A DNA stretch of 64,000 nt, taken from the NCBI GenBank assembly GCA_964016885.1, contig OZ024740.1, forward strand, positions 229,400,001 to 229,464,000. Direction: 5' to 3'. This document shows, piece by piece, positions 1 through 64,000 of this stretch. The stretch comes from Eledone cirrhosa. Lineage: Eukaryota. Position 1 is the stretch's first letter; every line of letters begins with the position of its first letter. The notes beneath the pieces are model-generated. The model was not told the origin of the DNA. It saw nothing but the letters and a program-made list of their open reading frames with translations, and did no database searches. A program made the translations under genes and the position numbers.

Positions 1-1206
1 ATAGATAGATATATAGAAGTTATATAAATAGATAGATCGAAAGACAGATAGATAAACAATCTACAGCCAGAACGAGAGCACATTTTAACAACATATATTA
101 CATTCATGATGTAATATATGCCAAGGCTACGCCCAACGTCGCCTGTTCTTACCACAGGCTCTCGCACAAATGTAACCAATGTCATACATAAGCCATCATA
201 TATGAATTTCCTTGTTCATACAACAGTTACCAACGTTAAAACATAGCCTACATATTGAAACCTGTACGAATCTCAGTAGACGTCTTACAGTACATCTCTG
301 GGGCATTGTCAGCACATTTTTCAAATACTCAAAATTTTACATAGGAAAACTCAAGAAAATATATATATAAACAAACGAAAGGTTTCTAAACCGCCTTTAG
401 CATTGTTTTAGTGTGTCGTCGATCATCTGTATGTGTGTCATGAAATTAACTTAAACCCGATCAATTTTTGCAAATATTTAGCTGTAAAGTACGAGGGTCA
501 ACTGAACTCTGTATATAACTAGACACGTGATTGGTGACACGTGATTTGATATTTGATTGTTTATTTATTAATTTAGTTAATATTTTGTTGTTAACAAAAC
601 TTAATTTGTCATGAAAAAGTTTATTCGTGAAAAAGTATGTCACCATTGCGAAAATTCTTGAAAGCTCTGTTATAATTCTTCAGAAAAATATCAGAAAACG
701 TTAACACCGGAAGACTGAAAAAAGCTATCTTGACTCAGAATCGTAACAAGAGAGAAAGCACGGGAGCGGTGATCCCGGGAGCTGGTGCGAAAGTGATCAA
801 AAGGTTCACTTCCCTATGATGCTTGTTAAACAATGTGAAGGTACCTATCAAAAGTGTTTTTACTCTTGGGTACTGAGGTCCCTTGCTTTACCATGGTTTT
901 GATTAAAGAATAACAAATACTATTTTCAGTAAATATCGCCAACTAATGTACGATCTATATTTACGGAGAGATTACTTTAGCGGTGAAAACTATGCTTCGC
1001 TGATGAGATCAGAATCAAACAAAAACATATCCGTAATTGTCTCCCTTGTGGTAATACATGGAAAATATGATTCGTCATTGGTTAATATTGTATTTTTCCT
1101 CGGCGCTGACAAGGAAAAAACTACCAGCACGAAATACATGCAGAATATTTAGGATAAAGGTGTTTATACTAAAAAAAACACACTATTCTAAAAAAAAGAC
1201 TGATAT

Positions 1207-1388
1207 CTGTCTCGAGCCCAGAGGCTCATCAGGCCAATGCTGACCCCGGTTTCCGTAGCATCAAGCGATTGGGAGTACAAGTTCCCCCACCACCACACCC
1301 TAGACAAGCCGCTAGCCGATCGCAGGTTTAAACCCTCAGCTATTGCTTGATACTCATTTCAGCTGAGAATATTGAATCAAGCAACGAA
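1207..1388 (-). mobile_element. degenerate tRNA-derived SINE, second family (Meta/V-SINE-like core)
   Basis: ccggtttccgtagcatcaagcgattgggagtac...gatcgcaggtt...gatactcattt aligns by eye with 16688-16955; family name from recall only. Confidence 0.5.
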
Positions 1389-2874
1389 AGAAAGGGAGAA
1401 GGGAAGGGACAGATACTACACCTCAGTCTGAGCGGACAAAATGGCAAAGGCTGGTCATTCCACAGGGAATAATCAGCGATTCCCGCTGCAACCACTGTAT
1501 AGTTTATACATAACATTAAGGCATGTTATAAACCTTTGTGCCATCAGTATCTCTTAGTTTTTAGGCCCAAATATCTGTGTAACAGTCAACCAGCCTGGTA
1601 CACTGAGTTCAGTAGCCTTGTTTGTCGGTGACTTTCCATTTTGCAGTTTATCACCAAAAGTCTGGAGTGTTCTACTTGCGATATTATATTTTTAAGGTTC
1701 GATTCCTGATCCGAGACTAGCATTGTGTTTTTGAGCAAGTCATTTCATTTCGTTCCACACAGCTTTCCAAAAAAGGACTGGGTCCCCTATTATTAAACCA
1801 ACAAGGAAACCTCATATGGGCTGCAAGCTCGTAAGATAAACCTAAATAGATGTAAGCTGTCACGTTAACCTTTTAAACTTTATATGATTTGGGAGATGAG
1901 TTTACATAATACTGAATACATTGTCTCATTGTTTTTCTGTTCATTTATATCCCAGATTTATTCCACTTGTACTTTACTTGTACTTGAGGCGGCGTTTATC
2001 CGGGGTGGGTTGAACTGGCTCCATCGAAAGAATTCACGGGCGATTGGTTCCACAAGCAGTGCCCAGCCGGAAGTATATGTACTTTAGGATAGTGCAATCC
2101 AAGCATTGCATCGGTTATAGTACCGAGTTCTCACACTCAACCCAATTTGGTGGAGCCAGTGCATCGACGGGGACACATGGGAGGGAGTTTGGCTGGCAGA
2201 GGTAATAAATACAACCTATGTGAGCCAGGAACCCACCCCCCTGCCCAACTCAGGCATACCGACTCTCGACACCAATTTATTCCATCCACAAGAATGACTT
2301 CAGATCATACAGAGAAACATTAACAATCTTGATGTATGTCGTTTCATGCTGCGATGTTATAGTTTGTGCTTTTAATACAAACTTACGCTTGATAGTCATG
2401 TAATTTCTTACGATAGCCACACTTTTCATTTACCGTTCATTGTTCGTGTTTAAGGACAATCAATGCTAATACATCTTGGTTAGTTTATCATCATGTCGCA
2501 GCTGGTGGCTTGTGAATTCATTATTAAATTTGCATCTGATGATAGCATCCACTTGTCCGACATTTTTCCGCAGTCTGCCAATTTTCATTTGAACAGATAA
2601 GATCCATTTCGGTTGAATTTTCGTTTCGATCGATCTCTGTTCTTCCCATATGTTGGTAAATGGTTACTGTAATACAATATTGTAGTAGACTTCATGTCCA
2701 AAATCTGCGAGCCTCAATTTCTTTTCTATGTTCAACACGATCAATCATGTTTAAAATCGAGTCAATAGTTTGCCTGGTAACTTGTATCGTAATCTTTCTT
2801 TCTTTCTTTTAATATTTTGTTGATGAAAATAATGAAGTTTGCTTAAACTTTGTTGCTATGAGCTTTGTTTAAGT

Positions 2875-3269
2875 TGCTCTCGGGTCCCAAACAATGGGGG
2901 AGGAGGGAGAATAAATAAGGGAGTTGGAATAGTGGGGCGGGGAGGGGGTAATGTTTCTAGGTTCTCTCCGCTTATTAATAAAATAAGAACCAGAATTAGT
3001 CGTTTAGTTTACATATTGAGACCCCAACTTAACCTATTTATTTTATAACATATGGAATTTCTTGTAATGTGCGTTTTTGGCATGTATAATGTTTTTTTTA
3101 TGTTTAAAGAAAATTAATTGTCGCAGAAATGTTACCACTTAAAATAAGATTTTGCCGCAGATAGATTAGCAAAATTTGATAAGTGGTGGTGGTGGTGGTG
3201 GTGGTGGAAGGAGGAGACTAAAAAATTAATAAGCGGAAGGCGGGGACAATTATTCGAGACCCGAGAATA
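2875..3269. mobile_element. MITE with ~21-bp imperfect TIRs (Tc1/mariner-like)
   Basis: left tgctctcgggtcccaaacaat vs reverse complement of right end tattctcgggtctcgaataat; TA-like termini; no ORF. Confidence 0.55.
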
Positions 3270-4133
3270 TTTTTAGTCTACACTAGTTTCTGTTGATTAC
3301 TAAACGTATTTATGTAATGGCAGCAGTTCTATCTATCTTAGTATTATTTTTGTGTTGTTGTTTTTTTATTCGGTCGTGGTTCGTATTTTTAGCGAGCTGT
3401 TTGTTATTTTTATTCGTTGTGCCATGATGGATGATTTTGCTGGGTAGATCCGCATATTTAATCTCAGTGAACATATGACTTCCTGGTGCAGATGCTATCT
3501 TCGTAGTGAAATTGGAGTAGATCGGATATTAGACATCCTGGTAGGTTCTCCTTCTTCACATTGTAACCAATCGAGATATCGTCTTCATATAAGACTTGCC
3601 TCAATTTAAAATTCCACTAGGATTTCAACAGTTCCGTGATGTACCATATCTGATTCCGGTTGATTGTCTTACCATGGTGAATATATTGAAGAATTCCACT
3701 TGTTTACCAGGTTATTTTCTTAGTTGATCTTTTCTCAAATATATATATATGGCATCTTTTAACTCTAAACATAAATTTAAAGTTTCTAATTGTTAATCGT
3801 AATTTCTGACCATACAGTATACTGTGCTGACGCCATATATATAGCTTTGTTAAAGATATATGTTTGTTTGTAATAATATTTTTCGCGGCACTTTCTAGCA
3901 CACCTGACCAGCTTGAATGTAACCTGATCTCACCGCTGGCCTCTGTCTATGACAGGGTGGTAGTAGTACACTATAAGCCTACGCGCCTTTACCACAAGGA
4001 CATAAGAAGACTTAATAATCATCACTTGAGGGCGGCTGACCGGGCTAGAAGCTGCTAAATGTTAGGCCACCCTCATGTCTCTGCTTTTCAGCCCCATGGA
4101 TTTTATCTATTATATTCCTTTGTTATATTTCGA

Positions 4134-4191
4134 ATACCTGATGATGTCACCGGATTCATACTGAAGCCGGTCACTGAAATGATCATAGTAT
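4134..4191 (+). ncRNA. type I hammerhead ribozyme motif
   Basis: atac CTGATGA tgtcaccgg..ccggtcact GAAA t-gatc-a TA gtat; helix I atac/gtat; palindromic loop III GATC; AUA triplet. Confidence 0.7.
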
Positions 4192-4321
4192 AATAAACCT
4201 TTAAAGAATTACACCAGTCCAGCCTCTTGTTATTTTATAATAATTAACTCCGTACTCGCACCACCAACAACACAAACGAAGACGGGTGAGTTGCATTACG
4301 TCGAGTGCTCTCCATAATATT

Positions 4322-5885
4322 ACATCTCTTGCCCTCTCGTGTCGAATGGGCAGGCTGCATCCACAATCAGGCACGATCTTTTTCCCTTGTCCAAAACCAC
4401 CAGGTCAGGTCTATTGTGTTCCAGTTTCTTGTCCGTCTGTATCCTAAAATCCCACAGCACCTTCACCTGATCGTTTTCCATCACCGACTCTGTCTTATGC
4501 TCATACCACTTCTCAGAATGTGGTAAATTGTTTACTTTGCATAGGTGCTAGTGGATCACCCTGCCCATCAATTCATGTCTCCAGCCTTTATAGTGAGTCT
4601 GGGCTAGGTGTTTACACTCGGATACAATGTAAGCCACAGTCTCCTCTCTCTCTCCACAGATCCTACACAGTGGGCTAGCCTCCTCCTTGTAAATATGGTG
4701 TTTCAGCCTCTTCGCTTTGAGAGCCTGCTCTTGCGTAGCCATTAGCATTCCTTCTGTAGCCTTTTTAAGGTCTCCTCTTTTCAACCAGTTCCATGTCTGT
4801 GGATCTCTAAATTCAGTTTTCTCAAAGAAGGCACTATGAAGGGATTTTTCATGAAGGTTGCTCTTTCTCCTTGTTGTTATTTCCTCCTTGGACATCCCCT
4901 GGTCTATTGTCCTCTCCTTCAGTACAATTCTGAGCATTGGCTCCCTACTATCAGTCACGTATTTGTGTAGGTTGTTTTTCTGCATCTGAACACAGTCCTC
5001 TATGCTGATAAGACCTCTTCCACATTCAGATCTCCTTAAGTAGAGTCTATCGACATCACTTCTCTTGTGGAGAATGTTGTAGATAGTCAATAGCTTCCTA
5101 GTCTTCCTATCCATTTCTTTTTGTTCAGCAACATTCCATCTCAGAATTCCCGCACTGTACCTAATAATAGACACAGCTCGGGAATTTACTGCACTTATGG
5201 CATTCCTACTGTTCAGATGTGACTTTAATACGCTCCTTACTCTCCAAATGTATTCAGATCTTATCAATTCCTTCATTTTTTTCTTCTTGATGTCATCAGC
5301 CTCCAGAACACCTAAATATTTGTATCCTTCTTCAGTGTCAATTTCCTTTATCATCTCACCTATTGGTACCTGGATTCCGTTACTTCTGCTCAATTTACCA
5401 CTCTTCATCACAAGGACTCCACACTTACTAATACCAAATTGCATACATATATCATTGCTGAAAATACGGACAGTGTCAACAAGCACATCCAACTCCTTCT
5501 CACTCTTCCTGAAGAGCTTAAGATCGTCCATGAAGAGGAGGTGATTGATGGTAAGCTCTCCCTTTCCCAACTTGTATCCTGCTGTCACTTTTCGCAGTAT
5601 AATGGTCAGGGGGATCAGGGCAAGGACAAACAACAGAGGGGACAAACTATCTCTCTGGAAGATACCTTTCTTGATCCTCACGCCTCCCAAGGATTCTCCG
5701 CCCGATGTTAACTCTGTTTTCCAGGACTTCATACTTTTGCTCAACAACTGTCTGATGTTATCTGCCACCCTAAAGATCTCTAGGCTTTTGGTTATCCAAG
5801 AATGAGGTACCATGTCGAATGCCTTTTTGTAGTCTATCCATCCCATGGCAAGACCAGTGTGTCTCCTCCTGCAATTCCTCATTAC
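4322..5885 (-). mobile_element. RLE-type non-LTR retrotransposon (R4/Dong-like), truncated at both ends and interrupted by a stop
   Basis: ORF 4548-5882 has WIDYKKAFDMVPH, GIFQRDSLSP, HLLFMDDLKL and CRICGEREETVAYIVSEC; the same frame beyond the stop gives LWDFRIQTD..NRPDLVVLDK..LIVDAACP (restriction-like endonuclease). Confidence 0.92.
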
Positions 5886-6221
5886 TATCTTATAAATAAA
5901 TTTGTCTCTCTTTCCTTGATCAATTCTCTTTTGCTCTCTATACCTCTACTAGCTATATTTTCCCTTCATCTGTTTTCTCTCTGTCTTTCTTTTTTTCTTT
6001 CCTCTTTCTTCAATAATTATTTGAATCTCTAACAGTTATGTAAATTACTGTTATGTATTTTTAAGCTTTCTTACACGCCCCCTCTGTATTATATGTATTA
6101 TATGTAAGTGTTTTCATGTCTCAATCTTAAGGTATATAAATATTGAGTTTTATCATATCTTACTCACTACCATGACTGGATCTTACCCATCTACTATGTC
6201 AGGGTATGTCATGCATCATCT

Positions 6222-6288
6222 TATTTTATCTGATGAGGACGTACTGTTGAAGTTAGCTCAGTACCTCTGAAATATGTATAATAAAATA
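6222..6288 (+). ncRNA. type I hammerhead ribozyme motif
   Basis: tattttat CTGATGA ggacgtactg..cagtacctct GAAA t-atgt-a TA ataaaata; 8-bp helix I; related to 18480 and 40030. Confidence 0.75.
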
Positions 6289-6444
6289 TACTTGATCACA
6301 AGAAGTTCTATTTTTGTTAATATTTTGAATTAATATTAATAACTCCGGAAAACACTTGTTGAGTGCTTCCAATCTATTGTAAAACTAATTGTTTGATTTA
6401 TTCATTGAACCTTGTTTAACCTTTAAATATGTATATATATATAT

Positions 6445-6515
<71 letters not shown>

Positions 6516-6693
6516 CAAAATAAGATGCTGAGGTTACATGTATCGTTTAATCATAATAATTATGAGAACGATTCCCTGTAACTTGGAGTTACTGTAGGTT
6601 CACCCGGGTGAGCACTCGATGTTTAAATTCACTTCATTGTCGAGATGTAGAACTAGACAGCGTGTATTATAGTGAAATATATAACCATTACAA

Positions 6694-6780
6694 GGGATCT
6701 GAAGAGCCGCGGATTACAGAGTCGGGTGAGATCGATACAGATCGAACCTTGAGCTGATCAGTGGCGAAACGCGCGTCACC
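6694..6780 (+). ncRNA. type I hammerhead ribozyme motif
   Basis: CTGAAGA gccgc..gtggc GAAA c-gcgc-g TC; palindromic loop GCGC; GUC triplet; helix I weak. Confidence 0.65.
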
Positions 6781-7064
6781 AACCAATAAACGTAATGAAG
6801 GAGTAAGCAATCGTCCTTGTTATTTTATTTCACTATATATATATACACACACATATATGTATATATTTATTAAAATAACAGATTAAAGTTTAAGCAAAGA
6901 ATCACTGCTTTCACCCTTAACGGGATCTTCTGAAACTCAATTTTAATAAATATTTGCTCTACGGTTTTATATATTTTATATATATATTATCCTTACCGAA
7001 CCCTCTTCAGATTTTAGTCTTCTCATTTATTATTATCACTCTCCCTCTCTCTCTCCCCCCGCTC

Positions 7065-7223
<159 letters not shown>

Positions 7224-7701
7224 TGCTGAAAATTGAAGTAAGTGACATTGTAAGTGACTTTTACTTTAAAACAATAGCGTAAGCTCTTCAAAATGCTTTT
7301 AATTAAGCATACAGTGTATTGCAAAATACACTATATATACATTCATATATATATCGCTATTTCAGAGCAACAATTCTAATTTTCAATTTTTGCTGGACCG
7401 GCAACCGCGCTGTATAATCAGTTCCTGATTATTACTAGGATTCTATAAGAATCCAACATTCATAATTTTTGGCAAACAGGGGGGGGTAGTGAGCTTTGAT
7501 AAGTACCAACAAGTACGAAACAGAGCTCTGTCAGCTTATCTCCCCTGTTTGCTGAAAATTGAAGTAAGTGACATTGTCGCTACTTTAAAACAATAGCGTA
7601 AGGTCTTCAAAATGCTTTTATTTAAGCATACAGTGTATTGTAAAATACACTATATATACATTAATATATATATATCGCTGTTTCAGAGCACCAATTCTAA
7701 T
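7224..7701 (+). mobile_element. retrozyme-like partial tandem element (~326-nt unit, ~1.5 copies)
   Basis: 7224-7380 is repeated at 7550-7701 with a hammerhead between the copies; flanked by (GA)n/(TA)n; no ORF. Confidence 0.7.
7472..7552 (+). ncRNA. hammerhead ribozyme, U3-A8 core variant
   Basis: tgagct TTGATAA gtac-caacaa-gtac GAAA cag-agct-ctg TC agctta; all three helices pair; helix I is extended by gcaaacagggg/cccctgtttgc. Confidence 0.85.
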
Positions 7702-8113
7702 ATATATAAGGGACGCTTTTTTGTATTTATCTATATATGACTATGATTAAAAAATATCAGGCTTGTATTATGATTAAAAAATATCAGGCTTGTATTATGA
7801 AAAAAATTATAGGGAAATTTATCATACGATATAATGGAGAGTCCTCTTTGTGAAAATGCCTGGATTCGACGCCATATTGTAGTATGTATGTATGCATGCA
7901 TGTATGTATGTATGTATGTATGTATGTATGTATGTATGTATGTATGTATGTATGTATGTATGTATGCATACATGTATGTATGTATGTATTTATGCATGTG
8001 TGTATGTATGTACGTAAGAATGTATGTATGTACGTAAGTACGTATGTATTATGAATATAGGTAAGTACGTATGTATGCATGCATGTATGTATATATGTAT
8101 GCATGTACTTACG

Positions 8114-8160
<47 letters not shown>

Positions 8161-8269
8161 GCTTGTCTATATGTATATATTTATGTCTCAGTTAAAAACA
8201 GGGTAACATTTCCAAACCACACCCAATCATGTGGGTTTATAAATAGCCCTGGTAAAATACTTGACGTTT

Positions 8270-8930
8270 TATTCCCCCCACCCACACACCCTTTCTGTGC
8301 TTCTCATATCCTCCACACCCCCTCTCCCTCGCCCTTTACCTTTCATACTCTCTCTCTCCCTCTCTCTCCTCTCTCTTCCTTTGCCTCACACACAGTCTCT
8401 CCTCCTCTCTCTCTTTCTCTGCCTCTCATACCCTTTCCCGCTCTCACTCTATCTCTCCCTTTGAATTTTATACTCTGTCTCCATCTCACCCTCTTTCTCT
8501 CTCTCTCTCTCACTCTCCCATTGCTTCTCATACGCCCTCTCTCTCTCTCTATTACTATCCCTCATTCTCCCTTTACCGCTCACACCTCTCTTCTCACTCA
8601 CTTTTCCTTTACCTCTCATACCTTCTATTCCTTTCTCTTCTTCATTCTTCCTTTGCTTCTCATACCCTCTCTTCCTCTCTCTCCTTTCACTCTTTCTTTG
8701 CCCCTTATATTCTCACCTCTCTCTCTCACTCTCCCATTGCGTCTCATACACCCTCTCTCTCCGTCACTCACCCTTTACCTTTCACGTCGTCGTCTCTCTC
8801 ACTCTCTCTCTTTAGCTCTCTCACTCTCATACTCTCTCTCTTTCTTTGTTCCTCATACACCCTCTCACTCTCGTACAATCACCCTCTGTCCTTCACTCTA
8901 TATTCCTGTCTCTCTCCCTCTCTCTCTCGT
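8270..8930. repeat. polypyrimidine (CT-rich) low-complexity tract
   Basis: degenerate (CT)n with almost no G on the + strand. Confidence 0.9.
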
Positions 8931-9057
8931 GTCTGTGTATATATAGATTTTTCCACCTAATGTATGTATATTTTGTGTATATACTTCAACACATGTGAAA
9001 CTTTATAGGCGCAGTTTGTGAGCAGTTTATTTATTTTGATTGCTATATCTTTCTGTT

Positions 9058-10860
9058 TTCACACACAAACACACAAACACACACACACACACACACCACA
9101 CACACGTGGACCAACACTTACACACACTCACACACAAACACACAAACACACACACACACACACACACCACACACACGTGGACCAACACTTACACACACTC
9201 ACACACGCAGACACAAACACACAAACACACACACACTTGGGCCAACACTTACACACACTCACACGCACAGACACACACACACCACACATATGGACCAAAA
9301 CTTACACACACTCACACACGCAGACACAAACACACAAACATACACACACGTGGACCAACACTTACACACACTCACACACACACCACACACATATGCACCA
9401 AAACTAACACACACTCACACACGCAGATACAAACACACAAACACACACACACGTGGACCAACACTTACACACACTCACAAACACACACACACACACACAC
9501 ACACACCACACACATATGGACCAAAAATTACACACACTCACACACACACACACAAACACACACACACGTGGACCAACACTTACACACACTCATACACACA
9601 CACACACACACACACCACACATATGGACCTAAACTTACACACACTCACACACGCAGACACAAACACACAAACACACATACACGTGGACCAACACTTACAC
9701 ACACTCACACACACACACACACCACACACATATGGACCAAAACTTACACACACTCACACCACACACATATGGACCAAAACTTACACACACTCACACACAC
9801 ACACACACCACACACATATGGACCAACACTTACACACACTCACACACGCAGACACAAACACACAAACACACACACACGTGGACCAACACTTACACACACT
9901 CACACAAACACAAACACACACCACACACATATGGACCAAAACTTACACACACATACCACACACACGTGGACGTACATTTACACACACTCACACACACACA
10001 CACTACACACATATGGACCAACACTTACACACACGCACACACAAACACAGACACACGTGGACCTACACTTACACACACTCTCACACATACACACACACAC
10101 AAACACACACTCACACATAAACACACAAACACACACATGCGGACCTACACTTACACACACTCACACACATACACACACACACAAACACACATACCACGCA
10201 CACGTGGACGTACAAACACTCACACACACACATACACATACCACACACACGTGGACGTACATTTACACACACTCACACACACACACACACATACCACACA
10301 CACGTGGACCTACACTTACACATACTCTCATACACACATACACATATATATATTAACACACACACACACAAACACACATACCACACACGCGCGATCGTAC
10401 ACTTACACACACACACATATATACATACACACAAACACATATACCACACACACGTAGACGTACACTTACACATACTCTCACACACACATACACACAAACA
10501 CACATACCACAAACACACACATTTACACACATACACACACACACACAAACACACACACACTTATATATATATATATATATACACAAACACACATACGATA
10601 CACACATGGACCTACATTTATACATATCCACAAACACACATATACCTTTACACAAACACACTCACCACACACATGCTGGCGTACAGTTACATATATTCAC
10701 ACAGACACTCACACACAAACACAGACCACATAAAGGCAGAGGTACACTTACATATACTCACACACACACACACAAACATACATATAACATACATGCGGAC
10801 ATACACAAACATATACTCACACACTCACACACACACATACATGTGTGCGCAGACATATAC
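9058..10860. repeat. (CA)n-based cryptic minisatellite
   Basis: recurrent gtggaccaacactt / atggaccaaaactt / gtggacctacactt motifs every ~35-65 bp within CA runs. Confidence 0.9.
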
Positions 10861-11013
10861 ACAGCAACTGAGACACACGTGCAAAAATCATATAACCATG
10901 TGTGTTAAGGATAAGTGTGTATGAATGTGTAGTGTGTATGCATGTGTGTGAGTGTTTGGCGTGATGTATGTCAGTTTGTACAAATATACGTAAATATGTT
11001 TGTGTATGTGCGC

Positions 11014-11095
<82 letters not shown>

Positions 11096-11170
11096 CCCAC
11101 TCTACTACCCTAAGTATTGAGTACTTTGGTGCGTTATGGTCCACCTGGTTCCTTACCACATTTCCTTCGT

Positions 11171-11230
<60 letters not shown>

Positions 11231-11236
<6 letters not shown>

Positions 11237-11718
11237 AGTATGTATGTATACGTACATACATATATGTATACAGACGTACAGTAGCATGTATATATATATA
11301 TACATATATACATACAGGTACACATACATATATGTACGTATCAGTTTAGCGGACGCTTATTATAACGCCCGCTTTGTTCGTTAATTTTCATAAGGAAAGT
11401 ATATACTTTCGAACGTTCAACCATCTGGCAGAAGGGTATACGGTGCTGATGATAGCTAACAAGCTTGAAACTAGTACATCGTTCCTGTGTCAGTGTTGAA
11501 CAAAAAGGTGACGTGGTTGCCTTAACACCGTATGGCATAAATTCAGGCTGTTCAGTTTGTTTACAAACGAACAAAGCGGGCGTTATAATAAGCGTCCGCT
11601 AAACTGATACGTACATATATGTATGTGTACCTGTATGTATATATGTATATATATATATATGCATGCTACTGTACGTCTGTATACATATATGTATGTACGT
11701 ATACATACATACTTACAT
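11231..11718. repeat. fold-back element with ~150-bp near-perfect inverted arms
   Basis: 11231-11382 is the reverse complement of 11566-11718; the loop contains a hammerhead. Confidence 0.9.
11441..11481 (+). ncRNA. minimal type I hammerhead ribozyme
   Basis: cggtg CTGATGA t agc-taacaa-gct t GAAA ctag TA catcg; 5-bp helix I; palindromic CTAG in place of helix III. Confidence 0.75.
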
Positions 11719-11896
11719 TTAAGTAAGTGCCGTACTAAGAGTGAGAAATGAAATTTCGTTTTCATTTTATTACAACTTATATATATATATATATATATAT
11801 AAAGGTAGAACACTGGAAGGTAATATCCGTAGTGGTAGAGCACTCAGTCCATGGGACGAGTTAGGTAGAAGTAGTATCACAACAGTTAATTCACCA

Positions 11897-11939
11897 TACC
11901 GAGAACAATTGTTTCACCTTAGCGGATCCTCAGTTCGTA
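11897..11939 (-). ncRNA. hammerhead-like motif
   Basis: minus strand tacgaa CTGAGGA t cc-gctaa-gg t GAAA c-aatt-g TT ctcggta; weak helices. Confidence 0.5.
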
Positions 11940-11997
11940 ATGGACATGGTTATACGGAACAGGAAGGACAACCTTCCTGTTCCGTATAACCATGTGC

Positions 11998-12136
<139 letters not shown>

Positions 12137-12422
12137 GAATGTTTTCATGAAATAGTCTTACGACAATACAGAGCATTTGAAGTTTTTCCAAATTGAAGGA
12201 TAGGTATCTTGAACTTTATTTTATCATGAGTTAAGGCTCTATTGATTTTTCCCTGGATTTCAATAAATTCTGTGGATGAATTTATATCCCGATTCTCTTT
12301 AAGATGAGTTTAAATTATTTTCCCACATCTTACGTTAACTATTTTTCCCATTTAGACGCTATAGTCACTTATATACTATGGAATGCTGTTCGCTTTTCGC
12401 TGCAGTATTTTCTATACCTTTC

Positions 12423-12482
<60 letters not shown>

Positions 12483-13263
12483 AATAAGGAACACACAGGA
12501 CTAAGACAATGAAAAAAAAAAACAACGGAATGATGGACAGTCTCAACTCTTCAGTCAACCTTTGGAAATCAGTACGTTTGATACGGTTTTAAGGTTGATA
12601 CCATTCATTCGAGTGCACATTGGGACGAAAAAAAAAAGGCAGAGGCAAGTTATACCTTTAGACAAATTACACAAATATAGAGTGTGTAAGGGCTTAGTGA
12701 AAGGAGAAAAATATAGAAAGGGGAGAAATAGTAAAACAGGAGAGAATAAGGAGTATTGTCCAACATATAGACAAAGAAGGACACTGGTACGTAGAAAAAG
12801 TAGGAAGGGGAAATAAGGGAAAACAGCCCGCGTGGTGTGATGTCTATTATATGACAGTTTCAAAAAATGAATAAGTCTTTAGAATATAAATTCAAGAAAG
12901 TCAATGGAAAAAAAACAACAACGGAAAAAGGGAGTTCCATTTCCTCAGTCAACCTACTGTTTCGGTAATAGGAAGGTAAAAACTCCAAGGTATAGAGTAA
13001 CTTAAGTTCGTAGGGCGAGTTTGAATATAATTATTCAGGCCAGATACGACAACGGTGCCATACCAGGTACGTATGTTTCATTGGTGCCAATGCATGTTAA
13101 TTTCTTTGTGTACATATCTGTTTAAATATGTGTATATGTGTTTTGTGTGTGTGCGTTTGTGTGTGTTGTGTGTGTGTGTGCGCGCATGTTTATTTATTTG
13201 CGCAGTGTTGAACGTGTGTGTCAAAATTATGTATGTATGTATGTATGTATGTATGTATGTATG

Positions 13264-14152
13264 TTCTCCTGGTTTTATAATTTTATAATTTTTTTCCAAT
13301 AGAGAGAGAGTCGGTTTCTAACATAGACACAAGACTCTCATTGGAATTTACACAACATCAACTAGGTAGATATGTATGCATGTCTGCATGCATGCATGTG
13401 TGTGCAGGTATGGATGTTATTGTATGTGTGGATGTGTATGTTTTCATTTATATGTGTGCCTGTGTATAGGCTTTGTATCTGTACAAGTGTATATACAGTT
13501 ATTAGATGCAGAATTTTTGGAATGTTTTACATATTTTTACTACTCCATGGATTGTACTTGTAATTTCCTAACTAGTCGTGTTCTTTCTGTTCCTGTGAAG
13601 CCCAGCTTCTCAACATTTGTACTGAGGCAGTTACTAACATATTCCAGTGCCCCAATAACCACAGGTATAATCAGGGTGGAGTATTTGCAGATTTCTCATT
13701 AGTTCTGCATAGATATTCTCCTTTTCGCTGACCTTTGATATTATATTGGCATCTGCTGGGCAGCTAATTTCTACTACTGTGCATGTTTTCTTCTCCCTGT
13801 CCCATATCATAATATCTGGTCTGTTATGCCTGCATTTTATTGGGGTTTTTACTGGAACATTCCACCAGTTCTCTTTCATAGTATGTATGTGTATGTCTTC
13901 CCCATTACTGTAGCTTTTAATGTGTTTATTATCGGGGCTATCTTTTCTACGGATTGCATTGAACAGTGTTTTGACCACTACATCATGCCTCATAGGTAGA
14001 TAGTACCGCGATAACATCCTTGGATAGCTGCTGATGACATAGGTGACATCTTCGATGTTAATTCTGCAGAGTCTGCACTTGTTGTCGCATCTAGGTGTTT
14101 TGCCTGCATCCCTGTCTCTTTTGTGAATCAGGTATTTTGTGTTGATTTCCTG
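13264..14152 (-). mobile_element. 3' fragment of an RLE non-LTR retrotransposon (zinc knuckle, endonuclease, 3' UTR)
   Basis: QEINTKYL..KCRLCRINIEDVTYVISS..RHDVV..NRPDIMIWDREKKTCTVVEISCPAD; ends gagaa(cata)n. Confidence 0.88.
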
Positions 14153-14387
14153 TACATACATACATGTATGTATGTATGTATGTATGTATGTATGTATGTA
14201 TGTATGTATGTATGTATGTATGTATGTATGCATGTATGTATGTTTATTAATTTTATCAATTTTGTTATATACTTTTTATCGTATTTCCTGTAGCATGAAG
14301 AAGTCGAAATTTTTATCCGCTGAAACCGGTACTTTTCTACTTTTTTTCTTATTTGCCTAATATATATTTGTGTGTGCTCGCGCGCGC

Positions 14388-14445
<58 letters not shown>

Positions 14446-14449
14446 TGTG

Positions 14450-14543
<94 letters not shown>

Positions 14544-15023
14544 ATGTATATATATATGTATGTATGTATGTATGCACCGTATATACTATTTTATGTTAAA
14601 CGAAGATGATGATGTTATTTATTCAAAGGAAGAAGAGCACTGCTTATGACCTTTCAAGTCTTTCCTTGTCTAAGGAGATATTAATGTTGATGATGCAAGC
14701 ATGAACATCTGTTGGTCAATAACCTCTGAAATATACAACAGAGAGAATTACACTAAACCTATCCAAAATCTACGTGGTAGTAGTGCTGTTGTTCAAGCCC
14801 AAGTCTGTCCTGATTTAGCTTATATGTTCAACGTTTGGGCCCAAATATCTTGGGTTCAAGAAACTGATAACTGATCTCTGATTTCGATCAGTCGAACGAC
14901 AACAACATGAGACAGCAAATCATACGCAAGAAGAAGATTAAAGGTGATACAGCAATAATCATGTTATCTTATCTTTAGACATATTATATCTTGGATTACG
15001 TTATTCAATGTGTCTTTCGTTGC

Positions 15024-15510
15024 TTAACTCTTTTGATACCAAACTACCTGAAACTGATCCTGGTTCTATGATACAAAATCGCTGTTTGTTTCAAAGTGTT
15101 CATATTTAAAGTTAAACCTTTCATTTATAATTCTGTGTAAGATTTTAAGATATCCTATAAAGATTAAAAAGCAAAGTTAATTATATTATTATACAAAATT
15201 TCTCAAAATACTCGATTATTTCAAATTTAACTCAAAGTCATAGGCAGCGTATTTAATTTGAAATACGGCAACGAAAGTGTTAAGATTTTATTGAGGGACC
15301 TTTCATGACCGTATTTCTAATGAAATACACCCTATTTTAATTAATTAATGAAGAATTTTGAAGGATTTACTAAAAGTTTTAATTATTTCATTACTTAAAT
15401 AGTAACTTATATACAATTATGTTGGAAGATTTTAATCTAAATTTAAAATGGGTTGATTTATTTCATAGAACCAGAGCCGGTTTTGGCCGGGTTGGTAACT
15501 AAAGGGTTAA
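15024..15510. mobile_element. TTAA-flanked (piggyBac-like) MITE, degenerate
   Basis: ttaactcttttgataccaaac..ctggttctatga vs tcatagaaccag..gggttggtaactaaagggttaa. Confidence 0.6.
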
Positions 15511-16000
15511 AAATAACAGAATTTTCCCTCAAATTACACGTTTATTAAATATCCTTTTGTGGCTTAGGTTATTGTTGCCGTTGATCGTGTTCGTGGTATA
15601 TATGTATATAATGTGAGGATGATTCGACAGCATTTTCTAGCAAGTAGTGTGGCCTCTGTGGGTATATAAGGTTTGTAATATTCTTTAATTCTTTTACTGG
15701 TTCAAGTCATAAGACTTTGTTGACGTATCTAGGTGTTTTGCCTGTATCCCTGTCTCTTTTGTGAATCAGGTATTTTGTGTTGATTTATTGGTGTGTAGTG
15801 TGTATCGTTTTGGTTGTTTTGTTTTGTTTGCGTTTGTTGTGGGTTTGTTTCTGTTTCGCTTTTTGGTGACTTTTGTGGTGTTGGGGTTAATGATGGTGAT
15901 GGTGTTGGTGTTTGTAGTGATGGGGTTGGTGCCGGACACCTCCTTTTAAAATGTATTACAGGTATGAGAGTTTTCGGTTGATTTTTCAGGGTTTTTTTTG

Positions 16001-16113
<113 letters not shown>

Positions 16114-16687
16114 TTAGCAAAAGGACCAATCACTGACAGAGATGCAAAGCTAAGTTTCCTGAACGTTTTGCACGTTTTAACAGATTCATTTGTGAATTGA
16201 ATGCGATTTTTATAAATGAATTGCAGTAATTCCAGCCTCGTGAAGTCTGTTTCAGGATTTAGTGTTGATGGATAGTCAACAAAATATACATGATCTCTAT
16301 AGCCTCGCTGGACGACATCAAAAAGGATTAATAATTAAACAATATAAACATGTACTTATGGGAGTATTCCCAAAATAGGTTCTGGGAAAAATTTTAGAAT
16401 TCCATGAGAAAAAGTATTTTAATACAATTCAATAAAAATGTATTTGTTATATGGTTAATTTTCTCTCTAAAACAAATTTGGTTTCATTTAATGTCTGATT
16501 AAAAGTAAAATAATGAAGATGCTCGTAAAATATAGGTTCAACGATTTTTGGAATATCGCATAAAGGTTCCGCAGCAAAATAAGGTTGTTCAGGCTATCAA
16601 AAGAAGAGTGTTATTACAATATTTAATCAAATGACGCAAAGTCTTGTGTCTGACACTCTACCGATCCACTAAAAAAAAATCTAAAGT

Positions 16688-16955
16688 CTGTCTCGGGCGG
16701 CGAGGATCAGCAGGCCGATACTTATCTCGGTTTCCGTGGCATGAAGCGACTGATAGTACAAGAATCCCCACGTTGAACAGGACAACAGTCCATCACAGGT
16801 TTAAACTCTCAACTATTGCTGGTACTCATTGTCAGATGAGTATACTGGAGCAACGTGAAATGCTTTTCCCAACAAAACATACAGCCCAGTCCAGGAATCG
16901 AAGTCACGACATTATGATTGTAAGTCCAACACACTTATCACTATGCCACACGCTT
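16688..16955 (-). mobile_element. degenerate tRNA-derived SINE, second family
   Basis: similar to 1207-1388; tRNA B-box-like ttcgattcc on the minus strand near 16893-16902; related pieces at ~1690-1770, 35640-35752 and 58019-58108. Confidence 0.55.
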
Positions 16956-17474
16956 CCTCTGCCTTTCAGTGATATGATATAATACATAATCATTGTTTTA
17001 AAATCAATAAAGGCAGAAAAGTATAAATATTAAAACGTTAAAGTGCAGCAGTCAAATTCAAGAAGAATTGCTTTTATAAAGAAAAGAAAAACATATGTGT
17101 AGTTCATGAATCGTTCCTGTTATTGGGTGGAGAGAGATAATCTCTTGTTGACCGGGATAAGAATTGTGGAATGTCAGGTGAACTGAAGGCAAAGATAAGA
17201 CGTTCAAAATTTTTCTTCACTGCATATACACGCATATACATGCATACGCAGATATACAGAGACATATACACACACAGATGGATACACACAGACACAGACA
17301 CATAGACACATATATACAAACACTTAAACACATACAGATAGACACAGACAAACACATACACACTCTATATGCACTTATTCGCATACGTTGCGCGTGCGAG
17401 CTTAAAATGCATTTTCACATAAAGAAATTATCCGCTAAAAGTAGGGCACACACGCTGGCGCGCAGACACTACTC

Positions 17475-17540
<66 letters not shown>

Positions 17541-17621
17541 TATATAGTTAGATATATAGATAGATAGGAGTAATTGAGCGAAGAAGAAGAAAGATAGATA
17601 GATAGATAAACAGAGAGACAG

Positions 17622-17661
<40 letters not shown>

Positions 17662-17936
17662 ATACATGGGGAGGGTCATAATGTTGTAATAATATTCCCA
17701 GAAATAATAACAAAACACACTCACTGTTTGGTTGGTTTTCACTTCTGTATCTTTTATATCTCCATAGTTTATCATTGATTGACCAACGGTTAAAAATGCA
17801 GATATAAATATATATATATAATCTAACAAAGTTCTTTCGTTGCACATCTGCAACATCACCAGTGGTACTATCATTATGTTCCCTCCTATTGTATTGTATT
17901 GTATATTTGTTTCGACACACGATTTCATATCAAGAA

Positions 17937-18297
<361 letters not shown>

Positions 18298-18479
18298 TAT
18301 ATATATATATATAAATGAAAGATATAGAAAATATATATATATATATGTAGAAGTTATATTTATTTTGTTGGGATACAACAAGCAAATATTTTTATAACTG
18401 ATATAAAGCACTCAACAAATTTTTTGGAGTAAAATTACAATATATTAACAAATGGAAACTATATTTATAAAACCATATT

Positions 18480-18544
18480 TATTTCATTATACATATTTCA
18501 AGGACACCAAAGCAAATTATGGTGCGCTTTCATCAGATAAAATA
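18480..18544 (-). ncRNA. type I hammerhead ribozyme motif
   Basis: minus strand tattttat CTGATGA aagcgcacca..tggtgtcctt GAAA t-atgt-a TA atgaaata. Confidence 0.75.
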
Positions 18545-19040
18545 TAATATAGATCAGTTTTATAAACAAATATTGACATACCCTTAAAGAATGCAACCAT
18601 GTCGGTTGGAAGCTCCCGGATAGTGGGGTTACTAATTTTATTATTGGTCTATTATGCAAATTAGTGTCGGAAAGGTTTAAATCCCATACATTTAAATTAA
18701 GCCGTTGAAAAAGAAAAGGAAAAAGAAAGAACGAAAGAAAAACAAAAGAAAGAGAAAGAGAGAAAACCCTAAGTGAGAGAGTGTTGTATTAACGTAATTT
18801 TATGAGATGATGAAGCGAAAAGATAAATATATATTGGATGAATTAGGCGAAGTAAATAAAGCGTGTATAAATAAATAAATAAATAGTAATAACCGGAGAA
18901 TTTTATCTAATGTTTAAATTTGATTAAATTATTGAGATCTATAAATTAAAAATTAAAAATTGAGACCCATATATTATTAAAAGAATATATAATTAAAAGA
19001 TTATATATATATACTATCAAAATATATGTTATTATTAATC

Positions 19041-19132
19041 TAACTTTGCCTTTCATCCTTACGGGGTCGATAAAACAAAGTACCAGTAATGCTCTGGGTA
19101 ATTTCTGGCCTTGTGCCAAACATAGAAACAAT
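19041..19132 (+). mobile_element. 5'-truncated major SINE with 10-bp TSD
   Basis: SINE 3' half flanked by attattaatc at 19031-19040 and 19131-19140. Confidence 0.85.
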
Positions 19133-20202
19133 TATTAATCATCAACCAACAATTAACTATTAAATTTTTCAATTAACAATAAAACTTATAAGAAATAGCA
19201 AAATATATGTTTAAAATATAGGAATGTTCAGAGATTTTACCGAAGAAAAATCTCTTCTTAGTAATAGCAATACAGTGTGATGGAAAATGTATTAATTTAT
19301 TTGTAATATAGATTACCTCTAAGGATTATATGCTATAAAAGTTAAGATGATAAAAAAATTTAAGATTATAAGAAAACCTTATATTATTTTATAGTAAGTT
19401 ATAATTTTATAAATTTTATATATTTTATAAATCCACCTATTATACAGTTGTGACTGTTAAAATATAAGTTTGTTTACTATAACGTCTTAATGTTTAAAGT
19501 TTTTCATAAGAATATCTAAAGCATAAACCGTAAGATACCTTTTATATGATTTCATTCATAGAATGTATTCAAATTATACATTTCGATATATATATATATA
19601 CACAGACATACATACATGCATACATACTCACATATACACACATACATATATATACACATACATATATACATATACATATATATAAATAGAAAATACATAA
19701 TATAAAATAAAATATGAGTTATAATTTTAAAAGGATTATAATTTTAAAAGGAATTACAATTTCTAAAAAAGATATAATTATATAATTTTTAAAGGAATTA
19801 TATTTTTAAGCAATGTAATTTTTAAGCAATATAATTTTAAAAATAAAAATATATATAAGAATATATAGAAAAAACACAGTATAAAATATGAATTATAATT
19901 TTTTATAATTTTTTATATCCATCAGAGGAATTAACAATAAACCTTTTTTTAGAAACTTTCAGTACGTTTATCTTAATTTTTTATACCCATTTTTTTTTAA
20001 AACTTTCAGTACGTTTATCTAGAAGAATTTTCAAGGAAAAATTTTAAGGAAAACATTTTTAATGAAAAAAATCTTTTAAGGAAAAAATTTTTTTAAGGAA
20101 ACAATTTTTATGAAAATTTTTTTATTCATTTAAGAGAGTTTTTGGCAGTCGTATGAAGGAATCTAATGATTTATCGATAGGTTTAATAAGATGAGTTATA
20201 TA

Positions 20203-21762
20203 TTACATTTTAAATTTATATTTAAACGTTGAATTTAATCTATGTTTGCAGCAACTGAAAAGATTGTTCCTTAAATTTACAGAATTTTTGCTCTTTAATA
20301 TAAAGAATATTTCCTCTATAAAAAGCGCACAATTTTCCGAAGAGGCGTTACATGGAGGAGCTTTGGAAATAATATTCCAAAGTAAAGAATAGTTAATGTT
20401 CTTTAATTTTAGGTCCCATAGTAAGCTAGATAGAGAAGTTGAAGATTTTTTATTTATATTCGTAAAAGAGCATTTATGGTTATTAAAGCGGGATTTAAAG
20501 TCTGTGGAAGTAGAACCTACATAATTAAATGAATTTAAATTAGTTTTTACATTACAATTATATACTATATTTTTAGCTAAACAATTGTTATTTAACGGAC
20601 AGTTAGATTTATTTCTACAGTTACATTTATCAAAAATCAAGTTACTAGGAGCCGTATTATTAAATTGGATATTGCTGGGGTTGTTAATGGTATTCTGGTT
20701 AGGTTTTAAGTTTCTATTATTAATTCTATTAATATTCTGCGCTAAATTACTGGTGGTTGAATAAGTCAATTTTATAGTATGTCTATTAAATATTGAGTAA
20801 TATCTATGTGTTCTAGGGAAGCATTTGTCAAGAGCTTGAAAGAATAGTTTAGCAATAGGAGTTTTAATATTTAATGAGAAAGGAGGAGCGAACCATAATA
20901 TATTCCTAGTTCTATTTCTTTTTTAGTTTTTCGAATTATTGTAAGGTTTTCTATTGTAGTTGTTCAAATTATGGTTATTTGTTATATTATTATTATCAAT
21001 ATATTTAATTTTATTACTATACCCAGCTCTACCTAACGCTTCGTTGTAATATTGTGCTTTATCATCAAAAATATTCTTATTAGCTGAAATTCTAGAAATG
21101 CGTTGCTGTACAGAATTTACTATAGTATTTTTAACGGATCTGGGGTGATTGGAGTTAAAATTAACGTAGTTTAAGTTCTCGTTTAATTTGTGAAATGGAT
21201 AATGAAGACATGTGTTAAGGTTTAAGGTTACATCTAGAAAGTTAACTATTTTATAATTATTCTCTATTTCTACTTTAAGATTAAGGTAATTAAAAAATTG
21301 TATAATTTATTTTATTTTCCTATTTAATTCACAGTTATTATTTTCGATAAGTAATAGCATATCGTCGCAATATAAACCTCCGGTCATCTCCGGTAATTTT
21401 CTGTGTAGAGTATTATTTATAAAAAGCCCCACAAGATCCGTTACCTGGGCGGAATCCGATGACCCCATAGTGACATCGAAATTATTATCTCTATCTGCTC
21501 TAGTCCAGAGTTGGTTGTTAAATTTAATTAATGTTTTCCGTGCCGTTAGGATAATGTGCATTTTATTACTAGTTAAGTCTGTATGTTTAAAAGCATATGC
21601 CAGTGCTTTATTAAGTAGATTAGGAGTGATGGATGAGTAATAATTAGCAATATCCAATTGAATAAACTTATTATTATAATTATATTTAATGTCTTTAAAC
21701 CATTTGATAACTTCGTTAGTTCCTTTTCATAATTTTAAATAAGATAATTCTTTAATTTGTGT
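20203..21762 (-). mobile_element. Penelope-like element (Neptune-like), RT plus C-terminal GIY-YIG, decayed and 5'-truncated
   Basis: EVIKWF..FIQLDIANYYSSI, VTMGSSDSAQVTDLVG, GLYCDD, VNFLDVTLNL, SNHP, WFAPPFS, CNCRNKSNCPLNNNC, IVY..YVGST..FKSRFNNH; contains stops and frameshifts. Confidence 0.92.
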
Positions 21763-21807
21763 TTCTCGTTAATTCATGGGCTGAAATTCGATTCTCGCTA
21801 ATTTTTA

Positions 21808-21888
<81 letters not shown>

Positions 21889-21908
21889 TTATAAATATAG
21901 ATAGATAA

Positions 21909-21986
<78 letters not shown>

Positions 21987-21987
<1 letters not shown>

Positions 21988-22083
21988 TGGTTGCATTCAA
22001 ACACAAATATTTCAAGCACAGCCTTAGTATTGTTTCATGGAATAAATTTGTACCGTTCAAATTTTGCATATGCACATACATAC

Positions 22084-22158
<75 letters not shown>

Positions 22159-22167
22159 CATGTGTGT

Positions 22168-22210
<43 letters not shown>

Positions 22211-22228
22211 CATGTATGTATGTATAAG

Positions 22229-22270
<42 letters not shown>

Positions 22271-22365
22271 ATGTATGTGCATATGCAAAATTGGAACGGT
22301 ACAGATTTACCCCACGAAACAATACTAAGGCTGTGATTGAAATATTTGTATTTTAATGCAACCAT
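21987..22365. repeat. inverted repeat pair (~95 bp) around a TA/TG tract
   Basis: 21987-22083 is the reverse complement of 22269-22365 with several mismatches. Confidence 0.85.
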
Positions 22366-22734
22366 ACTAATACAGTGGTGACATTGTTTCAGTGGCCTGT
22401 GAATCATTGCTGATTCAGCTTTATGTATTTCGTACAAGCTGGGAAACATTGTCGTTGTAATTGCTATGACGTATTTGCTGCAAGCTTCTTTGGAACTATT
22501 CTGTCGTTGTAATGGTATTATTCTATTATTCTAACACTAGGTGGCCCCGTGTCTTAAAATGCTGCTAATTGTAGTATTTTATATATAAAAAGGGTACAAA
22601 ACCAAGTTTTTAGTTTAATAATTCTTTTATTACAATTTTTTTTGTGAAAAACTATCAGCAAACTTACATAGATAACAAAGATAATATCTTGCTGTACATA
22701 TGTATACATTTGTATGTATAGGCAGTTACTGGCT

Positions 22735-22870
22735 CTCAGTCAGCTACGACGAGGAGTGTTCCAGTTCATCCGATCAACAGGACAGCCCGTGAAATTAACG
22801 TGCAAAGGGCTGAGATTTCCACAGATATGCGTACGATTAACGTAGTTCTCAGGGAGATTCAAGGTGACAC
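22735..22870 (+). mobile_element. SINE-like interspersed repeat fragment
   Basis: cgacgaggagtgttccagtt..gtagttctcagggagattcaaggtgacac; inverted relative at ~62025-62155. Confidence 0.5.
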
Positions 22871-23279
22871 ATCGTACCAGCGTCATCCTAGTGGCGTGAA
22901 TAGGATTAACGACAGCTAGAAATAGCAGCCGAGTCCTTTCAACTGAGTTAGCTCTACAATTAAATACCTACCTGTGTGTGCTTACATACTTTACACATTT
23001 TCCCCTGTGATTGTCTCATATGTTTATTTAGATATATATATATATATGTCAATCAATTTCTAGTTGATATAAAATGCTCGGATCTATTCATTGGAATCTT
23101 TGAGCATATTCTACAGTGGATATGGCGCATGTCTCTCGGACATGACACCCTTAATTTAATTTTGGATATATATACGGCCCCTTAATTGTAGAGCTAACTC
23201 AGTTGAAAGGACTCGGCTGCTATTTCTAACTGCCGATAATCCTATTCACGCCACTAGGATGACGCTGGTACGATGTGTG
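22867..23279. repeat. inverted repeat pair (~97 bp)
   Basis: 22867-22963 vs 23182-23279, near-perfect reverse complement. Confidence 0.9.
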
Positions 23280-23664
23280 TATTTTTAAGAAAATGCAACA
23301 CGTGCTACGGATCATTCGCAGATTTGCATTTACCGTGTAAACACAGATAGTTAAATCTTCTCCCTTGTTGAAAATCCGGATTTGACTACTGTAATTTAGC
23401 GATTAATAGTGAAATATATTGCTTTATTTAATGAAATATATACAAAGGAGATTAATCATTTTAAAAGGTATCTATATTTGAAGTTCTAGTTAAACTTTAA
23501 TTGGTTACCTACCTAGCTGTGTGTGCTTACACACTTTACAAATTATCTCCTGTGATTGTCTGATATGTTTATTTAGATATATATATATATATGTATGTAA
23601 ATCAATATATAGTTGATATATATATATATATATAAATGAAAATATAAATGAAAATAGAGAAATT

Positions 23665-23852
23665 AATTGTTTCTACTTTAGGCACAAGGCCAGCAATTAT
23701 CCAGTGCATTACTGGTACTTTATTTTATCGACCCCGTAAAGATGAAAGGCAAAGTCAACCTCGGCGGGATTTGAACTCAGATCGTAAAGAGACGTAACTA
23801 TGCTCGAAAGCATGGCGTCCGACCCTCTACTGATACTGCCAATCCACCCCCC
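23665..23852 (-). mobile_element. full-length major tRNA-derived SINE with 18-bp TSD
   Basis: A-box tggcagtatcagt and B-box gagttcaaatcc on the minus strand; TSD tgaaaatagagaaattaa at 23649-23666 and 23853-23870. Confidence 0.9.
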
Positions 23853-24416
23853 TGAAAATAGAGAAATTAAGTCAACAGTAATTCATACATATAAGTGACT
23901 ATTACGTCAAGATGGAAAATATTTAACGTAAGACATGGGAAAAATAATTCAATCTCAATTTAAAAAAAAGTCAAGACAGAAATTTTATCCACATATTTTG
24001 TGTAATCCAGGGAAAAAATCCATAGAGTTTTAACTCAGAATAAAATTAAGGGTAAATACTTATCCTTCAATTTGGAAAAATCTACAAACACATATCTACA
24101 CACACACACACACACACATATATGTATATATAGGAGTTTACCAACATTTCAACCACATCCTCTTACGGAATCACCTATATAACTCACCCACACACACACC
24201 CCAAAACATTTTTTTTCTCCCACACGCCACCTACACCCACAACACGCTTAAACCCCACACACACGTGCTTTCCACCACATATTTACACCTTCAGCCTCCG
24301 GATTCCTCTCCCCCCACCCCTCTATCCACACACGCACACACACTCCGACCTACACCCCACCCCACTCACACCTCTTCCTGAACATGCAACCCCGTTCTTC
24401 CCCCAACCCTTGTTTT

Positions 24417-24447
<31 letters not shown>

Positions 24448-24739
24448 CACCTTCAGCCCTCCCCGCTCGGACACCCCGTCTCCCTCTCCCCACTCCACCC
24501 GCCACCACCCCTACACACCCCATACCCTTCCACCACCTGTTTTACCCCATTTTAATTTCAGTTTATTTTGATCATGCTTTTATATTTATTTTTATTTCAT
24601 TTCATTTTATTTTGATCATGCTTTATTTTTATTTTTATTTTTAATTTCATTCGCACCGTTTCCTCCCACCCCCTTTTCGCTATATGTCTCTCCACCACTC
24701 CCCTACACACCCTTTGAACTCTCTTCCCACACACTTCTC

Positions 24740-24771
24740 ACCTGAGGAAGGGCTTATGCCCGAAACGTCGT
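24740..24771 (+). ncRNA. minimal PLE-type hammerhead
   Basis: ac CTGAGGA a gggc-ttat-gccc GAAAC GTC gt; lies in a ~295-bp module (24570-24863) repeated at 36045-36336; tail-only copies at 30607-30742 and 59455-59533. Confidence 0.75.
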
Positions 24772-24859
24772 TCCCCACCCCACCCCCCACTCTCCAGAGC
24801 GTGAAATTAATAAACATTCGTTGTACTGCCTCTCTGTTTTGTTCCTGTTCAAATTTTCC

Positions 24860-24902
<43 letters not shown>

Positions 24903-24993
24903 CGAAGGAAATGTGGTAAGGAACCAGGTGGACCATAACGCACCAAAGTACTCAATACTTAGGGTAGTAGAGTGGGTAATAGGAACCAGTAAT

Positions 24994-25087
24994 ACCCCGA
25001 CGGCTGAGCTCAAGCCGTTTCGACGGCTAATTCTGGACTAAATGAAAATTTATCCTGGTATATAAATAGCCGAGCTTCTCAAGTGGT
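24994..25087 (-). ncRNA. hammerhead ribozyme, U3-A8 core variant (second family)
   Basis: minus strand accac TTGAGAA gctcggcta..tagccgtc GAAA cggct-tgagctc-agccg TC ggggt. Confidence 0.75.
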
Positions 25088-25365
25088 AATTCCATATATG
25101 GTCAAAGTGATTGTCACAAGGATTGGTCACAAGTTAGTAGTAATTCTGTGATGGCAAATTAGTGGCGGAGAGGGTGGCTAAACCTGCCAGTAGGAGAAAA
25201 AGGGGAGGGGGTGGAGTAGACCCAATCATGCGTTGGTAGTGCCGGCTACAGCTGGGCATGAGGTCAAAGAAGATACTAGGGAGGGGGAGGGGGAGGAAGT
25301 CGAAACGGTAAGTAGAACAATGAAGGGTAAACATATATATATGAAAAAATATATATAAATATATG

Positions 25366-25452
<87 letters not shown>

Positions 25453-25490
25453 GTATATATATATCTGTGTGTGTGTATATATATATATAC

Positions 25491-25527
<37 letters not shown>

Positions 25528-25908
25528 AATTCCAATGAGATCAGGTGATGAGAGGTTTTGTTTTTGTACTAGGATATCATCATATTGGATTCATTGAGCA
25601 TTCAAACATGCTACGGATTCATATATATAGGTTGAAAACAAAAACACGAGGTTTACTTAGTCCACTGTTTTACGATCGTTTTAGAAGTTTGATTGACCAT
25701 GATAAATCGATATAGTGACTAATTGATAGTAGTTGTGTAACTCTATGTTATTTAGTCTTGATATTATACACCCATTTCACTGTCTTAGTTTCTTCTTTGA
25801 CTAAAATATAGTCCTGGGTTAACTGCAAACTGGGGTTGTTTCCATGCTTACATTAACCTCGACCTAGATCATGTAGTCGGTGGAATGTCAACATAGCATG
25901 CTATAGAA

Positions 25909-26590
25909 CAAGCATGTCAAACTGAGGGTCCCCCGAGGGCCACATGGGTCACATATCTGTTGTCTGAGGGCCACACATCACAACTAATTGTGCACATTAC
26001 AACTATTATTTTAAATTTTATATTACGAAGACTAGCAGAAAACCGCCCACCGGGTGGTTTTCTGCTAGTATATATATATATATTACACACACAGAAATGT
26101 ATATATATTTCTGCGTGTATATATATATATATTTCTGTGTGTGTATATATATATATATATATATTACACACACAAAAATGTATATATGTTTCTGTAGCAC
26201 TCCTCAATTCCCCCCTCTCTCCCTCCCGCTATCCCCCTCTTGTAGTCTGTCTCTTTCTTTCACTCTCACTCTCTCTCTACGCGTGCGCAAAAAACATTCG
26301 CACGCGCGCACGTGTTTTAGCGTCTATTCACTCTCTCTCTCTCCCTCTCTCCCTCCCGCTATCCCCTCTTGTAGTCTGTCTCTTTCTTTCACTCTCACTC
26401 TCTCTCTACGCGTGCGCAAAAAACATTCGCACGCGCGCACGTGTTTCCACTGTCGGACAGACAGAGAAATTGCTGGTTATATATTATAAGGAGATAAAAC
26501 ATGCTCACGCTGTAGAAACATGTGTGCGGACCGCAGGTGTGCTTGCAAAGGGCCGAATGTGGGCCGCGAGCCGAATGTTTGACATGCCTG
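25909..26590. mobile_element. hAT (Charlie-like) non-autonomous DNA transposon
   Basis: TIRs caagcatgtcaaac / gtttgacatgcctg; exact 8-bp TSD ctatagaa at 25901-25908 and 26591-26598; internal ~92-bp duplication. Confidence 0.9.
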
Positions 26591-26608
26591 CTATAGAAGG
26601 TATATGTG

Positions 26609-28863
26609 ATGTCGGGAGCAATTCATGGTATCAACGTGGACTGTATATGTAGTCGTTTAGCGAGGACTGTCAGGTCGAGTATTATGGACAATTTTTGAAA
26701 GTCCTTGGCTTAGAAGGTTATCATTTCTTTATCATTATGATATTGTGAAGCTTATCCAATCTTTGGGAGATAAATATTACAAAGATGGCCATAATCGCGT
26801 TGCCATCAACAGTGACAATTCAATATCTGTGCAGAATGACCTAACCATCCATCACTCACTCGTTCAATGCCCGGCCAATGCAGATTTGTGGGTTTATATC
26901 AAACAGTTAATACTATTTTCGGGGAAGATCTGGAGCAAGAAGTATTGGCTTCGAAATAAGTCCTCCGTGTTCTTACGTACAAGCAGGCGCGGAGGATTGC
27001 AGCAGAGACAGTAAAGGCGTCCAAAGTTAAGATATGGGAGGATATTGGGGTTAAGCTGGAATCCGACTTTAGATTAGCAAATAAAGTATTCTGGCAGACC
27101 ATCCGCCGACATCGTAATAAGAAGTCTTTCTCCACACCTGCTGTCAGGAACGCATCTGGATTTCTCCTCTGTTCAGAGAAGTATATCCCCGTGAGGTGGA
27201 AAAAATACATTGCTGATCTCCTAAACACAATCACAACAGCATCTTATGATGTACACGAGGCGCATCTGGGAGTGGTGTCTAATCTCTCAGAGGCTGAGGT
27301 CACAAGAGCTCAAATATTGCAAGGCCACCGGGGAAGATGAAATCCGCTCCGAGACGTTAATAGCCTTAAACAGAGAAGGTCTTCTCTGGCTGGCTGGAGT
27401 GTCTTTTGGCCTGGATCTCTGGAAAGACACTTAACCAATGGCAATCGGGAGTGATAATCACAATTATCAAAAAGAGAGACAAGAGAGATTGTTCCAATTA
27501 CAAAGGGATCTCCTTGTTAAGCTTACCCGGTAAAGTCTATGCTAAGTACCTGGCATAGAGATGCAGGGAGATTGTTGAGTCCAAGCTAGCTGATAAACAG
27601 TGAGGTTTTCGCCCGGACGCAGACTAGCCGACCAAATATTTACACTGCGGCGGGTTTTCGAGAAATCAGGGGAATATTGTCACGAATTTTATTCTTGTTT
27701 TGTCGATCTTGAAAAGGTATATCACTGCGTTCCTCGGGAAACATTGTGGAAGGTTCTGCAGGAGTATGGGAATGATGGTCAGCTTCTTGCTTCCCTGATG
27801 TCTTTATACGTATTTGTTTTCGGAAAGATTGTGCTGTCAAAACCATTCTATGTGGGAGTTCTAATCCGCCAAGGGTGCTTACTGTGACCTCTCTTGTTCA
27901 TCATTTACATGAACAGAATTGACATGCGCAGCCGGGTTGGAAGTGTTATCATGACTGGTGGGTGTAACACCACTCGACTGGTATTTGCAGACGACAAGGT
28001 GTTACTGAACTCGACAGAAGGTGATCTCCGACTTGCATTCGATAGGTTTGATGTCAAGTGCTGCACGACTGGAAAGAAAATCAGTGCTGCAAAAGTTGAG
28101 ACACTCCTCATCTCAAGGAAGCCTGCGCAGTGCACTCTGCATATGAATGAAGTTCCACTGAAGAAGTATCTCAGGGTTGTGTTCACGAATAATGAAACGG
28201 AAGTGGCTGAATTAAATGTAAAAATGTCAGTAATGCGCCAGCTTTAGCATTCATTAATCAGAAGAAGAGTCGTAGGCGTAAAATCCAAACTTACTATCTT
28301 CATTTCGGTATTCGTGTCAACCCTTGCCTATGCTCATGAATCGTGGGTAATGATCGAAAGAATACGATCGCGAATACAAGCGGCCGAAATGGGGTTCCAT
28401 CGAAGGCTCTTTGGACTAACGTTACTCGATAGAGTGTGTAGCTTGGAGATCAGATAGTCACTCCAGGTAAAGCCGTTACTTCTCCAAATTGAGAGATCAC
28501 AGCTCCGATATTATGGTTATGAGGTTAGAATGTCGCAGGAAAGAATCGCTGGACAGATTTTACGGGAAAAAACCAACAGACAAGAGAACCAGGGTTAGGC
28601 CACGAGCAAAATGGTTGGATAACATCCATGAGCTTGGTCCGTCTCCCTTAGGGATTCAGCCAGATCAGTTGGAGATAGTTGCTTCTGACTGGACCCGCTG
28701 GAAGGAGTGTTTAAGGACTCTGCCTCCACGGCCCTCTCAGGAATAAGTGGGCGAAGAAGAAGAAGAAGAAGAAGAAGAAGAAGAAGAAGAAGAAGAAGAA
28801 GAAGAAGAAGAAGAAGAAGAAGAAGAAGAAGAAGAAGAAGAAGAAGAAGAAGAAGAAGAAGAA
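26609..28863 (+). mobile_element. RTE-clade LINE, decayed and 5'-truncated, with (GAA)37 tail
   Basis: KATGEDEIRSE, CSNYKGISLLSLPGKVY, DQIFTLRRVFEK, CFVDLEK, RQGC, LVFADD in broken frames from ~26940; candidate TSD agaaggtatatgtg at 26595-26608 and 28860-28873. Confidence 0.9.
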
Positions 28864-28999
28864 GGTATATGTGTATCAGGATGAAACCAGTATTAAACTA
28901 ATTAGACAATTATTCAGCAATTTACTCGATATACTTGGTGTAGTAGAGTCTGGAATTATCTGTCGAAACGACAAGATCTCTGCCGTCGGGCTCCTACAC

Positions 29000-29057
<58 letters not shown>

Positions 29058-29584
29058 ATAATAATAAATGTGAAGACTAAAATCCAAAGCGGGCTCGATA
29101 AGGATAAATATATATCAAATATATAAGAACTATAGAGCAAATATCTATTAAAATGACAGATTAAAGTTTAAGCAAAGAATCGCTGCTTTTACCCTTAACG
29201 AGACCGGCCAAGCTCAGAAGATCCCATTGAGGGTGAAAGCACCGATTCTTTGCTTAAACTTTAATCTGGTATTTTAATATATATATAAATGCAAGGTGAA
29301 GAACTATTAGATAAAATATATACAGTATTTCCTCTCCTAATCAGTATAAATCAACCACATAAAAAATCATTTAAACGAGACTATAAGTTTAAAATGTACT
29401 TATGAAGAAATAATAGACAAATGATACAGATTATCTTCCGCGATGTACAGCCATATGACACTTATCTAATTATTTCTTTTAGCCTGTAGAAATTGACTTA
29501 GACAAATAATTAACTACACGGAGTTAGGTACAAAATAGAAGTTTGAAGAAAAAATGCGCATAAATTTTACCAAAATTCCTCTAG

Positions 29585-29667
29585 TCTCGACCACCGGTGA
29601 TTTCGTTCCACTTTTTGGATATACGCGATCTTGGATATATTCTCGAAGCCTGGAACTCTTCAGGAAA
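29585..29667 (-). ncRNA. type I hammerhead ribozyme
   Basis: minus strand tttc CTGAAGA gttcca..tggaac GAAA tca-ccgg-tgg TC gaga; 6-bp helix II; palindromic loop CCGG; GUC triplet. Confidence 0.8.
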
Positions 29668-29983
29668 TACCTCAGACTGGACTAAGTTTTTTCTACCATG
29701 ATCCCCGCCAGAAATGAATTCAAAATGGCTAAGAACTGTCACGTGGCCAGCGGTCAAGGTAGATCATTAAAATTATATTTGTTTTGATGTGATAGTTTGA
29801 TTTCGTAACTGTTGCTGGTTATACATTTAACTATATCTTCGTTGCTTCTTTCGTTATTTTCTTTATTTCTCTCTCATTTCCATCTATCCTCCTTCCTTTA
29901 TTTATTTATCATTAATACTATTATTGATGTAGTAATTTGAATTTTGAATTTTACCGTTACGCATATATTTTATATTTCTTAAT

Positions 29984-30090
29984 AGTCTCTGATGAAACGA
30001 TTGAACTTGGATATATTGTAAATTGAGTTATACTGTCTCCAGTATTTAGCAATTTATAGACAATTCTATCATGGAAACAATTGTAAGACT
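29984..30090 (+). ncRNA. type I hammerhead ribozyme motif
   Basis: agtct CTGATGA ..~78 nt.. GAAA c-aatt-g TA agact; perfect helix I; helix II base imperfect. Confidence 0.65.
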
Positions 30091-30303
30091 GTAAATAAAT
30101 TTCCTTGTTAGTACTGTCAACCATGTTATTCTTCACTTTTTTATTACTCCAAAATATATTTACATAGGAATACAAGCGAAGTCATAAAATCGTCACCAAC
30201 GTAAACTACTTGTTGAGTCAGACAGCACTGTACGCTTAAACTGTCCATAATAAGTAGTTTTCATAGACTCTTAACGGATTACCTTTAACGATTTATCGTT
30301 ATC

Positions 30304-30368
<65 letters not shown>

Positions 30369-30574
30369 AAATGAGATTAATATTCCCACAGGTACTAAGT
30401 ACCTACGGAAATATATAGGGTGTCTATAATACAATTGTTGTTCAATGGTACTAATTTGAGATACCAGAACTATATATATATATATATAGTAATAATAATA
30501 AATTTGAAGACTAAAATCCAAAGAGGGGTCGATAAGGATACATATATATCAAATATATAAGAACCGTTAATAAA

Positions 30575-30609
<35 letters not shown>

Positions 30610-30738
30610 GCTTATGCCCGAAACGTCGTCCCCCACCTACACCCCACTGTCCCCCACCTACACCCCACTCTCCAGAGCGTGAAATTAATAAACATTTGTT
30701 GTACTGCCTCTCTGTTTTGTCCCTGTTCAAATTTTTCC

Positions 30739-30825
<87 letters not shown>

Positions 30826-30998
30826 AACATCACGGGCGCTCTATCTCAAAATTAATTTTGAAAAGCATTAAAAATGCGCAACCGGTAAAACTTAAAACCA
30901 AAACTGAATACTAACCAATACTATTACTAATTTTTACTTATTCCTAATTAAACTATTTTTCGCTGGGAACAATTTGTCAGCATTTTCTTTTCCGTTTA

Positions 30999-31055
<57 letters not shown>

Positions 31056-31062
<7 letters not shown>

Positions 31063-31658
31063 TATAAGCAGAACAAGCAAAATTCAACCAATTTTTTAAA
31101 ATAAATTAAAAAATATAATTTAAATATTTACCTATTCACATGGCTCTTACCGATCGGTTTCGCCTTGTAAAACACCAGAGACCCAATGGATTTCTAATGG
31201 AAAATCAAGGCTCATCAGAGAAGCATTTTCCCTTCCTAGGGCTGAAGACCCAGGAACGATAAAATATATTGTTATCTGCCAGCTAGCACAGATCCAAAAG
31301 GCCGAAAAATGACCTGTACGTGAACTACCCGAGGTGAAAGCGGGAAAAACATAGACGTGTTGTCTATCTCGTTACTAAAAATAGCAGCTAAATAGAAACA
31401 ACATGATTGTTCTCAACAAATGGAGGGTGATAGAAGAAGTTAGTAAGCCCGTGGGTACTAAGTACCCCTGGAAATACATAGGTTGTCTATGATTTAAGGT
31501 TGTTCTATGGTATCAATTTGACATACCAGAACTATAATATTAATATAAGCAGAACAAGCAAAATTCAACCAATTTTTTAAAATAAATTAAAAAATATAAT
31601 TTAAATATTTACCTATTCATATGGCTCTAGAGCCATATGAATAGGTAAATATTTAAAT
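31056..31658 (-). mobile_element. retrozyme-like element: 481-nt unit with terminal redundancy and terminal palindrome
   Basis: 31056-31147 is repeated at ~31537-31628; a palindrome is centred on 31628/31629; adjacent to (TA)n. Confidence 0.8.
31143..31224 (-). ncRNA. type I hammerhead ribozyme, canonical core
   Basis: minus strand ttct CTGATGA gccttg..caaggc GAAA cc-gatc-gg TA agag. Confidence 0.85.
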
Positions 31659-31820
31659 ACATACATACATATGGCAAGTAAGTATGTTTTGAAACAGTGA
31701 GCGAGTTTGAAATTAGAAAATATATAGCTTTCACCGTATTTTTGACTAAAGGAATTTTAGCTTGATAACGGGGTTTAGAACCCTCAGATAAATGGAAAAA
31801 GATGAGTATTGACGTACTGA

Positions 31821-31996
31821 ATTGGCAGTATCGGTAGAGGGTTGGACGCCATGCTTTCTAGCATAGTTATGTCCCTTTACGATCTGAGTTCAAATCCTGC
31901 CGAGGTTGACTTTGCCTTTCATCCTTACGGGGTCGATAAAATAAAGTACCAGTAATGCACTGGGTAATTGTTGGCCTTGTGCCTAAAGTAGAAACT
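31821..31996 (+). mobile_element. major SINE
   Basis: matches the 58112-58298 copy. Confidence 0.9.
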
Positions 31997-32419
31997 ATTA
32001 TATATATATATAATTTCAGCGAGATCGTATTTCGGTTGTGGTCAAAAACAAAGCGAAACGCAATTTTCGAGATATGCGGCAAGCGCTTAATGGACTAGAC
32101 CAGAACAATTAACACACACATAAATATAGTAACCCCTTTTCTACTTCCTTTATCCCCACCGTCAGTATGACCGATGCAGTCTGGCTGACTGACTGCTCTC
32201 AAGGCGACATACATAGTTTCCATTCATAACATACTTCTCATTCTTCATCTCATTCCAGATTATTCGTTCATCCATTCGTTTATTCTTTTATTCAATCATT
32301 CAACGATTTAGCCCCCGCCCTCTCACTCTGCTTATTCTGTTTTTCTTCTATTTCTCTCTTTCTCTTTAATTCTATCACTCACACTCTCGCACTCTTTCTC
32401 ATATTCTCTCTCATGTCGC

Positions 32420-33945
<1,526 letters not shown>

Positions 33946-34181
33946 ACACTGACTCACACCACTTCCACACACAAACACACAGGCACATTGAGTCGCCTCC
34001 ATCCCGCCACACATCTATACCCCACCTCCATCTACTGCTCACATACACACACCAACACCCACGTTCACACACACAAATGCTAATGACAATGTACTTGCTG
34101 ACACGGAATGACAAAACAACACGAACTCTACAATGAAGCAGTTATATACATAAAAACAAAAGTTGATATGTCAAAAATAGA

Positions 34182-35410
34182 ACTATGATAATAATAATTG
34201 TTTCTATTTTAGGCACAAGGCCAGCAAATAGCCAGTACATTACTGGTACTTTATTTTATCGAGCCCGTAAGGACGAAAGGCAAAGCTAACCTCGGCGGTA
34301 TTTGAACTCAGACCATAAAGGGACGAAACTATGCCGTAAAGCATGGCGTCCGACTCTACCGATATTGCCAATACTATGATAATAATAATTGTTTCTACTT
34401 TAGGCACAAGGCCAGCAAATAGCCAGTACATTACTGGTACTTTATTTTATCGAGCCCGTAAGGACGAAAGGCAAAGCTAACCTCGGCGGTATTTGAACTC
34501 AGACCATAAAGGGACGAAACTATGCCGTAAAGCATGGCGTCCGACTCTACCAATATTGCCAATACTATGATAATAATAATTGTTTCTACTTTAGGCACAA
34601 GGCCAGCAAATATCCAGTACATTACTGGTACTTTATTTTATCGACCCCGTAAGTTAACCTCGGCGGGATTTGAACTCAGACTGTAAAGGGACGAAACTAT
34701 GCCGTAAAGCATGGCGTCCGACTCTACCAATATTGCCAATACTATGATAATAATAATTGTTTCTACTTTAGGCACAAGGCCAGCAATTACCCAGTACATT
34801 ACTGGTACTTTATTTTATCGACCCCCCTAAGTTAACCTCGGCGGCATTTGAACTCAGACTGTAAAGGGACGTAACTATGCTAGAAAGTATGGCGCCCAAC
34901 CCTCTAGCGATACTGCCAAATGATTTCTGATTTAGGCACAAGGCCAACAATTTGGGGGGGGGGATGGGAAAGTCGATTAAATCGACCTCAGTACGTTACT
35001 GGTACTTTATTTTATGAACCCTGTAAGAATGAAAGGTAAACGTAATTTCAGTGAGATTTGACCTCAAAGCGCAAAGGGATATAATAATTGTTTCTACTTT
35101 AGGCACAAAGCCAACAATTTGGTGGGGGGGGGGGGTCGATTAAATTGATTCAGTATGATACTGGTATTTTATTTTATCAACCTCGTAAGAATGAAAGGTA
35201 AAGTTAACCTCGGCGGGATTTGAACTCAGAACACAAAGGTGTGTAATAATGGTTTCTTATATAGGCACAAGGCCAGCAATTTTGGGGGAGGGTAAGATCG
35301 ATTAAATCGATCCCAGTGCGTGACTGGTACTTTATTTTATCGACCCCCGTAAGGATGAAAGGCAAAGTTAACCTCGGCGGGATTTGAACTGGGAACGCAA
35401 AGGAGTGTAA
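34182..35410 (-). mobile_element. tandem SINE array: 4 young units plus 3 older-subfamily units
   Basis: period 191 bp, then ~179 bp after a shared deletion; spacer actatgataataataat; older units carry a G-run segment. Confidence 0.9.
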
Positions 35411-36214
35411 TAATAAAAGTAATAAGAATATTAAACGAAAATTTATAGATTTGTTATGTGTTGTCTTTTATTGGTGACGGAGGCCCAATATATTAGGCAT
35501 AATAGAAAACAATTGACTCGATCCCAGACCTTATCCACTTACCGAATGAGGTGGAACTTGTCAAATCGGAACAAAGGAACAATGTTTCTATTGGTCTTTC
35601 CATTGTTGATATTATCTACTGGTCACAACTTCTGGCAGAAGAAGCAACATGAAATAAAGTGTCTTGCTCAAGGACATAACGCATCGCCCAGTCCGGAAAT
35701 CGAACTCGTAGCCTCACGATTGCGAATCCAATTCTATAACCACAAAACCACGTAAAGGCCCTCAACTCTCGCAGGAGTCGTAGAGGTACCTACCTGACAC
35801 ACGGCGTTTATTGAGCATTTAAACCTAACGAAGCCCATCTTTCTCTGTCTGAACACAGTCGATTTTTCCACGTATAGATAACAGTTTGCTTCGCGTAAAT
35901 CCGAGTACTAAGGAAGGTATACGACTGTTTAGCTTGTGCTTTATATAATATAACATATTTACCTCTACGTTTAAATATTGTGGGTTCTTTCTTTAGTGAT
36001 TACAACCTCACATTCAAGCAACAATACACACACACACACTCATTGATCATGCTTTTATATTTATTTTTATTTCATTTCATTTTATTTTGATCATGCTTTA
36101 TTTTTATTTTTATTTTTAATTTCATTCGCACCGTTTCCTCCCACCCCCTTTTCGCTATATGTCTCTCCACCACTCCCCTACACACCCTTTGAACTCTCTT
36201 CCCACACACTTCTC

Positions 36215-36246
36215 ATCTGAGGAAGGGCTTATGCCCGAAACGTCGT
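36215..36246 (+). ncRNA. minimal PLE-type hammerhead (copy of 24740)
   Basis: CTGAGGA agggcttatgccc GAAAC GTC. Confidence 0.72.
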
Positions 36247-36462
36247 TCCCCACCACCACCCCACTCTCCAGAGCGTGAAATTAATAAACATTCGTTGTAC
36301 TGCCTCTCTGTTTTGTTCCTGTTCAAATTTTCCATTATATATATATATATATGTATATAAATGAAAGGATTACAAAGGAGAATATATACTGTTATATAAA
36401 AGCACCTACGTACGTAGGTGCTTTTATATATACACGTTCTAACAGTATATATTCTGCTTTCC

Positions 36463-36600
36463 AGCATAGTTACGTCCCTTTACGATCTGAGTTCAAATCC
36501 CGCCGAGGTTGACTTTGCCTTTCATCCTTACGGGGTCGATAAAATAAAGTACCAGTAATGCACTGGGTAATTGCTGGCCTTGTGCCTAATGTAGAAACAA
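36463..36600 (+). mobile_element. 5'-truncated major SINE
   Basis: SINE body match. Confidence 0.85.
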
Positions 36601-36931
36601 GTATATATTCTCCTTTGTAATCCTTTCATTTGTAACCGCTCTGCTTATATTCTCGCCCGCTAAATATTAACGCTTCCGATATTTAACTCTGTAGGCACAA
36701 GTATTGAGCACGAATGCACAAACTATTGGCAACTAACTATATGAATCGCTTATCCCTTTAAACCTCTTCTTCTCTCTCACGATACTTAAATATTCTATAT
36801 ATTTATATATATATATATATATATTTATATTAGGTAGTAATATGTGCTAACGTCATATTTGACTACATAGAATTAGTCTGTTAGTTGGGATTGTGAAAAA
36901 ACCCTGGTTTGTGTCTCCCTATTTATATATA

Positions 36932-37089
36932 TACTAGACAACCCGTGACCCGTTGGGTCACGTTCACTTCAAAATATTTTTTAAAAATCATGTTCACTTA
37001 AAAATAATTTTCAAATAATTAAAATATACACAGACATGTATATAATGTGAAATGAAACTGGAAGGCCCATATATATACGTGTGTGTATG

Positions 37090-37136
<47 letters not shown>

Positions 37137-37246
37137 TTGTATACATATATATATATGTATGTGTGTGTGTATATATATATATGTGTGTGTCTGTGATCTA
37201 TATACACTGGTCATAGACACATACATATATATATATACACACACAA

Positions 37247-37314
<68 letters not shown>

Positions 37315-37362
37315 CTCTCTCTATATATATAAATATAAATATATACACAACACTACCACCAG

Positions 37363-37396
<34 letters not shown>

Positions 37397-37682
37397 CTCT
37401 TTTTCTCTCTCCTCTCCCTCTCTCTGTGTCTCTCTTTCAATCTACTCTCTCACAACCACTATCTCTTTCTCTCTATCCTTCTCTGTCTGTTTATGAAAGT
37501 ACCCGGAAAAACCCCATATCTCGGGAACCCGTGCTCCGATTTACGCGAAACTTGTTTTTATTCCATTTGTATTCCCATTTCAGGGTCAACTTCCTTTCAA
37601 AGTATTTTCCCATTATGTGCCCTTTTGGCTCTATTACATTACAGACAAGAAAGCAATCACTGACTTTTAGTAATATAAAGAT
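36932..37682. mobile_element. possible Helitron/Helentron-type non-autonomous element
   Basis: begins tactag plus hairpin cgtgaccc-gtt-gggtcacg; internal microsatellites; ends ttttagtaatataaagat; pattern from recall only. Confidence 0.3.
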
Positions 37683-37742
37683 AGATAGATAGATACCTGC
37701 TATGGTTATATAGCTTCTAATTGAATGGAAGGAAGAATGGGT

Positions 37743-37813
37743 GGTGTGTTTGTGTAATGGTAACACATTGGTCCAGTAAACCAAAGATGTGGGTTCGTGT
37801 CCTATGTACGTCA
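37743..37813 (+). pseudogene. tRNA-Thr(AGT)-like cloverleaf (pseudo-tRNA or SINE head)
   Basis: D arm gtgt/acac, anticodon arm ttggt-ccAGTaa-accaa, T arm gtggg-ttcgtgt-cctat; acceptor stem has 4 G-U pairs; C at position 33. Confidence 0.65.
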
Positions 37814-39161
37814 ACACTCATCCTTTATTCCATTCAGAGGGTTTTTTTAAAATCCCAACTAACAGACTAATTCTATGTAGTCAAATACGGCGTAAATACA
37901 TATTACTACCTAATTTTCAAATTCGCTAGCCGTTTGTAAACAAAACCTGCTTTGTGTCTCCCTATTTATATACATATATTTATATATTTATTTCAAACAA
38001 CAGAAGGCCGGAATGTTTTAAATAAATATGTATCTCCGTTCCTGCACTACCCACGGGATAACACATCTATGATGGATGAGTTGCATAACGTAGAGTGCTT
38101 TTCTTATATATACATCATGGTTAACTAAATGGAATGACCAATTCCATTGGTAAACCACAGAAAGTTATATATATACAACCTTAGAAAGAACTTTATTACG
38201 AAGTGTTGACATTGATCGCAATACATCGTCTCACACTTTAATCAACTATATAAGTTGTGTCTAAATAGATACTTTTATGTCTAATTAATATAAATGTTTT
38301 ATGATACATTGATATATAAACAGCAGCTTAATCAAAGTAAGAATTATGCATTAGTAATATAGTAATATAAGGAAATATTCTATCATCATTGCTGGTTCGT
38401 GTTTGTCTATCACTTAGAGAAAGGAGGTTGAAAGAGGGGGACAGGAGAGGGTGAGAGAGAGAGGCGGGAAAGAGAAAGATGAAAGAGAGAGAGAGATGGG
38501 GGGGGGTAAAGGGGAAATATGGTGGAAAGCGAGGGGCGGAGAGAGTGGGGGAAGATAGGGGGAGAGAGAGAGGCAAAAGAGGAAAAGAGAAATAAGCGAG
38601 GAGCATGAGAGAGGAAGAAAGAGAGGGGCATTTTAAAACCTGGTGGAGTCCATCTCCACTCCAGGTTCGAACACCACCAATTTCTTCCAGAGAAGGAGAG
38701 GAAATTGTAGAGAGAGATAACGAGAAAGAGACAGAGAGGAACAATCTACCCCAGTTCTAGACTGGTACATTTTTTTTATCAGCCTTGAAAGAATGAATGC
38801 GAAGTTGATCTCGGTGCGATTTGAACTCAACATGCAGAGAACCGAATAGAATACAGCAAATCACTTTATCCGATGTTCTAATGACACTCTACATTTACAT
38901 ATTTCTGTAAATGTAGGGCAAACTTTATCACATTCAGGGCAGATTGTTATCTCATACGTACCAGAGTAATCTACATCAGCCCCTTTTTAAATGGCTCCTT
39001 TTGTCACTCTTTTATTCAGCTTTGCTAAAGCGGGCTCTCCCACGCTTCCGGGCAATTCCACTTTCAATCCCTTCCTCACGTCACTTTTAAATCTTTCATA
39101 ATTTCTCCGTGTGCTTGTCCTTCATATACAGTTTCCCTCAATAGCGTTCGATCACTGGCAG

Positions 39162-39212
<51 letters not shown>

Positions 39213-39953
39213 TGTATGTATGTATGTATGTATGTATGTTGACTTGTTCTTCTTTTTGGTAAATATCATCTTGGTTAAGAGAGTGGGACTGGCTTTGTGC
39301 AGTGCCTTTGCTCACTATAAAAGCTTCACGGCACAGGCATTGCTTTATATCTGGAGATCTCTCTGCATTTGTCGTCACATGGTACCATGGGCCCAGCACT
39401 ATGTGTCAATAATTGTCACAAGTGTAGTGTTTGTACCAGAATTTTCATGTCGCTGGCTGGACTAAAAAGTCACACTTGTTCAGCGCATCGGTAGGGGTTC
39501 TCTTAAATGGATATAAAGTATATATATATATATAAAATGGCGAGCTGTGTTGTTGCATTTAAGTATAATAAAAAAAAAAAATAGAACTAGAAGTTAGGAT
39601 TATCCATCATCAGTTGTCTACTAAAAATCATAGGAATTTCTTCGCATTACAGACAATATACCTCCGCCTAGGTCGATTCAATAACTAAAGTAAGTTATTG
39701 GGATAAAAAGAAGTGGGTGGAGAAGAAATATATATATATATATATATAAAGGTTTACATATACATAAAGTTATAGATATATATGTTGCAACCGGTCACTT
39801 TTAAGAGGCCACTTTCGGTTATTTGTCGGAGATTTCTTCATAAGAGCCTTTCTTCTTATAGCTTGGTCTAATTGATTTTTTATATGGTTAATTATGCTAA
39901 TTGGAAGAAGAAATGGTATATATTTTATCTAATAATTCTAAGGACATGATTTA

Positions 39954-39992
<39 letters not shown>

Positions 39993-40029
39993 ATATTAAC
40001 AAATGGAAACTATATTTATAAAACCATAT

Positions 40030-40097
40030 TTATTTTATTATACATATTTCAAGGGCCACCAAGGCAGATTATGGTGCGCTTTCATCAGATAAAATAA
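40030..40097 (-). ncRNA. type I hammerhead ribozyme motif
   Basis: minus strand ttattttat CTGATGA aagcgcacca..tggtggccctt GAAA t-atgt-a TA ataaaataa; an inverted partial copy starts at 40167. Confidence 0.78.
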
Positions 40098-40332
40098 AAT
40101 ACAGATTAGTTTTATAAATAAATATTGACATACCCTGAAAAAAGACAACCTTAACGGTTGGAGCTTCCTTGGTGGCCCTTGAAATGTGTATAATAAAATA
40201 AATATGGTTTTATAAATTTAGTTTCAATTTGTTGATATATTGTATATTTACTCCAATAATTTGTTGAGTGCTTTATATCAGTTATAAAAATATTTTTAGC
40301 TTGTTGTATCCCAACAAATTAAATATAACCTC

Positions 40333-40414
<82 letters not shown>

Positions 40415-40469
40415 TATATAAAATAAAGTTAAATAAAAGTCAAATGATTAAAATTTAGCTTCGTTTATT

Positions 40470-40524
40470 ACTGCTATATATATTTCAGTGACAGCCATCT
40501 TTGGCTGTGACCTCTTCAGGCAGT
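40470..40524 (-). ncRNA. type I hammerhead ribozyme
   Basis: minus strand actgc CTGAAGA ggtcacagcc-aaagat-ggctgtcact GAAA tatata TA gcagt. Confidence 0.8.
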
Positions 40525-40735
40525 TTGAATTAGTATGGTATAGACAAGTACATATGTTGTTTAGGTGTATAATATTGTCAATACTCTGATATGCCCAGTT
40601 CCTTGTTTGGTTGTTAATTCACTGAGGAACTGGAGTCATATCTATATATATATATATATATATAAACATTGGAATGCCCTATATTATATAGCTTTTGAAG
40701 AATGATAACGAAAGGAAATTATTTTACATATCTCA

Positions 40736-40868
40736 TTCATTGTTTTACGATCGTTTCGGGGGATTGATCATATCGATATATTGACTGATCTATAGCCGTT
40801 ACAGAGCTGTATACTATCAGACATGATATATGGTTTCAATCATACTCTCTTCTTCGGAAACAATGAAG
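40736..40868 (-). ncRNA. hammerhead motif with U4C change and long loop II
   Basis: minus strand ttcattgttt CCGAAGA ..~100 nt.. GAAA c-gatc-g TA aaacaatgaa; perfect 10-bp helix I. Confidence 0.65.
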
Positions 40869-40932
40869 TTAGAATCTTACATTGAGTTCTAACTACGGTA
40901 TATACACTACCACTAAAGGTAGACCACATTGA

Positions 40933-40991
<59 letters not shown>

Positions 40992-41259
40992 CGTGCGTGT
41001 GTATGTGTGTGTGTGTGTGTGTGTGCGTGTGTATGTGTGTGTGTGTGTGTGTGTGCGTGTGTGTGCGTGTGTGTGTGTGTGTGTAAAAAGTAAAAGTGAA
41101 AAAGCACAGGGGTACATTTAAAGATTATTTCTTTCTTTAATCCGACACAATGAATATTTTTATAATTGCTACATTTAATGAAAAAATTAGAATTTTATTT
41201 CTCGCCCTACCACACCTGATACATAAATGTAAGTGTGCATTCGTACACACACACACACA

Positions 41260-41331
<72 letters not shown>

Positions 41332-41431
41332 GCTGACTGAATACACACGTGTTTTTCTCAAAAATATATTTTCCCGTTCCTTCCTATTCTTATTCACTAT
41401 CTTTCTATTTCATTTGTTATTTCTCATTCTA

Positions 41432-41468
41432 TCTTGTGATGAAGGACTAGTGTCCGAAACGTTTAAGA
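41432..41468 (+). ncRNA. minimal hammerhead, C3G-mutated copy
   Basis: tctt GTGATGA a ggac-tagt-gtcc GAAAC GTT taaga; same family as 59201. Confidence 0.55.
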
Positions 41469-41555
41469 CTACTTTTCTACTATATCAAGCGTTAATCTAA
41501 TATATTTCTTCATTGTACTGTGTCGATTGCTTTGTTATTTCTGTTTACTTTTACA

Positions 41556-41595
<40 letters not shown>

Positions 41596-41620
41596 TGTGT
41601 GTGTGTGTGTGCGCGTGTGC

Positions 41621-41690
<70 letters not shown>

Positions 41691-42018
41691 CAATGTACAT
41701 ATGCAGGGGAAAGCAAATATATGGCGCTTATAAATTTATCCGACGAGGGCATTCCATTCGGAAGCCTATGGAATTCCCTCCACTCACAATGTTTTGTTTC
41801 TTTTTACCCAGCGTTACACCGACTTACAGATGTCTAAACTGGGCATAAGCCGTACTAACCTCATTAGTCTAGCAGGACCTGTAAAGGTCACGAGCACTCC
41901 TCTCCCTCCTCCATCTTCAACATCCCTTCCTCATCCTCATTATCATCATCATCATCATCCCCATCTTCATAATCATATAACTATCGTATCGAAACATACA
42001 TTAAAAAAAATATATCTA

Positions 42019-42186
<168 letters not shown>

Positions 42187-42241
42187 AGCAAATTATAAAT
42201 GTAAACATGTAAGTATGTTTTTGAAACGGTGCGCGAGTTTG

Positions 42242-42473
42242 AAATTAGAAATTAGAAATTATAAGCTTTCACCGTATTTTAGACTAAAGAAATTTCTAGC
42301 CTGATAGTGGGGTTTATAACCCTCGAAGAAATGGAAAAAGATGAGTGTTGCCGTACATGGGAGGCAACACTCATCTTTTTCCATTTCCCAGAGGGTTATA
42401 AACCCCACTATCAGGCTAGAAATTTCTTTAGTCTAAAATACGGTGAAAGCTTATAATTTCTAATTTCTAATTT
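42242..42473. repeat. fold-back with ~110-bp arms and a 10-bp loop
   Basis: 42242-42352 is the reverse complement of 42363-42473. Confidence 0.9.
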
Positions 42474-42661
42474 GGCGGTGGATTGGTAGTATCGGTAGAG
42501 GGTCGGACGCCATGCTTTCTAGCATAGTTACGTCCCTTTACGATCTGAGTTCAAATCCCGCCGAGGTTGACTTTGCCTTTCATCCTTACGGGGTCGATAA
42601 AATAAAGTACCAGTGAGGCACTGGGTAGTTGCTGGCCTTGTGCCTAAAGTAGAAACAATTA
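42474..42661 (+). mobile_element. full-length major SINE
   Basis: ggcggtggattgg..gagttcaaatcccgcc..gtagaaacaatt. Confidence 0.9.
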
Positions 42662-42743
42662 TTTGCTTGTATATATATATATATATATATACGGAAGACA
42701 TAACAAATCGTCCTTTTTATTATCATATATATATATATATATA

Positions 42744-42788
<45 letters not shown>

Positions 42789-42938
42789 GTGTGTGTGTAT
42801 GTGTGTGTGTCTATGTATATATAGTTAAATGAAACAAACAAAACACAGGAGACAATTTTTACAGTTATAAGGTTCACATGTGTGTATGTGTTTGTGTGTG
42901 TGTGAGAGTGAGAGAGTATGTGTAAATGTCTGTCTGTG

Positions 42939-42996
<58 letters not shown>

Positions 42997-43185
42997 AACC
43001 TAAAACACTATTTATTTATTAAATTCCTATGTCGCTCTCCAAACAAATCATTTTTATATCAAAAATGATTCATGTGATTTTTATGTGGAAAAATGGCGAA
43101 GGAAGTTTGTGTAATTCTTAGTAACGATACATAAATGTTGGAGATTTCAAATTGTTTATAGTCAAGAGAGAATTTAACAGAAAAC

Positions 43186-43612
43186 TGATAATAATGATGA
43201 TAATAATTGTGATGATGATGATGGTGGTGGTGGTGGTGGTGGTGGTGGTGGTGGTGTTGATGATGATGATGGTGGTGGTGGTGGTGGTGGTGGTGGTGGT
43301 GGTGGTGTTGATGATGATGATGATCGTGATGGTGGTGGTCGTGGTAGTGGTGGTCGTGGTAGTGGTGGTGGTGGTGCTGGTGGTAGTGGTGTGGTGGTGA
43401 CGATGATGATGGTGATGGTGGTGGTGGTGGTAGTGGTGCTGGTGGTGGTGGTGGTAGTGGTGCTGGTGGTGGTGCTGGTGGTGGTGCTGGTGGTGGTGGT
43501 GACGATGACGATGATGATGGTGGTGGTGGTGGTAGTGGTGGTGGTGGTGATGACGATGATGATGATGATGGTGGTGGTGGTGATGACGGTGATGATGATG
43601 ATGATGATGATT
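43186..43612. repeat. (GGT/GAT)n trinucleotide tract
   Basis: direct inspection. Confidence 0.95.
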
Positions 43613-43764
43613 GGTAAGGAACATAGAAGAAAGGAAAATAAAGAACAGAAAAAAGGATAAGATAGTGGGAAAGATTGTAAGAAACAAAGAAAGAAGGAAA
43701 GGAAAGAAAGAAACGATAAGTAAGAATGAAAGAGAGAAAGAGAAATGAATAAAGAAACAAAGAT

Positions 43765-43810
<46 letters not shown>

Positions 43811-43993
43811 GAAATGCAAGTTAGAAAGAAAGAGAGAAAGAAACGATTCCTCGTGGAAATTACTAGAAAGATCATTTGTCTTGTAGGTTTATTTATTTGC
43901 AACTGTTTCCATAGTGATAAACACGATTCTCTCGAATATCGATTATATTTAAAATTTTCATTGGTTCATTCACTTATTTATTGGCTTTTACAT

Positions 43994-44038
<45 letters not shown>

Positions 44039-44047
44039 CTTTCTCTC

Positions 44048-44147
<100 letters not shown>

Positions 44148-44430
44148 TCCTATATACATATATACACAAATACATACATATATAGGCACATACATATATA
44201 TATATGGTTCACAGAAACGATAAATAGAGGTGCATACAGACACACATACATACCTACACATACACACACACACACACGCACACATACATACATACATACA
44301 TACATACATACATACATACATACATACATACATACATACATACATACATACATACATACACACGTACATAAACGTAAACATATATATATATATATAAGTA
44401 TGTATGTGTGAGTGTGTATACACTATATAC

Positions 44431-44479
<49 letters not shown>

Positions 44480-45079
44480 TAGAGAGAATGGCTTTCCAAA
44501 GAAAAACAGAAAGAGGCCAAAGTTAAACAGTCAATACTCAAAACATGAAGTAGCGAAAGTATAAAGTATAACAATCACTTCACTCATTATTTCAAATTAA
44601 TTAAACATTTCTTGTCCAGTAGAAGTCATTTTTATATGAAATACCCCCCCCCCCACACACACACACATGTATTATCTTTTATCATTTAACTGTTCCAGAC
44701 AACGGGCTGAGACCATCCTGGAGCACATGTTGCTACATTTTCTATAACAGTTATTTCTTGATTTACAATTGATGCAAGAGGGAAATTAACACTGCCACCC
44801 GAAGTTCAAATAAATGTTTTCTTACGAATGAAAATATTTTAATACAAAATAAAGATATTTATACATGAATGTGTATATACTAGCACAAACAAGTTTCAGC
44901 TTTCTGAAGACGTGTGAAAAATAATTAAGTATTTTGCATATGATTGAACAATATATATTGTAGTCAGCATATGTAGACTATTATAATAGGCAGAGAAACA
45001 TGCTAAAGTTAATAAATTCTTACTCTTCCTTCTTTCCGAAGTCTATATTTTTCTTGGCGCAATACTTGCTTACATTATA

Positions 45080-45249
45080 TATCGGTAGAGAGCCGGACAC
45101 CATGCTTTGCAGCAAAGAGTTACGGCCCTTTATGGTCTGAGTTCAAATCCCGCCGAGGTTAACTTTGCCTTTCATCCTTACGGGGTCGATAAAATAAAGT
45201 ACCAGTAATGTACTGGGATAATTGCTGGCCTTGTGCCAAAAATAGAAAC

Positions 45250-45254
<5 letters not shown>
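45080..45254 (+). mobile_element. major SINE
   Basis: SINE body match. Confidence 0.85.
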
Positions 45255-45345
<91 letters not shown>

Positions 45346-45475
45346 AGATAAATCTACCAAAATATACGGTAGTGTCCAATCCGTATGAAGAACTCAATGT
45401 AATCCAAATATCATGAAAAGAAAAGATGTATTCAAAAATGTTTTCGATGAAAATCAAAGGAAGACAGAGTCAAGA

Positions 45476-45859
45476 TAAATTAATAAAAACAATGAATAAA
45501 AACAAAGAAACAGTTCCTTATATTAAAAAATTCATCATTTTACGATCGTTTCTAGGATATATATGTGTGTGTTGGTATGTATATCATATAGATCTATGTA
45601 AAAATTTTACAAACTATCAGAGGGAATATACATACCTACACATATATATGCTGTCTTCAGAAATAATGATAATCTGAAGACAGCATATATATGTGTAGGT
45701 ATGTATATTCCCTCTGATAGTTTGTAAAATTTTTACATAGATCTATATGATATACATACCAACACACACATATATATCCTAGAAACGATCGTAAAATGAT
45801 GAATTGTTTAATATAAGGAACTGTTTCTTTGTTTTTATTCATTGTTTTTATTAATTTAT
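45476..45859. repeat. fold-back with ~185-bp arms, each carrying a hammerhead
   Basis: 45476-45660 is the reverse complement of 45674-45859. Confidence 0.92.
45534..45667 (-). ncRNA. type I hammerhead with long TA-rich helix II
   Basis: minus strand attattt CTGAAGA cagc-atatatatgtg..cacatatatat-ccta GAAA c-gatc-g TA aaatgat; plus-strand copy at 45674-45800. Confidence 0.7.
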
Positions 45860-46294
45860 ATATATATATATATAAAACATGAGAAGAAAGAGGAATACTG
45901 CGTGGTTGCACATGGGTTACATATTATAATATTAGTCCCTCGTCAGTGATTTGCCAACCATCATTGATATTTCATCGCATTAAAAATCATATACCTCAGG
46001 TTGGTGCGAGCAATAACTAAAAAAAGCTTTTGGGACAAGTGAGTCGCGTAAAGCGAGTGAGACAAGTAAACAACATAGAAGGATAAAAGCAAACCGAAGA
46101 TAGGAAAAAAAACGAGCAACATGGTTATCCGGTCAGCATAAGCTGGGTGAATTTCATGAGCGATCAGAAAACAGACCGTCCGACGTGAGTGAGATGTGAG
46201 CAAGAAAGGACCCCACTACCAACGAAACGGGAGGAAGTGAGAAGGGGAGAAACAGAGAGTGAGTGAGTGGACGTGCGAGGAAGAGGTCAGATAT

Positions 46295-46386
<92 letters not shown>

Positions 46387-46481
46387 TTTGAGTTTATGTT
46401 GGTTGTATACCAACACCTCAGTATGCAGGCTGGAGCACTCGACGGGGTGCGCAGGTTGGTTTGGTTACTCCGGAGTAGTGT

Positions 46482-46973
46482 AAAATAAAGTTAAATAAAA
46501 GTCAAATGATTAAAATTTAGCTTCGTTTATTACTGCTATATATATTTCAGTGACAGACATCTTTGGCTGTGACCTCTTCAGGCAGTTTGAATTAGTATGG
46601 TATAGACAAGTACATATGTTGTTTAGGTGTATGATATTGTCAATACTCTGATATGCTCAGTTCCTTGTTGGGTTGTTAATTCACTGGGGAACTGGAGTCA
46701 TATGTCTCCAGTTCCCCAGTGAATTAACAATTCACTGGGGAACTGGAGACATATGACTCCAGTTCCCCAGTGAATTAACAACCCAACAAGGAACTGGGCA
46801 TATCAGGGTATTGACAATATCATACACCTAAACAACATATGTACTTGTCTATACCATACTAATTCAAACTGCCTGAAGAGGTCACAGCCAAAGATGTCTG
46901 TCACTGAAATATATATAGCAGTAATAAACGAAGCTAAATTTTAATCATTTGACTTTTATTTAACTTTATTTTA
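46482..46973. repeat. fold-back with ~225-bp arms and a doubly inverted centre
   Basis: hammerheads at 46532-46586 (-) and 46868-46922 (+); same family as 40420-40642. Confidence 0.92.
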
Positions 46974-47152
46974 TATATATATATATATATAGATGAATAT
47001 ATATATACTGGTATCCACCTATTTATGGTAGGGTCAACAACGTAGATAGAACTCCATGCAGTCTTGAACAGATGATTCCAATGAGATCGTAGCTATAGGT
47101 TTTATAGTAGGCTTTCATCGCATAAGGTTCTAATCGAGCTACAGTGTCGCGC

Positions 47153-47243
<91 letters not shown>

Positions 47244-47553
47244 CGTGCGTGCGTGTGTGTGTTTTGAACAATGAAAATAAACCAAAAGGCGAAGATAGGT
47301 TCTTAATTAATTCTTAATCAGAAACCACTTTTGAGGAAGACAGCGAGATAGATCTAAGATATTGTAATAGGTGGTGGCATAATCACTCACTATCGTAACG
47401 TAAGTATTTGACGACGTCATCGGGTGTTGTTTGCAAAATTAATTAATCGATAATAGGTTTACGGCTAACCAAACAGAGAATAGAGAATAAACTTGATTTT
47501 ATATATATATATACACGACGGGCTTGTATCTATCTATATACATATGTATGTAT

Positions 47554-47776
47554 GTTCTCTTTCTCTTAATTTCGAGTACATTTTTAACCGGCCTCCTTTC
47601 AATGATGGGTAAGAAGCTAAAGGTGTATCTTGGATACTGGATTTGTAAACTCCTCATCAATGGTCCGTAGATGTCCTCCTTCTCCTGTATTTTTCTGACA
47701 ACGATTACATCAAGTGGGCAGCTGATCTCCACAACAGAACACGTTTTCAATGTGTGGTCCCAAACAACAATATCAT
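47554..47776 (-). mobile_element. RLE LINE 3' fragment with internal deletion
   Basis: DIVVWDHTLKTCSVVEISCPLDV..KEDIYGPL; ends gagaa(cata)n. Confidence 0.8.
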
Positions 47777-48223
47777 GTATGTATGTATGTATGTATGTAT
47801 GTTTGTATGTATGTACATACGAAGGTATGTATGTGTGTAAGTACGAAGGTATGTTTGCATGTAAAATGTGTGTGCGTGTGTATGTGCATATATATATACG
47901 TGTGTGTATATATGAGTGCGTATGTCTGTGTATATATGTGTGTATATATGCATGTGTGTATATGTATGTGTGTATATGTGTGTATGTGTGTGTGTATGTT
48001 TATGTATGCATATGTGTGTATATATATGTACCTGTCTGTGTGCGCGTGCATTTGTGTGTGTATGTGTTCGTGTGTGTGTGTACGTGTATATGTGTATGTA
48101 TTTCTGTATGTGTATGTGTATGTGTATATGTTATGTATTTATCAGTTTAGCTCCAAGTGGTGCCGTACAGATAAAGCCTTTATCGTCCGGTGGAGGGGAG
48201 ACTGTGTTAGGGATAACCATCCT

Positions 48224-48262
48224 CATCACCACCACTATCCCCCCCCCACCACCACCACCACT

Positions 48263-48294
<32 letters not shown>

Positions 48295-49324
48295 CATCGC
48301 CACCACGACCACCTACACTACCATCATCATCATCATCATCATCACTACTACCACTACCACCACCACCTACACTACCATCATCATCATCGACACCACCACC
48401 ACTACCATCCTCCTCCTCACCACCACCATCAATACCACCACCATCATCATCATCATCATCCTCATCGCCACCACCACCACGTACACTACCACGATCATCA
48501 TCATCACTACCACCACCACCACCACCTACACCACCACCATCACCACCTATACCACCACCATCACCACTACCACCACCTCTACACCACCACCATCACCTCT
48601 ACACCACCACCATCACCACCACAACTACCGCCACCACCATCACCACCACTACCACCACCTTCACCATCACCACCAGTACCACCACCACCACCACCACCAC
48701 CACCACTACCATCACTATCACCACCACAACTACCAACACCACCATCACCACCGCCACCACTACCACCATCACCACCACCACCATCACCACCACCACCACC
48801 ATCACCACCGCCACCACCACCACCTTCATCACAACCACCAGTACCACCACTACCTTCATCACCACCACCAGTACCACCACCACCACCACCACCACCACCA
48901 CCATCACCACCGCCACCACCACCACCATCACCACCATCACCATCACCACCGCCACCACCACCACCATCACCACCATCACCATCACCACCACCACCACCAC
49001 CATCACCACCATCACCATCACCACCGCCACCATCACCACCATCACCACCATCACCATCACCACCGCCACCACCACCATCACCATCACCACCGCCACCAGT
49101 ACCACCACCATCACCACCATCACCATCACCATCACCACCGCCACCAGTACCACCACCATCACCACCATCACCATCACCATCACCACCGCCACCAGTACCA
49201 CCACCATCACCACCATCACCATCACCATCACCACTGCCACCACCATCACCACCATCACCATCACCATCACCACCGCCACAACCATCACCATCACAACCGC
49301 CACCTACTACCACCACCACCACCA
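48224..49324. repeat. (CAC/CAT/TAC)n trinucleotide tract
   Basis: direct inspection. Confidence 0.95.
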
Positions 49325-49414
49325 GGTCAATGAACGTCAGTCCAACGACCTCCTCCCCCACCTATGGTATACGTATGTTAAGATATTTGTAATACCAGCC
49401 AGTCATTCCATCCG

Positions 49415-50108
49415 GAGGAGTTGTTAGTGCTTCGGTTTAAAAGTGCCTCGGTAGTAGTTCCGGCTCTCTCATCTCTGAGTTCGAGTCCCACCAGTGTCAG
49501 CTTTGCTTTCCAACCTTCCTAAACCGATAAACTACCATTATTGACTTTGCCTTTCTTCCTTACGGGGTCGATAAAATAAAGTACCAGTAATGTACTGGGT
49601 AATTGCTGGCCTTGTGCTTAAAGAAGAAACAATTATTGTAATGGTAGATTGGCAGGATCGGTAGAGGGTTTGACGCATAGAGTTACGGCCCTTGCCATTC
49701 TGAGTTCAAATCCCGCCGAGGTTAACTTTGCCTTTCATCCTTACGGGGTCGATAAAATAAAGTACCAGTAATGCACTGGGTAATTGCTGGCCTTGTGCCA
49801 AACGTAGAAACAATTATTGTAATGGTGAATTGGCAGTATCGGTAGAGGGTCGGACGCCATGCTTTGCAGCACAGTTACGTCCCTTTACGGACTGAGTTCA
49901 AATCCCGCCGAGGCTAACGAGGTGTACCATAATGTCTACCATTTGTTTTACTTCACTCGCCATGCTTTGACGCATAGAGTTACGGCCCTTTCCATTCTGA
50001 GTTCAAATCCCGCCGAGGTTAACTTTGCCTTTCATCCTTACGGGGTCGATAAAATAAAGTACCAGTAATACACTGGCCTTGTGCCAAAAGTAGAAACAAT
50101 TATTGTAA
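49415..50108 (+). mobile_element. cluster of 5 whole or partial major SINE copies
   Basis: units separated by attattgtaatgg; the last has a replaced 5' end. Confidence 0.88.
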
Positions 50109-50426
50109 TGGGATTCATTTTGTCTCTCTCTCTCTTTGGCTATCTTTCTTCCCTTTTCTCTCTCACCGTCTCACTCTCTCTCTGACTGTCTCTCTCTCTT
50201 TCTATCTATCATATTTCCTTTTTTTCTCTCTCACATCTCCCCCCCCCTCTCTCTATCTACACCCCCCCCTCTCTCTCTCTCTTGTTGCTGTTGGTGTTGT
50301 TCATGTTCATCAGTTTTATGTCGTGAGTTATCAAATCTCCCAACTCCTAAGTAACAACGGTCCAGTTAGAGATTAAAAATCCTTATCATTCGTAAGGAGT
50401 CGGGTGGGGTGGGTCATTCTGTACTC

Positions 50427-50493
<67 letters not shown>

Positions 50494-51150
50494 CGTCCTT
50501 TGGGGCAACACATTCGCCATTCTGTCTGTCGGGACCAGGGAACAACAACAAACTTAAACACGATGTTGTCTATGTAAATTTCTGTATTTGATTCCAGCAA
50601 TTAACTTTTAACATCAAGGAAATATCTTTAAAAGGGTTTCGTTAATGCAAATGTTTATCTTATATTTACAAGTCAACAGATCTTTGTTAGAGGCTATTCT
50701 TTAGTCCCTAATATGATATTGACATTTCTAAATGAAATGTTGCATATGCAAGGGTGTCAATTAACGTTTAAACTCCTGTAATGGATTAGAAGAAAATATC
50801 TTTAAAATGGTTCCGTTAATTCAAATGTTTACAGTATCCTTATTTGTGGACAGTTTGTTATGACAAGTTGCAGTTTCTTTTTTTTTTTTTTTTAGACGCT
50901 CGATAATATCCCGATAGAACTCGTCAAATCGGACCAAGGAAGCAATGTTTCCATTGGTCTTTCCATTGCTAATACAATCTACCGTTTGCAACAATGGAGA
51001 TGGTCCGCCGCAACAATAACAACGAATTCGTAAGGCCATCACCGAATCAAAACTATTCTCTATTCTCTGTTTGTTTTTGCCATAATCCTGATGTCGATTA
51101 GTTACTCTATGCAATCCACACCTAATGACGTCGCTTAAGTATTCCGCCAA

Positions 51151-51190
51151 GATCTGATGATGTAACAAGCTCACAGAAATACGTATTGTG
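51151..51190 (+). ncRNA. degenerate hammerhead-like motif
   Basis: CTGATGA tgt..aca GAAA t-acgt-a TT; helix I poor; the downstream tail resembles 4192-4325 and 38020-38160. Confidence 0.4.
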
Positions 51191-52153
51191 ATTTTCCGAC
51201 ATTAAAAGAATATTTCTAGTCCGGCCTCCTGTTGTTTTTCAAATAAATATTTAAATCCGTTCCTGCACCAGTCACGGGATATCACATCTATCATGGATGT
51301 TTTGCATAACGTCGAGTGGTTTAATTTATTACATCATGATTTACTAACGGAAATGACCAGATCTGCTAACTGGTAAACCACACAACATAAGTGACCCCCA
51401 GCAGACAACTGATTAAGGAAAATTTTCTCCCGTTCTTATACCTTATCCTGCAACTACACGGCCTGTTCATTCTTATATATATATATATATATATATTTTG
51501 GGTACCCACTGAAGATTTATAAGAGCCCACTTGAATAAGTATCTGTTGACCTTATACAAGCTTCTACATAACTTGGTATAATTTCACCCAACTTGTAGAA
51601 ATCTTATAATGAAATGAGTCGTCTGGGAAATGATATATTTAATATATCTCATATGAAATAATACAGCCAATTATCCACACAATACAATATAGTTACCACC
51701 CCAAACGTTTAATTGGGAATATACTCAGGTATTTCCTAATGTTTGTTGAGTGAGTTGGAATTTGGCCGGAGTATCGCTTTTAGCTTTCTCCGATTATGTA
51801 TATGTGTGTGAGAGTCTGTGTGTACCCACCCACACTAACTCTACAGGTTTAATACTGTGTTGATGTGTGTATATATATGTATATATTTTTCTTTGACCTC
51901 GAGCCGGTGTATGTGGGTGTGGAATGTGTGTGTACCCACTCACATTAACTGTGACCGACTATATCCCTACAGATTTGATTGATGTCCAGCGTCTTTTGCA
52001 GCAATAGAAATCTGAAAACTTTTATGACCTCAACTGAAGTTAATAGCAGTCGCCGTGTCTCTGACTGGTGTGTCTTCATATGAGGGAATGAATTCTGTGA
52101 GAAAACATCGTTTTTTTTTTCTCCCTCATCAAGAATTTGAAGACAATTCATTT

Positions 52154-52227
52154 TCACCTGATGAGATCAGTGATAATCGATCATGGCTTCACAATCGATC
52201 TATCTCTTATTGAGACATGTGTCGTGA
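52154..52227 (+). ncRNA. degenerate hammerhead motif
   Basis: tcac CTGATGA .. GAGA c-atgt-g TC gtga; GAAA has mutated to GAGA. Confidence 0.5.
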
Positions 52228-52268
52228 TTAAATGATTGGAATTTTACCTTGCCTTCGGATTTTCATTT

Positions 52269-52301
<33 letters not shown>

Positions 52302-52440
52302 AACAGGTAGGACCCCGACGGCTGAGCTCAAGCCGTTTCGACGGCTAATTCTGTCCAGATCCTATTACCCACTCTACTACTCTAAGTATTGAGTACTTTG
52401 GTGCGTATGGTCCATCTGGTTCCTTACCACATTTCCTTCG

Positions 52441-52505
<65 letters not shown>

Positions 52506-52511
<6 letters not shown>

Positions 52512-54636
52512 AAGTCTGATATTTGATTTCGGATTCAAAGAAACACTTTAAACGTATAATCGTTTGATTTGTCCAGGTGTATTTTTCTCAACCTGTTAGT
52601 TCTATCTACTTTGGTATATTATTGTGTGTTAGATTTTGCCTACCACAATGTTCGATTTGTCAAGCTATTTAAACGTATGTTATTACTCTAAGGACCTACC
52701 TTATCGAGTGCTTTGCTAACTCATCATTTCATATAAGTAGGCCGAATTTGCTTGAACCGCCAGAGATTCGATTTTACTAAATTCCCAATTATATTATTCT
52801 CCTAGATTTAATAATTAACTAATTAATTTAATTAGACAATTCTGTTGATTGGTTAATTATTTGTGTTTGTTTTATAACATCTAGTCGAGAGCTTATCATG
52901 ATGATTAGCGGAAATTAAAATATTTCCTTCGTCTAACATTTTGAATGACCCGCCAAAGACCGGGGGTTATTTCCCTTGCTGGAATTAACACGTGACAGCT
53001 ATAGATACGATACGCTGCATCTGGCAGCAACATTTAGCCTATCACCCCTGTTCTGGGTAGAACGAAAATCTGTTGAAAAACTGAATCCTCTGTTCGATCA
53101 TGAATACCACGAGCTTGCCAGTCACGTAAGTCTGATATTTGATTCCGGATTCAAAGAAACACTTTAAACGTATAATCGTTTGATTTGTCCAGGTGTATTT
53201 TTCTCAACCTGTTAGTTCTATCTACTTTGGTATATTATTGTGTGTTAGATTTTGCCTACCACAATGTTCGATTTGTTAAGCTATTTAAACGTATGTTATT
53301 ACTCTAAGGACCTACCTTATCGAGTGCTTTGCTAACTCATCATTTCATATAAGTAGGCCGAATTTGCTTGAACCGCCAGAGATTCGATTTTACTAAATTC
53401 CCAATTATATTATTCTCCTAGATTTAATAATTAACTAATTAATTTAATTAGACAATTCTGTTGATTGGTTAATTATTTGTGTTTGTTTTATAACATCTAG
53501 TCGAGAGCTTATCATGATGATTAGCGGAAATTAAAATATTTCCTTCGTCTAACATTTTGAATGACCCGCCAAAGACCGGGGGTTATTTCCCTTGCTGGAA
53601 TTAACACGTGACAGCTATAGATACGATACGCTGCATCTGGCAGCAACATTTAGCCTATCACCCCTGTTCTGGGTAGAACGAAAATCTGTTGAAAAACTGA
53701 ATCCTCTGTTCGATCATGAATACCACGAGCTTGCCAGTCACGTAAGTCTGATATTTGATTCCGGATTCAAAGAAACACTTTAAACGTATAATCGTTTGAT
53801 TTGTCCAGGTGTATTTTTCTCAACCTGTTAGTTCTATCTACTTTGGTATATTATTGTGTGTTAGATTTTGCCTACCACAATGTTCGATTTGTTAAGCTAT
53901 TTAAACGTATGTTATTACTCTAAGGACCTACCTTATCGAGTGCTTTGCTAACTCATCATTTCATATAAGTAGGCCGAATTTGCTTGAACCGCCAGAGATT
54001 CGATTTTACTAAATTCCCAATTATATTATTCTCCTAGATTTAATAATTAACTAATTAATTTAATTAGACAATTCTGTTGATTGGTTAATTATTTGTGTTT
54101 GTTTTATAACATCTAGTCGAGAGCTTATCATGATGATTAGCGGAAATTAAAATATTTCCTTCGTCTAACATTTTGAATGACCCGCCAAAGACCGGGGGTT
54201 ATTTCCCTTGCTGGAATTAACACGTGACAGCTATAGATACGATACGCTGCATCTGGCAGCAACATTTAGCCTATCACCCCTGTTCTGGGTAGAACGAAAA
54301 TCTGTTGAAAAACTGAATCCTCTGTTCGATCATGAATACCACGAGCTTGCCAGTCACGTAAGTCTGATATTTGATTCCGGATTCAAAGAAACACTTTAAA
54401 CGTATAATCGTTTGATTTGTCCAGGTGTATTTTTCTCAACCTGTTAGTTCTATCTACTTTGGTATATTATTGTGTGTTAGATTTTGCCTACCACAATGTT
54501 CGATTTGTTAAGCTATTTAAACGTATGTTATTACTCTAAGGACCTACCTTATCGAGTGCTTTGCTAACTCATCATTTCATATAAGTAGGCCGAATTTGCT
54601 TGCAAACCGCTAGAGATTCGATTTTACTAAATTTCC

Positions 54637-54642
<6 letters not shown>
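52506..54642. repeat. 616-bp tandem repeat, ~3.5 near-identical units
   Basis: identical ORFs start at 52976, 53592 and 54208; (TA)n on both sides. Confidence 0.97.
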
Positions 54643-54701
<59 letters not shown>

Positions 54702-54864
54702 CAATATCGGAGAAAGCTTTTTAGCGATACTCCGGCCAAATTCCAACTCACTCAACAAACATTAGGAAATAAGTGATTATATTCCCAATTATACGTTCGG
54801 GGTGCTAACTAAAAGTATTGCCTGGAAAATTGGCTGTATTATTTCATATGAGACATATCTAATA

Positions 54865-54928
<64 letters not shown>

Positions 54929-54935
<7 letters not shown>

Positions 54936-55021
54936 AATTCGAAGCTGGAAAGCCACGACAATGCAGGTTTGGACGGAGAAAACCTACATTGTTGTGGCTT
55001 TCCAGCTTCGAATTCTTTATA
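54929..55021. repeat. hairpin with ~42-bp arms
   Basis: aagaattcgaagctggaaagccac..aggttt / aaacct..gtggctttccagcttcgaattctt. Confidence 0.9.
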
Positions 55022-55230
55022 CCATATACAATACTTCAAGTAAACTACAAATTCTTATTTTTTGTTACTCTGGGGTTTCACCTGCTTCTCACAGGGTCTT
55101 CAAACAAGTTCTTGCCTGACTCACGGTCTGATAATATGAATAATGAAACTCTACTTGGGTATTGTGTACTCTTTTCTCTCGGCTGTCAACTATACAACTA
55201 CATAGGGATGTATATATATATATATATATA

Positions 55231-55286
<56 letters not shown>

Positions 55287-55287
55287 T

Positions 55288-55345
<58 letters not shown>

Positions 55346-55466
55346 AGGGCTCGTTTTATATGGACTACTCTCTGCAACTATCTTTCCGCCCACATTCATG
55401 TTTTTCCCACTCATCCCACTTATTCTTCTCCATCTCTCTTCTCTCTTCTTCTTTGTAGCCTCACAC

Positions 55467-55579
<113 letters not shown>

Positions 55580-55583
55580 CATA

Positions 55584-55632
<49 letters not shown>

Positions 55633-55679
55633 TTATATATGTGTGTGAGTGTATATATATATATATATATATATCTATA

Positions 55680-55719
55680 TATACACTCACTCAGTGAGAA
55701 TATATATATACATATATAT

Positions 55720-55754
<35 letters not shown>

Positions 55755-55790
55755 CACTCACTCAGTGAGAATATGTATATACATATATAT

Positions 55791-55838
<48 letters not shown>

Positions 55839-55871
55839 TCACTCAGTGAGAATATATATATACATATATAT

Positions 55872-55919
<48 letters not shown>

Positions 55920-55952
55920 TCACTCAGTGAGAATATATATATACATATATAT

Positions 55953-55994
<42 letters not shown>

Positions 55995-56027
55995 TCACTC
56001 AGTGAGAATATATATATACATATATAT

Positions 56028-56045
<18 letters not shown>
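55680..56045. repeat. minisatellite, cactcactcagtgagaata plus TA/CA runs, 5 units
   Basis: motif at ~55683, 55755, 55835, 55917 and 55992. Confidence 0.9.
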
Positions 56046-56079
<34 letters not shown>

Positions 56080-56417
56080 ATATATGTATATATATATTCT
56101 CCTTTTAGGAACAATACTGTACTGAATACCATGCACAATCCTTACCACTCTCAGACAGGCTCTACCCCACCTTTCATCCTTCTACTTCCATCTACCTCCA
56201 CATTACAGCTCCCTTATCTGTACTGAGTCACCCCGCAGCTCCCTTCCTCCGCAAGTATTTTTACCAAATGCGAACCTTCATTACTTCAAACGAAACAGTT
56301 AACAGACCGCCACCCTTACCTACTCAGTCATTGCATCCCAACAGTAGTCGGATGCAGTAGCCCCGAGGCTCCTTTAACCCTCATATACACATGCATGCAT
56401 ATGTACATTTGTATATA

Positions 56418-56448
<31 letters not shown>

Positions 56449-56454
56449 GATGTG

Positions 56455-56487
<33 letters not shown>

Positions 56488-56592
56488 GTGATATGTATGT
56501 GTGTATATATATATATATATATGTGATATGTATGTGTGTATATATATATATGATGTGTATGTATATATATATATATATATATATGTGATGTG

Positions 56593-56623
<31 letters not shown>

Positions 56624-56687
56624 GATGTGTATGTATATATATATATATATATGATGTGTATGTATATATATATATATATATGATGTG

Positions 56688-56733
<46 letters not shown>

Positions 56734-56778
56734 ATGTTTATGTGTATATATATATATAAATAAATATATATATGATGT

Positions 56779-56826
<48 letters not shown>

Positions 56827-56939
56827 TGTATGTGTACATATATATATATATATATCATATATATACATGTATATACAATTCTACACACACACATATATAT
56901 ATATGTATATATAGATTATTTTTTTCGTTTTCCATTCGT

Positions 56940-56980
<41 letters not shown>

Positions 56981-56988
56981 TTATTTTC

Positions 56989-57062
<74 letters not shown>

Positions 57063-57139
57063 AGTAATGTCTTTCAAATACAACGAGGTTATTAAGCAAA
57101 GAACTTAATGGCTGGGAACAATATTTACACACATAATTA

Positions 57140-57332
57140 TAATTGTTTCTACTTTTGGCACAAGGCCAGCAATTATCTTAGTACATTACTGGTACTTTAT
57201 TTTATCGACCTCGTAAGGATGAAAGGCAAAGTTAACCCCGACGGGATTTGAACTCAGAATGGCAAGGGCCGTAACTCTATGCGTCAAAGCATGGCGAGTG
57301 AAGTAAAACAAATGGTAGACATTATGGTACAC
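57140..57332 (-). mobile_element. chimeric SINE with replaced 5' head
   Basis: reverse complement of 49922-50103, including the non-SINE leader. Confidence 0.85.
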
Positions 57333-58111
57333 ACACACAGTTACACATACATACTGAGACATACACACACAGTCACATATAAATACTCACACATGCTCAC
57401 ACACGCAGTCACACATACATACTGAAACATACACACACACAGTCACACATACTTACTCACATATGCGCACACACACACAGTCATACGTGCATACTCACAC
57501 ATGCACACACACACACAGAGTCACACATACATACTTACATAAGCACACACACACACAGTCCCACATACATACTCACATATGCTCACACACACAGTCATAC
57601 GTACATACACACATATGCATACACACACACACAGTCCCACATACATACTTACATATGCTCACACACACAGTCATATATATATATATACAAACAAGCCCGC
57701 ACACAGTCATACGTACATACTCGCATATGCCCACACACACACACAAATACACACACATACGCAAGCTTACTCACACACACAGATACACACATACACACAC
57801 ACATATCCACACACACAAATGCATGCACAAGCACATGTACATGCACAGAAGCACACACACACACATACACACACTTACACACACTTACATACAGTCACAT
57901 ACATACATACATACATACATACATACATACATACAAACACAAATAAACATACATACCCCCCCCCCCCCGCCATACATACACACAAACACAAATAAACACA
58001 TAAACTCATACATATAGTGTGGAAACGTATGGCTATGTGGTTAGGGTTTTCGGCTTGCGGTCATAATATCGTGGTTTTCTTGAGCGAGACACATTATTTC
58101 ATGTCACATAA

Positions 58112-58298
58112 GGCGGTGGATTGGCAGTATCGGTAGAGGGTCAGACACCATGCTTTTCAGCATAGTTACGTCCCTTTACGATCTGAGTTCAAATCTCGCC
58201 GAGGTTGACTTTGCCTTTCATCCTTACGGGGTCGATAAAATAAAGTACCAGTAATGCACTGGATAATTGCTGGCCTTGTGCCTAAAGTAGAAACAATT
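58112..58298 (+). mobile_element. full-length major SINE with 16-bp TSD, nested in an older SINE
   Basis: TSD attatttcatgtcaca at 58093-58108 and 58296-58311. Confidence 0.92.
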
Positions 58299-58801
58299 AT
58301 TTCATGTCACACTGAATCTCCCAGAGGCAAGAGCACATACTTCTCCATCAACTGGAATATAGTAGAAAAATCTCGACCATTTATATATAAATGGACACAA
58401 CACCTTCCGATTATGCAATGATGAGAAATTGTAGTCATTGAATAATCTCCACAACACCAACACAAACCGTTTGACACACGGACAGAATTCTTCTCACGAT
58501 GTTTTCACGTTTCTAAACACCTTTTAAACAACTGACCTCCTCAATACTGATTTATTTGTTTCCTCAAAAAATCATTCTTAATTTATTGATTAATGTCTCG
58601 TCCCATCAAATCTACTAACTAGTTAGCGTTTGTTCTGTCATATTGTCCTCCCTTGACTCTTTAGATCATTTTCTTTATTTCTTTTGTGGGTAAACATTGT
58701 CCGGTTCATTTTTATCGGCACGGGTTTAACAAGTTGATTCTCCTGACTAACAAATCATCCGTATCTGATATGACGCCGTTGTAGTTACTGACCTTAATAA
58801 T

Positions 58802-59078
58802 AATTGTTTCTACTTTATGCACAAGGCCAGCAATTATCCCAGTGCATTACTGGTACTTTATTTTATCGACCCCGTAAGGATGAAAGGCAAAGTTAACCTC
58901 GGCGGGATTTGAACTCAGACGATAAAGGGCCGTAACTCTATGCTGCAAAGCATGGCGTCCGACCCTCTACCGATACTGCCAATCCACCGCCCTTAATAAT
59001 AATCGACTGGCCTTAATAATAATTGTTTCTACTTTAGGTACAAGGCCAGCAAATTACCCAGTGCATTACTGGTACTTT
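58802..59078 (-). mobile_element. full-length major SINE plus adjacent 3' fragment
   Basis: flanking ccttaataataat repeats. Confidence 0.9.
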
Positions 59079-59200
59079 AATAATAATATATATATAGAGA
59101 GAGAGAGATGACTTGTTATTTTTCTCTAAAATATTTTTTTAGCATTTCCACCACTGACCACTCTCCTCAATCTTTCTATTTCTTCTTTAATTTCTCATCC

Positions 59201-59240
59201 TATTTTCTGATGAAGGACTAGCGCCCGAAATCTTAAGATA
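59201..59240 (+). ncRNA. minimal hammerhead motif
   Basis: tatttt CTGATGA a ggac-tagc-gccc GAAA tc TT aagata; inverted copy at ~59682-59714. Confidence 0.55.
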
Positions 59241-59369
59241 TTTTTCCTACTATATCAAACGTAAAACTAATAATATATTTCTTCATTGTACTGTGTCGTT
59301 TGCTTTGTTATTTCTGTTTGCCTTTGGCATATATATATATATATACACATATACATATTTGTGCATGTA

Positions 59370-59457
<88 letters not shown>

Positions 59458-59530
59458 CCACTCTCAAGAGCGTGAAATTAATAAACATTTGTTTGTACTG
59501 CCTCTCTGTTTTGTTCCCGTTCAATTTTTC

Positions 59531-59593
<63 letters not shown>

Positions 59594-59714
59594 GCCAAAG
59601 CCAAACAGAAATAACAAAGCAAACGACACAATACAATGAAGAAATATATTATTAGTTTTACGTTTGATATAGTAGGAAAAGTGTCTTAAGATTTCGGACG
59701 CAAGTCCTTCATCA
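59208..59714. repeat. inverted pair of HHR modules around (TA)n
   Basis: 59208-59331 vs 59591-59714. Confidence 0.9.
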
Positions 59715-59719
59715 TATAT

Positions 59720-59793
<74 letters not shown>

Positions 59794-59957
59794 TAATACT
59801 ATAACTAAATAATGCGCTCTTTCGTCATACATCCTGCCACATTCTCAATGACTATTCTTGCACCCCTGTGTCGCATCTTTGTTCTGATCTTATTCTAATT
59901 CCTCCGTCTTGTCCTTCTGGGGTGTGTAAGAGGTCTGTGCATGTCCGTGTGTGTGTG

Positions 59958-59991
<34 letters not shown>

Positions 59992-60007
59992 TGTGTGTGT
60001 GTGTGTG

Positions 60008-60133
<126 letters not shown>

Positions 60134-60273
60134 TGATCATTTCTGTATTCAAAGTAGAATGAATTATAAGTTTATCTCCGGTTCTTATTGCATTGTAAAG
60201 AAACGAAGATATAAATATCGATATTTTAGATATCACACATATACACACACACACACACTCACACTCACACACG

Positions 60274-60320
<47 letters not shown>

Positions 60321-60475
60321 ACACACACACAAGTGTGTGCGTACATTTACTTATTTAATCAGTGTTGGATGACTTGAATTCAGAGTGTAGAGATGAAACT
60401 AACCACAGTATCTCATTTCGGCCACAAATCCAACTTCCGTGCTAACTCGGCACAAATAAATGCCTGTATACATAC

Positions 60476-60551
<76 letters not shown>

Positions 60552-60643
60552 TAGATACATACATAATTAAATACATATATATGCATATATTAGATACATA
60601 CATACATACAAACATTATATATATTTATATGTGTGTGTGTGTG

Positions 60644-60740
<97 letters not shown>

Positions 60741-60881
60741 CATACGTAAAAAGAAGATTCAGATCTGCACAGACAGATGAAATAATTCTTCTTTAATTAA
60801 ACTATAATTCCATATAACTCTACAACCTCGATATTCACTCTCAAGACCTCTTTCTCTCTCTCACACACACATTCACACGCG

Positions 60882-60949
<68 letters not shown>

Positions 60950-61789
60950 ATATATATATAACCTGAATGAAATAATAATTAAGTACTAATAGTATTTAAT
61001 GCTTGGTCGGTTTACGTCAAAATCATCTCCGTTTGTCTTGCTATGCATGTCACTGGGCTATGGAGAAAGCGTTGACAGAGAGCAGGGACCAAGGATTTAT
61101 TAACAACAACAACGCCATTGTAAACGGCTTTAGCAGAAGGGGGGGGGGCGGTGCTGTATGAAACTTTCAGTGAAGGAATCAAGGAAGCAAAGTTTCATCC
61201 GAGATGATGCAACGTATCCATTTTCATTTTCATTTTTGTTTGTATTAGAACACCGTCAAAGTGTGTGGCTTAGTGGTCAGAGTGCTCAGCTTTCGATCGT
61301 AAAGTAACGTGTTCGATTGTTGCTGATGTGTCTTTGTACTAGAGCAATACATATCTATTATATTTCACTGGTGTGAGAGGGCTTACGTGGGTCACTGGTC
61401 TCAGAACGATTACTTGAGTCACTAGTCTCCAGATCTAACAGATGAAAAAATGACAATGAGAAAATCACCCCCCCCCCCCCTTAATAATTAGTCGGAAGAT
61501 GAAACATTGAGCCATTGACTCTTTTTAGGACGTCCGAGACTAATAGGAGGGAGAGAGGAAGTTATATTTGGTAGGCATGACTGAAACAGAGTGAACTCCG
61601 CTCAGATCAATGGTGATAAACCAGGAAACGATGAGGTCTACCAGCCAAGAACATGAGCAGCAGTCCGTCTGTAGGGCTTTCACGCAGTTTCTGTCTGACA
61701 AGGTTTTGGCCGGCCTGAGTCTATGATAGAACATACTTGCTCAAGATCCCGAGCACTGATATCGGACTGGAAACCTCGTAGATGAGAAA

Positions 61790-61979
61790 TAATTGTTTCT
61801 ACTTTTGGCACAAGGCCAGCAATTTCCCAGTGTATTACTGGTACTTTATTTTATCGACCCCGTAAGGATGAAAGGCAAAGTTAACCTCGGCGGGATTTGA
61901 ACTCAGAATGGCAAGGGCCGTAACTCTATGCATCAAAGCATGGCGTCCGACCCTCTACCGATACTGCCAATTCACCGCC
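61790..61979 (-). mobile_element. full-length major SINE
   Basis: SINE match ending caccgcc. Confidence 0.9.
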
Positions 61980-62244
61980 AATTAAAAATAATAAAACAAA
62001 AATAGAGTCATACTTTTAATTCAAGGGGACGGCTGTGTCACTCTGAATCTTCCTGAGAACTATATTAAGGCTGTGCGTGTCCGTGACATGATCAGCCACT
62101 TTACCCATTTCAACAATGGGAACTCTTGACGTCGTAACCGACGGAGATCCGACAGCACAATAAGTGTCATTCACATTCTTATTCCTTCTTCTGTTATGAT
62201 CTAGTTTGTTATTGTTGTAGTTGTCGTTGTCATTGTTGTTTTCG

Positions 62245-62286
<42 letters not shown>

Positions 62287-63068
62287 CGCGTATGATTTGA
62301 AAGCTGACATTCACTGCACGCACAACTAATATCTTCAATTGTATTTATTTCTCAGGTTTGGGTGGATTTAAACCAACCCACCCACCCAGCGTTCGACCGG
62401 GGGTCTTTTTAACGACAGAGGTGATGGTAGGGCGTCTGTTTCGGGTAGGGCAAAATGTTTGTAGATAAGTGTTCAAACAAGTAGTTGTCTTTATGATTTA
62501 ATGCTAGGAACAGGTTCAGTTCATCAATGTCAACGTTGTAAATCAGCTTCACCTTCACGCTGTTTGGGGAAGATCACACGCACGGTTGCATTCACCAGCA
62601 ACCCTGCTGCGGTTCTCTTCCGTGCTATCAGAAACCTCCACCACTGACATCTCTATTAGGGGGCGTAAACTTAGTGAAAGGAAGTGTGATATTCTACAAT
62701 TGCTGGCAGTGTACAGGACACGTGGGTGGGTCCAACAATAGGATCAATAGAAGAATTATGTTAACTTCCAAAGACCAAATAAAATAGTGGGTGGTTGCTC
62801 CATTGTTTATTGCTTGAGAGTTATAGGCTGTCAACTGTTTTTCATTGTAAAATTTTTCACTATATTCCCATATGGCCATTTAGATAATGTTGATCATTTT
62901 TCTTGGCCTTTCATTACCCAAATTTCTAATGAAAAAACGCTGCTTATGATTTGGAAGGATTTAGTCATTTAAGTAATCAAGCAAATAGGACCATCAAATA
63001 CCTAGATCTGAATGTAGATACACCTAGAACAAATGCAATGTAATCACTGAATGTCCCTACATGTAAAT

Positions 63069-63168
63069 AATTGTTTCTACTTTAGGCACAAGGCCAGCAA
63101 TTACCCAGTACATTACTGGTACTTTATTTTATCAACCCCGTAAGGATGAAAGGCAAAGTTAACCTCGG
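63069..63168 (-). mobile_element. 5'-truncated major SINE with 9-bp TSD
   Basis: gtaaataat on both sides. Confidence 0.85.
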
Positions 63169-64000
63169 TAAATAATACACTCCGAAAACAAAGCTAGTAA
63201 TAATCAAAACACCCAGTTGATAAGACCATCGAATTCCTATTACTAATACACTCATTAAAACAAAGCCAATTGCAAGCTAGCTTTCTCGTTATTTAGTTAA
63301 CTTTAAACAAGGCTCCGATATAAAATTATGATGGCAGGTTTTTAGATAAATATAAACACTTTTTAAAAAATGGCCCTCTATCATAAAGGCGTTGCTCATA
63401 ACCTGAATGACTCTAGCCTGTATTTGGAGGACGGATTAGTGATAATGAAGGAATAATGGTCGGATATTTAAGTATCAACAACAACATAGAATTGATAAAT
63501 GTGTCCGAACATGGAAGAGCCGAACTCCCACTTCAACCGACTCCATCTCTCTCGCCCTCCCCATCTCTCACTATTATGAACAAATGGAATTCCACATACT
63601 GGCCGCCCCACGGTCCCGGCGAACAGAATGGAGAAGGCGTTTCCCCAGAGGATGGTAAGGGAGATGAGCTAGAAGAGTCATTCAATCTCGCCTGTATTTT
63701 GTATTCTGATTTGGACAAGGCAGCAGCGGGTTGGTCAGTTTAAAAGAAACGGAGTGGAAAATAAAACCCCGAGAGATCAGTAACACAGCAACAGAGTATG
63801 AAACCTTACCCTAAAAAGTCAGAGGACACTAAAACATGAATGAATGAAAGAAAGAAAGCAATAGTCGATATGGCCAGCGTTAAAAAAAATAAACTACAAC
63901 TACAACAACAAAACCCCAGCACTCCCACTACATCAACAACACCGCCACAGGAAAAATACACGATCATATTACTAGCAATCACCACACAATAAGCAACACT

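Follow-up and report, generated by a model that had tools for sequence, protein, structure and literature searches.

A U3-A8 hammerhead in a retrozyme-type repeat family of Eledone cirrhosa with Penelope-like insertion anatomy

The locus described here raises the question of what kind of element carries a hammerhead ribozyme whose core reads UUGAUAA instead of CUGANGA, and whether this element is an active one. It lies in a window of 64,000 nucleotides (contig OZ024740.1, positions 229,400,001 to 229,464,000; coordinates below are those of the window) from the 3.0-Gb, microsatellite-rich genome of Eledone cirrhosa. We consider it likely that the window holds an old, single-ribozyme copy of a non-coding family with units of 316-322 nt, for which cleavage after a GUC triplet is predicted. 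The RNA of this family would form circles, which a reverse transcriptase-endonuclease of the Neptune type would copy into TA microsatellites. The original prediction of a non-LTR retrozyme agrees with the structure of the family, i.e. short non-coding units in tandem that each carry a single type I hammerhead, and judging from its sequence the family appears to behave like a Penelope passenger. The features of the locus are compiled in Table 1.

Table 1. Features of the retrozyme-type locus in the window
Feature	Position	Strand	Basis
(TA)n/(GA)n microsatellite, 5' flank, likely insertion target	7105-7223	.	family 3' flanks TA-rich in 107/127 arms
5'-truncated upstream partial copy (131 nt), pseudo-LTR-like, with 7-nt insertion and no ribozyme	7224-7354	+	alignment
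Single full-length unit of 320 nt that stops at the main fixed 3' end (short TA run)	7355-7674	+	alignment
27-nt tail (start of next unit) up to the second fixed 3' end, followed by (AT)n	7675-7701	+	alignment
Extended helix I with 11-bp stem 7472-7482/7542-7552	7472-7552	+	sequence, fold
Type I hammerhead motif, helices I-III and core	7490-7538	+	sequence, fold, Rfam alignment
Core UUGAUAA (U3 7496, A8 7501, A9 7502)	7496-7502	+	sequence; family counts
GUC triplet, predicted cleavage after 7532 (C17)	7530-7532	+	sequence; hammerhead consensus

The position of the motif, its helices, the UUGAUAA core, the GUC triplet and the 11-bp extension of helix I were all confirmed from the sequence as originally predicted. 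Helix I pairs 7490-7495 with 7533-7538, helix II consists of GUAC (7503-7506) and GUAC (7513-7516) around a CAACAA loop, and helix III of ACAG (7520-7523) and CUGU (7528-7531) around an AGCU loop; the GAA of the core occupies 7517-7519. U4, G5, A6, A9, G12, A13, A14, the A15.1-U16.1 pair and H17 are all present, and each conserved core position is retained in 113-118 of 118 units (the parser, which tolerated at most one core mismatch, recovered these from 56 of 76 loci). The 86-nt motif folds with z = -7.0 (equally stable shuffles 0/200) and the 326-nt stretch with z = -8.1. Rfam model RF02275 (Hammerhead_HH9) aligned over its full length, including loop 2 and the helix I bulge of the window motif, at 28 bits (E 2e-5 on 161 bases), which is below its gathering threshold of 52 bits; a scan of six family loci, three of them from subfamilies other than that of the window, returned no family at gathering score. 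Rfam microRNA matches near the locus, all below gathering score, were rejected as microsatellite artefacts. Helix III and its loop (7520-7531) form a perfect 12-nt palindrome in the subfamily of the window, and this palindrome recurs, with four bases different, in the GCAU and early GCUU subfamilies (L143, L176). Cleavage as a dimer could be possible with such a helix III.

A partial tandem of ∼326 nt had been claimed for the locus. The partial tandem is real, but the spacing of 326 results from the 7-nt insertion in the upstream copy and the unit itself measures 320 nt. Since the partial copy begins 17 nt beyond the cleavage site, the locus contains only one hammerhead and is therefore unable to release a monomer by itself; a preprint on vertebrate retrozymes (bioRxiv 10.64898/2026.07.22.740005) reserves the term 'active' for at least two consecutive hammerheads, which places the window locus outside that class. 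The two halves of the element are identical at just 142 of 161 columns, indicating an old copy. The longest ATG-started ORF in the unit has 41 aa, and the 64-kb window contains neither a second family copy nor a match to the helper protein described below.

Genome-wide, an exact 28-mer from the 3' part of the unit has 3,942 matches, and the exact 32-nt core of the window has 131 (reversed control 0), with 0 non-U3 versions and 1 non-A8 version in the same exact context. A looser pattern with the GUAC helix identified 975 cores; scored by eye, the first 100 of these listed comprised 88 with U3-A8, 7 with C3-G8, 1 with C3-A8, 1 with U3-G8 and 3 with C8. The C3-G8 pattern has 80 matches, which belong to the unit of the window at 88-90% identity (two alignments). 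A younger branch (GCUU) has 2,085 cores, with U3-A8 in 95 of the first 100 listed, and subfamily E (78-83% identity) combines C3-G8 with U-U at 10.1-11.1 and mostly a GUU triplet. Monomers measure 316-322 nt across the family (306-322 nt in 52 cut-to-cut units). The longest array (L134) comprises 6.5 units in 2,069 nt with intact cores, and since it is 99.95% self-identical, the youngest subfamily has moved recently. The original prediction of an active retrozyme family with a ∼320-nt monomer is supported as to the type of family, its unit length and, for the youngest subfamily, recent movement, but it does not extend to the old window copy with its one ribozyme. The family is present in contigs of three sequencing runs from one sample, which has no bearing on expression. 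As to single subfamilies, the U10.1-U11.1 mismatch is fixed in the subfamily E loci (L234-L263), and an intermediate U3-A8 subfamily (L126, L151, L159, L181, L185, L189) carries one additional A where helix II meets GAA, an unusual insertion for a core, yet this subfamily still amplified. L159 carries U3-G8 in both units.

The 3-8 pair of the hammerhead core has been described (PMC3884650), and the idea that C3U and G8A compensate each other in this pair is supported by our counts: C3-G8 sisters exist, and mixed pairs make up 14 of the 975 cores (7 C3-A8 and 7 U3-G8 genome-wide). The mixed pairs occur on varied loop backgrounds, consistent with decay after insertion. Fixation of the two changes across copies had been proposed as a check, and they are not fixed; C3-G8 copies had been proposed as a refutation, but these copies form sister subfamilies and thereby strengthen the covariation claim. 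U3-A8 had also been called uncommon. In the families counted here, however, most cores are of this type, and natural cases were already published, the first covariation from C3-G8 to U3-A8 in several examples by Perreault et al. (2011, PMC3088659), who cite earlier in vitro work in which such 3-8 pairs were active, and ∼1,300 minimal U3-A8 hammerheads in Cercyon Penelope elements of Schistosoma mansoni (Cervera and de la Pena 2014, PMC4209133).

In a tree of 56 rows, comprising 12 subfamily E rows and a random subsample of the others, every U3-A8 row falls into one clade (100/99) inside the C3-G8 rows. The root was set at the midpoint on the E branch, with E taken as outgroup by distance; 10 long-branch or chimeric rows had been excluded beforehand, two E rows are probably junction chimeras, and the bootstrap stopped short of full settling. 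An unrooted tree without E drew C3-G8 nested in U3-A8, as a reversion would appear, and this reading was given up when the picture reversed on addition of E; the direction of the switch thus depends on the E root. Under the rooting used, the tree shows a single switch from C3-G8 to U3-A8. U3-A8 was then retained in a succession of ever younger subfamilies, while the helices underwent compensatory changes: helix II in the U3-A8 clade runs through GUAC/GUAC, GCAC/GUGC, GCAU/GUGC, GCAU/AUGC, GCUU/AUGC (mismatch) and GCUU/AAGC, and pair 2.1-1.1 goes from U-A to C-G.

The pairing was quantified in 60 copies hand-picked from all subfamilies but E. Hammerhead pairs are formed in 96.0% of 1,662 cells, compared to 90.3% after shuffling, a control which ignores relatedness, and 33-46% after sliding. 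Two-sided changes occur in 9 of 28 pairs, distributed over helices I, II and III and including all four pairs of helix II and pair 3-8 (45 UA, 12 CG, 1 UG, 2 unpaired); this number of pairs was equalled or beaten in 38 of 500 shuffles. Since the 60 rows are related, they stand for a handful of events rather than 60, and the 3-8 switch for a single one. The core positions are constant across subfamilies while helices and loops vary, and pairing-preserving changes around a fixed core are probably the trace expected if selection had kept the ribozyme of the source copies functional.

How the family inserts was deduced from 127 arms at 75 loci, found via 3' segments and not via the core. Loci present twice, arms cut off at an edge and arms ending elsewhere had been removed, so that all 3' ends considered lie within a pre-set span of 73 nt. 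Of the 127 arms, 120 have their 3' end at one of two fixed sites: 63 stop at the main end, ∼140 nt beyond the cut site, while 57 reach the tail end, 27-30 nt further. TA-rich DNA follows the 3' end in 107 of the 127 arms, and target-site duplications are hidden by these TA-microsatellite flanks. Head-to-head inverted pairs occur at 50 of the 75 loci, with the tail confined to one arm in 47 of the 50 pairs. The insertions are 5'-truncated and form partial tandems; 43 of the 127 arms contain more than one unit and 26 span at least two cut sites. Partial tandems, inverted 5'-truncated copies, a tail of 30-40 bp at one end and a (TA)n bias are features of Penelope elements, and in Neptune the bias was tied to the CX2-5CxxC linker (Craig et al., PMC8557442). 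The insertion anatomy of the family matches these features, a point absent from the original prediction. An excess of 5' ends near the cleavage position, which would be a sign of in vivo cleavage, was not supported on replication: a first sample had 12 ends within 0-13 nt versus 5.3 expected (p 0.007, post hoc and with non-independent paired arms), a second sample 1 versus 1.9 expected, and the genome-wide 5' junctions of the young subfamily gave 3 true junctions in 25 matches at the cut site versus 3 in 15 three bases upstream.

A search for GIY-YIG domains yielded 10,597 candidates in the genome, of which 40 loci were examined. One of them (L214:3772-9815, minus strand; G000 C1, ∼145.87 Mb) is a near-intact Neptune-type Penelope element. 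Its ORF of 938 aa combines a reverse transcriptase (RT) domain (E 2e-6, narrowly missing the Pfam cut-off) with a CX4CX2C linker and GIY-YIG, and is flanked by two pseudo-LTRs of 1.06 kb that are 97.8% alike. Each pseudo-LTR holds a minimal hammerhead with a U3-A8 core and a GUA triplet. This core has 11,885 genome matches, with U3-A8 in 99 of the first 100 listed. Like the retrozyme-type family, the element has two 3' ends, and the tails of both end in the identical 7 nt, a short match noticed post hoc among several families. Comparison of the unit with the 40 GIY-YIG loci revealed, among the BLAST matches listed, no homology apart from TA tracts and two family copies that had inserted separately; the partnership is therefore deduced from the anatomy, and on these grounds a Neptune-type element is the likely helper. 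A structure-database search with the helper ORF gave no match. A second Penelope family (L205, L231), with 52-55% protein identity to L214, has a minimal U3-A8 hammerhead-like motif downstream of its ORF, which suggests that U3-A8 may be common among the Neptune elements of this genome.

We propose that tandem source arrays would be transcribed and that neighbouring hammerheads would cut out monomers, with U3-A8 replacing the C3-G8 pair. By likeness to the retrozymes of coral, mussel and axolotl, a host ligase would close these monomers. The Neptune protein would then nick (TA)n and prime at a distance of ∼140 or 166-170 nt on the 3' side of the cleavage site; copying through the re-ligated ribozyme could generate more-than-unit, 5'-truncated and inverted copies. 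The window locus would be a dead-end product of this copying step.

Whether monomer circles are the main template can be judged from multi-unit loci, ten of which were aligned by hand and their shared variants counted by eye and post hoc. In 4 of the 10 (L145, L309, L177, L301) variants are common to both arms at the same unit rank, in 2 they are common to units mainly inside one arm, in 1 all four units carry A9G, and 3 (L313, L310, L191) have private variants only. A monomer template cannot yield rank-shared variants, so some insertions derive from multimers or were homogenised later. About 18 sites are common to at least two units, and 4 of these (A15.1U, U3G, U16.1C, A9G) fall on the 12 conserved core positions versus <1 expected; the units of L309 alternate intact-dead-intact and those of L304 run intact-dead-dead-intact. 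This excess of core-damaging shared sites fits dead units that would have escaped cleavage. It is thus possible, if on balance improbable, that the ribozyme cuts but that copies arise mainly from uncut linear multimeric transcripts or multimer circles rather than from monomer circles. The three loci with private variants only and the homogeneous L134 array with its intact cores speak against this, and shared variants could equally stem from copying between arms, from gene conversion or from a later local duplication. In L145, L309, L304, L174 and L298, unit-shared variants are often ribozyme-damaging (A15.1U, U3G, U16.1C, A9G, G1.1C).

The unit could also be the detached pseudo-LTR of an unsampled autonomous Penelope, spreading with that element or by local DNA amplification. 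In Xenopus, retrozymes of 24 of 57 families match transposable elements, and Penelope accounts for 21 of 22 matches (bioRxiv 10.64898/2026.07.22.740005); moreover, the 40 examined loci stand for 10,597 GIY-YIG candidates. However, the mapped units are preceded on their 5' side by a further unit, by an inverted copy or by unrelated flanking sequence, and the full helix III and long helix I differ from the minimal hammerheads of the Penelope loci, which makes this origin unlikely.

The folding of the window copy deserves a separate consideration. Its minimum-energy fold differs from the hammerhead in that 7491-7498 is paired to 7521-7528, a helix that joins the 5' side of helix I and U3-U4-G5 to the 5' side of helix III and its loop. 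According to ViennaRNA, in which tertiary contacts lie outside the model, the hammerhead fold of the window is 8.2 kcal/mol above the ensemble, compared to 1.3-6.7 kcal/mol in 10 other representatives (1.3-2.0 in two C3-G8 sisters, 3.7-6.7 in the other eight). The window copy is thus predicted to misfold. Placing C3-G8 into the window background raises the predicted cost from 8.2 to 11.2 kcal/mol. Over the 60 copies the competing helix is 82% paired, with 3 two-sided changes; it may be a brake on cutting or merely an inherent liability. Although these values and the missing in vitro cleavage in 8 of 9 Xenopus retrozyme dimers (bioRxiv 10.64898/2026.07.22.740005) are in line with a passive SINE-like passenger whose ribozyme is (nearly) inactive in the window subfamily through sequestration of the core, the better preservation of the hammerhead fold (96%), the fixed core amid changing helices and loops and the descent of younger U3-A8 subfamilies, with further compensatory changes, from that of the window render it a decidedly doubtful explanation. 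A bolder extension of the retrozyme reading, which we offer tentatively and hold to be rather unlikely as a whole, is that the switch from C3-G8 to U3-A8 weakened the competing misfold by ∼3 kcal/mol and let this lineage out-replicate its C3-G8 sisters, with a Neptune helper of the same core and with dead-core units copied as dimer or trimer circles. If true, the evolution of a ribozyme could be followed in real time in this genome, which would also document in vivo cleavage and the circular template proposed for Penelope enzymes.

Non-LTR retrozymes, their circular RNA and a role of Penelope have been proposed or described before (PMC7229834, PMC7761336). Like the metazoan retrozymes of coral, mussel and axolotl (Cervera and de la Pena 2020, PMC7229834), the Eledone family has a non-coding tandem unit in the range of 150-450 bp with one full type I hammerhead, a GC content below 50% and thousands of copies, and Penelope was likewise proposed as helper. 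It differs from them by U3-A8 in most copies counted, no U3-A8 retrozyme being noted in the accessible part of that report, and by insertions that are mostly dispersed, comprise 1.5 units and have inverted arms with the tail on one side. For those retrozymes circular RNA was shown; for the Eledone family it is a prediction. With Schistosoma Cercyon (PMC4209133) it shares a natural U3-A8 pair in a Penelope-linked type I hammerhead, but the Cercyon motifs are minimal and part of autonomous elements, while the motif described here has three full helices, belongs to a non-autonomous unit and shares its genome with a C3-G8 sister lineage. The U3-A8 cases of Perreault et al. (PMC3088659) are, in the accessible part of the report, scattered examples without family history or retroelement context.

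Neptune-clade elements (Craig et al. 2021, PMC8557442) resemble the family in their partial tandems, inverted 5'-truncated copies, one-end tail, (TA)n bias and a hammerhead near the 3' end; in contrast to them, the family is without an ORF, its unit has 320 nt instead of kilobases, and its tail 27-30 nt instead of 30-40. Vertebrate retrozymes were viewed as non-autonomous Penelope derivatives (bioRxiv 10.64898/2026.07.22.740005), i.e. the same partnership, with an amphibian mean unit of 316 bp. There the proposal rests on co-occurrence and pseudo-LTR homology, here on insertion anatomy, with no helper homology found. For the giant squid genome 235 hammerhead-1 matches were reported, with no further description in the accessible text (PMC6962438). 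A search of mainly open-access literature retrieved no full-helix U3-A8 retrozyme and no cephalopod retrozyme family (the supplement of PMC7229834 may list some). Natural U3-A8, non-LTR retrozymes and the Penelope link are each known; their combination was not found reported.

For the families counted, scans for CUGANGA miss most hammerheads, since ∼15,000 cores (975 + 2,085 + 11,885) carry U3-A8 in 88-99% of the listed samples. Since intermediates survive in the genome, the family further provides a natural series of mutants in which the 3-8 pair and the stepwise compensation of helices can be studied, and its insertion anatomy adds independent support for the proposal that Penelope enzymes mobilise animal retrozymes. 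A small young substrate together with a near-intact helper ORF is at hand for testing whether Penelope RT copies circular RNA.

The window contains further repeats. Positions 6577-6845 (plus strand) represent a separate repeat family of ∼270-290 nt with 1,883 candidates, the best matches being 83-91% identical. It includes a C3-G8 type I hammerhead at ∼6695-6782, with helix II extended to ∼65 nt and a palindromic helix III loop, and occurs mostly as single copies with TA-run flanks. We considered this repeat as an autonomous partner and rejected it, as it is a separate family with no longer shared body in 25 loci. Another high-copy repeat lies beside TA runs at ∼6895-7025, and a sequence resembling it borders copies of the retrozyme-type family at L019 and L022. 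Finally, 34182-35414 contains tandem arrays with periods of 162-191 nt that resemble clustered SINE-like repeat copies.
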